A stretch of DNA of 64,000 nucleotides from contig OZ024741.1 in the NCBI GenBank assembly GCA_964016885.1, forward strand, positions 155,558,001 to 155,622,000, given 5' to 3'. Below the pieces are notes generated by a model. The model was given only the letters and a program-made list of their open reading frames with translations. It had not been told where the DNA came from and did no database searches. Positions within the stretch are counted from its first letter, which is position 1; each line of letters opens with the position of its first letter. Origin of the DNA: Eledone cirrhosa. Taxonomy: Eukaryota. Shown here piece by piece: positions 1-64,000 of this stretch. The position numbers and the translations under genes were made by a program.

Positions 1-3
1 GCC

Positions 4-38
<35 letters not shown>

Positions 39-929
39 GGGAAGAAGACGCACGAGGTGACGGAGGTCATGAAATCGCTCCCGTAAGTTTTGAATTTTTA
101 ACATATTTAAATCATTTGTGAAATAACAACTCTTAGTACAAATGCTACGTAAAGCACCCGGCTTGAGCCCCAAAAAATTCGGACCCAAAATATATTGTTA
201 TAAGGCTCAAATATTCAAATATTCAACTTTGTATTGTACACTGTATATCCAAAAAAGAAAATGGCTATAAATGGAAGAAGAAGAACCCCCCCTCCTCTCC
301 TCTGGCTACACTATATAGGACAGCTAAACTCACCAACACCAGAAACTAGATACACCACCCACCCCATCATCTGTGTACACTAAACACAACAGCCAGATAA
401 CGACATTTTCACCTTCACCGCCACCGCTCACTACGGCCATCATTACCACCACTATCCCATCACCGCCGCCACCGCCCCTTGACTCCTTCACTACTGCCAC
501 CGCTACAGCACCATCACTACAGTAATACGGTCACATCACCGCCACCACTGCCTCGGTATCGACATCACCACCACCACTGTCTCAGTATCGCTACCGCCGC
601 CAGTCTCCCACTTCCCCCTGCTGGCTGCTACTTCCACATTATAGAATTCCTACTATTAACAAAGAGGAAGGCATCAAAATATATAGATAGACTCAAAAGA
701 AAAAAGAAAAAACAAACAACAAAACCAAAGCAGCACAGCAACAACAGCAAAAACGAGAAAAACAAACAGAGAAAAACAAAAACAAAAAAAGAAACCCCCA
801 AAACGTAAAGAAAATAAGAATGAAGAGAGAAGCAGGCGGACGGACAGAGAAGAGGGGGGAAAAAGTAAAACTTAAAAAACAAAAACTAAGTCAGACATTC
901 GAACACTACATTACAATGAAACTTATGCT

Positions 930-3900
930 TATTCATTTTTGGGGCCCTTTCTGCCTGTGTGTTTGTTTGTTTATGTGTGTTCGTATACAGCGTGGCGATA
1001 ATGCCACACAAGGGCCAAGTGGGATGGCGGATCCACAGATGGCTATGTAACCATACATTCGCCAATCCTCGATAAGAGTGTTTAAATATCGAACATAAAC
1101 AGTTCGAATAACGGTGAAATGGAGACTAGAACGTCATGTGACAGACTCTCACCCAACAGGTGCCCCCTGGCTCAGCAGCAGGAACCTGACTGTCAACCAA
1201 ATACTGCTGATGTTGGAGGAAGAAGAAGAAGGAAAGGGGCCAGAACCAACTGGACGAAAGAATTGAATAGAACTGTTATGCAATGCTACCTGAAAAGTAA
1301 CCCCAAGGAGAGGGGCTACAGGAGACGGATGCATAACATCTGGAACGAGATTGGTTTATTTAAATTAGATGAACAAAAATTGGCCGGGCAGGCTCGGGTA
1401 ATAAGAACTAATGGGTGGATAAGCGAGCTGGAACTGGAGGAACTGAGCAGAGAGAATGGCTTGGAGATGGCGGGTGTAGTATGCCAGACAAGCGAGCCGG
1501 TGGGAAATGAAGGTGAGGAGGTCCTGAGAACGGAGGAACCACCCGAAGCAGACAATGATCTGAATACTGAGATAAATAATACCTGGAACAGAGATACGGC
1601 CACTGAGGAGATGAATGCTGATGGGCTAGGACAAGATTCGGTTGACATCCTAAATTTAGTGGTAGATGAATTGAACAATGATAGTGGGAGACCTATGAAC
1701 CTAAGATTTGTAGACAGGAAAAAAGTTAAAAGAAACAACAGCTAAGGTAAACAAAGTCATCCCATACCTTGAGGCGAGGAGCCTTCACCAGTGCAACAAT
1801 ATCCTCAAAGCAACAGCAAATACGGTGAGGAAACTACTTGGTATAAAAGCGAGAGGAAACAACAGACAAGAAAGAGCAGAGCCGTGGTGGAAGAAGCGAC
1901 TGAGTGGGCAAATCGGGGAAATGAGAAATGACATAGGAAAGCTTGAGTCACTACTGAATGGGACACTAAAAAACATAGGCACTAAAAATAGACTGGAAAT
2001 AAAATACAAAACTAGGAGTAAAAAGCTAAATATTATCATAGAGGAATTGAAGCAACGCATTGTAGCAAAGAGTGCAAAAATCAGGCGATACGAGAACAGA
2101 GTCAGTCAGTATAAACAGAACCGCATGTTCGACAACAACCAGAAGATGCTGTTTGGACAGCTTGAGGGGAAAGAAAGAGGCAACGACTTGATCCCTGGGG
2201 CGGAACAAACTAAAACATTCTGGAGAGGAATATGGGAGCAGGATGTTAGACACAATGCCCAGGCAGGGTGGATTGAGACAGTACAGAGGGAGATCGGTGA
2301 GCAGGCACAACAACAGACTGATTTGAGTATCACAGTTGAAACTCTTAAGGGGCAAGCCAAAAAACTAACCAACTGGAAATCACCAGGCCCAGATGGTGTG
2401 CAGGGGTATTGGATTAAACATTTAACATCCCTCCACCCGAAGCTGACGGCCATGTTCAATGACTGCTTGGTGTCGGGTGAGGTGCCAGAGTGGTTGACAA
2501 AAGGTACCACAGTTCTGAAAATGAAAGACCGAATCAAGGGTAATGATGTTACCAACTATAGACCTATCACATGTCTGCCCGTAATGTGGAAACTGTTGAC
2601 GAGCATTGTGTCTGAGGAAATCTACCATCACCTCCACACAAACAACTTGTTACCGGACGATCAGAAAGGATGCCGAAAGAAGTCACGTGGTACAAAGGAC
2701 CAGTTGCTTATTGATAAGATGGTAATGGGGAATTGCAGGAGGAGACACACTGATCTTGCCATGGGATGGATAGACTACAGAAAGGCATTTGACATGGTGC
2801 CTCATTCCTGGATCACCAAAAGCCTGGAGATCTTCAGGGTGGCAGATAACATCAGACAGTTGCTAGGCAGGAGTATGGGGTCCTGGGAGACAGAGTTGAC
2901 ATCAACTGGAGTATCCTTGGGGAGCGTGAAGATCAAGAGAGGTATCTCCCAGGGAGATAGCCTGTCCCCTCTGTTGTTTGTCCTTGCCCTGATGCCCTTG
3001 ACCATTATGCTGCGAAAAGTGAGAGCAGGATACAAGTTGGGAAGGGGAGAGCTTACCATCAATCACCTCCTCTTCATGGACGATCTTAAGCTCTTCGGGA
3101 AAAGTGAGAAGGAGTTGGATGTGCTTGTTGACACTGTCCGTATTTTCAGCAGTGATATATGTATGCAGTTTGGTATTGGTAAATGTGGAGTCATTGTGAT
3201 GAAGAGGGGTAGGTTGAGCAGAAGTAACGGGATCCAGATACCAACAGGTGAGATGATAAAGGAAATTGACTCTGAGGAAGGATACAAGTATTTGGGCGTT
3301 CTGGAGGCTGATGGCATAATGAACAAAAAAATGAAGGAATTGTTAAGAACTGAATACATTCGGAGAGTAAGGAGCGTATTGAAGTCACATCTGAACAGCA
3401 GAAATGCCATAAGCGCAGTAAATTCCCGAGTGGTGTCTATTATTAGGTACAGTGCGGGAATTCTGAGATGGAATGTTGCTGAACAAAAAGAAATGGATAG
3501 GAAGACTAGGAAGCTATTGACTATCTACAATATGTTCCACAAGAGGAGTGATGCCGATAGACTCTACCTAAGGAGATCTGAGGGTGGAAGAGGTCTTATC
3601 AGCATAGAGGACTGTGTTCAGATGGAGAAAAACAACCTATACAAATACGTGACCTATAGTAAAGAGCCAATGCTCAGAACTGTACTGAAGGAGGGGACAG
3701 TAGGCCAGGGGATGTCCAAGGAGGAAATAACATCAAGGAGGAAGAGCAGCCTTAAGGGAAAATCCCTTCATAGTACCTTCTTTGAGAAAACTGAATTTAG
3801 AGATCCACAGACATGGAACTGGTTGAGAAGAGGAGACCTCAAAAAGGCTACAGAAGGAATGCTAATGGCTGCGCAGGAGCAGGCCCTCAAAACAAAGTGG

Positions 3901-4590
3901 CTGAAGCACCATATCTACAAGGAGGAGGCTAGCCCACTGTGCAGGATCTGTGGAGAGAGAGAGGAGACTGTGGCTCACAATGTGTCCGAGTGTAAACACC
4001 TAGCCCAGACCCACTATAAGGGCTGGAGACACGATGTGATGGGCAGGGTGATCCACTGGCACCTGTGCAAAGTAAACAATCTACCACATTCTGAGAAATG
4101 GTATGAGCATAGGCCAGAGGCGGTGATGGAGAACAATCAGGTGAAGGTGCTGTGGGATTTTAGGATACAGACGGACAAAAAACTGGAACACAATAGACCT
4201 GACCTGGTGGTTGTGGACAAAGAAAAAAGATCGTGCCTGATTGTGGATGTGGCCTGCCCGTTCGACACGAGAGTGCAAGAGAAGGAGAGGGAGAAAATTA
4301 ACCGATACCAGGACCTAAAGTGGGAGGTGAAAAGGATTTGGAACTGCCATGAAGTCAAAGTGATCCCGATTGTCATAGGCGCACTGGGGACTATCTCCAA
4401 AAGTTTCCAGGGATGGTTAAAGAAAATCGGCCCCTTCACGCTTTTTGGAACGCTTCAAAAGGCATGCTTGCTTGGAACAGCAAGAACCCTCCGATACGTC
4501 CTGAATATCTGAGGCTGCAGGTAGTGGCTTGATATTCAATCCAACGGACTTTCCAGTTAACCAACATCAATGACTGAGATTCAAGGAATA
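930..4590 (+). mobile_element. R4/Dong-type (RLE-clade) non-LTR retrotransposon, near full length; 5' boundary approximate
   Basis: RT motifs (YRPIT, WIDYRKAFD, QGDSLSP, LFMDD), CCHC knuckle CRICGEREETVAHNVSEC, RHD motif and PD-(D/E)xK RLE (RPDLVVVD..IVDVACP). A short 3' UTR runs into (TAA)n at about 4590-4637. Confidence 0.93.
1119..4512 (+). CDS. R4/Dong RT-ZnK-RLE polyprotein, about 1130 aa if a +1 frameshift at the A-run near 1719-1724 is corrected
   Basis: ORFs 1119-1745 and 1825-4512 join on removing one A: ...DRKKLKETTAKVNKVIPYL... No other stop. Confidence 0.88.
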
Positions 4591-4636
4591 ACAATAACAA
4601 TAATAATAATAATGATAATAATAATAATAATAATAT

Positions 4637-6463
4637 TAATTGTGGAATTTTTCAGGGTGACTCTTTATAACCGCTTTTATTCTGCATCGCACTTATACCA
4701 TTAAGTAAAATGCTCAATGAAACAAAACATGGATATAGAGTCTATGACAAAACCATTAATCACTTGTTCTACATGGATGACCTGAAATTATTTGCAAAAA
4801 ATGATGAACAATTGCAAGGGCTATTATCCACTGTGGAGCAGTTCAGTGATGACATTAAAATGGAGTTTGGACTAGATAAATGCGCCAAAGCAACGTTCAC
4901 CAGAGGAAAGCTGCTGAAGAGTTCAGACATTAATCTTGATCGGGGGAACGTGATAAGAGAACTTGATCAAGAAAAAACTTACAAACATCTAGGTGTTTGT
5001 GAAGGAGACGGAATCAAGCACTCGACAATGAGGGAAAGGATAAGGAAGGAATGTTACCGCAGAGTAAGAGCAATCTTAAGAACGGAATTGAATGCAAGGA
5101 ATAGGATCGATGCCATAAACACGCTTGCCATACCAGTAGTAACCTACAGTTACAATGTCATCAACTGGTCAAGCACAGAGATCCGTAGGCTCGATACAAA
5201 AATTCGAAAATTCTCAACCATGCACAGAATGCATCACCCTAAGGCAGATACAGATAGAATATATCTCCCTAGGAAAGAAGGAGGACGTGTGTTAATCCAG
5301 TTAGACATTGCGTTGAAAACTGCAACAATTGGATTATCTACATATCTAAGGGAATCACATGATTGGATGATCAAACTCGTTTTGAAACACGAAAGCATCA
5401 AAAGATCATATTCCATTACAAAAGATGCACAAAGATACAGTAATGGACTACACATTTCAGAAGTCCCATTTACTGCTGAAATGGAAAACATAGAAAAAGC
5501 AAAGCAGGTAAAAGTAACTGCAAAGAAAGAACTGCTACAGAAACTGGCTAAGAAATGACAAGAAAAGCCTCCGTATGGAAAATACCCAGAACGAGCTAAC
5601 AATCCTGATGTTGACAAAACTTTAACCCATCAGTGGTTGGCATCCTCTGGACTGAAATCGGAGACTGAAGGACTGATTATATCAGCACAAGATCAGTGTC
5701 TGCCAACAAAAAATTACCAAGCCAACATAATAAAAAATGGATGCAGCCCATTATGCCGTGTATGCAAAAAACAACCAGAGACCATTGACCATATAATTTC
5801 AATGTGCAGTCCTATAGCTCCAACCGAATACCTAAACAGGCATGACAGAGCTGCACAATACATACATTGGATAATGTGTAAGCATTTTGACTTGTCCCAT
5901 CAAAAGAATTGGTGGGAGCATCAACCACCTCCCATACTTGAAAAAGATCACATCTCAATCCTGTGGAACTTTAGCATCCAAACAGACCGAAAAATAGATG
6001 CAAATAGACCTGATATAATATTGAAGGACTTTAAAAAGAGGGTATGCCTACTAATTGAAATGTCCGTTCCAATAGACAAGAATGTATCTATAAAAACATT
6101 TGAAAATTTGAGCAAGTATAAGGACCTGGAGATAGAAATTGGAAAAATGTGGAAATTGAGAACTAAAACAATACCAGTGGTTGTAGGCGCTCTAGGAATG
6201 ATACCTAAGGGGTCTAATGATTACTTATCGCAAATCCCAGGAAACCCGCGTATAGGAGAAATACAAAAGATAGTACTAATGGGAACTGCCCATATACCAA
6301 GGAAGATTCTGTCAATATAAGTACATCACAAGTCTAAACACTAAAGATGCATGTGTGAGTATGTATGTTCTTTCTTGAACATGGCGGACCTTGTTGTCTC
6401 TTGAGGTCACTGGTTGTGACTTGGTGATAACTCGTATGAACATAAAGCAAGATAAATGCAGCT

Positions 6464-6465
<2 letters not shown>
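4637..6465 (+). mobile_element. Second, diverged R4/Dong-type LINE, 5'-truncated, with stops
   Basis: Starts at GIFQGDSL*PL. ORFs 4710-5558 (FYMDD) and 5637-6320 (CRVC..H..C, RHD, RPDII..E..K) are split by an in-frame TGA. (TAA)n on both sides. Confidence 0.9.
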
Positions 6466-6499
<34 letters not shown>

Positions 6500-7443
6500 G
6501 TAATGATTACAGCGGCTCTCACCACACTAGAAATAACAACAAAAAGCATTGCAATTGTGGAAACCCTAACAACTGTCCGCTCCAGGGCCACTGCCTGATT
6601 AAAAATGTAATCTACAAATGCGCAGTGACCACCAGCAATAGCACTATGTTTTACATAGGCGCCACTTGTAATGAGTTCAAAACTAGATTTTGATCGCATC
6701 TCCACTCTTTTAGAAATAAGAAACTCAGGTTCTCTACCTCCCTTGCTAGTTATATCACACAATTAATGGAATCTAACACTAATTACACTACTCAGTGGCC
6801 TATAGTATATCAAGCAACGCCTTACAATTTTAGGAAGAATTGTCAGCTATGCCTAATGGAAACTTAGTATATAGTAAGCTCACACCATATATTTATCAAT
6901 AGAAGAGCTGAGACTGTAATAAATTGCAACCACAGACTACAACACTCATTCTATAACTGGTCTCTAGACCAAGGGTAACCTTCAATCCCGACAGCTGCCT
7001 ACATTACACCACCATTAAGTACTTCCTATAATAGTTCAGCTTAAGTACAATATTTAATGATGCTCTTAACCAGCCACCTAACATTTGCCTAAGCCCTATC
7101 CAACACCTACTGAATTAAACCCACTCCGCCAAATCGTCCTCTTAGCTGATATATACAATATATTTAGGAGTGCTTTTCTACCGTTTCACGGTGCAGTTAC
7201 CTCCCTTGGGGATTAGGCCCATTTCTCAGTCGCCATTATTAGTTTTGTTCCGATGCATGGAGACTTATATCTACCGAGAATTGTTTCAACCAGATTGGAC
7301 GGTATATTTATTGACAGACATTGTATTAACAAACACATTTCTCTGAAGGGCCCGCATTATACTTTAAGGCGGGTGAAACATTATGTGAGATTTGCATAAA
7401 GAACCTTTTATAACGGCTAGTAACTACTTCATTTATTTACTTG

Positions 7444-7446
<3 letters not shown>
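6500..7446 (+). mobile_element. Penelope-like (Naiad-like) element, 3' fragment: GIY-YIG endonuclease plus 3' UTR
   Basis: CNCGNPNNCPLQGHCLIKNVIYKC..FYIGAT..FKTRF*SH..CQLCLME..INRRAE..CNHR. Degenerate hammerhead at 7340-7390; ends at (TA)n. Confidence 0.85.
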
Positions 7447-7514
<68 letters not shown>

Positions 7515-7573
7515 CAAGGCTCTAATACCATCAACACTATAAACACAGAGCTGGCATATGTAAGAACTGACTA

Positions 7574-7629
7574 AGTGCCTGATGAGGTCATAGACATTCA
7601 ATGGGTATCATCGAAATATATATAGCAGT
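7574..7629 (+). ncRNA. Minimal type-I hammerhead ribozyme within a ~165-bp element (7509-7673)
   Basis: TGC-CTGATGA-[stem II GGTCATAGACATT/AATGGGTATCATC]-GAAA-TATATA-TA-GCA. Second copy at 62280-62335. Confidence 0.75.
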
Positions 7630-7668
7630 ACATAAAGGATTATGAGTTCATGCAATTGACATATTTCG

Positions 7669-7707
<39 letters not shown>

Positions 7708-7821
7708 AGATCAAAAGATGGTTATTGATCTTATATTATTTATACTCCAGTCCTACAAACTGTAGAGTGCTACTTATCCGATATCTGCATTGCTTTATTG
7801 TACTACAATAAAACTCACCTC

Positions 7822-7856
<35 letters not shown>

Positions 7857-8006
7857 TTACAAATTAAATATATATATGGTTTGCAAGGTTTTTGGCATGA
7901 AATAGTGTGTTGAAACAAATATTGTTATATTTGGGGAGAAATAATAATAAAACACACTCACTGTTTGGTTTGTATTGGTTTTCGCTTCTGTATCTTTTAT
8001 ATCTCC

Positions 8007-8254
8007 ATAGTTAATTCGTCTGGCAATCGATGTTTATCATTGATTGACCAACCGTTAAAAATACAGATATAAATATATATAGTTTATCAAATTGAATTAA
8101 AATGGCGTAGACATTACAATACAATGGGAGGAAACATAATAGTACCACTGATGATGTCACAGGTGTGTGATAAAAGAACTTTGAGAGACTATATATATAC
8201 ATATATATATTTATATCTGTATTTGTAACCGTTGATTGCCAGATAAATTAACTA
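8007..8254. repeat. Imperfect inverted repeat around a half hammerhead (CTGATGA-TGTCAC..GTGATA at about 8148-8172); probable Penelope pLTR debris
   Basis: atagttaattcgtctggcaatc..atacagatataaatatatat is mirrored by atatatatttatatctgtat..gattgccagataaattaactat. Confidence 0.55.
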
Positions 8255-8261
8255 TACATCA

Positions 8262-8349
<88 letters not shown>

Positions 8350-8358
8350 CATACATAT

Positions 8359-8402
<44 letters not shown>

Positions 8403-8489
8403 GCTATGGGTATGTAATAGGTATATGTATATATACAAATATATGTATACATACATATCCCTATTACATACCCATATATATATATGTGT

Positions 8490-8528
<39 letters not shown>

Positions 8529-8809
8529 TGTGTGTGTATGCATCTTGTCATCAACCTCAATAGCTCTTCTTATCTCATTTGTATTCACAGAAATGGGAAG
8601 AACATAAACATATATTGTGAGTAGAGAATAGATATATTCCATTCTGAAGAGAAGTTTAATTCCATGTATGAAACATATCAATAATATAAAGAGCTATATA
8701 TACGTTATTATATGTATTATCTAAAACTAAATCAATATAGTTTTCTAAATGTATTATAGTATTTAAATTACAGGCAACGCAACTCAGCACCTGGTGCACA
8801 ATTCACATG

Positions 8810-8840
8810 TATATAAGAGTAAGTTAAATGATACAGTTAA
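8810..8840 (+). promoter_or_regulatory. Candidate TATA box and initiator
   Basis: TATATAAG at 8810, then ACAGTT about 25 bp downstream, just ahead of a signal-peptide-like exon. Confidence 0.3.
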
Positions 8841-8887
8841 ACCGTTTCAAACCTGAACGTTGTTGAAATCTTTCTGTAATATTCGCA

Positions 8888-8924
8888 ATGAGGCTCTCAA
8901 TTTTTCTCTGCGTTCTCCTTATAG
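8888..8924 (+). CDS. Candidate host first coding exon (signal peptide MRLSIFLCVLLI, phase 1)
   Basis: ATG, Arg, hydrophobic run, ending in the donor AG|GTAATG, in non-repeat sequence. Confidence 0.4.
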
Positions 8925-9143
8925 GTAATGTCTATTCTTTTATTATTTTATTTAGTCATAAGACTGTCCATCTAATTATGTTTTCAAGTTTGGTATTTAT
9001 TTCATCGATCTCTTTTATATCGAACCGCTAGGTTATTGGATAAAATCTCTTAGGTAGAGACCTAAACGTAAATAAAGACACCGATACACGTACATAAACA
9101 CACACACACACCCGCACACAAGCCCATACACTCATACAGGGAT

Positions 9144-9192
<49 letters not shown>

Positions 9193-9232
9193 TATATATA
9201 TATACATATATACACACACATGCACACACATG

Positions 9233-9267
<35 letters not shown>

Positions 9268-9272
<5 letters not shown>

Positions 9273-9482
9273 GATTTCTGGTTTAGACACAAGGGCAACA
9301 GTTTTGTCGGAGGAAAGTCGATTAAATCGACCCAGTGCATTACTGATGCTTTATTTATCGACCCCGTAAGGATGAAAGGCAAAGCTAAACTAGGCGAGAT
9401 TTGAACTTAGAACGTAAAGGGCCACAACTCTATGTCGCAAAGCATCTTGTCCGACGCCCAACCGATACTGCCAATCCACCGA
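9268..9482 (-). mobile_element. tRNA-derived SINE (main family in the window)
   Basis: A-box-like TGGCAGTATCGGT, B-box GTTCAAATC, body CCTTTCATCCTTACGGGGTCGATAAA, ATT tail; many homologous copies in the window. Confidence 0.85.
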
Positions 9483-10089
9483 TATATACATAATATAGAT
9501 TTATCTGTATATATACCGACTAGAATTAACCGAGACCTGGTAACTGTGCATATACATTTACATCTTTTTAATATCTAAAAACGCCAATTTACAGAGAAAT
9601 GCGTATAATTATACGCATTTCACTGTAAATTGAAAAATACTATATATCCGTAATTAATTTTTCAAATCTGCATAGCTTTTCACCAGACAATATGTACATC
9701 ATTTAAACAAGGAATTACGCTAATGAGTGGCTTATATATCTTATCACATATAATACTGTCCAGAAACAGACGTACTAAATTGCATATTATTAGTTCTTAT
9801 ACTGGTAGCTAATTAAGATATATTTTTTGTTGTCTACTAAGCAACCGAAATATATGATAAAGATATATCTCTGTATTTACAGAATAGAGGAAACCTTGAC
9901 TGCGTAAATATGAATATAAATGTACACATTTTAAATATATAGACATGTAAACATACTTGTCGTTTCTGCCCGCAAGACAACTCCCCGAATATCGGCTTAA
10001 AATAACTTGCAAAAAACGTTCGACCGTTATGAAGGCAAATGCATCAATGTGATAATTTGCTCATTTGAGACGCCAGCAGTAACATACTT

Positions 10090-11325
10090 GGAACCTTGTC
10101 AAGAAACTTTCCCCGAAAAAATCTCGCACGGTGATATTCATTGAGAGTGAGGACTGAATCTACTAAAAAAAATTGATGAACACTGATCCAGCTATTCATT
10201 CGCATGGTGAACCAGTTGAGAAAATGTTTGATCCCTTCACTGCAATAAAGCAAGGTGAATTAACACAGGTAGAGGTAGACATTGCAATTCGTCAGTTAAA
10301 AAAAACAAAACCGAAAGGCACCACGCCTGGATGACCGCCCTTCACAGCTTTTGTGAAGGAGTTTCCTGAAGCTCTGTAATGAAACCTACCATAGAAACTG
10401 TTCCAATAAATAGGGAATCTCCGGTCAAATGTCAATACCGACGAAAGGTGACCTAACATAAACAGATAATTAGAGAAGCATTTCGTTCTCCCAATTTACA
10501 GCCAAGATTTACAACCGTTGTCTACTAATCAGAATTCAACCAGTTGTCGAAATGGCTTTCGCCAAGGTCGCTCAACCACATCCCTCATACTTGCTCCTAT
10601 CCGTATAGTAGAAGAACTCATAAACCATGGCATGGAAGCTATATGAATATTTATCGATTTTCGAAACACACTTGACTACATCAATCCCCAGAAAATGCTT
10701 GAAATTCTCGAAGCTTACGGCAGTCCCCTTGATGTAGCCAACGCAATCCAAGTCATGTGGGACTCATACATTCAACACCAACCCAGGTGTTCTCGCATGT
10801 AAGCCGCTCGCCCCATTCTTATTCATAATCTGTGTAGACAATTTATTATGCACTTCGATCACTGAAATCAATAACCTGACATTCAGACGACGTCGTAGTT
10901 GCCGTCCTCCTGCTGAAATCATAGCTGATCTTGACTACTCTGACGACATTGTGTTTCTCGAAAATACGATTGAAGTTGCACAGCATGTTCTCATCATATT
11001 TGAGAAGGCATGCCAGGGTGTTGATATGTTTCTGAATGCACCAAAGACGAAGTACATGCACTTGAACCCATCTACCAACGATCACCTACACGCATCAGAT
11101 GGCACAAGATATCAAACTCGTGAATGATTTCAAGTATCTTAATAGTTACACCGATGTCAAGATTGCTCAGTCGTGGAATGTGTTTCACTGTTTGCAGACG
11201 GTGTGGAAGGCGGCCATCCACAAGGACACAAAAGCAAGGGTGTTTCTGATCTGTATAGAAACGATCCTTCGATACGGCTCGGAGTCGTGGACGTTGAATG
11301 CTGTTCACCGCAAGAGAAATAATGG
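10090..11325 (+). pseudogene. Degenerate RTE/RTE-X-type LINE reverse transcriptase
   Basis: Broken motifs KGDLT..DN*RSIS, NGFRQGRST, FIDFR, LDYSDDI, VNDFKYL, ILRYGSESWTL. Confidence 0.75.
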
Positions 11326-11359
11326 TACACACACACACACGTACACACACACACACACA

Positions 11360-11474
<115 letters not shown>

Positions 11475-11609
11475 ATATATTTGTATATGTATACATATAT
11501 AAATGTATATACATATATATGTATATATATATATGTCTTATGGTAGCTAAGATTCGTCCATAGGTGGTATGCCGGTTGAGCACTCTGTGCTCCTACGGAG
11601 CAGAGTATG

Positions 11610-12120
<511 letters not shown>

Positions 12121-12195
12121 GTGTATATAGATATATAGATATATATATATATCAAAATGAAAATCCAAAGGCAAGGTAAAATTCCAATCATTTAA

Positions 12196-12269
12196 TCACG
12201 ACACATGTTTCAATAAGAGATAGATCGATTATGAAGCCATGATCGATTATCACTGTACTTATCAGGTGA
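12196..12269 (-). ncRNA. Hammerhead motif in the Naiad terminal repeat; truncated copy at 16630-16689
   Basis: TCAC-CTGATAA-[long stem II]-GAAA-CATGTG-TC-GTGA on the minus strand. Confidence 0.65.
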
Positions 12270-13659
12270 AAATGAATTGTCTTCAAATTCTTGATATGAG
12301 GGAGAAAAAATAACGATGTTCTCTCACAGAATTCATTCCCTCATATGGAGACACACCAGTCAGTCAGAGACATGGCGACTGCTATTAGCTTTAGTTGAGG
12401 TCATAAAAGTTTTCAGATTTCTATCGCTGCAAAAGACGCTGGACATCAATCAAATCTGTAGGGATACAGTCAGTCATAGTTGAAAGTGAGTGGGTACACA
12501 CACACTCCACACCTACATACATCGGCTCGAGGTCAAAGAAAAATATATACATATATATACACACATCAACACAGTATTAAACCCGTAGAATTAACGTGGG
12601 TGGGTACACACACACTTACACACACACCGAAGCAATGTCCGAGAAAAAAAAAACAAATATAATAAAACAAATATAAGAATGTACCTACACAGCACTCACC
12701 GAAAGTTAGTTCACAAAGCAACAGAAGCTATGTCGGTCAAATCTCAATTTGACGATGTAAATTGGAAATATTGGGTTAACCAACGTCCCACACACACACA
12801 CACACACACGCGCGCGCGCACAAGTACGTTCAGTTCAGTGGTCTGCTATACGTGTATAAATCGAATTGTAACATCCATATCTTCAAGTGTGTGTTATGGT
12901 ATAGACGCATCCGAATCGTCCAAAAAAAAAGGGGGGGGGGTATGTCCGGGTATATACACATCCATGTGAAAAGCAAGCAATCAGCTCATGTCGAACTCCT
13001 TGTGTACCGCTGTCCCGTTGAGAATCCGTGTCACCAAATCCGTGCCTGCAAGCAACTGCAATGTGGGCCGGCAAAGGGCTCCGTGTAGGGTTGGGTATTG
13101 GGTAAATGCGTCCAGAAGTGCGAATTCCCATCACATGGGCAAATGAGCTTTTAAGATAGTTGTTTGAGTGGTGGAAGTGTGTTATCCAACACAGAAGGTG
13201 AAGTAAGAAAACACAGGACAGTAAAATCCAAAGGATGTGTGTATAGCCCATTAATGGTGTGTCAGTATTATTGTTCAATCCGTAACAGTGAGTCCTCCAT
13301 GGTTAGATGATCACGCATCAAAACCTCGTGTAGTGTTTAGTCGGTAGTAACGTGACAGTCGTAATTGTGGGAGCTCAATGTCTAAAGGAAACGGGTACTG
13401 TGTGTAGAGCTATGCATAGAGACCGTAATCGGTCCTAACTAAGTGTGTAATCAATCTAACTATTTACTAGCTAGGTATTCTAAAAGAGAGCACTCAGCTG
13501 TGAGAACTCCGTGGAAACAGGCCGAGTATCGTTTGCAAGTGCGAAAACAATCTTAGCCGTCTAACTACCTAAGTGTGTGACTGTCCGTTTATTGAGAGAA
13601 CTCTATGGCTAAAGTAGAGAGGGAGGAGTTATTGGTAGGTTACCTTCCAAAAATCCTGC

Positions 13660-16395
13660 GGAAGGTTTTCGAGGTTCTATGTTGACAGTTGCTGAAAAAA
13701 TCTGCTCTTCTATTAATTAATAGGGGGCCGCCTCTAATAATATTAAAAGTTTCAGCTATACATAAATTGCAGACGCCAGTGCTGCCGTTGGGCTGAGCAA
13801 ACTATGGACCAGGATAAGGAGTGCTCTATATTCTGATGTTTAAGCTTCCAGACTAATTCCGAAAGTGCCGTGCTATGTTTTTATCTAATCTATTAAAGGT
13901 ATGCGGTGATTATACCATCTATCCTTAAATTCCGTGGCAGTTGCTCCAACATACCTAAAGGTTCTATCAGGTGTGGAGACCTTACAGTCGTGGACTATCT
14001 TTTTGGTAAGGCATTTCCCAGCCATGGGGCAGATGGCGGTGCTTCTGCAGTTACATTTTTTGCTATCGATCTGGGTAGTTCCGGATGGACCACGGTACTT
14101 TTGGGGTCGGGTCTCAGTTCCAGTCTGCTCTATGGGTAAATTCCCTGGGGTTGGGGAGACCCGACTCGCCTCACGTGTATGAGTCAGTTCCTCAATAGAG
14201 CTGCCATTGTTCCTGCCATGCCTAATTCCCTCATTGGCTGACCTAAGTCTACTATAATTCATCTTAGCTATATTCTGAACTATGTTACTAGTTGTGGAGT
14301 AGGACAGCTTGATGGTATTTCTATTGAATATTTTATAATATCTGTGCGATCTAGGGAAGCATTTGTCTAAGGCCCTAAAGAAAAGCTTAGCTATACTAGT
14401 GGTCAGGCCAGTGGAGTAAGGGGGATTATACCACAGGTCTTTTCTGGTCCGATGCCTCTTGTTCCTACTAACTATATTAGAATTACCTGTCTCCCTAGTA
14501 GTTACTGGTCTATTGTAACTGGAAATTACCTGTGGGTCGATGGTGTGCTGGGGTGTCACGATTGTGTTCCGAATCGTCCCAAGTCTCCAGGGCGGTGTAC
14601 CCCCCGTGCGGCTATTGGGGTTACCCTCGATAGCTGGGGTTGTATCCACTATGCGTCTGCTACACCTGTCCCTATTCCCCCTACTCGACCCTCGTTCCAT
14701 ACTGCGTTCAACGGTAGTTTTATCGGTTCCACAATTAAGGTTCCCATTAGAGTTTCCGCTGGCGTTACGTTGCTCAGACCCAGTGTTAGTACCTGGGTGG
14801 CTGTTTCTATTAGTACCAACAGCACTCGGACTAGGCGGCAGTACAACATGAAGACTATATGAATCCTCCCTCGTATCCCGCCTGCTGTTAACTAGAGTGT
14901 CACTATTTAGGCCTAAGCTATCGCGGGCAATGTTACTTCTACTATTTAATGGACGTTTGAATGAGATTCCCTCGCTATGCCCTGCGCGTTCCAGGGCGCT
15001 ATTATAGTAATTCGAGATCTTATTAAAGGTATCTACATGGGAAGATAGGCCTGAAATTCTGCTAGAGACGCTTTTGGTAATACCGTTAGTGACTATTCTA
15101 GGGTGGTTCGATTTTGCGTTGACATAGTTTAGATTCTCGTTGGGTTTGTGGTAAGGTTGGAAGAGTCCGGAATTGAGGTTAAGTGTAACATCTAAAAAAT
15201 TAACTATTTTTAAATTCTCTTCAAATACTATACTTAGGTCTATGCTCTTGAAGAATTTGCTAAATGTTTTCCTCACCCTCTCTATCATACTATTATTATG
15301 GAACGACACAGTAAACAAGACGTCGTCACGGTAAGCGCCGCCTCCCAGGTGGGGCATTTCCGCTCCGAGACAGTCAAGGAGGTAAAGGCCCACCAGATCC
15401 GTCACCTGGGCCGAGTCCGTGGATCCCATGGTGATGTCGAAATTATCTGGCCAATCCCTCCTAGTCCACAGGTCACCGTTGAATTCAATTAAGGTTTTCC
15501 TAGCTAGGAGAATAATGCTAATTTCCTCTGATGTAAGGTCGGTGTGTAAGCTAGCAAAGTTAAGGGCCCTACCTAGAAGAGTTGGAGAGATTGAAGAGTA
15601 GTAATTAGAGATATCGAACTGTATAAACTTAGTGCTATTCTTATTCTGCGATTTCTCAAACCAGTTAATTACCTCACTAATTCCTGACCACAACTTGAGC
15701 TTCGATCTCCTAACTAGAGTGGGGATTATTTTATCAGGGATGTTTTTACTTACGATTCCTATGTCCGACTTCGAAGGGGCTATCAGCCTGACAGGTCTTA
15801 ATGATTAAAAGTTCAATTTGTGGTCCTTCAGCAAAATCCTTGGGGTTCTAGGATGGAAGGGTTCGGTTTTATCCTCAATACCCAGTTTAATCATGATGCT
15901 ATTGGCCTCCGTGTTAATTAAATCCAGGTTGGCCCGTGTAGTTTTTCTATAGCTTTTCCTAAGTTCTCTGGTTATCAAATCATCATAAGTTACTCTATCC
16001 ATATCGTACAGGTTGTTAGTCTTGTCTGCGTGCACTAAAATGCCGGTCGAGTTCTTCAATTTTACTAGATCACCATTCAGTCGTCTCAGGTAACTTTTTC
16101 GCCTGAGTGGGTTTTTCCTAAACTTAAGGTTGGACACTATGTTAGACATTTCAGTCTCGAATTCCTCCAAGTATTTATTGTGTGGTGGATTTCTTCTGGA
16201 TTTGAATATTTCCTCGATGCCGCGCGTTCCCTCCCTGGGGTGGTTTGTTAGTGTTCCTCTGTCGAAGTGGAAGGCCTTCCAACGCATTCTACTGACAAAA
16301 GAATCCGATTTATCTATGGCCAACCTTGTGAATTCTTTTATGTCGGGAAAAGGGATGTCCTTAAGTGAAGAGTTCACCGAGAATTTCTCCATCAT
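13660..16395 (-). pseudogene. Naiad-like RT + GIY-YIG ORF; one TAA near 15805 and frameshifted near 13900
   Basis: ORFs 15805-16395 and 13885-15693 are in one frame. The C-terminus CNLCIAE..LINRRADFFSNCQHR is recovered below 13800. Confidence 0.85.
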
Positions 16396-17146
16396 ATTCC
16401 TTGCTTAACAGCATTAAGTGCTCAACAAAAATAGGAGCTTTAAGTTGTTATATAGTAAGGTGCATTATTGGTTGTGTAAAATGGTCCAATAACTTTATGT
16501 TAGCAATAATAAATTCTCCACGCTTTTGTATATCTCCAATTCCATTCGAGGGAAAAGCTAGATGATGTAAAACGGAGTATAAGTATCAAAATGAAAATCC
16601 GAAGGCAAGGTAAAATTCCAATAATTTAATCACGACACATGTTTCAATAAGAGATAGATCGATTGTGAAGCCATGATCGATTATCACTGATTATATATAT
16701 AAATATATAAAAGAAAAATCAAGAAGAACAAATCAACACAAGTGAACTATAACATTTTAAAATTCAATAATGTTGAATTAACGTTTGATAAAGCTGGAAA
16801 AGTCTCGTAAAGTTTTAGACACCAATTCTTCATTGCAAGATATAAAACAGAGAGATAAGAGGATATTTGGGAGAGAAGAAGGAAAAGGACAGATGAGGGT
16901 AAAAAAGAAGCAACCAGGGGAAAGGGGAGAGTGAAAAGAAAGTATGTGCTGCTGTTAGTCAAACTCCCGCAAAGCTGTAAAGCTTTCGTCCACTAAATTT
17001 CACCCTCAAAGAATAAATACTAACATTTTGAAAACTGTTGTAGGTAACGTCGTGTCAGAGACGTGTATTGAAAAAGCTACGAATCAGTGCCCTGAAGCCG
17101 TAAGCAGATACCGTATCATAAGAAATAACGATCAGTCATGCCGGTA

Positions 17147-17198
<52 letters not shown>

Positions 17199-17646
17199 GT
17201 TTTAACCATTTTCTTACCATATTTCTAATAAAAGACACTCCCTATGATTTTTGATAAAATAATAAAAAAATAATGAGGAATGTGGAGGGATTTAATAATA
17301 TAATTTAACAAAGGTTCTTACGTAGAAACATGATGGAAGTTCTTTTTAGATAAATATAAGAATATTAACACTTTCGTTAGCATATTTAGTAATATAACTA
17401 ACTTTCTCATTATTTAATTAGAAATAACTTATTGGTTAAAAATCGAGATTGAACGATTAAAAAAACGAACTTGAACGGCCAGTATGCAAAAGCGTTAGCG
17501 CGTCCGATTAAATACGTTGGAATTCGGTCTGGTTTATCTGAGTTCAAATTTCGCTAGGGTCAACTTCACTTTTCATTCTTTTGGGGTCAATAAATATAGT
17601 TGATGGCTTGACTGTTGAGAATAATTTATATTTTCTTGTTTTGCAG

Positions 17647-17755
17647 ACGCCTTCTCCTGATGCGTGATTGTATGGAGACAAAGGACGCTGATTGCCATGC
17701 ACATATCAAAGGACTCATAAAAAGCGACTGCAAATGTAATATCTCTTTACACTAA
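17647..17755 (+). CDS. Candidate host exon, Cys-containing (RLLLMRDCMETKDADCHAHIKGLIKSDCK[CNISLH*])
   Basis: Strong acceptor ttttcttgttttgcag| with one open frame. Possible donor after 17735, or stop at 17753-17755. Confidence 0.35.
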
Positions 17756-18384
17756 TTATGTCAATCATAGAAAAATGCGTTACTAATGGTTTTATAAAGT
17801 GTAACAGTACAGTTTTAAACAAGGCTATGTGAATGAATATACATATTGAGTAAAACAGACTTATAAAATATTTACATACATTTTGGTATATTAAAATTGA
17901 TTTTCGACTAATATTTGGGTTCCACCAGAAGATGTCGATATCATTGATCAACTGCAGAGATTACGTAACTGATGGCGTTATAAATTCTACGAAATATAGT
18001 AGCAACCGTGTAATGGAGGTTCTAATTTGCATATCATTAGTACTTTTGTTGGTACCCAATCAATCTATACTAAATTGTTGCACTAATTGGTCGACATATG
18101 CGATGAAAATATATCTGTACAGATACACTACAGGATTTACTTAAAGTATATGTATATTGATATAAATATACACTTTGTATGTATGTAGATATGTAAACAT
18201 GACATATTTACGTATTTTTCAGTAAACTAAAAGAGATTATGAACTGCCTTAATCGATTATCGTCCATTATTAAGGTCTTATCAACCATAGAGAAATGCGT
18301 AACGAATGGTTTTATAAAGTGTAACAAATTGACAGTAACAATGTGTTCCTTCCCTTTATGTTCTGAGTTGGAATCTCACATTTG

Positions 18385-19190
18385 CTTTATATTTTTCGGA
18401 GAGGTTCTGGGCGTCGACGAAGTAGAACTGACCAGTTTGTTCCGTAGGACTTTCTAGCTGGGGACTCCGAATAACGTCCAGAAATCCCTCGCTTGGCTGT
18501 GCTACCGGGGAGCACTGTCGGTTCAAGATAAACCCTACAGGTACAGAAGTGCTGTCGGACGAACCTGCCCGAAATGCGCACAGAGCGACGAAACCGTTCT
18601 GCGCACACTCGTCCAGTATCCGTGCATTACTGACTTGTGGAGTTATGTCGAACAGCTGTTGTTGCGTGTAGGACGGATCCGGTTATCAATCGAGTTCATA
18701 GTGAAGATCGCCTTGCCACAGTCTTTTAACTAGGAAGGGCAGACAGTTTTTCTCTGTCAGGTGGCGTTAGCGGAAGAGGTTGTGTGGAGGACAAGGCTGA
18801 AAGGACTGAAGACAGATACTTTTCTCTTCGGTCAATCCTTCATCAACTTTTTCAAGTTTCATTTGGAAAGGAAGGGGAGTGTGGAGAGAGAAGTGTTGCC
18901 CTCAGTACATTTACTAAAATGTGGCGGTAATGACCCGTGTGAATGGGCCTACTGTGAACATGCACCTGTAGATAGGTTAATTTGAGGAGAGAGGGGTGTC
19001 CTTCCCGGAAGCTCTCGAAGTGTCAGGTGGTTCAGGATTGATGGGGTACCTGAGTTGCCCTTGAGTGGTTTGCCCCACTATTGGGGAAATTATATTTTTA
19101 TATTTTATTGTTAATTGTTTTTGTTAATTTGTTTTTACTCAATTTTATTGTAAAACCCCACAGTCCCTCTCTTTGTATGGTTCCCTATAA
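18385..19190 (+). mobile_element. Tx1/L1-type LINE 3' fragment, decayed
   Basis: Homologous to 59660-60480 (VWRTRLKGLKTDTFLFGQSFINFFKFHLERK) and to its 3' UTR. Confidence 0.85.
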
Positions 19191-19196
19191 GTCAGC

Positions 19197-19416
19197 CTGT
19201 GGCTGGATTGGCAGTATCGATAGAGAGTTAGGCACCATGCTTCCAACATAGAGTCAGGTCCCTTTACGGTTTGAGTTCAAATCCCGCCGAGGTTAACTTT
19301 GCTTTTCGTCCTTACGGGGTCGATAAAATAAAGTACCAGTCACGCAGTGGGGTCGATTAAATTGACTTTCCCCTCTCCCAAAATTGTTGGCATTGTGCCT
19401 ATATATGATTATTATT
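19197..19416 (+). mobile_element. tRNA-derived SINE
   Basis: Same family as 9268-9482. Confidence 0.85.
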
Positions 19417-19540
19417 TGATAGAATGTTGCAGCTTCATAAAATATTTTTTCCTTTTTTTAACTTCAGCGTACAACTAATATATCTGTTTCCTCTTGGAAT
19501 ATATGTAAGTATTATCACCACCATTATTAAAAACACACCT

Positions 19541-19757
19541 AGGACGGTGGATTGGCAGTATCGTTAGAGCGTCGGACACCATGCTTTGAAGCATAGAGTA
19601 ATGGCCCTTCATGATCTGAGTTCAAATCTCGCCGAGGTTAACTTTACCTTTCATCCTTACGGGGTCGATAAAATAAAGTACCAGTCACGCACTGGGGTCG
19701 ATTTAATCGACTTCCCCCAAATTGCTGGCCTTGTGCCTATATAAGAAACCATTATTA
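19541..19757 (+). mobile_element. tRNA-derived SINE with apparent target-site duplication
   Basis: Same family. attattaaaaacacaccta occurs on both sides (about 19523-19541 and 19751-19769). Confidence 0.88.
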
Positions 19758-19823
19758 AAAACACACCTACCCACCATTGCAACAACAACAACAACAAAAA
19801 CAACAACAAAAACAACAACAACA

Positions 19824-19874
<51 letters not shown>

Positions 19875-19875
<1 letters not shown>

Positions 19876-20137
19876 GTGCATGGTCATTCTAGGCCCATCT
19901 GCTCGGGTCGTTCTCGCTACATTCACCCAGGTTTTAACAAATAAACGCGTGTGTGTGTGTGGAGGGGGGTAGGGGGGAGCTTCGCTGAAGAGGAAACTGT
20001 CTGTCTTGAGTCCTTTCAGACGCGTCAACCGCACAATCTTTTTCGCTACACCCACCAGACCCAGGAAAAAAGCCTGCCCTTCCCGGCCAAAAGAATATGG
20101 TTCGGCTATCTTCACAGTGGATTCGGTCGATAGCCAT
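19875..20137 (-). mobile_element. Tx1-type LINE 3' fragment abutting the gap
   Basis: LSTESTVKIAEPYSFGREGQAFF..RLKGLKTDSFLF matches the ORF2 C-terminus at about 59960-60110. Confidence 0.8.
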
Positions 20138-20337
20138 NNNNNNNNNNNNNNNNNNNNNNNNNNNNNNNNNNNNNNNNNNNNNNNNNNNNNNNNNNNNNNN
20201 NNNNNNNNNNNNNNNNNNNNNNNNNNNNNNNNNNNNNNNNNNNNNNNNNNNNNNNNNNNNNNNNNNNNNNNNNNNNNNNNNNNNNNNNNNNNNNNNNNNN
20301 NNNNNNNNNNNNNNNNNNNNNNNNNNNNNNNNNNNNN
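20138..20337. other. Assembly gap (200 N)
   Basis: Run of N. Confidence 1.
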
Positions 20338-20380
20338 AAACACACACACACACATATCTATACTTATAAAGCTGACGGTC

Positions 20381-20424
<44 letters not shown>

Positions 20425-20425
20425 G

Positions 20426-21386
20426 CAAGATGATATTTACCAAAAAGAAGAACAAGTCAACATCATTGGATACCATCAGAGTTGCAGGTGTTATATCACA
20501 GTTTTCCTTCTCCTAGAATTCTGCCTTGACAAAGGCTAAGGGGTCATCTCTCCCGGTGATTAAGGATGGCCATTGACTCTTAAGAGCTCCTTTGTCCTTT
20601 GACAGGTTTTGTTTTTAGTCCTGCAGGATGTCCAAAGTCACCCTCCTCACCAAAAAACCATAGTGGGGTTGCGAGTTTAGTCGCCAACGACCCGACCATG
20701 GGACAGGTTGTACTGGGATACATGTTAACAGTAGCACCAACTGGTGACCTGACATAGTGACCTGACCAACTGGTGAACTGACTCGAGCAAACCCAAGATG
20801 CGTTTTAAGGACTGCATCAAGAGGGTGCTCAACAAAAGTAACATCCCTTGTGTGCAATGGGAAGCATGCGCTAGCGACCGATCGTATTGGAGGAAAGCAG
20901 TGGCTAGTGGAAAGAGTCTATTTGAGGAAACAAGAAGAAGGCACGCGACACTAAAAAGAGATGTCCGGAAAGGAATCCATGTTGGCCTTCCCGAAGGCAT
21001 TGACAGATGGCCTGACCTGACATGTGGGACCTGTAATAGGGTTTGTCTGAGCATGGCAGGTCTAAAGAGTTACCTGAGAGTGCACAAGAACAGCGAAGCA
21101 GGAACCTGTGGAGCTATAAGTGTTCATCAGACAACGACAAGTAATGTTTGTGGAAGGGTATGCAGGTCGAGTAGTGATCTCACACGACACCTTAGGTCAC
21201 ATGGTACCATGAGCCCAGCAATAATTGTCACAAGTGTAGTGTTTGTACCAGAGTTTTCAAGTCGCTGGCTGGACTAAAAAGCCACACTCGTTCAGAGCAT
21301 CGGTAGGGGTTCTCCTACATGGATATAAAGTAGTGGCCGTACTCGAAAACGAGTTGGCAGCCACCATGTATGTATGTATGTATGTA
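20426..21386 (+). mobile_element. RTE-type LINE insertion: antisense putative 5' UTR (20426-~20745) joined to a sense 3' end with C2H2 fingers, in (TATG)n
   Basis: KPKMRFKDCIKR..WE..ASDRSYWR; fingers CGTCNRVC..H and CGRVC..H; tail GGCAGCCACC(ATGT)n. Confidence 0.8.
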
Positions 21387-21569
21387 CAAAGGGCGGAAGA
21401 ACTCATAAGGGTCAATGGCCATCCAAAAGTGTGTAAATATGTATATACACATGTACATGTCTGTGTACATGTGTATATGCATGGGTGCATGTGTATGTAT
21501 ATGCGCGGGGACATAGAAATATTCGGGCTGGACACCCGATCGCGCCGTTAAACCACTGGGAGTGAAGTA

Positions 21570-21870
21570 CCCCTAGCCTTTCTCAGGGCATTCTTCTAGG
21601 AGAAGGCAACTCAGGAAACTGGGATAACTCCGATATAAAACCTGCGGCTCAGTAGTTACCGATGATGTTGATATTTTCTTCTTTTCGGGTTATAGCTACT
21701 GTCGCTGAGAGAGTGGGATTGGCTCAGTGCACAGTCTTTCGTCACTTTAAAAAATATCTTCACGCACAGGCATTGCACGATAGAATTAATTAATTATTAT
21801 TAATAATGGTATATCGTGCAATGGCCATACTCGATAACGAGGGGGCAGCCATCATGTATGTATGTACGTA
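21570..21870 (+). mobile_element. Short non-coding RTE-derived (bipartite) element
   Basis: CCCTAGCCTTT..TTCTAGGAGAAGG segment like the putative RTE 5' UTR, followed by an RTE-like tail GGCCATACTCGATAACGAGGGGGCAGCCATC(ATGT)n. Confidence 0.65.
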
Positions 21871-22039
21871 TATTAACAACGCAGCTTAACTCTTTCTTTT
21901 TAGACTCATTTCTACGGTAGCTCCTCCCCTTTGCTACGAAGTCGGAAGGATAACATGACATGGGAGGGTGTGTGGTATCTTTGCAGTGGAGTGGTGGGGC
22001 AGGTATATCTAGCTGGACGTCAGCCGGACGGGCCAGCTA

Positions 22040-22096
<57 letters not shown>

Positions 22097-22222
22097 ATAA
22101 CAAGTTATCGTTATAAGTAATCCAGTTAGAGGTTGTCATTACTCTGTCTCGTGGATAGTTTATCCGGGTTCAATCGGGGATAACCCCAGTAAGTAAGGTA
22201 CTCAATACATAACAGAGTACAA

Positions 22223-22327
22223 ATATTTAATATAGAAATGGCTTCTACAGGACTAGAACTGTTTCTTGATGATTTCTCTCGAATGAAACAGTTCTAGTTC
22301 TGTAAAAGCCATTTCTATATTAAATAT
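22223..22327. repeat. Inverted repeat (43-bp arms) within a dispersed repeat that recurs at about 38000-38120
   Basis: atatttaatatagaaatggcttctacaggactagaactgtttc / gaaacagttctagttctgtaaaagccatttctatattaaatat. Confidence 0.85.
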
Positions 22328-22340
22328 CTCTATATCTCTA

Positions 22341-22559
22341 TATATCAACTAGAAATAGATTGACATATATATATATAAAATAAGCATATGAAACAATCAC
22401 AGGGAATAATTTATAAAGTGTGTAAGCACACATAGCTAGGTAGGTAACTTAATTATTTACCTACCCAGCTATGTGTGCTTACACACTTTACAAATTATTC
22501 CCTGAGATTGTTTCATATGCTTATTTTATATATATGTCAATCTATTTCTAATTGATATA
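22341..22559. repeat. Near-perfect fold-back, arms about 105 bp, 9-nt loop
   Basis: 22341-22447 is the reverse complement of 22457-22559 with few mismatches. Confidence 0.9.
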
Positions 22560-22663
22560 AAATGCTCAGATCTATTCATTGGAATCTTTGAGCTTATTCT
22601 GCAGTGGATATGGCGCATGTCTCTCAGACATGACAACCCTTAATTTAATTTTGGATATCATAA

Positions 22664-23941
22664 TCTATAAAGCTCAGTGTGTGGTCATGCTCCTTTCTTA
22701 TAGAAATCTACGATATAGAATTTCTTCAATTGAAATTTACAATTCAGTATTCGAAATAATTTCGATTGCGTCTTGGCACATCTCATTTTTTCAATTTCAC
22801 CCACAATTACGCAAAAAATAGATAAAACTCAATATTTTACGATTTTTCTCTGTCATTTAAACTGCTAAACTCTTTCCACTACCATTCAAAATCTATACAA
22901 CTTCATACTTTCTGCTACTTTCTCTTTCCAAGCTTGATGGTGATACTGTCCGTATTACTCTGTCATATCATCTGCTCCTCTATCTACAACCCACACATTT
23001 TGCTACTTTCTCTTTTATACTTCAAATTATTACATTTCATACGAAACGACAATTATTCAAAAGCAACAGATACATTTATTCAACAACAAGCGATAGATCT
23101 TTTTTAAAACCTCTTTTCCAAACACATACAAACACACACTCACTTCAACAACAACAACAACAATCTGCCTTTTATAGATAATGATAAACAATAATATCCT
23201 CTATGAGGTCACTAAACCTGCTAGAAACAGCAGCTAACTCTCACCCATATCACACCCCTCCCTACTGTCTTAAATTTAGAAAACATATCTTCTATGAGGT
23301 CACTAAACCTGCTAGAAACAGCAGCTAACTCTCCCCCATAACACACCACTCCCTACTGTCTTAAATTTAGAAAACACATATCCTCTATGAGGTTACTAAA
23401 CCTGCTAGAAACAGCAGCTAACTCTCCCCCATATCACACCCATCCCTACTGTCTTAAATTTAGAAAACATATCTTCTATGAGGTCACTAAACCTGCTAGA
23501 AACAGCAGCTAACTCTCCTCCATATCACACCACTCCCTACTGTCTTAAATTTAGAAAACACATATCCTCTATGAGGTCACTAAACCTGCTAGAAACAACA
23601 GCTAACTCTCTCTCCTATCACAACCCTCCCTACTGTCTTAAATTTAGAAAACACACAGACAACCATGCAGAACAACCCCATCGCAGCTCTGTTGTTCGGC
23701 TGGCATCGTCTACGCGCGTGTTACGCAAGTACTGTGAAACAATAAATTTCAACACTTTTTTGCACAGAGATAATATCCATAGGCGAAACTACAATTGTCA
23801 CTGCTGGCGCAGCTCCTGCTTCCAGGTCTGCAATTCATTCACCCAGTGCCTGGCAGACAAAAAAGTGCTGCCATAAAATGGGTGGTGCAACCTAACTTTG
23901 GTAACTTAATGACCCCGAGCAATGCCGGGCTTTAATGCTAG
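22664..23941 (+). mobile_element. Non-autonomous Helitron-like element; 5' end tentative
   Basis: A|TCTATAAAG start; 3' hairpin CCCGAGCAATGCCGGG followed by CTAG|T at 23938-23941. Confidence 0.6.
23194..23655 (+). repeat. Tandem repeat, 5 units alternating 91/93 bp
   Basis: CTATGAGG recurs at 23201, 23292, 23385, 23476 and 23569. Confidence 0.95.
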
Positions 23942-24172
23942 TATATCTATATATCTATATATATGTATATGTTCAATCTTATATATCTGACTCTGTAGTC
24001 CACAACTTGTCATAAAATACTTCTTTTCCACAAAAAACAAATTTCGTTTTGCTTCGATAGAATATAATATTCATATCTACACTAAATTGAGTTCCAAGAT
24101 GGTTATAACTCCTACCTTAATTGGATAAATATTAATGTGTGTGTGTATATATATATATATACATATATATGC

Positions 24173-24305
<133 letters not shown>

Positions 24306-24459
24306 TGAGACGAATCGTTCTAGTAATGTTCTGGAGAACTCATCTTTCTTCAGTTTCTCAGATGTAACGGAGTGATAACGTCTCTCGTAGCTTTATCCTC
24401 AATTGGTTCAATTAATACATATTAAAAGAGAAAAGAAGCAAGGTTTTTTTTTCTTGATC

Positions 24460-24848
24460 GGCGGCGAATTGGAAGAATCGTTAGAATGTTAGATAGAATG
24501 CTTTGCGGTATTCGTTCCGGCTCTCTATGTGTTTAGTTCAAATCCCGCCGAGGTCTACATTGCTTTTCATCTTTTCGAGATCATCAAATAAAGTAGTAGA
24601 ATGAAATCAGCAAGAGTAGTTGATTGCTGGATTATCACAGTGCCGATTAGCTATTTTGTGGTATCTGATCCACCTCTTATCGTTCTGAATTCAAATTTTA
24701 CCTCTTTCCGCAAAGAGTTGCGAGCAACACATAATATTGTTTCTACTTTTGGCACAAGGCCAGCAATTATCCCAGTGTTTTACTGGTACTTTATTTTATC
24801 GACGCCGTAAGAATGAAAGGCAAAGTTAACCTCGGCGGGATTTGAAAC
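24460..24848. mobile_element. Two SINE fragments (24460-24600 +, 24733-24848 -)
   Basis: B-box GTTCAAATCCCGCCGAGG and body sequences of the main SINE family. Confidence 0.75.
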
Positions 24849-25509
24849 ACATAATATTGAAAAAGGAAAGATCACTGGAAGCATTTTTCCTTGGTCTAAT
24901 ATGACGACTACTCCTTTAGTTAATATTTTCAGATATAACTGTATTATACATTTCCTTTGCTACATCAGAAATATTTTTCGTTCCTTTTATCTAGAGAAAA
25001 TGGAGTGATTTTTCAAATTATTTATATTTTTCTTTCATATTTTCATTATCTCAATTTACATTCGCATTGAAATGCATTCGTATACTTAATTTTAGTTTTG
25101 CTCATCACATCAAAGAGCTTTGATACAAGATCTTCCATTTCACATCACACTCTCCCGTGTCTTTTATTTTATTTTATATAACAAAACATTTAACATCCTG
25201 CACCTCAAGCCATGAATATGTAAATCTAGTGATGTTTTAAACCTGAAATAAAACAAAAACGAAAAAAAAACAACCAGAAAAAAACAGTCAAAAGTCGTTC
25301 CATCTTATGCGCTTAATATACGTCTAGTAAATTATCCAATAACATTGTTTTAATGTTATTTAGTAATAGAATATTAAATGGAGTTGGAAAGTTTTTAGAT
25401 ATGAAGGTTATGTTATATAGTTGTACAGAAACTATTTATAGATCTAGGCATAAATATTATTTTTGGATTCTATGTACAGATATTATCTACACATACTATG
25501 TGCGGATAC

Positions 25510-25645
25510 TATGTATAGATCTTGACAACATGCTCTGTACAAATACAGCGAACAGATATGTATAGATCTCTGTTCAAATACAGCGTACAGATATGTATAG
25601 ATCTTTGTACAAATACAGCGTACAAATATGTATAGATCTATGTAG
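25510..25645 (+). repeat. Short tandem repeat, unit about 35 bp
   Basis: TATGTATAGATCT..ACAAATACAGCG repeated 3-4 times. Confidence 0.75.
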
Positions 25646-26142
25646 AGATATTATTGTACATAGCCATGAAGGATGCTCGAATATATTGCATACTGTTCTT
25701 TGGTTAGTAAAATTACGCAATGCGATGTGCGTCGTCCTCATACCAGTAATTAGAGTAGGTGTGTTGTTGTTTGACTGAGGGGGCTGGGATATGGTTTTGA
25801 AAGATGTGTTAGAATTTAATTTATGGCTGATGTGGCTCGGTGGCTAGGGTTAATTGTTAGATTACGATTTGTGTTGCGTAAATTCATGGATAGCATGGGT
25901 TTGGTTTAGATTTGTTTACATTCTAGTTGCGGCACATACAGTCATCATTATACTCACACGTGCGCACTCACAAACACTCACATGTGCACACGCATACATA
26001 CATACATGCATACATACATACACGCGTACTTACATGCATATATATAATTACCAATTTATATATAATATAAAAGAGAGATGTTTATTGGTTGGTTTAATCA
26101 CACGAAAACCACACACACACTCACACACATGCACATTCATCT

Positions 26143-26175
<33 letters not shown>

Positions 26176-26700
26176 GAGTGAGAGAGAGAGAGGGAGAGAG
26201 AGATGCAGAAGGAGTGGTAGAGAGAAAGAGATAGGCCGTTATACAGAGAGAGATACAATTAAACTGTTAGATATTCAGAGAAAGAGAGAGGCAGAGAGAA
26301 AGAAAGAAAGAAAGAAAGAAAGAAACATTGAGAGAGAGAGTGAGAGACAGACGTCCCGCAAAAGTCTAGAATCTGCTTAAACTATAGATCAAATTATCAG
26401 TTGAAGGTTTAACAATATTGCGTTAGCTTTTATAAAGTCGTTTTACGCCAGTCTTTGATTTTACAGAACACAGAAACAATTGATACTATTTGAAATTAAT
26501 CTACAGTGTATAGTAATTTAGCCTTTTGAGGATAGTGTCAGTTACTATTGACCTAATTCAGATGACGCATTGTGAACCTATTCTCTAAGGCTGCTATTTG
26601 CATTTATTTCTATTTTTTTTATATTGCTTTGTGCTGTTCTTTTTTATATTGCTTTGTATTTGTTTTTTTCACCATATTTTCCAGGAAAATTAATTTGATC

Positions 26701-27105
26701 ATGTCACCAAAACAAAACAGTGCTCATCTATCGGGGGAGTTACAATGTTCGCCAAATGGTTGAAATCTTCAAGCGAAAGAGAAATTCACGAACAATATAG
26801 AAACATACTTGGGAATAAAGGAACAAGTCAACATTGTGACAGTCAGCAGAATATGTTACAGGAAGCAGAAAGGTTAAGACAACGAGAAACATGATTGCAA
26901 CTTTCTGAAAGTGTACAAAACCTGAGACAGGAAACAGAAAGATTAAGGCAAGAAGAAAGACTATCGCAACAAACAGAGGTTCAATATGAAAATCACCGAG
27001 AGGCAATGTGAGTTGCGATGCAAACTCAACGAGTACAAAGGACTTTTCAAGGTAGAATAAACTGGCTAAGAGCTGCTTTTTGATATGATCCATCGAAGAA
27101 TTATA
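26701..27105 (+). pseudogene. Helitron RepHel N-terminal fragment
   Basis: MSPKQNS start, R/E/Q-rich coiled repeat (RQETERLRQEERL), ending LRAAF*YDPSKNY, typical of Helitron N-termini; contains stops. Confidence 0.55.
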
Positions 27106-27177
27106 TTTATGTGTGTATGTATGCATACATATTCATATGTATGTATATGCGTATATATGCACATGCATATGTACGTG

Positions 27178-27470
27178 TGATGGCGCCAGGCTGAGTTGTT
27201 ACGGTGTACGACTCACTATCGTGAGTTGGAAACCTTGTATGTGCGTTTTGTCCTTCAGCAAAACATTTTATTTTACGTCGTTGGATTCCACCTGGCTAGC
27301 AAAAATAAGCTGTACCTCTAATTCAATAGGCCAACTTTGTCACGTTAAATCGCTATGAGAGCTATGTTAAAGGTACACTTGTTTGTGGAATGTTCAGCCT
27401 CCTGAATGATAATTTCACGAGCAGGACTTTCCGCTGATTGTATCAACTGGAAAATACGTTTTTGGAAACG
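27178..27470 (+). mobile_element. Degenerate CORE-type SINE; related pieces at about 39613-39730 and 50515-50610
   Basis: TGTCCTTCAGCAAAACATTTTATTT..CCACCTGGCT..AAAATAAG resembles the CORE domain; taatttcacgagcag 3' part is shared with about 50540. Confidence 0.5.
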
Positions 27471-27530
27471 ACAGTGAAACACAACAAAATATCTTTTGCT
27501 TTTGAGCACTATTTACTTTCACACACACAA

Positions 27531-27648
<118 letters not shown>

Positions 27649-27651
27649 ATC

Positions 27652-27687
<36 letters not shown>

Positions 27688-27699
27688 ATATGCTTAATT

Positions 27700-30426
27700 T
27701 TTCTTTTTTCCACATTACTCCTTATAATGTGTTTTCTGTAGCATAACATCCTTTTGTAACTCGTGATTTTCTATATGATGTAACTGACACTGACAATAGT
27801 TATGTATCTATCTAAATGTTTTGAAGACAATGATTTTAATTACCTGTTGAAACATTCTGTATGCTCCGATGATACCAGACATCCGTCTGGAAGAAACAAT
27901 TGTCAGCAATTAAATACATTAAACTAAGATTTGATTGTTTTAATATTTTGTATCTCGGCTCTGTAATACATTTGATAATTTGCATTGAGCCTTTTCCTGG
28001 CTATTACTTAGTACGACCCTCCATATTTATAATTGTATATAAAACATATATAAGTATAAATATTATTATTATTACTAATATCTGCTCCTTCTTGTTGAGC
28101 TGACATATATAAAATTACCGGTATGTTGATCAAAGGTTATCTTTTTTTGTCTTTAAAGAACATACTGATCCCATCTAAAGATACATATTTTAAAACTACT
28201 GATTAATAGTGTCAATTCTTTTATTAAAAAAGTTAGATGGAGGGCTTTCCACTATGATAGGAACTGCGCTGTGAAAGATCAAGATGCACCTTCGTTTGAA
28301 TCATACGGTTTCAAAACATATAAAAGCCCACCATATAATTCATTACTGGACTCATTTGAAAATGACCTTGTGTCACTTGTTAAAAGAATTAAATACAGAA
28401 AACACTACAATAAGAAGAACAATTTTCTAAATAACCTAAATTCCACTATCAAACACTTTCATAAAAATAGGAATATCTTAGTACTAGCTGATAAATCTAA
28501 AAACATATATAGCCTAGATTATGATACATATAGAAAATGTATATATAATGAACACTATAAAAACTACAAAAAAAACATCTCATAAAAACCTAGACGATAT
28601 AAATATTGAAGCCCGTAGATTAATATGTAAATTAGGATTAGAGAGATATACTCAACCTTACACCCCTAATCCTTACACCCCTAATCCCCCACGATTCTCT
28701 CTGAAAGACTATAAGGAAGACTTCATCCCTCAATTAGAAGACCAATCCCTCAATTAGACTAATTTGCCCCTCCAGATCCGACATTGGTATTATTATTAAA
28801 AACATATTGGATAAAGTTATCCCCCAAATTAAACAAAAAATCCATTTTAACCTCTGGGAAAATACTAGCGAAGTAAGTGGTATTAATGAACATAATAATA
28901 AAAAATGTATCCAATTTGATATTAACTCTTACTACGCCTCTATTTCACCTATCCTTTTAAATAAAGCACTAATAATTGCCATGAATAATATTGAACTTAC
29001 TAGATCCCAGGTAGATATCATCCTTGCGTCGAGGAAAACCATAATTTTATTTGAAGACCAATTATGGACCAATTATGGACCCGCAAGAATACACCTAACA
29101 ACTTCGATATCACTATGGGATCTAGCGACTCGGCACAGGTCAAAGACTTAGTTGGTTGTATCACTTTCGATAAAAACACCAAAAATGTTAACTTCCTTGA
29201 TGTTACTTAGACTCTAAAACGTATATCCCTTATCATAAACCTAATGAAAAACTTTATTATGTTAATACCAACTCTAACCACCCCAAATCTGTATTGAGCT
29301 CAATCATTAAAGGGGTATCTAATAGAATTTCTAGTCTTTCTTACAACTATACTATATTTAACCGTAACTCCCAATACTATAATGAAGCCTTAGCTCATTC
29401 GGGCCATAGAGATAACATTAAATATAAACCTAAAACGTCATCTACTCATAAACAATCTGATATAATTTCACATAACATGACCATGAATAAAATTAAATAT
29501 AATCATAGTATTGAAAATCCCGATTCCAGTATCATAAAAAAGTTAACTCGCCCCACGACAATAATCCTAAGAAAACCACAGAAAGACAAATTATGTTAAA
29601 AACAAAAATATAAATAATACTGTACCTAACACCACACGAAACAATAATATAAATAACAATCATAAGAAGAATAGAAGAAGTAACACATTTTATAATTCTC
29701 CTTTCAACTTAAATGTCTCCACCAACATACCTAAAGCTTTCTTCTCTATTTTAGATAAAAACTTCACAATTAACCATTAATACCATAACCTATTTAACAA
29801 AATACTATTAAAATCTCTTACTCTACCACACCCAACATTGCAGACCATATAGCTAGCAGTAACACGAGGAAGATTAATAAATACTTCAAATTACACCAAG
29901 TTATGTCCAACATAGAAATAATCTTAACAATAACTCAGTACAGGACTATATTGCAAGTAATAGTAATAATACCAATAATAATGATATTAATACTTACCAT
30001 AATTTTAATACTAGAAGTATAAACAGTAATAACCGCTCAACTTCATACCCCCTTAACCAATATACTAGTTACCAAAGCAATTGTAATTGTAGACGTAATA
30101 GAACATACCCATTATGTAATAACTGACTTATTAAAGACATTATCTACTCCTGTACTGTTAGTGATAATTATATTTCGAAAGTTTATATAGGTTCAACATC
30201 GAATAGTTTTAAGACCCGATATAATTCCCACCGTAATTCATTTAGAAACCCTAGACTTAATAATGTAACTTCACTATCCACATACATACACTTATTACCA
30301 TCAAATAATATACCATATACCTTAGAATGGGGAGTAATATGATGATACCAGACATCCGTCTGGAAGAAACAATTGTCAGCAATTAAATGTATTAAACTAA
30401 GATTTGATTGTTTTAATATTTTGTAT
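27700..30426 (+). mobile_element. Decayed Naiad-like Penelope element with an 86-bp terminal direct repeat (27868-27953 = 30341-30426)
   Basis: LRWRAFHY, YGFKT, ADKS, IQFDINSYY, FLDVT, SNHP, CNC..VYIGST; many frameshifts; flanked by (TA)n. Confidence 0.88.
27862..27908 (+). ncRNA. Minimal hammerhead in the Naiad terminal repeat
   Basis: TGCT-CCGATGA-TA-CCAGAC atcc GTCTGG-AA-GAAA-CAATTG-TC-AGCA. Confidence 0.75.
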
Positions 30427-30561
30427 ATATATATATATATTTCCAGGTGGTGCTACTAAGTTAGACATGGCCTGGGAGAATACTAGCCGAAACCTGTCAA
30501 AGTTATCAAGTTATATATATATATATATATATAAAGTTACATATATATATATATATAAAGT

Positions 30562-30660
<99 letters not shown>

Positions 30661-30755
30661 GAAGTAATTCCGTCGGAAAAGTCCAGGAAAAAAGAGTGCT
30701 CTATGTAGGAAACAGAGCTTAATAGTTATGTAATAAACAAATTTTGTTTATTACA

Positions 30756-30802
<47 letters not shown>

Positions 30803-30809
<7 letters not shown>

Positions 30810-31377
30810 TATAAAGTAAGAAGAAATATTAGACATAAATAAATACCCATTTTTTCATAGAGATTTAACATTTGTGTGAGGTAGGCCGACTTTTCAAGGG
30901 AACACCTAAAGGAAAAATGTCAAAACGTGTCTGCATCACACCAGAGAATCTAGAAAAGGCGGAGGGAGACCCTATCACATGATACAGTGGTTAAGAAATG
31001 GGATTGAATCCCTTGTAGCAGTGAAAAATATCACAAAGGCTACAGAAGGGTGGTAAGTAAGACTAAAAGTGTATATAGTATTAGCTTGAAAGCAGTCACT
31101 ATACTTCCTTGAGGGAGTTATAGACAATAATGGGAGGTACACAAATATATGTGTATACATACATATACATGCATATATACACATAAGCGCGATGCAGACA
31201 TGCTTTGAAACCTTTCCCCGAGGTGTTCCCTTGAGAAGTCGGCCTACCTCACAGAAATGTTACATCTCTATGATATAGAATTTTTGCATAGTAGCCACGA
31301 AACTGTACAGTCGGGAATTTGAAGAAAAAATGGGTATTAATTTATGTCTAATATTTCTTCTTACTTTATAATATATT
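30803..31377. repeat. Inverted repeat pair (30803-30907 / 31221-31377) of a Penelope pLTR-like sequence
   Basis: Left arm is an internally deleted reverse complement of the right arm. Confidence 0.85.
31226..31317 (+). ncRNA. Hammerhead motif with long stem II
   Basis: TTCCC-TTGAGAA-GTCGGCCTAC...GTAGCCAC-GAAA-CTGTACAG-TC-GGGAA. Confidence 0.65.
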
Positions 31378-31546
31378 ACATAGCTCTGATATAGAGTCAA
31401 TTTAATTATTCGGATTATCTTTCTCTCATAATCATAGAGCAAGACTGGTTAAGGGCGACAACACACAATCTCACATACTTGTGAAAAATGTATTTCTATA
31501 TATGCATGTATATGTATGTATACACATATATTTGTGTACCCCTCAT

Positions 31547-31634
<88 letters not shown>

Positions 31635-31638
<4 letters not shown>

Positions 31639-32050
31639 AGCTTCTGAAGATTACTTCTATCAAAATAAAAAAAACTTCCACCAAATTAAAGCAGAACCAG
31701 CCTGATATTGTTGTTTGGGATCACACATTGAACACGTGCTCTGTTGCAGAGATCAGCTTGCCCAGTTGATGTCAACGTTGTAAGAAGAATACAGGAGGAC
31801 ATCTACGGACCATTGATGAGGAGTTTGCGGATCCAGTATCCAAGATACACCTTCAGCTTCATACCCATCATTATTGGAGCTACAGGTTATATACCAACCC
31901 GCTTGGATCAAAGTATGACTGAACTTGGATTTGCGGACAAAGAGCAAAGCTCCCTAATTCATATGCTACAAATGGCTGACATAGATGGCACCTTCAAAGT
32001 TTGCAAAACAATCTTGCGATTTAAGGGATGACAATTTCTTTTCTTTTACA
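31635..32050 (+). pseudogene. RLE domain fragment of an RLE-clade LINE
   Basis: KQNQPDIVVWD..VAEIS(C)PVDVN..YGPL..FIPIIIGATG. Confidence 0.7.
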
Positions 32051-33216
32051 ACCTTGCCACCAGGAAGGTGGCCGGTCAAAAATGTACACGAAATTAAGAG
32101 AAAGAGAAACATATATACATATACACATATATATACATACGTACGTACATGCATACATGCGTACATTCATATATACATATAAAGATACATACATCTATTT
32201 ACCTATACATATTCATACATACATACAGAATTCTAAATAATTAACAATGTTAACCTCATAGAAAATATGATTGCGTCATCATGCTTATAAATAATTATAA
32301 ATAAATAATGATATATAATGTTGCTATATATGTAATGTTGCTATATATTTATTTAAACTATTAATTTCATTATTTTATATACAACACAATTCATATATAT
32401 ATCTGTCTGACTGTGTATGTAAGTGTGTCTGTACATGTGTGTGTGTGTGTGTGTGTATGTTTGTGTGTCTACCCAGTGTGTGTCTGTCTGTATCTATGTG
32501 TCCTTGTGTATGACTGTGTGTATGTCTCTATATCTCTGTGTCTGTGTTTATCGGTCTGTGTGTGTACCTGCATGTCTGCGTTCGTGTGTGTGTGTGTGTG
32601 TCTCGGTGTATGCGTCTGTCTGTGTTTGTGTGTCTCTGTGTATATCTGTGTATCTGTGTCGGGGACCCTGTGTCCGTTTGTGCGTTTGTTCTGTAGAGAA
32701 TAAAATGTTGAATTAACTTAAATAAAGCGTAAAATCAAATGCATTGGTGCAAGTTCGTATCATTCTACACATGAAAAATGTATTCCCTTTTCGTACATGT
32801 GTATGAATTGACTAGGAGAAACACCAAATGAAGAGCAATGATTCTGGTATGTATTTTATAATAACTTTAGATGGCGATTGTACAATACCAAACTTATGTG
32901 CTTACAAACGGCTCAACATAGTCTCCTCAAATGCACATTTATAACAAAAGCTATTACAAATTTCATTAATGAAGTTTCTCAAAAAATAATAAACAAACAA
33001 AAATGATATTTATTTGATGCTCCAATGATTGATCGTCAGTTACTCGAAGAAAGAGGAAAGAGAAAAAGAACTACGACACAACTCCAGGAAAACATTGCAA
33101 CACAAGACTAAATTAAAATATAATTGCAGTTTTCTAAATACAGCTTGTGATATTTTCAAAGGAAGTGCATGCATATTACTCATTTCATTGAGAGGTACTA
33201 AGATGCAATTATTCTA

Positions 33217-34725
33217 AAACACTTCAGCTGGATTGTCGAATGAGGGGTAGATGAAATCAATACATTCTTCCATAGTTGTTGCTTGGAGAACCATTTCTTT
33301 TGGCAAAATAATTTCCTCATCTTCAGTTTTTTTTTATCTTATCTTCTCCAATATCCAATAGTAACTGTGAATAGTCTCCTGCTCCCCCAGGAAATCGCAT
33401 GTTTGTCTCCAACTGAAATCTTTCGAAGCTTCGCCATAAGTAGGATTTTTTAATGCAGGCGTTTTCCACATCCGCTTCATTTCCTCTTTTCACTACCGGA
33501 AGAAGCTGACGGAAATCGCCACAGCAAATTGTCAAAATTCCACCGAATGCCTCATTGTTGTCGCAGAGTGAGGTCAACAGCTTCGAAGCTTTCCCCCCGA
33601 ATCATAGGACACTCATCCCAAACAATCAGCCTTGTATGCTGGAAGAGGTTTGCTGTCTTTGAGTTTTTATCAATGTTGCACAGACCATTTTCTTTCACTA
33701 CTATCGGTATTTTGAACCTAGAATGCGCTGTTCTTCCACCAGGCATCAGTGTTGCGGCAATGCCAGATGACGCAACAGCAATAGCCACGTCCCCGTTTCC
33801 CCTGACTTGAAAGAATTAAGTTAATCAGGAATGTCTTTCCTGTTCCACCTGGAGCGTCAATGAAAATCAATGCAGATGTGTTCGTCTCTAAACTGTTACA
33901 AATGAAGTCATACACGTGTTTTTATTCACTATTCAATAGAGGCCCCGTCTCCTCTACAAATCGTCGCTGCTCTTCTCTGCTGTATTGCAATTCATGCAAT
34001 AACTCCAAATTGCCAATATCCTGATTAGCAACAATAGTATTTGGCCTTGGCAAATTAAAGTCACTAAGACTTTTGCCCAGGTCATTAAGTTTGTCTTCAA
34101 AATACAGAAGACATTGATCATAATGTCTCTCGCTAATCAAAAGGTTAGAGTTTCTGGTAGCCCTTCTTTTTATTTGAAGGTAATCCTCAGACAGCGAATG
34201 CTTAAATCGAACCCATAAAGCACTGGAATTGTCAATTTCCGTATTTTTGAAGAGCACGATGAATAGATCTCTCGTGGCTTTGGGAAGCCTTGTTCGCTCA
34301 GCAGCTTCCAGAGTCTGCTGCCAATGATCATCCGATTGAAGCAAACCTTTCTCTCTGCAGACGTCTTTGAATAATGTCAGGAGTTCTCCATCACACATTT
34401 TCAAAGAGTTGAAGGATACTGGCCCTTTGACGTGATGCAGAAGGAGTCTTACATAATACAGGTCACCACTTCGTGGAGAAACAGTGTATACTCGTCCCAA
34501 AACGTTCGCCTCAAAAATCCCTGGATACTGCTCAACTGTTTTCCCCACCTTTCTCCTTTCCCATCTCTTATTACTCCAAGTGTAAAACTTTGGTCATCTT
34601 AGCCATGTTATTGTTTACTTTAACAGCAGCTTTGACCCGTAAGAAGATTTGATTTTCTTCAGGTAGATGAACTTGAAGGCGAAGTATGGCCTGTTCTCTC
34701 TCATGAATTGGAAATCCAAGTACCA
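33217..34725 (-). pseudogene. Helitron RepHel PIF1-like helicase fragment, frameshifted
   Basis: LGRVYTVSP..YYVRLLLHHVKGP, Walker A FIDAPGGTGKTF, VASSGIAATLMPGGRTAHSRFKIP, WDECPM, FGG..GDFRQLLPVV, LETNMR. Confidence 0.92.
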
Positions 34726-35627
34726 AGGCAACAAATATTCTGTTTAAAGAAAGCTGAAATATATATAGTCAGTGTACAATTAATTTGTATTTTTTAAGTC
34801 ATTTTCACTTAAGAATATTTTTTAAATATGCCAAATATTTTTTCCATCGTATTCACTCGAAAATAATAAAAAAAAAAATGAAGATATTGTCTATGTAAAT
34901 AAAGCTATTTGTGAAATCAAATTCACTTTAAAATATTTCTAAATAATTGAAATATTCTTTTTAACAAAAGCAAAAATATAAACACCTACTGTTTAACACC
35001 AACTGGTAATTTTCAGTGATATTCACTTAATGCTTTTCTGATAATTAAAATATCGTCTGTTTAAAGAAAGCTCAAATATAGATACTTGAAGTACAAACAA
35101 CTTGTAGTTTTGAAATCATATTCACTGAGAAATCACTGAAAAATCCTTTTTTAATAATTATTAAAAATATTTCTCGAATGATGAAAATAGTTTATGTCGA
35201 TTTACGTCAAACTTGTTTTATCCCCATTTCAGGGTTATATCACTTACAAGGCTATTTCTCCATTATACACCGTTTTGGCTATTTACGAAGGTATCCTACC
35301 CCCCCCCCCCCCACACACACATGTCTCTAAGTACGTAAACACATGCACTGGCACAGGTACACATACAGATACACAAGGTGGCAGTAGAACTGTGAAAGAG
35401 AGAGAAAGAAATAACGTTATGGATAGAGGGAGAGAGTTAAAATAAATAGAAGTTAAGGACGTTGACTCTTTCCCTATCTGTCATTCCCCCTCTCTCTCTC
35501 ATCTCTTTATTCTATCTCTCATCCCCTCACCCTCTCTCTTACTCTCTCTCACCCTCAGTCTCTCTTTTTCTCTCTCACCCTCACTCTCTCTTTCTCTCTC
35601 TCACCCTCACTCTCTCTTTCTCTCTCT

Positions 35628-36128
35628 GGCACTGGTTTGTTATTGTCTGTCAAAAGTGAAAGTTTGCGTCTCAGCAAGCGGTGAACCCCGCCTACAATTC
35701 CTCCCGTCGTTTATATCCGTAAAGTGACTAAAGATTAAGACAAATGTAATATATTTACGGTTAGGGTTAGGGTTAGTTTTTAGGGTTAGGGTTAGGGTTA
35801 GGGTTAGGGTTAGTTTTTAGGGTTAGGGTTAGGGCTAGTTTTTAGGGTTAGGGTTAGGGTTAGTTTTTAGGGTTAGGGTTATGGTTAGGGTTAGTTTTTA
35901 GGGTTAGGGTTAGGGTTAGTTTTTAGGGTTAGGCTTAGGGTTAGTTTTTTGGGTTAGGGTTAGGGTTAGGGACGAGCTAAACATACAGAGAATAAAAAAA
36001 TTGAACAGAGAAGAAAAATATTGTGATTTCACTTTACGGATATAAACGACGGGAGGAACTATAGGCAGGGTTCACCGCTTGCTGAGTCGCAAACTTTCAC
36101 TTTTGACAGACAATAACAAACCAGTGCC
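35628..36128. mobile_element. 501-bp MITE with 100-bp TIRs and an internal telomeric array
   Basis: TIRs 35628-35727 and 36029-36128 (4 mismatches by my alignment); termini GGCACTGG..CCAGTGCC; possible 8-bp TSD CTCTCTCT. Confidence 0.85.
35759..35971 (+). repeat. Interstitial telomeric repeat (TTAGGG)n with periodic TTAGTTT variants
   Basis: Read directly from the sequence. Confidence 0.95.
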
Positions 36129-36749
36129 CTCTCTCTCACCCTCACTCTCTCTTTCTCTCTCTCTTTCTCTCGCTCACCCTCAATCTCACTTTCTCTCTAT
36201 CACCATCAGTCTCTCTTTCTCCCTCTCACCCCCCTCTGGACAACCAAAAAACAAACGGATTATTTCTTTGATATTCATTATAAAATAAGATAAATTGAAT
36301 TTAGATGAATTCCTTGCTATCTTTGGAAAGTTGAAAATATTGTCCATGTGCGATTTACGCCAAACTTGTTTTATTCAGAGTATTTTCTCATTATGCAATG
36401 TTTTGGCTATTTACGAAGTTTTGCAGGGTTATGTTAATTTCGAGGTATTTTACCAGTATGCATCGTTGTGGCTATTTACGAAGGTACCCCCCAAAACCCG
36501 CGAATCTCGGGAACCCGGAGTCAGATTTTCGCGAAACTTGTTGTGAATGACTTTGTGACTATACTTTGAGACTTTGTGACTATACTTTGAAACGTGTTGT
36601 GAATGACTTTGTGACTATACTTTGAGACTTATACACATTGGATTGGAAGTATCGGTAGAGGGTCGGACGCCAAGCTTTGCAGCATAGAGTCAAAAGTAGA
36701 AATAATTATTATATATTTTATTATGTTGGCTTTTATTTCGGTAGAAGTG

Positions 36750-37070
36750 ATGATTCTTGTCCGGAGGGGATTTTGTTCGGTGGTGATTTTGTCCGTTGGG
36801 GCTTTGGCTGGTGGCAATTTTTCCATTGAGGTCCTTATCTGGTGAAATTCCTGTCCGGATGGGATTTTGTCTACTGGGGAATTTGACCGGTGGTTTTCTT
36901 ATACTGATAATTTCTTGTTTGCTAGCGTTTTGTTCGGTGGCAATTTTGTCTGATGGAGTTTTCGTCCAGTGGTGATAGGAATTTTGTCATGGTCGATTTT
37001 CTCTTGTGGATTTTTGTCCTGTGGGGTGAGTATTTTATACTGGGATTTATGTATTGTGGAGTTTCGTGAT
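36750..37070 (+). repeat. Degenerate ~15-bp tandem repeat (GG..GGATTTTGTCC-like)
   Basis: Recurring gattttgtcc / gattttgttc / aattttgtc motifs; lies next to a SINE head at 36638-36692. Confidence 0.55.
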
Positions 37071-37125
37071 GAACCATTCTATATTATATTTATGAGATAT
37101 GAATGTGATATGCTACATACATAAC

Positions 37126-37319
37126 TAATAATTGTTTCTACTTTTGGCACAAGGTCAGCAATTACTCAGTACATTACTGGTACTTTATTTTATCGACCCC
37201 GTAAGGATGAAAGACAAAGTTGACCTCAGCGGGATTTGAACTCAGAATGGAAAAGGCCGTAACTCTATGCGTCAAAGCATGACGTCCGACCCTCTACCGA
37301 TACTGCCAATCCACCGCCC
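37126..37319 (-). mobile_element. tRNA-derived SINE with TSD (ctacataactaataat-like on both sides)
   Basis: Main family; acataactaataat at about 37118 recurs as acataactaataat at 37321. Confidence 0.88.
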
Positions 37320-39015
37320 TACATAACTAATAATAGCATTAACATTTTAATAAGTGTAACGAAGCATCTGTAGAAAATGTACATACAAGTGGCAACACTG
37401 TTGATGTTTTAACACTTTTGACACCAAACCGCTCGAAACTACTACTGATTCTGCGATATAAAACTATTTGATTTAAGATATTTATATCTATCTAAAATCA
37501 TAATATTATGTAAAAGTTCGTAAGTTATGTTCCAGCCACCAGCTTAACACCAACAAAGTTAGTTATACTACTAAATTCCTCCAAATTATGGATTATTTTC
37601 CAAATGATTTGCAAACAATAGACAGGGTTAATAAACAATGTTTCTACATTCTCATTACAGGTCAGGTGCTGCTCCACATTTCTCACTGTAGTTGCGCTTA
37701 TATTAATAATGACTAATACATTTAAAAAACAGGATGTCATAAGTATATATATTCACTAAATTTTTTGTGGGGGTTTTCAGTCATTATATTGGGGACATGT
37801 TGGGGGGCTGCCTTAAAAGGAGTGAGTTGATCATATCGACACCAATACGTATCTTTCAAAGCCTGACACTCATTTTATTGATGTATTTCGGTTAAACCGG
37901 TAAAGCTTCGGATATAAACACCGACGCAAACACAAAAGTAAACAGGTTCACAGACACATCCGTAAAGGTAAACTCAGTCACATCAGGAAATCACCAGGAA
38001 GCCCGAATGAAACAGTTCTAGTCCTGTAGAAGCCATTTCTATATTAAATATTTATAATCTGCTATGTATTGAGTACCTTACTTACTGTGGTTACTACCGA
38101 TTGAACCCGGGATAAACTTATATATATATATATATAATTGTAATCTGAGTTTTACGAGTATTAATAATAATATTCGATTCGTTTGCAATTATGAAAACAA
38201 GCCTCACTTTTAAAGCCATGTCAGTAGAATGAGCCCCTCATTCATGCTCTTGTATTGTCATGCAAACAGAAGTGCAGACACTAATGTTTCTGGGTATTAC
38301 CCTTCATCAGTACAGTTCACTCTTCACCTGCCAACTGTCAGAGCTAGTGAAAATATATATTTTCTAAAATATACAGTGACTGATCGGCCTGATTTGCATA
38401 TTAGCAGACTGGCTTATCAGCCAGATCTGTATATTAGCAGATCCTCTGATCAGCCGGGTGTATGTATGGTAGACTTCGACATAGATTCCATCTAACAAAT
38501 TTCACTAAGACACGGGTCTATCAGTGGCTCAGTGGTTATAGTAGAAGATAGTTGACCACACACACACACACATATATATATTTATCTATATATATGTGCG
38601 TATGTCGGGGCGTATATATATATATATATATTTAAAATAAAATAGAGGTGTGACACACGAATTGTGATATATTAGTAAAAAGGAAAAGAAAATGCTGACA
38701 AATTTTTCCCAGTTTAATTAGGAATAAGTATAAATTAGTAATAAGTATTGGTTAGTATTCAGTTTTAGTTTTAACTTTTTACCGGTTGTCATTTCTAATG
38801 CTTTTCAAAAATAATTTTGAGATAGAGCGCTTGTGATGTTTGCTCTAAAAAATTGTCAGCATTTTCTTTTCCTTTTTACTAATATATATATATATAACTA
38901 ATAATAGCATTAACATTACACATATTACACAAATATGACCCTCCCCAAGTATAACAATATTTGTTTCGACACACGATTTCATATAAAAAACCTCGCTAAA
39001 CTAATTCATCGCCGC

Positions 39016-39057
<42 letters not shown>

Positions 39058-39165
39058 TAGGTGGGGACAATAAAGGTAAGAAATATATATGTAAAAATAT
39101 ATGTATTTAAATATGCCTCTATCTGAGTGTGTTTGTTTGTGTATATGTGTGAGTAAGTGTATGTA

Positions 39166-39206
<41 letters not shown>

Positions 39207-40029
39207 GTAATATATAAGTAAAGATAAAAAGCAAAGTCCATTGCAGTGTGAGTTGAATGAATGTTGCAGCAAAAAGGGCTGTGTTTGAATAATGTTTGGC
39301 AGGCTTCACAACATTAACGTCTAGTGTCTTAGTCGGTCGCCGTAAAAGATTCCGTCAGATGTCTCCAGCGTTTGAAGTTACAAACCTCTAAATTGCCTTA
39401 TTCACCGCCATCTTTCATTATTTTCAATTGACCGAATCTATTCAGACTAATTATTGTTGTGTCTCTTTCTCTCTTTTTTCAATTTACCACGTCTATATAT
39501 CGCGACAAATCTAATTATTTGCTCTTCAGTCGAAATACCAATATGGTTGCTCTGCTATTTTGAATACTTTCAAAGGAATAGACTAAATTTAGATTCTTCT
39601 TCTTCACAAAGTGTGGCCTAGCAGTTAGGGTGCTGAAGTCACGTTCATAAGATCGGATGTCTGATTGTTGAATGGGATAGCACGCTCTGTTCTTGAACTT
39701 AATACTTTACTTCAGGCTGCTCCTTCTGCTAGGAGTAGCATTCACTAGATAGTATCAGCACTGCAATGACATATGGAAACAATTGATGATCGACTTCTTT
39801 CCTTTTCTTTCTTCCGCCTGTGGGTAACTACGAAGACCTAACCACTATAAAGAAATATTAACCATATATATGACCACATAACGGAAACTATATGGAAGCC
39901 AATCGGATGGCCTGTACCTATATTTTAAATGTCCGACCTACTCAATCACTAGCACGTTAATTTCAACATTCGTCGTGTGTTTATATGTGTCTATGTACAC
40001 ATGTGTCTATATGTATGTCTGTATATGTG

Positions 40030-40111
<82 letters not shown>

Positions 40112-40153
40112 CTGTGTGTGTCTGTGTACATGAGTGTATGTATATGCATACGT

Positions 40154-40188
<35 letters not shown>

Positions 40189-40281
40189 ATCGCATGGATG
40201 TAAGTATCTGCATATGTATGTGACTGTATATGGGTGTGTGTCTGCGTATATATGTATGCTTGTATATGGGAGTGTTTGTGT

Positions 40282-40375
<94 letters not shown>

Positions 40376-40384
40376 AATGGTAGC

Positions 40385-40610
40385 TATGATGCTTCCATAG
40401 GCGGTATGCCAGTAAGCACTCAATGTTCCTGCAGAGCAGAGTGTGATATAATATAAAACGAAAAATCAGTGATGCATCTGGACTCAATTAATTGTGTGTT
40501 ACAATTGTTTCGCCGGCAGATTGCTCGAGACACGATCATTGTATGGATCTGTCTGATTCTAGAACTGCAGGTTCGTCGGACACTGGCAATAATTTCGGAA
40601 CACATTTTCT
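40385..40610 (-). mobile_element. Hammerhead-bearing repeat (family of 11550-11942 and 61820-62050); motif at 40496-40583
   Basis: Minus strand: GTGT-CCGACGA-ACCTGCAG...CTGCCGGC-GAAA-CAATTG-TA-ACAC. Confidence 0.65.
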
Positions 40611-41109
40611 CACTGGTGTGTTAGCTTAAAAAAACATCTTCCTCGCTTGTCCTGCTGTTGGCTGTTGTTTTTCTACGTTATCATAAATTCTGTCCAATAG
40701 TTGCTGCCATACAGTCCATCAGCTACTCTCCGTCCGACACACTTCAATGAAGTACACACACATACACATACATATACACACACATATATATACATACACA
40801 TACACACACACGCCCACGACCATATAACTAACAACATACGCGTCCACAAGCGCCTACCTACATGCCCTCGTTCATCAGCTCTCACACGCACGCACACGCG
40901 CACACACACACACACGCGCGCGCACACGCATACAAGGACACACACATGCGTACGCGTACATCTACTCATATACACAAACACGTACAGACATATACATAGA
41001 CACGCACACGTACATACACACGCCTGTCCGTATAGAGAGGCACAAAGACAGACACGCTCCCAAACACACATATACATACACATATATATATATACATATG
41101 TGTATATGT

Positions 41110-41204
<95 letters not shown>

Positions 41205-41283
41205 TACACCCACATATATATGTACATACACACACATACACATCTATAAAGAACACCTACAATATACTAAAATATACATCTAA

Positions 41284-41361
<78 letters not shown>

Positions 41362-41396
41362 ATAATAAAATGTGGAGAGGAAGCACACGAGTTAGG

Positions 41397-44300
41397 ATAT
41401 ATATATATATATATGAAAGCAGGGAGAAAGAGACGATTATTAGGAAGTAAAATATATTTTCTTCCCTTTTTATTTCTCTCTCTCTTTTTCTGTGTTAGAA
41501 AATGATTAAAACGAAATATTTTACTTTGTGTGAAGTGTTAAGGTATTAGTTGATTTATTTATTATTTAACAATGGCATTTATTTATCTATTTATATATTT
41601 AATAATTGTCTATTACCGGTTTCAGCATTTTTATGCATTATCAATTGATAGTGATATGTCTTGGTGTAGAATGGTGGTGTTGCACATGGTAAAGAAATGA
41701 TGCAGAAAGAATAATGTTATTTACATCAAGGTTTATGAAGTGAAAAGAATAAAGAAAAAAGAAAAAAGAAAAAAGAAAAAAGAAAAAAGAAAAAAGAAAA
41801 AAGAAAAAAGAAAAAAGAAAAAAGAAAAAAGAAAAAAGAAAAAAGAAAAAAGAAAAAAGATAAAAGAAAAAGGAAAAAAGAAAAAAGAAAAAAGAAAAAA
41901 GAAAAAAGAAAAAAGAAAAAAGAAAAAAGAAAAAAGAAAAAAGAAAAAAGAAAAAAGAAAAAAGAAAAAAGAAAAAAGAAAAAAGAAAAAAAGGAGCGTA
42001 ATGTGGAGCATAAAAAGTCAATGTGAAAGAAAAATTAATGTTATTTTACAGGCATAGTTCTTGAAGTTAAGCAGATCAAAATGTGTTAATATAGCAAGGG
42101 TGCTTAGTCGATCCATGATGGAGGCAAATGGTAGACTTTGGTTTGATATGATCTCCCTTTTTAGAGAATTAATATGCTCTTCTACGGTATCCCAAAGACA
42201 CAAAAGCGAAGTAATAGGTAGGGCCTGCAAGCAAGCCACAGACATTTACATCAATATAGCCCTTCCTGATGAGCTTAAATTAAGACCCATAATAGCAGGC
42301 ACCACCTGTGAAACCCATCGCCTAAGCAACTTCCTAGATATTCTGCTTAAACCTTTCCTAAAACACATAAAAAGCTTCATAAGGGACGACCTTGACATGT
42401 TCAACCACCTCCCAACAACACTCAATAATGAACTGACCCTACTAGTAACCTTTGATGTCATCAATTTATATTCCAATATCCCACACAACCTAGGCATAGA
42501 GGCAATACAATTCTGGCTTGAAAATTCCCCTAGTGAACTCCCACAGCACATCCCTAAAGAATTTGTGTTGGAGGGACTCAAATTAATCTTGGAAAACAAT
42601 TTCTTCGAATTCAATGCCAAATACTACAGACAGAAATCTGGGACTGCCATGGGCACGAAAGTAGCCCTTCATACGCCAACCTTGTCATGGGATATTTGGA
42701 AACAACTCTCTACCGCAAAGTTCTAGACAAATACGGCAACCACTTCTACTAACACATAGAAAAGAACTGGAAGAGATATCTGGACGACTGTTTCATCCAC
42801 TGGCATGAAAGTATAGATAGACTGTTTGAGTTTAAAACCCTTCTGAATGGACTCAACACAAACTTACAATTCACAATGGATTACAGCCATGAACAACTCC
42901 CTTTCCTCGATATCCTCATCAAGAAAACAAACAAAGAAATAGAAAGAAACATTTACTACAATCCCACAGACTCCAAACAATACCTCTAATTCAACTCGTG
43001 CCACCCTAGACACACCAAAATGGCAATTCTTTATAACCTAGCCAGAAGGATCTGCACAATAGTTTCAGATAAATACACATGCTACACACGACTAGAAGAA
43101 TTAAAAAACACACTTATCAGCAGAAACTACCTAACATCCCTAATCAACAATGGATTCCAACGTGCCCTAAAACTAGACATCCAGGAACTCAGACACCCCA
43201 AACGCAGGAATGAACATCAACAGAAAACTCTACCATACATATCCACACACAACCACCTCAACAATGAGGCATTCGACACCATCCTCCAGAACATTCCTTT
43301 ACTAAAAAGAGACCCAAGAATGAACAAAATCCTCCAAATACACAACCTCATAAAGAGCAAAAGACAACCTAAATTCATAAAAAACATCCTCACACAAGCC
43401 AAAATCCAACAAACCATCACAATAAACCCTACAGTAACAACATGCGGAAGGCCCAACCGTAGCATATGCATAAATCTAATAGAAGGTTCAACATTCCATT
43501 TTAAACAAGGACAACATTTCACAGTTAAACACAACTTTACATGTGCATCTGAAAACTTAATCTACGTTTTGACTTGCTCAGGTTGTCAAGAGCACTACAT
43601 AGGACAGACAAAAAAAAAGCCTCCGACAACGTATGACATCCATAAATCACAAATCAAAATACAGGAATACAGAAAGATTGCGTTTAGTGAACATATCGCC
43701 AATTGTGCACCCAACCAACATTCAAACTTTAAAATTTTCCCCATTTATAAATTCATAGACAACGCTACCTTCATCCATCGTACCAATAAGGAAACGTATT
43801 TCATTAACAAATTCCAACCTCTACTAAACTTCGGACCAAACTAAAACTGGAACAAACAATCGAACATTTACGAGAGTTCCCTCCCTCACACGCCATCTAT
43901 TCCTTTTTCTTAAATAAATTAAATATCATCCGGCATGAATTGCCTCCCCTGCATATTAATTCTCTAAAAAGGGAGATCATATCAAACCAAAGTCCACCAT
44001 TTGCCTCCATCATGGATCAACTAAGCACTCTTGCTATATTAACACATTTTGATCTGCTTAACTTCAAGAACTATGCCTGTAAAGAACATTATTTTTTCTT
44101 TCACATTGACTTTTTATGCTCCACATTACGCTCCCTTTTTTCTTTTTTCTTTTCTCTTTTTTCTTTTCACTTCATAAACCTTGTTTGTAAATAACATTAT
44201 TCTTTCCGCAACATTTCTTTAACACCACCATTCTACACCAATACATATCACTATCATTTGATAATGCATAAATATGTTGAAACCGGTAATAGACAATTAT

Positions 44301-44502
44301 TAAATATATAAATAGATAAACAAATGCCATTGTTAATTAATAAATAAATCAAATAATACCTTAACACTTTACACAAAGTAAAATATTTCGTTTTAATCAT
44401 TTTCTAACCCAGAAAAAAAGAGAGAGAGAAATAAAAAGGGAAGAAAATATATTGTTCTTCCTAATAATCGTCTCTTTCTCCCTGTTTTCATATATATATA
44501 TA
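41397..44502 (+). mobile_element. Neptune-like Penelope element, 5'-truncated, with inverted pLTR (41397-42177 vs 43951-44502)
   Basis: RT: LRPIIAG, TFDVINLYSNIP, GTAMGT, KRYLDD, FLDI, SCHP. EN: FTCASENLIYVLTCSGCQEHYIGQT. Decayed hammerheads at 44251-44292 (+) and 41610-41651 (-). Confidence 0.92.
41748..41992 (+). repeat. (GAAAAAA)n heptamer array inside the left pLTR arm
   Basis: Read directly; the right arm has only a few units (about 44136-44168). Confidence 0.9.
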
Positions 44503-45315
44503 CGTTGTCTATGCCCTCCGGTGTTCCCTTTGCGGGTCTTTATATATCGGACAAACGGGATGCCGTATGGCGGACCGTTTTGCCGAACATTTGTGGGACA
44601 TATGACTCGGTTTGGATACTCCTGTCGCCCGTCAGTTCTCTTCTCCTGGTCATTCTTCCCTACATGTTTCAGTCCTGGGTGTCCTTTTACATCATGATCC
44701 ACAGGCCTCGCGCACAGGACTGAACAAAGTCTGATTCACCGTCTTGGGTGCTATTCCCCAATGGACTCAACTCACCTCCCCAATTTCTCTAATACCCCGT
44801 CCATTATCACACCCCTAGATTCATATCGCTTTCTCTTTGCTCATACCTTCGTACTTACATGCACACACACTCTTTTATTCACATATACTCACACATTTCT
44901 CCTTAGCTTCATACGGAGGTATAATAACACACACACACAAACACACACACACACACACACACACAAACTCATGCTTACGCAGGTGCTCAAGCATAGCTCC
45001 TTTTACAAAACGTTTTTTTTCCATTTTAGGTAGACGCGCGCCGTCATCCACTTTCCTAAAAAAACAAATCATACACAAAACGCCAGCAGCAATAGTTTTG
45101 CAAGAGATGTCATCATGAATAGACCTATTATTTTTATCTAAAGACATTTTTTCCAATTCCATCCCGCCCGTCCCCTTAATCTATTTTATTTCTCATTCTT
45201 TCTTCTGATGAAGGACTAGAGTCCGAAACGTTATGACCCTCAAGCGTTAACCTAATATATACCTTCCATATACTGTACCGATTGTGTTGTTATTTTTGTT
45301 TACCTTTTGCATATA
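44501..45315 (+). mobile_element. Second Neptune-like Penelope 3' fragment (GIY-YIG, 3' UTR, hammerhead)
   Basis: YVVYALRCSLCGSLYIGQTGCRMADRFAEH..PVARQF..GH..EQSLIHRLG..PNGLN (not listed in the ORF track). Confidence 0.85.
45201..45236 (+). ncRNA. Canonical minimal Penelope-type hammerhead
   Basis: TCTT-CTGATGA-A-GGAC TAGA GTCC-GAAA-CG-TT. Sister copy on the minus strand at 61663-61698 has an intact stem I (TCTT/AAGA). Confidence 0.82.
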
Positions 45316-45327
45316 TATATGCATATA

Positions 45328-45387
<60 letters not shown>

Positions 45388-45576
45388 TAAAAAAATAATG
45401 AATAAAACAATGAAACAGTTCCTTATATTAAACAAAAAAAGTTCATTATTTAACGATCATTTCTAGGACATATATGTGTTAGAATTGGCATGCATATTCA
45501 AAAGATCTATGTACAAAATTATACAAACTATCAAAGAGAATATACATACCATCACATATATATGCTGTCTTCAGAA

Positions 45577-45764
45577 ATAATTGTTTCTACTTTAGGCACA
45601 AGGCCAGCAAATTACCCAGTGCATTACTGGTACATTATTTTATCGACCCCGTAAGGATGAAAGGCAAAGTCAACCTCGGCGGGATTTGAACTCAGATCGT
45701 AAAGGGACGTAACTATGCTGGAAAGCATGGCGTCCGACCTTCTACCGATACTGCCAATCCACCT
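45577..45764 (-). mobile_element. tRNA-derived SINE with TSD cttcagaaataat
   Basis: Main family; cttcagaaataat at 45569 and 45763. Confidence 0.9.
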
Positions 45765-46814
45765 TCAGAAATAATGAAGTATATTTATTGATAATAACAA
45801 CAATTCAAAATTACAGGTCTGTTTTGGAACAGATTTTAAATAGACCAATGAAATACATAAAAATTCATCAAGAAAATACAGTTAGGTGTGTGTATATATG
45901 TAAGTAACTTCGTTCACAGATATGCATAAAAATGTATGTTCACATGCATACGCATGTCGAAAAAGTGTTTGTAAATATAAAAATTTAGGGCTAATGTCTC
46001 TGTATCTTTATAATCCACAGACAAAATATACATACATATACATATATATATACACACATATATACACACACATACATACATTCATAGATACACACGCATA
46101 TATACATAAACACACACATACCTACGAACACACACACATATACACACACACACACACATACGTATATATTATTATTATAACTATATGGATATTGAGGCGC
46201 ACACATAAACACGGCCACACACACTTACACCTAGATGCAGAATTAAAAGGAGGTAAGGGAGTAAGTAATTAAAAGAGGGTGTCAGACGCAGCATATTTAT
46301 AAAAATGTATCTATAAATTTAGAAATAAAAAGAAATATAATTAAAGAAATATAATAAAAACATAAAAAAACATAAAAGAGAGACATAAAATATACATGCT
46401 TATATACATACGCATATTTACACATCCATACGTTCGATACATACATACGTACACACACACACATACACATACTTAACCTCACGCATATTAACCTGTTTGT
46501 ATGCATATACATAAAAACAAGTAAAACATTTACTCATACATATAAATACACACCGATATATATATATATATATACACATACACACAACACACATATATAC
46601 ATATATGTACACACACATACACACATACATACACATACATATATATATATATATATACATATATATATACACACATATATATACACACATATATATACAC
46701 ACACACACACATACATATACGTATATATACCTACACACACATACCCATGTATATATATACACAGCCACACACTCACGCACACTCAGACATACATAAATAT
46801 AGAGACATACATAA

Positions 46815-46944
<130 letters not shown>

Positions 46945-47041
46945 AAAAAATAAATACACACAGTCAGACAATTATGCACATATATACACATACATACACA
47001 AATCTCTACAAATACATATACATACACATACATACATACAC

Positions 47042-47093
<52 letters not shown>

Positions 47094-47490
47094 TCATACA
47101 CACTTATTTACATGCGCACATATGTAATTTTATACTCACATACAAACACACAAACATACATACATACGTACATACACATACATACATCCACGCTTACAAA
47201 TACGAATAATTATGGGGGGGGAAGGGGGATTAAAATTATTAGTGGGAAATAGTAAATATAGGTTTCAAGGAACATAGAATATTAATCTGCATTTAAATCA
47301 TAATATGTGTTTACATAGTAGTGTCAGTATTAGGAAATGGTATTTGTAAGAAAGAAGGCTAAATTATTGTATTCCGTTTATCTTTCACCAAAAGTGATTT
47401 TTGAATGCATCTCTTCTTTCCATGATATCCGGATTACATTGAGTTCTTCATACGGATTGGACACAACCATAAACTTTTGGTAGATTTATC

Positions 47491-47530
<40 letters not shown>

Positions 47531-47704
47531 GAGGTTATATATAATTTGTTGGGATTCAACAAGCTTAAACAATTTTTATAACTGATATAAAGCACTTAAT
47601 ATATATATATATATATATATATATACAACGAAGGAAATGTGGTAAGGAACCAGGTGGACCATAACGCACCAAAGTACTCAATACTTGAGGTAGTAGAGTG
47701 GGTA

Positions 47705-47930
<226 letters not shown>

Positions 47931-47973
47931 GATGGCTGCCCCCTCGTTATCGAGTATGGCCATTGCACGAGAA

Positions 47974-48004
<31 letters not shown>

Positions 48005-48029
48005 AAATATATATATATATATATTATAT

Positions 48030-48440
48030 ATACATACATGGTGGCTGCCAACTCGTTTTCGAGTACGGCCACTACTTTATATCCATGTAGGAGAACCCCT
48101 ACCGATGTGCTGAACGAGTGTGACTTTTTAGTCCAGCCAGCGACTTGAAAACTCTGGTACAAACACTACACTTGTGACAATTACTGACACATAGTGCTGG
48201 GCCCATGGTACCATGTGACGACAAGTGCAGAGAGATCTCCAGATATAAAGCAATGCCTGTGCTGTGAAGCTTTTATAGTGAGCAAAGGCACTGCACAAAG
48301 CCAGTCCCACTCTCTTAACCAAGATGATATTTACCAAAAAGAAGAACAAGTCAACATCATTGGATACCATCAGGGTTGCAGGTGTTATATCAGAGTTTTC
48401 CTTCTCCTAGAATTCTGCCTTGACAAAGGCTAAGGGGTCA
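48030..48440 (-). mobile_element. Internally deleted RTE derivative (putative 5' UTR joined to 3' end); separate tail fragment at 47930-47972
   Basis: 48320-48440 matches 20426-20547; 48030-48215 matches 21195-21375. Confidence 0.75.
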
Positions 48441-48615
48441 CATACACATACACACACACATATACACACACACATACATTAATAACAATAATAATAATAA
48501 TAATAATAGCAATAATAATAATAACGACAACAACAATAATAATATACATATTCATATATATATACACACACGCACGCACATAAGCATATCTACACACACA
48601 CACACACGATAGCAA

Positions 48616-49990
48616 CTAACAGTGCTGCGATCGAATGTGGCTTTTTAGCCCAGCCAATGATCTAAAATGTCTTGTACAGAGTCGGCAACCAAAACATTCA
48701 CTGGGAATAGTCGACTGTGGTTGGAGTTCGTGTACTTTTGCATGTCGCTTGAGCCCTCCTGCTGATTTACATTCTCTACCACATGTTTGGCAAGCATGAT
48801 GAGTAGCATCTCCAACAGCAACCTGGTAGTCAACCACTGGTCTTACTTTATGACTGCGAAGATGACTTTCGAGTCCAGCTTTGCTTAGGCAGAGTCTCGC
48901 ACAGACGCTGCATGTCAGCACCATAGGAGGACCCTCGCCGTCTGGAAGTGCAACAGCAATGCCCTTCCCCACATCCCGCTTTACTTTCTCGTGTGCGATT
49001 CGAGATGCCTCAAAGGCAACTTTTCCCTCATATACAGTCTTTCTCCATTTATTACGATCAGCAGCAATATTTTCCCATGTATCAGCAGAGATGTTAGCGT
49101 CTTTCAGAGAGGCTTTCAAGGAATCCTTATACCATGTCTTTTGGTTTATGTGGCGGTCGTTTTCCTTTAACCAACTCTCCATAGAAGAGTTGTTTTGGTA
49201 TTCTAGAATCCTTCATCCTGGCAAGGTGACCACTCCAACGGAGTCGTTGCTTAAGCACAAGAGCTTCTATACTGTCACACATAGAGCTTTCCAAAATCTC
49301 GACATCACTGATGTGGTCCCTCCAGTGAACGCCATGGATCCGTCTGAGACACATCTGATGGAAACGCTCCAATTGCTTAAGGTGGTGTCGATATGTGACC
49401 CAGGTCTCGCAGGCATAAAGAAGACAAGAGAGCACACATGCCCTGTACACCCTTACCTTTGTCCTCCTGCATATGTCTTGCCGACCCCAGAGTCGCCTTT
49501 CTAGCTTTCCGAAAGCATCACTTGCTTTCCTAATCCTAAGTGAGATTTCACCGTCAAGGTTGCCGTATCGATTGACAGTGCTTCCCAGGTAGACAAACTG
49601 ATCAACCACTCCAAGTCGTTTGCCATACACATAGATGTTTGGTTCAGTGTAATGCTTACTAGGGACAGGTTGGTACATGACGACGGTTTTCTTGAGACTG
49701 ATAGTCAAACCCAGGGCAGTGCAAGCGTCAGAAAATGCATTCAAAATGTGCTGCATATCACTCTCTGTGTGCGCTACAAGATCGCAATCATCTGCATACA
49801 AGAGGTCTCTTATGATTGATGTAAACACCTTTGTCTTCGCAGCAAAGCGCCTGATGTTAAATATGCTGCCCGAGGTTCGATATCGGATGTAAACACCATG
49901 CTCGCAATTCCTGAATGCAATACAGAAAACCATTGCAAAGTATATGGCAAACAGGGTCGGTGCTGGAATATCCCCCTGTTTCACTCCATT
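48616..49990 (-). mobile_element. RTE-clade LINE, 5'-truncated, RT plus three C-terminal C2H2 zinc fingers
   Basis: GVKQGD..PTLF, LLYADD, FVYLGS, LLYACETW, LRWSGHLARM..RIPKQLFYGEL. Fingers CSVC..H..H, CQTC..H..H, CRLC..H..H. Confidence 0.92.
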
Positions 49991-50889
49991 TTTTTTTATA
50001 TATATATACATATATATATACACACACACACACATATATATATATCTATATATATATATATATAAGACTGTCATTGGAAATTAGACATCAACTAGATTAT
50101 GTATGTCTAGCTGTGTGTGTATGTGTGTAGATATATATGTTAATGCATGTGTGGTTCTATATGTTGTAATTAATATGCACACACATTCATATGTTTCTGC
50201 ATGTATGGTTATGTATCTATATGTATGATTATGCGGTCGCTACATGTTAAAATTCTGGAATGCTGAACATATCCTTACATATATAGTGAACACAGCAAAG
50301 CCGAATGTTTAAGAAATTCTTTAAGGAATCATTAGGTGACGGTGTTAATCCGACTGCTTAGCATCTTAGGCAATTTATGTTACTTATCGTAGACTTGGGT
50401 CGACACATGACATTTGAGTGTAATTGGGTACAGCAACTTTATCTCAAATGTCCGACATTGTCATTAATATTTCACTGAATCTCCCGGAGAAATTTTTTAT
50501 TGCTACAAGTGTCTAAAGAATGCTCAGTCCCTGATATGTTAATTTCACGAGCAGACTGTTCTGTCGATCGAACAGCTGGAACATTCGCCGTCGAAACCAA
50601 CAGACGTCTATTCCATTTAATTCATGATCTTATTGAACGAATAACTGAATGAAACCTATTTTAAAAGATTATCGATTATTTTAGAAATATCGATATATTG
50701 CAATAAAGGCTAGTTGGTGCAGTGTTGTTCGAAAGATCTGTTGATGGGTTGCTATTTTCCTCTTCACAAAATATTAAGTGCAGTTTAAATACACACTGCC
50801 GAAAGCACAATAGTTGAATCGAGTGGAACGGAAAAGGTTAATAATTTCTTAAGTTTGTACGATGTTCTACAATTCTACAAATGGAAAAG

Positions 50890-50957
<68 letters not shown>

Positions 50958-51016
50958 TATATATATATATATAATGTGTGTGTGTACGTATGTATGTGTG
51001 TATGTATGCATGTATG

Positions 51017-51064
<48 letters not shown>

Positions 51065-51989
51065 AAATAGAAACGTATTTTTAGTTATATGCAATATAAT
51101 TATTTTTACTGTTTGCTGTTTATACACTTCTGTATTTGTACATTTGCGCGTTCATTTATTTGTATTTTTATCGTGTCTCTTTTTATATATACTTAAAGAT
51201 TTTTACTGGAACAGAACAGAAAGGAAAGATGATGTTTTATGGAGGTGGCTATTGTTGGTGGAATCTTATAAATAACTGCCATTTGTTGGCGGCTACAGAA
51301 ATACCGTGAATAAGATAGAACTGTTCTTATAATGAAATAACGTATCACGAATATTAGTGGAGAAATATGTTTTAGGGTGGCGGGGTCAGGGGAATCTTAC
51401 TGGTTTTAAATGAGAGAAACTGTGAGCGAGGAAGGTGAGAGAGAGAGAGAAAGAAAGGAGAGAGAGAAAAAAGAAGAGACGGTGAGAGAAAAGAGAATGG
51501 AGGGAAAAGGGAGAGATGAGAGAGCGAGTAAGAGAGAAAGAGATATAGGAGAGAACAAGCAAGGAAGAAAAAGAGAAAGATTGGCGGGAAGAGAAGGAGT
51601 AAATGATAGTGGGGGAGAGGAGAATAGAGTGCCAGAGAGGCGATGTAGCTTAACTTTAGATGTAGCACTTTAATGAAATATTTCTGGCTGGCATAATAAT
51701 GGATATGTTGGTATTTTTATTGGACTATTAGTACCACTCGAAGAGAAAAGTGGGGCTGGAGACGGAGGTTCTGCCTTCTTGTTTGCTTTACAAAAGGGGA
51801 GTGGGAGTAAGAATATAGACGAGGCTGAATAGCCCTTCTCTGACTACGTAAAGCGCAACCCCTTTGGTGATTGCGACCAAAATTACCCTAGGTGGTTTCC
51901 TCCTTATTGGGAAATTCTTGTTGGATGTTTATTATTTTTGTTGAATTAGCTGCTTTTTTACTCGATGTAAACCACTTCGTGCTGTAAAT

Positions 51990-52405
51990 CGTCTTTCTAC
52001 TGCGCCAACGTCTTGACCACTTGTGGCTCACCTGGAAATGAAGGTGAGTGTGGAGAGAGAAGTGCTCCCCCAGTACATTGCTAAAAAGTGGATGAATATG
52101 GCGAGAATGGCCCGCGCTTATAGACTAGCTAATTTGAGGAGGAGAGGGGTGCTCTCCCAGGGTGCCCTAGAAGCGTAGGGTGGTGCAGAATTGGTGGGGA
52201 ACCTGAGTTACCCCTGAGTCGGCCACCCCTTATAGGGGAATTTATTTTGTTATATTTATGCATAGTTTATTATATATTTTTTATATCTTCATTGTTAAAT
52301 TAGTCTTGCCATTATGCACTTTTACTTGACCTTATTGTAAACCCCCACTGTCCCTGTCTTTGTATTGTCCCCTACATGTCGAGCCTTGTGGCCAATAAAT
52401 GAAAT
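51990..52405 (+). mobile_element. Tx1-type LINE 3' end fragment
   Basis: HLEMKVSVEREVLP and 3' UTR homologous to 18860-19190 and 60130-60500. Confidence 0.75.
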
Positions 52406-52945
52406 CATCCTTACGGGATCGATAAAATAAAGCACCAGTAACGTACTGGGGTCGATTTAATCGACTTTCCCCTCCCCCGAAAGTACTGGCCTTGTGCCTA
52501 TACTAGAAATCATTATTATTATTATTATTATGGATTGGCAGTATCGGTAGAGGGTCGCACGCCATGCTTTGACGCATAGAGTTACGGCTCTTGCCATTCT
52601 AAGTTCAAATCCCGTCGAAGTTAATTTTGCCTTCCATCCTTACGGGGTCGATAAAATAAAGTACCAGTCACGCACTGGGGTCGATTTAATCGACTTTCCC
52701 CGCCCCCCAAATTGCTGGCCTTGTGCCTATATAAGAAACAATTATTATTATTATGATGGATTGGCAGTATCGGTAGAGGGTCGGACGCCATGCTTTGACG
52801 CATAGAGTTACGGCCCTTGCCATTCTGAGTTCAAATCCCGCCGAGGTTAACATTGCTTTCATCCTTACGGGGTCGATAAAATAAAGTACCAGTAATGCAC
52901 TGAATTATTGCTGTCCTTGTGCCAAAAGTAGAAACAATTATTATC
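52406..52945 (+). mobile_element. Head-to-tail array of three SINE units separated by (TTA)n
   Basis: 3' half at 52406-52530, then near-full units at about 52531-52752 and 52757-52945. Confidence 0.9.
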
Positions 52946-54997
52946 ATTGATCTTTGAGTTTCAATCATTGATGCTATTTAACTGGAAAGTTTGTTGAAAT
53001 GAATATCAAGCCGTTACCTGAGCCTCAGATATTCAGGACGTATCGGAGTGTTCTTGCTGTTCCTAGCAAGCAAGCCTTTTGAAGTGTTCCAAAAAGCGGG
53101 TCTGGACTAATCTTCTTTAACCATTCCTCGAAACTCTTTGAGATAGTACCTAGTACGCCTATAACAATCGGCACGACTTTGATTTCATGACAGTTCCAAA
53201 TCCTTTTTAACTCCCACTTTAAATCCTGGTATCGGTTAATTTTCTCCCTCTCCTTTTCTTGCATTCTCGTCGAATGGGCAGGCTACATCTGCAATCAGGC
53301 ATGATCTTTATTCCTTGTCCAAAACCACCAGGTCAGTCCTATTGTGTTCCAGTTTCTTGTCCGTCTGTATCCTAAAATCCCATATCACCTTCACCTGATC
53401 ATTTTCGACTCTGGATTATGCTCATACCACTTCTCAGAATGTGATAAATTGTTTACTTTGCATAGATGCCAGTGAATCACCCTGCCTATCACATCATGTC
53501 GCTAGCCTTTAAAGTGAGTCTGGGCTAGGTGTTTACACTCGGATACAATGTGAGCCACAGTCTCCTTTCTCTCTCTCTCCACAGATCCTACACAGTGAGC
53601 TAGCCTCCTCCTTGTTAATATGGTGTTTCCCCCACTTCGTTCTGAGGGCTTGCTCTTGTGCAGCCATTAGCATTCCTTCTGAAGCTTTTTTAAGATCCCC
53701 TCATTTTAACCAGTTCCATGTCTGTGGATCTCTAAATTCCATTTTCTTAAAGGAGCTATGAAGGGATTTTTCATGAAGGTTGCTCTCCCTCCTTGTTATT
53801 ATTTCCTCCTTGGACATCTCCTGGTCTATTGTCTTCTCCTTCAGTACAATTTTGACCTTGGCACCCTACTGTCAGTCACATATTTGTGCAGGTTGTTTTT
53901 CTCCATCTGAACACAGTCCTATATTCTGATAAGACCTCTTCCACCTTCAGATCTCCTTAAATAGAGTCTATCGACATCACTCCTCTTGTGGAACATGTTG
54001 TAGATAGTCATTAGCTTCCTAGTCTTCCTATCCATTTCTTTTTATTCAGCAACATTCCATTTCGGAATTCCCGCACTGTACCTAATAATAGACCCAGCTA
54101 GAAAATTTACTGCACTTATGACATTCCTACTATTTAGATGTGATTTTAATACGCCCCTTACTCTCCGTATGTACTCAGATCTTATCAATTCCTTCATTTT
54201 TTTCTGTTCTTTATGTCATCAGCCACGAGAACACCTACATATTTGTAGCCCTCTTCAGTATCAATTTCCTTTATCATCTCACCTGTTGGTACCTGGATTC
54301 CGTTGTTTCTGGTCAATTTACCCCTTTCATCACTAGGACACCACACTTACTAATACCAAATTGCATACATATATAATTGCTGAAAATACGGACAGTGTCA
54401 ACAAGTACACCCAACTCTTTCTCACTCTTCCCAAAGAGTTTAAGATCGTCCATGAAGAGGAAGTGGTTAATGGTAAGCTCTCCTCTTCCCAACTTGTATC
54501 TTGCTCTTACTTTTCGCAATATAACGGACAGGGTTATCAGGGCAAGGATAAACAGCAGAGGGGACAAACTATCTCCCTGGAAGATACCCCTCTTGATCTT
54601 CACGCCTCCCAAGGATTCTCCACCTCATGTTAACTCATGTTTCCCAGGACTTCATACTTTTGCTCAACAACTGTCTGATGTTATCTGCCACCTTGAAGAT
54701 CTCTAGGCTTTTGGTTATCCAAGAATGAGGTACCATGTCGAATGCCTTTTTGTAATCTATCCATCCCATGGCAAGACCAGTGTGCTTCCTCTTGCAATTC
54801 CTCATTACCGTTTTATCAATAAGTAACTGGTCTTTTGTACCACGGGACTTCTTTCGGCACCCTTTCTGTTCGTCCGGTAACAAGTTGTTTATGTGGAGGT
54901 GATGGTATATTTCCTCAGACACAATGCTTTTTAACAGTTTCCACAGACATGTGATAGGCCTATAGTTGGTAACATCATTACCCTTGGTCTTTCATTA
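52945..54997 (-). mobile_element. Decayed 5'-truncated copy of the R4/Dong family seen at 1119-4590
   Basis: Near-identical peptides ([26 protein letters not shown]; KINRYQDLKWE..TARTLRYVLNI) and a similar 3' UTR; bounded by TTA repeats. Confidence 0.93.
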
Positions 54998-55001
54998 CCA
55001 G

Positions 55002-55109
<108 letters not shown>

Positions 55110-55322
55110 GGCGACCTACGTAGTAAATCGTATCATCGTGAACTCCGCAAAGGTTTGTTATTTTCAGTTGTTTAAAATTGCCATTCATGGAACATTTTTT
55201 TTGTTAACTGTATATAAGTACACATACATTGTTATCTGAAAAGGACACCCAAAAAGATTGGGGCCTTGAGCCCAAAATTTAAACTTTTATAATTATCAAA
55301 CAAAACTTTTCTTTGAAAAATC

Positions 55323-57265
55323 ATGGATGACTCAGAGTCACTCCTTCCTCACAAACTAACACGTCACACCGACACCACCATTGTAAATATTACTACGTTT
55401 GCCAACACTAAGAATATAAGCAGTAGCAGTATTTTAAATTTGTCTCAGGCAGACATTCATTTCCCGCCATTACCAATGACTGCAGGTGTTAAAGCCGTCA
55501 CCACCACTACCACCGCGACAACCACCACCTCCACCACCACCGCGACAACAGAAACAAAAGAAAAAAATAAATTAACTCGTGATATCGAAATGAATTCAAC
55601 CAAAATGAACTCTTCCACACCGAACACCACTGACGCCACCACAACTGAAACTAAAATTAATAATAACAAAAATAACGATAACAAAAACAGCAACAATGAC
55701 ATTAAGAAAATCACCCTGAGTTTTGCCAGAGTAGCAAAACAGTGCGAAGCATTTCATGTAACTCAGGGGGGAATTAGAAGAAGCCCAAAAAATGGTAAAG
55801 AAAGATGGGTACAGGGTCAGCCTCACCCCCCACCTAATAAAATGGAGCATCGGCGCCTATGCACCGTGTCTTATCGAACAATTGATATAAAATCGCGCCG
55901 AGTGGAACGGGCATCCGAGTCTCAAATCCAAAAACTTTGGGACATGTGTGGGAAATAAAACCCACATCAGACGTGGGCAGAAATATGAAACCGTGGACGT
56001 GTTCTTTGAAACACCACAGGAGGCTAGAGAACACTCCATGGCCCCATTAAGAAGTGACGACTTCACACTCGTCCCAAGCTATTGTGGCCAGAGACTCGTA
56101 AAGATCAGGGTGACCCACGTTCCACCGGCCATCGAAATTCCCAGGCTAATAGCTGCCGTCCTCGCCGGCATCGAAGCCAACACCAAGATAATTGAAATAG
56201 CGAAAGAAAAGCAGGAGAACTGGTCCGGATCAGGGATGGAGCTCATGATCCACACGGACCAAAAAAGCATTGAGGAGATCCCAGAGGTAATAGACCTCGC
56301 TGACGGCAGCCACCTCACCGTAATCGTCGAGGGCAGAAGGCCTAGGTGTGTCGTTTGTGGTGAAGGAACCCACCTAAGGGCTTTCTGCCCTCAGGCTAAA
56401 AGGTTGAGGCCACCTCTCTTACCCACCCCAGTGACTCAACCATCAACACCACCAGCAGCAGAGATGGCAGCAACAACTGTAGAAGCAACAACAGAAGCAA
56501 CTGTAACAGCAACAACCCCAGCAACAGTAGCAAAACCAACACCACTACCACCTAACGCGCCAGAACTAGCACCAGCGCCTACACCATCCACCACGCCACA
56601 AACAAAACCAACGCCTGTGGAGGATTTTCCACTCCCCGGCCTATCACAACTGGAGACAGATTGTGACGACGAGGAGTGGGAAACGGTATCAGGAAAAAAG
56701 AAAAAAAGAAACCAAAAAAGAAAAAAATTCTCTTCCCTCCTCCTCCAAAAACAAAATACAGAGGGAAACAAATAAACTATCAAACAAAAAAGTTAGGACA
56801 TATATGTCACCATCCACACCAGCATCACCAACCCTATCACCACAAACCCCAAAACCATCACCATCATTAACCCCAACAGCACCATAACCAACACCACAAA
56901 AGTCACCAAAAAGCGAAACAGAAACAAACCCACAACAAACGCAAACAAAACAAAACAACCAAAACGATACACACTACACAGCATTAAATTTGAACAACAA
57001 GCAATTATTACACTACATCCAACACAACACCAGCATCACAGAAAAAGACTACACAACAACCCAAAGGTTCACACCACCTCCACACATCCAAATCACTCGC
57101 ATCACACAGAAAACGTACATGACACTAAAACAAAAATTCCCCAAAGACATCGGAGACTTCCGACAAACAGTCACCAGGAGGATTTATAAGGACATCCTTC
57201 CGGAGGAGGCCACAAGCTGTGAAAATGATGGAGAAACCATCCTTCCTCAACGAGAAGTAAGGTAA
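55323..57265 (+). pseudogene. Tx1 ORF1 (gag-like), frameshifted
   Basis: VIVEGRRPRCVVCGEGTHLRAFCP (CX2CX4HX4C), Pro/Thr-rich spacer, EWETVSGKKKK. Confidence 0.8.
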
Positions 57266-57299
57266 GTGGTCTTTCCCATCTTTTCCACTCCATTTCAAC

Positions 57300-60259
57300 A
57301 TGACCTCACTCAGAATAGGCAGCATAAATGCGCGTGGCTTGGGGTCGTCATGGAAGCAGGGCTACCTGCTCAACGACCTCAGGTCACTAAACATAGATGT
57401 AGTGGCCATCAGCGAGACCAGAATCTCCGAAGCACAGGCCTTCGCACCGATCTTCGGCGGCTATGATGTGTACGCACCTCCTAGCCGTCCGGGATCGGGG
57501 GGAGGAGTTGCTGTGCTTTTTTGGAGAGGTTTGGATCTCGCCACAAATTCGTGATCTGTGTGCTTGACTTAGATAGGCTTCATAGACGAGGACCCGGCTA
57601 CTGGAAGCTAAATGCGTCCTTACCAGCGCGCAAGACCTACAGAGACCGGATTAGCGAACTAGTTAAGTGGGCGTTGACGGGGGCCATCGTCAACAACAAG
57701 TGGTGGTTTGCTCTGAAAAGAGCAATTAGAATAGAGAGTCCATTAGGTTTAGTAAGGCTTTAGCAATAGAGAAAAATAGAGCAGAGGTAGAATAAGTTAG
57801 AAAATTAGACGAGGTGCTTAGCAAAGGCCTCGCGACCGACGTACTTGCGGCGAAATTGGCCCCCTTGACCAATTCTTCAATGCAAAGCACGAACGCTGCG
57901 TTGTCAGAGCTAGGGTGCGTGCTCTCAGACACGAGGGGACGAAAGCCGTTCAATGGGCCCGAGTGGCGGAGGCGCGTCGTGGCAACAAAGCCACGATCCA
58001 GTCTTTGGTGGACCACGACGGGCGCATGCTACTCGATCCCGGGCAAATGTGTGAAGCTTTTCAGCGACACCTCGCACAGCTGTTCGGGGGCAGCGGCGGG
58101 CCGGATCGGGGGATGGATTTTAGTTTCTACCACGACGGACTGCCGCGGCTCTCGGCCACTGAGGCGGAGTGTTGCGAAAAGCCGATAACAGCCGTTGAAG
58201 TACGGGAGGCAATGACTGGCTGCACAAGGGGTAAATCGCCTGGTTTGGATGGTCTGCCCTATGGACTTTACGTACAGATTCCAAACTTGTTCGGAGGCCT
58301 CTTGGCGGACGTCTACTGCAACTGGCAACAGGACGGGAAAATTCCCAGCTCTGTGAGCCGAGGAGCTGTGGCGCTGCTGAGAAAGGATCCGAACAAGGGG
58401 GATAACATAGATAATTTCAGGCCCATAACTCTGCTAAACACAGAGTTCAAGATTTTGGCCAAGTTGCTAGCAAAGAGGGTGGCGCTTGTCGTTGGTGGTC
58501 TGGTGGCAGAAATGCAGACATGCGCCATTCTCGACAGATCCATCCACGACAACTTCCACCTCATGCGATACATCGTAGAGAGGGTAGCTAGGGAATCTGG
58601 CACGGGTGGGTCCTTGATCAATTTAGATCAGTCGAAAGCTTTCGATAGGGTCGACCATCGTTAGCTAGCGGCAGTCCTGAGGGGGGCTGGCTTTGGGCCC
58701 GTCTTCAGAGGCTGGATCGCTGCTATGCACAGCGACATCTGCTCTGTGGTGAGAGTGAACGGTCACTTTTCGGAACCGTTCAACATCATGCGCTCGGTCC
58801 GCCAAGGATGTCCCCTCTCGTCCCTCTTGTACGTCTTGACTCTTGAGCCATTACTGCACAAACTTGAGACGTTGAGGGGGGGGGGGTCCCGCGCGAACTA
58901 GGATGCGGAAGATCCATGTCAGCATATGCGGACGATGTCACCGTAGTGGTGTCGAACGCCAAACACATCGAGGCGATCGGCACTACACTAAAAGAATACG
59001 AAGCGGTGACAGGGGCAATGATCAACCAGGAAATGTCTGGTCCATGCCGTCCAACAGCGTCGTCGGGCGCTGGACGGACGGACCGGTTAAATTGCTAGGG
59101 GTCTGGTTCGGTCCGGACCTCCAGACGGACAAAAACTGGGACGAGGTGACGAGCAGGGTGGCTTCTCTCACCCAGAAATGGGCGGCAGGAAGCTATCCCT
59201 GAAAGGTCGAGCGGAGGTGGCTAACGCGTACATCGCGTCCGTCATCTACTACCGCCTAACCGTCGTACCTTGTCCTAAGCCCCGCCTGACTACGCTGGAG
59301 CGTTTGCTCTTTCGCTTTTTGTGGAAGGGACGCGCTCCGATGGTTAGGCGGTCCATCTTCTGTCAACACCCACTACGTGGAGGGCTGGGCATGCCTGGCT
59401 GATGATGAGCAGACACGCGCTCAGTTTACGACATCTCCACCTCTTCCTCGACGGTGATCAGGTGTGGTCGCCGTTTGCTAGACACGTATTTTCCCAGCTC
59501 GTCTCCTTGACGGATCTGCAGTCCTGGGTCAAGCGAAGACCGAGAGGGAGCGCTTGGAGACTGGAATGTCTTCAGGCGCTCACAGCCCTCGACCAATCGG
59601 GCAATGTGATCGGTGGAAACTCCACTTTGGCGTTCTATAAAGGATTAATGGAGGGGAAGAGCGACGACGTACTTGGAGAAACTCTAGGCGTCGACGAAAA
59701 TCAACTAGCCAATTTCTTCGGAAGGACTTTCGGGCCTGGGCCTATGGACAACTTCCAGAAATCCCTGGCCTGGCAGTGCAACCGAGGAGCTTTGCCAGTT
59801 CGGGATAAACTCTACAGGCATGGAGGTGCCGTCAGCCGGGCATGTCCGAGATGCGCGCATGGCGACGAAATCGTCCTGCATGCACTCGTCCAGTGTCCGA
59901 GCATTGCTGACTTGTGGGTTTATGTCGAACAGCTGCTGTCACGTGTAGGACGGATCCGGCTATCAGCTGAGTCCATCGTGAGGATTGCCCCGCCCTCTTC
60001 TTTTAGCCTGGAAGGGCAGGCAGTTTTTATCTGTCTGGTGGCCATGGCGAAAGAGATAGTATGGTGGACACGTTTGAAAGGGCTGAAGACGAACACTTAC
60101 CTCTTCGGTGATGCCCTGATTAACTTTTTCAAATTTCATTTGAAAAGGGAAATCAGGGTAGTGTGGGAAGTGCTCTCTTCCCAGCTTTTTGTTGAAAGAT
60201 GGGTGAAAGAAGCAAGTATGGCCCGAGTGAATGGGTCTACTCTGAGTATGTGTCTGTAA
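57300..60259 (+). pseudogene. Tx1 ORF2 (APE endonuclease with internal deletion near 57545, RT, Zn knuckle), several frameshifts
   Basis: SINARGL..ISETR, GPGYWKLN, KSPGLDGLP, NFRPITLLN, LDQSKAFDRVDH, VRQGCPLS, AYADD, GGLG, CPRC..HALVQCP. Confidence 0.9.
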
Positions 60260-60500
60260 ATTAAAGGTGGAAAACTGGGAGAGGGCACTTGCCCTGGTGG
60301 TCAGGGTGACTGTGGTCTTTTAATGGGCTTTCTCCACAAATGTCCCTCGGAAGTCTCCCCCTTTGGGGAATTTTTCTTTATTATTTTATTACATCCTCTG
60401 TTTTTTTTACACGCAGAAATGCCCAGTTGTACCGTCCTGTATTGTCCTGTATTGTCCTTAATGTTTACTTTATGTAAACCCTTGTGGTTAATAAAGAAAA

Positions 60501-60558
<58 letters not shown>

Positions 60559-60559
60559 G

Positions 60560-61385
60560 TTTTCCTTTTTCCTTCCGTATTGTTTGTGATATGTGTCGAG
60601 TGTCTTCCTTACATCTGGGGCAAATATATTCATTGTATATATTGGTAAGCCAGTTAATACACCACATTGAATATAATTTACAGGTTATCATTCTTACAGA
60701 GATAGTGCTATACTCACACCCACACACAACAACAAAAACGAGGAGGCATCATTCTCACAGAGACAGTGCTCTTCTCAATATGTCGGCAGTACCAATCAAC
60801 ACAATTTTTTGCACCTCTTGCAGAGAGTGTAAACCAGGAATGATCCTCAAATACTGTTCTGTTGCTTTCTTGATCATTCCCAGTTATCCCACAATAATTG
60901 GTATTGTAACGGCCTTGAGGTGCCACATTTTCTCGATTTCAATAAGCAGATCTTTATATTTTCTTAGATTGTCGAAATCTTTTGCCGCGATATTGTGATT
61001 ACATGGGATGCCCATATCAATCAATAAACAGACCTTGCTATGTTGGTTATTTTACAATGATATCTTGTCTATTTGCTTTAATAGTCCCGTCAGTATGCAC
61101 AGGAAAGTCCCAAAGAATTGTTACTTTTCCTCCCTCAGTTACAACCTCAGTAGCAGCAACAATGGCAACAGCTTCCTCAGTCTGTCCAACCTGGGGATCA
61201 AGCATTAGATCAATAGCAAATTGTTTGCTCTCCTTCAATATAGAATGAAGCTTCTTTCTTCTTTCATGTTTTTCAACAATATCAGCATACAGTCGTTTAT
61301 TGCTTCAACGTATATGGCCAGTCCAAAGAAAAATTGTCACTATGTTCAGAGAATTATCAGATTACTTAATCTTTCTTCAGCGACT
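60560..61385 (-). mobile_element. R4/Dong-type 3' fragment (RLE), internally deleted
   Basis: VTILWDFPVHTD..ANRQDI; KYKDLLIEIEKMW..IPIIVG..QKIVLIGTADILR; 3' end faces (TTA)n. Confidence 0.8.
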
Positions 61386-61412
61386 CTAACTCAAATCGTA
61401 CAGGCTATAGTG

Positions 61413-61567
<155 letters not shown>

Positions 61568-61574
61568 GTGTGTG

Positions 61575-61795
61575 TGTAAAAGGTAAACAGAAATAACAAC
61601 ACAATCGATCCAGTATATGGAAGGAATATATTAGGTTAACGCTTGATAGAGCAGGAAGAGGGTCTTAACGTTTCGGATGCTAGTCCTTCATCAGAAGAAA
61701 GAATGAGAAATAAGATAAATTGAAGGGACGGGCGGGGTGGAATTGGAAAAATATCTTTAGATTAAATAACAGGCCCATTCATATTGACATCTCTA
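61575..61795 (-). mobile_element. Solo pLTR of the 44501-45315 Penelope family, hammerhead at 61663-61698
   Basis: Reverse complement of about 45105-45310. Confidence 0.8.
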
Positions 61796-61932
61796 GGTAT
61801 TAAAGGTACAAATTAGTTGCGTCCGAGGCGGGATGCCGAATGAGCACTCAATGCTCATGGGGAGCAGAGTATCAATAATATTAATATATAAGGGAACAAA
61901 GAATCAGTGTTGCATCGTATACATATTTAATT

Positions 61933-62024
61933 ACATATTACATATGTTTCACTTTCGAACAGCTCCAGGGACGATCGATTAATGATCGAACCTGACTCTG
62001 GAATCGGAAGCTTCTCAGATATGT
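61933..62024 (-). ncRNA. Hammerhead motif (long stem II family)
   Basis: ACATAT-CTGAGAA-GCTTCCGA...TCGAAAGT-GAAA-CATATG-TA-ATATGT. Confidence 0.68.
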
Positions 62025-62059
62025 GTTAACATGGAGACTCGCGACCGACATGCACACAC

Positions 62060-62123
<64 letters not shown>

Positions 62124-62214
62124 TTGGTAAAATCCAGTACTTCAGTATGCGGATAGGGAGCACTCAACGAAGATATAAGTTCCGGAGTTATAATAGTGAC
62201 GAATGACATATGAT

Positions 62215-62380
62215 ATGTCCCAAGGCTCTGATACCATCAACACTATACACACAGAGCTGGCATATCTAAGAACTGACTAACTGCCTGGTGAGGTCATAGC
62301 CATTCAATGGCTATCATCGAAATATATATAGCAGTAAATAAAGGATTATGAGTTCATGCAATTGACTTATGTTTCGTCAC

Positions 62381-62383
<3 letters not shown>
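62215..62383 (+). mobile_element. Second copy of the ~165-bp hammerhead mini-element (motif 62280-62335)
   Basis: Same start and end as 7509-7673; ACTGC-CTGGTGA-GGTCATAGCCATT C AATGGCTATCATC-GAAA-TATATA-TA-GCAGT. Confidence 0.8.
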
Positions 62384-62416
<33 letters not shown>

Positions 62417-62689
62417 TGATTGAGTCCCCCGTCGAAAACGACGTGTGAGTGTCAACAGAAGCTAAAGGTAAAGTTCCCAGGCAAGAAACAATTAGTGGAT
62501 TTCAGCAAATAAAATGTCTCAAAATCTTTTCATTTGGTGAACAGGCATGTTCGAATTTCAGTCCTGTACCATTTTTACAGGGGTGGCTACAGACACAGCT
62601 TAACAAGTTATCCAGATTTTCAGAAACGATATATGTCCTGGGATTACTCTGTTACCCAGAATTTGACCTAGCTGAAAAAAGTTGCTATG

Positions 62690-64000
62690 AAGACAATGAT
62701 CATTTGTAGAAAGAATTGTATTTTCGATTTACACATAACTGGTCTTGATAATGAATGTTCTTCTTCAGAGTTAACAAGCTTCATATGGCATTGCTTCCTC
62801 CACTCACTCCTATTATTGGCAACATTTCCAAACTGCCAGCTGTTAATATTCATATTCACACGTTTCAAATTATCTCTAAGCTTGTCTTTATAGCGAAGTA
62901 GTCGTCGGCCTACCTTTCTACAATAAACTTTTATTTGAACACATAAGACTTTCATTATTCATTCTCAAAACGTAAGCACACTACCTCATCTGAAATTTGA
63001 GCAATAACGTTTCTATTCCACAAATATTGCACTGCGATAGCATTTCGCTATTTTTCAATCTTCCATTCCATTTTACACCGCAGATCTGCTTTAGACACCT
63101 CATATGGAAACTGCTCATTCGATTTATGGGCTTACGGTAAGGAGTTCAGAACCTTCCATAATGTCGCGTGATACGGTGTCGAAGGTTTATTGTGAGATCG
63201 AAAAAGACTACATACAAGCTTTTGTCATGTTCCCGAGCCTTTTCCTGTACATGTCGCGAACCGAAGATCATATCTACAGTTCCACGGCCTGACCTAAAGC
63301 CACATTAACTTTCAGGGTAAATGTTAGGCACCAAGTTTTAATTGATTCGTGCAAAGACTTTTCCTGCAATACAAAGTAATGATATGTCTCAGTGGTTGTC
63401 ACATTCACACCTATTGCCTTTGTGTTTGTACAGATGAATAATTATAGCATCCTTAAATTGCTGGAGGACGGATCCAGAGTTCCAGATCTGCACAAGAAGT
63501 TCAGTGAGTTTCTGTATCAGACTATTGCTTCTACACTTTCTCCAGGTTTGTCATTCTCACCAGGAGCTTTCTCATTTGAGAGTTGTTTAATTGCTGCCTT
63601 TACCTCTACTGTTGATGGAATCCATATTTGGTCTCTGAGAACAGCCTTTTCTACCACGTTTCTATCATGATTTAATACCCTGTTGAGTACTTTTTAAAGT
63701 GCTCTGCCCAACGCCTTATTATTTTCTGCCGATCTGTCAAGAGATCACCAACAGCTGATAGGATGGGAGAGCATCCGCCCCTGCTTGGGTCAAATACTTC
63801 ATTCAAATTTCGATGAAAAGACTTCATGTAATGTCTGTGAAATGATTCCTGAACAGCTTTCGCTTTTTCATCCCACTATTTTTGCTTCATGTTGGTTGAA
63901 TTGTGTTCTTTGCCACTTTGTAATATGTTTTTTTCTTTTGAGAATTATTTTTGTTCGCTATGCATTTCTAGTGTAGCATATGCATTTATTGAACTTCCCT
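62690..64000 (-). pseudogene. Degenerate RTE-clade LINE RT
   Basis: KAPG, FKDAIIIHLYKHKGNR..DNH*DISLL, YPES*CGFRSGRGTVDMIF..QEKAREH, RYKDKLRDNLK..ANNRSEWR. Confidence 0.82.

What the first reader, a model, noticed from the sequence alone, without database searches (positions are those of the whole stretch)
35628..36128. Telomere-bearing MITE: (TTAGGG)n array between 100-bp TIRs
Seen: 100-bp TIRs with 4 mismatches, GG...CC termini and a possible 8-bp TSD in a (TC)n tract. The cargo is about 210 bp of TTAGGG punctuated every 2-5 units by TTAGTTT. Known: TTAGGG is the common metazoan and molluscan telomere repeat and forms G-quadruplexes. Inference: a young non-autonomous DNA transposon (termini and TSD would fit Merlin, not diagnostic) that spreads interstitial telomeric sequence and possible shelterin/G4 sites. 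The regular punctuation suggests amplification of a ~19-31 bp unit rather than telomerase addition.
Basis: partly seen in the sequence, partly recalled or inferred. Interest (0 to 1): 0.7.

Follow-up and report, generated by a model that had tools for sequence, protein, structure and literature searches.

The report
Merlin mini-transposon growing telomere repeats
This 501-base piece is a gene-less remnant of a Merlin cut-and-paste transposon whose two-unit telomere-like seed likely grew by copying slips into a punctuated telomere-repeat run, and it sits inside a second, rolling-circle transposon that likely carried it to seven places, so some internal telomere-like sites in this genome would be transposon cargo rather than chromosome-fusion or repair scars.

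Summary
In detail: 100-bp TIRs (96%), 24 perfect TTAGGG in 211 bp with seven 7-bp breaks. It is one of 40 elements or fragments of one family; 34 hold TTAGGG, 21 hold three or more units. The TSD is 8 bp (13 of 22 exact). Two kin copies carry a Merlin (PF12762) transposase and only a ~2-unit seed just behind its stop codon; the element is their ~1-kb internal deletion. Arrays never exceed 8 perfect units and carry 28-43 variant units per kb, whereas this genome's telomeres have none and runs up to 268: slippage, not telomerase elongation. The family is low-copy, about 3% diverged, has no intact transposase here, and supplies about 5 kb of repeats against 340 kb in two unrelated-flanked internal blocks. 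A sister module makes head-to-head arrays (19 of 19), mimicking fusion scars. No function is shown. The scan noted telomere-repeat Merlin-type MITEs before in other genomes (e1-9814440, e1-9537364).

The parts
35628..36128 (.). Non-autonomous Merlin deletion derivative (MITE-like), 501 bp
35628..35727 (+). Left TIR, 100 bp, GG terminus; inner part holds the motif CGTTTAT(A/T)TCC(A/G)TA found in 24 of 29 Merlin transposase loci and 0 of 28 Helitron control loci
35728..35760 (+). Left subterminal segment, as in transposase-bearing copy L068, ending in the first degenerate unit of the seed
35761..35971 (+). Punctuated TTAGGG array: 24 perfect units, seven 7-bp breaks; canonical G4 motifs at 35783-35803 and 35951-35971
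35972..36023 (-). Remnant of the region 3' of the transposase stop codon of the parent element
36020..36030 (.). Deletion joint that removed about 1 kb (the transposase gene); same joint seen in contigs of runs X2 and X3 (one sample)
36029..36128 (-). Right TIR, 100 bp
35620..35627 (+). Left copy of the 8-bp target-site duplication
36129..36136 (+). Right copy of the 8-bp target-site duplication
35490..36231 (.). CT-rich 26-bp minisatellite of the host Helitron, split by the insertion
33180..36542 (-). Truncated defective Helitron that hosts the element; both termini are missing in this copy, present in sister copies
33323..34593 (-). Broken Helitron Rep/helicase ORF pieces; PIF1 match (E 2.5e-18) in 33326-33601
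34730..34736 (.). Joint of the Helitron deletion (2.4-3.4 kb longer in MITE-free copies, holding the Rep region) shared by MITE-bearing copies

Best explanation
The element is an internal-deletion derivative of a Merlin DNA transposon whose short TTAGGG seed likely expanded in place by replication slippage and block duplication, and this copy was likely spread last as a passenger of a defective Helitron. Shown: Merlin parentage, 8-bp TSD, deletion joint, seed in transposase-bearing copies, copy-to-copy array variation, shared Helitron site. Inferred steps: (1) a ~1.3-kb Merlin carries about two telomere-like units between its TIR and the transposase stop; (2) about 1 kb is lost, likely in aborted gap repair after excision, leaving ends that a partner transposase moves in trans; (3) the seed grows and shrinks independently in each copy, 7-bp variant units arising early and being duplicated with their neighbours; (4) one copy inserts into the CT minisatellite of a Helitron, whose Rep-less derivative is copied by rolling circle to at least seven sites. 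The repeats are most likely tolerated cargo, with no role in transposition.
For: 40 elements or fragments catalogued; 34 of 40 hold TTAGGG at the same position, 21 hold 3 or more units, 10 hold 10 or more. TSD 8 bp exact in 13 of 22, within one mismatch in 16 of 22. L061 and L068 share arms and subterminal DNA at 91-96% and carry a transposase (PF12762, E 1.3e-12 for L061; D, D, E readable in L068) with one perfect unit plus partial ones. Joint 2966 to 3967 'skips 1000' in runs X2 and X3, one sample. Five arrays measured have 27.6-42.5 seven-base variants per kb and longest perfect run 2-8; 4 of 20 contig ends read are telomeres with 0 such variants and runs of 31-268. 19 of 21 arrays of three or more units carry a 7-bp variant; blocks holding rare variants are duplicated within 4 of 5 arrays examined, not in the window's own. 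Seven MITE-bearing Helitrons on seven contigs share site and orientation, lack a ~24-bp segment present in 27 of 28 MITE-free copies (for six of them; short form scored in L148), and six of six testable share the long deletion that 0 of 22 scorable MITE-free copies have (6 of 28 unscorable); their arrays hold 4-82 units. Sister Helitron copies have TC 5' ends after A (16 read, one truncated near the end) and hairpin plus CTAG then T 3' ends (8 of 9) with different flanks. Interstitial TTAGGG expands by slippage in yeast (PMC9272169, abstract).
Against: The substitution tree of 33 Helitron copies is star-like: six of seven carriers group loosely with low support and one (L146) falls elsewhere at 97%; single origin rests on shared indels and one diagnostic base (6 of 7 versus 0 of 22). 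Polarity seed-to-array rests on two broken transposase-bearing copies and on many short copies; shrinkage from a longer ancestor is not excluded. 6 of 22 elements lack a TSD within one mismatch. No intact partner transposase was found, so mobilisation in trans is inferred. Where the first two units came from is not shown. Searches score only the best candidates (40 of 130; 40 of 208), and 12 places were not fetched.
Confidence: 0.8

Rival explanations
1. Telomerase elongated the array, for instance by healing breaks left at or inside the element.
For: TTAGGG is this genome's telomere unit (4 of 20 ends). Telomerase-made short internal arrays at breaks are described in mammals (PMC2246262 one-line abstract; PMC8537989 passages). 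It remains a fair origin for the first two units.
Against: Arrays up to 1.45 kb have no perfect run above 8 and one variant unit per 25-35 bp, shared between copies; the array sits at one fixed position between intact flanks in 34 of 40 elements.
Confidence: 0.07
2. The ancestor captured a long degenerate piece of an internal or subtelomeric telomere-like satellite, and most copies have since lost units.
For: Two giant internal blocks (C1 about 300 kb, C2 40 kb) have the same build, TTAGGG broken by 7-bp units, mean run about 2.
Against: Their 7-bp unit is TTAGCTG (11-13 per kb), absent from family arrays (0 per kb), which use TTAGTTG and TTAGTTT; no family arm at the four edges read; transposase-bearing copies and the sister module have short seeds.
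Confidence: 0.08
3. The seed is kept because it works for the element or host: a binding site for telomere proteins or a G4 that protects ends, ends transcription or insulates.
For: The seed is shared with a sister module and a third captured form and with a second organism (run X5); on the transcript strand it lies about 100 bp behind the stop codon.
Against: 6 of 40 elements have no unit and 8 have one; variants break G4 motifs, only 7 of 40 have one; 28 of 29 related Merlin loci lack GGTTAGGG (the one hit is this MITE) and 0 of 30 others have a two-unit run.
Confidence: 0.05

Closest known systems
Merlin superfamily and its non-autonomous derivatives (Feschotte 2004 not read; as summarised in PMC8101967, passages, S1 table part 1 of 2)
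   Same: GG termini, TIR within 24-462 bp, 8-bp TSD, DDE_Tnp_IS1595 transposase in kin copies, internal tandem repeats that the authors suggest Merlin spreads as proto-satellites.
   Different: Here the repeat is the host's own telomere unit and can be followed from two units to 120. The paper has 0 occurrences of 'telomer'; its table gives periods only (one period-6 array of 39.5 copies in Merlin-1_Aplcal, sequence not shown, so a published precedent there is not excluded).
MITE-borne tandem repeats: Xstir and miDNA4 of Xenopus, (GTCY)n MITEs of lepidopterans, Pearl-type bivalve elements (PMC9659126, passages)
   Same: A repeat is born inside a non-autonomous TIR element, expands there and is dispersed with it.
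   Different: Those repeats are not telomeric; this family is low-copy and is relayed by a second transposon class.
Short interstitial telomeric sequences and fusion-type ITS (PMC6410037, PMC8537989, PMC6800518; passages)
   Same: A few to a hundred telomeric units at internal sites; transposition by mobile elements is listed as a possible source in PMC6410037.
   Different: Those are read as break-repair insertions or head-to-head fusions, and PMC8537989 concludes transposons did not spread vertebrate TERC-ITSs; here transposition is the shown route, and a sister module gives head-to-head arrays without fusion.
Telomere-bearing elements TBE1 of Oxytricha and Tel-1 of Tetrahymena (recalled, no call)
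   Same: DNA transposons with telomeric repeats.
   Different: As recalled, their repeats lie at the element termini; here they are internal, one-sided and variable.
Canonical Helitrons carrying nested or captured DNA (general knowledge; hairpin and rolling circle as in PMC9071541 passage)
   Same: TC...CTAG ends, 3' hairpin, A/T target, Rep and PIF1 helicase, passenger DNA copied along.
   Different: Nothing beyond the nature of the passenger.

Membership tests
Merlin superfamily | TIRs of 24-462 bp with terminal GG | tested here: met
   100-bp TIRs, GG...CC (definition)
Merlin superfamily | 8- or 9-bp TSD | tested here: met
   8 bp exact in 13 of 22, no exact 9 bp
Merlin superfamily | DDE_Tnp_IS1595 transposase in elements with the same ends | tested here: met
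   L061 PF12762 E 1.3e-12 beside a family TIR; L068 has both arms and D, D, E in a broken frame
Merlin superfamily | Intact active autonomous partner | tested here: not met
   L061 has Y at the first catalytic D, an 11-aa gap and no left arm; L068 is interrupted by insertions and a stop; no other catalogued element holds a whole ORF
MITE (non-autonomous TIR element) | Short, no coding capacity, TIRs and TSD | tested here: met
   501 bp, transposase deleted
MITE (non-autonomous TIR element) | High copy number and uniform size | tested here: not met
   40 elements in 3.0 Gb, 50 bp to over 1.6 kb, several independent deletion joints; better called a low-copy deletion derivative
Telomerase-made short ITS | Exact or almost exact repeats inserted at a unique break site | tested here: not met
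   Fixed position in a repeat family, 28-43 variant units per kb
Telomerase-made short ITS | Telomerase-RNA fragment beside the repeats | not testable with these tools
   No telomerase RNA sequence for this organism at hand; Rfam gave no match at gathering score in 33000-38000
Fusion-type ITS | Head-to-head arrays with subtelomeric flanks | tested here: not met
   Window array is one-directional; head-to-head form occurs only in the sister module inside a repeat
Helitron (host element) | 5' TC, 3' hairpin plus CTAG, insertion between A and T | tested here: met
   Seen in sister copies; the window copy is truncated at both ends
Helitron (host element) | Rep and PIF1 helicase domains | tested here: met
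   PIF1 in window and L067; Helitron_like_N in the segment that carriers have lost
Functional shelterin or G4 site | Binding of telomere proteins or G4 folding in vivo | not testable with these tools
   Only motif counts: 2 canonical G4 motifs in the window, 7 of 40 elements with any

The most novel reading that the evidence does not exclude
This Merlin clade is a seed factory for internal telomere sequence: its TIR-adjacent TTAGGG seed, relayed through Helitron, Tigger-like and larger Merlin hosts, is a main source of this genome's short internal arrays and of false head-to-head fusion signatures, and seeds of the same kind grew into the 40-300 kb punctuated internal blocks, possibly helped by telomere proteins that stall forks on them.
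Probability: 0.15. Interest if true: 0.72.

Novelty: new variant of a known kind. Interest (0 to 1): 0.43.

Why it matters
Internal telomere repeats are commonly read as scars of chromosome fusion or break repair, and transposition is listed only as a possibility in the review read (PMC6410037). This family gives a sequence-level case with the parent, the seed and a graded series from 0 to 120 units, and seven copies from one insertion that form a natural experiment on how such arrays grow. The sister module warns that head-to-head TTAGGG need not mark a fusion, which bears on karyotype reconstruction in this group. The effect is small in mass (about 5 kb) and no function is shown.

Tried and rejected
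Link to the giant internal blocks: no family arm at four edges, different 7-bp unit; none of the arm hits lies near them. Link to the 27-kb array at C2:411.29-411.32 Mb named in e1-10354291: array confirmed, no match to this family's arms. Segmental duplication for the seven Helitron copies: flanks beyond the Helitron end differ; it does explain the pair L077/L143 on C25, which share flanks. Substitution tree of Helitrons: unresolved. Known RNA family: three Rfam matches far below gathering score, none on the element. Seed as a general Merlin feature: absent from 58 of 59 other loci. Expression: no RNA holder listed. Intact partner in other runs: contigs too short to tell. Tigger identity of the sister host: Pfam gave no match on a 56-aa piece; the label rests on TA flanks, CAG termini and recalled likeness. 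Literature: 9 searches; 'Merlin+transposon+TTAGGG+terminal inverted repeats' and 'telomeric-like+transposon+TIRs+TTAGGG' gave 0 papers; the library lacks most subscription journals and Repbase, so absence from print is not established.

Full report
Observation. The element spans 35628-36128. Its arms are 100 nt and 96% complementary and begin GG and end CC. Between 35761 and 35971 lie 24 perfect TTAGGG units, longest run 5, broken by seven 7-bp units; the rest of the window has 0.19 such hexamers per kb. The window is C2:155.56-155.62 Mb of a 3.0-Gb genome, far from contig ends. Earlier scan notes call the genome octopus-like; I did not test that.

Family. A search with the left arm gave 55 matches from 40 scored of 130 candidates; pattern searches gave 27 exact ends and 55 arm cores. 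Every place in these lists was fetched, giving 40 elements or fragments in 39 loci. Of 40, 34 hold at least one TTAGGG, 21 at least three, 10 at least ten, 6 none; the largest holds 120 units in 1,449 bp; the spans add up to 5,312 bp. Of 32 loci outside the Helitron, 22 had both ends locatable: 13 have an exact 8-bp TSD, 16 within one mismatch, and none an exact one of 5-7 or 9-11 bp. In the window, removing the element and 8 bp restores the flanking 26-bp unit. Fifty arms lie 3.1% (median) from the majority base.

Parent. Crossing a PF12762 search (150 scored of 447) with the arm places gave two transposase-bearing kin. L061 (C13) has the right TIR, a 291-aa ORF matching DDE_Tnp_IS1595 (E 1.3e-12) and the post-array segment, but no left arm, Y for the first catalytic D and an 11-aa gap against a 74% identical relative. 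L068 (C3) has both arms and readable D, D and E, but is broken by a LINE-like insert, a stop and a nested copy of the MITE. Both carry only one perfect unit with partial neighbours, about 100 bp behind the stop codon. The window element matches their ends at 91-96% and lacks about 1 kb between them; the same joint appears in contigs of runs X2 and X3, one sample. Other copies have other joints, several at the array edge, including six fold-back forms with two left arms. By the definition in PMC8101967 (passages) this is a non-autonomous Merlin. With 40 copies of uneven size it is a low-copy derivative rather than a classic MITE burst, and no intact partner was found.

Host. The flanks of the window copy match those of six other copies over kilobases. 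That DNA, 33180-36542 here, holds a PIF1 remnant and belongs to a repeat with 858 first-look candidates. Sister copies end in TC after A and in a hairpin plus CTAG before T, with different outer flanks: a canonical Helitron. The seven carriers share site and orientation in a CT minisatellite, lack a ~24-bp segment that 27 of 28 MITE-free copies have, and six of six testable share a long deletion absent from all 22 scorable MITE-free copies, which removes the Rep region. One MITE-free copy (L136) has the short but not the long deletion, as a precursor lineage would. The substitution tree does not resolve the carriers and places one apart, so single origin rests on the indels. Carriers are about 5% apart and hold 4, 6, 10, 10, 15, 24 and 82 units.

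How the array grew. TTAGGG is the real telomere here: 4 of 20 contig ends read have 621-664 units in 4 kb, runs of 31-268 and no 7-bp variant. Five family arrays have 27.6-42.5 such variants per kb and runs of at most 8; 19 of 21 arrays of three or more units carry one; blocks with rare variants are duplicated in four of the five. Telomerase copies a fixed template (established knowledge), so it cannot have laid these arrays; slippage and unequal exchange can, and slippage expansion of interstitial TTAGGG is reported in yeast (PMC9272169, abstract). The origin of the first two units is open.

Wider setting. The inner 77 bp of the arm plus the seed also occur, inverted on both sides, in a ~300-bp module nested in a TA-flanked Tigger-like element; 19 of 19 copies read have head-to-head TTAGGG and CCCTAA runs. 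A half module sits in 13 of 20 further loci, two of them beside PF12762 matches. The inner motif is Merlin-native (24 of 29 Merlin loci, 0 of 28 controls); which family gave it to which is unresolved. Contigs of a second organism hold the arm, several deletion joints and TTAGGG-type sequence at the same place (one run). Two giant internal blocks, about 300 kb on C1 (edges read, interior sampled) and 40 kb on C2, are punctuated by a different 7-mer and have no family arm at their edges, so this family is a minor source by mass.

Known and new. Merlin elements with internal tandem repeats, and MITEs that breed and spread repeats, are described (PMC8101967, PMC9659126; passages). Transposition of telomeric repeats is listed as a possibility in PMC6410037 and judged not to apply to vertebrate TERC-ITSs in PMC8537989 (passages). 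Nine searches found no paper on a TTAGGG-bearing Merlin, within a library that lacks most subscription journals and Repbase. The scan's own notes report such MITEs in other genomes, unchecked here.

Noticed in passing
G000 C1:217,828,707-218,129,101 (L189-L195, L205-L211): About 300 kb of degenerate TTAGGG punctuated by TTAGCTG near the middle of a 443-Mb contig, followed by another satellite and an assembly gap; interior only sampled.
   Followed up: partly
G000 C2:251,167,639-251,207,555 (L199-L203): 40-kb block of the same punctuated type with a ~2.3-kb higher-order repeat; GC-rich repeat on one side. Similar blocks hit at C2:127.9, C3:151.1, C3:184.7, C8:23.7-23.9, C9:21.4-21.8, C10:54.1 and C13:26.6 Mb, mostly unread.
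   Followed up: partly
L221, L222, L225-L227, L233, L235, L238-L240, L243, L249, L254, L256, L257, L259, L265-L267: Sister fold-back module with head-to-head TTAGGG/CCCTAA inside a ~1.66-kb TA-flanked Tigger-like element; 19 of 19 copies mimic a telomere-fusion signature.
   Followed up: partly
L251-L253, L255, L258, L260-L264, L268-L270: A Tigger-like end plus half module and one TTAGGG unit captured in a larger repeat; Merlin transposase matches lie 0.6-0.8 kb away in L251 and L252.
   Followed up: partly
L062:1023-5399 (C1:320.87 Mb): A 4.4-kb family member with exact 8-bp TSD whose interior is an LTR-retrotransposon-like insert with a 1,019-aa open frame.
   Followed up: no
L067:2904-3815 (C3:15.91 Mb): An apparently intact 302-aa Merlin transposase of another family 630 bp from a family copy, flanked by inverted GGCCCTTAAAAGGGCC hairpins, as in note e1-9530552.
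   Followed up: no
L064 and L066: Minimal 50- and 53-bp family members made of TIR tips only, with 8-bp TSD (exact; one mismatch).
   Followed up: partly
window 36639-37313: A second inverted-repeat pair (52 nt, 90%) around TTTTGTCCG-type repeats; the 37126-37313 part is a very common repeat in fetched loci.
   Followed up: no
window 41743-41992: 250-bp (AAAAGAA)n array, 97% matches.
   Followed up: no
window 28169-29599 and 31732-32031: Broken retroelement-like ORF pieces on the + strand.
   Followed up: no
L074:1470-1496 (C9:56.29 Mb): A family copy inserted directly behind a short separate telomere-like run with a TTAGCTT unit.
   Followed up: no
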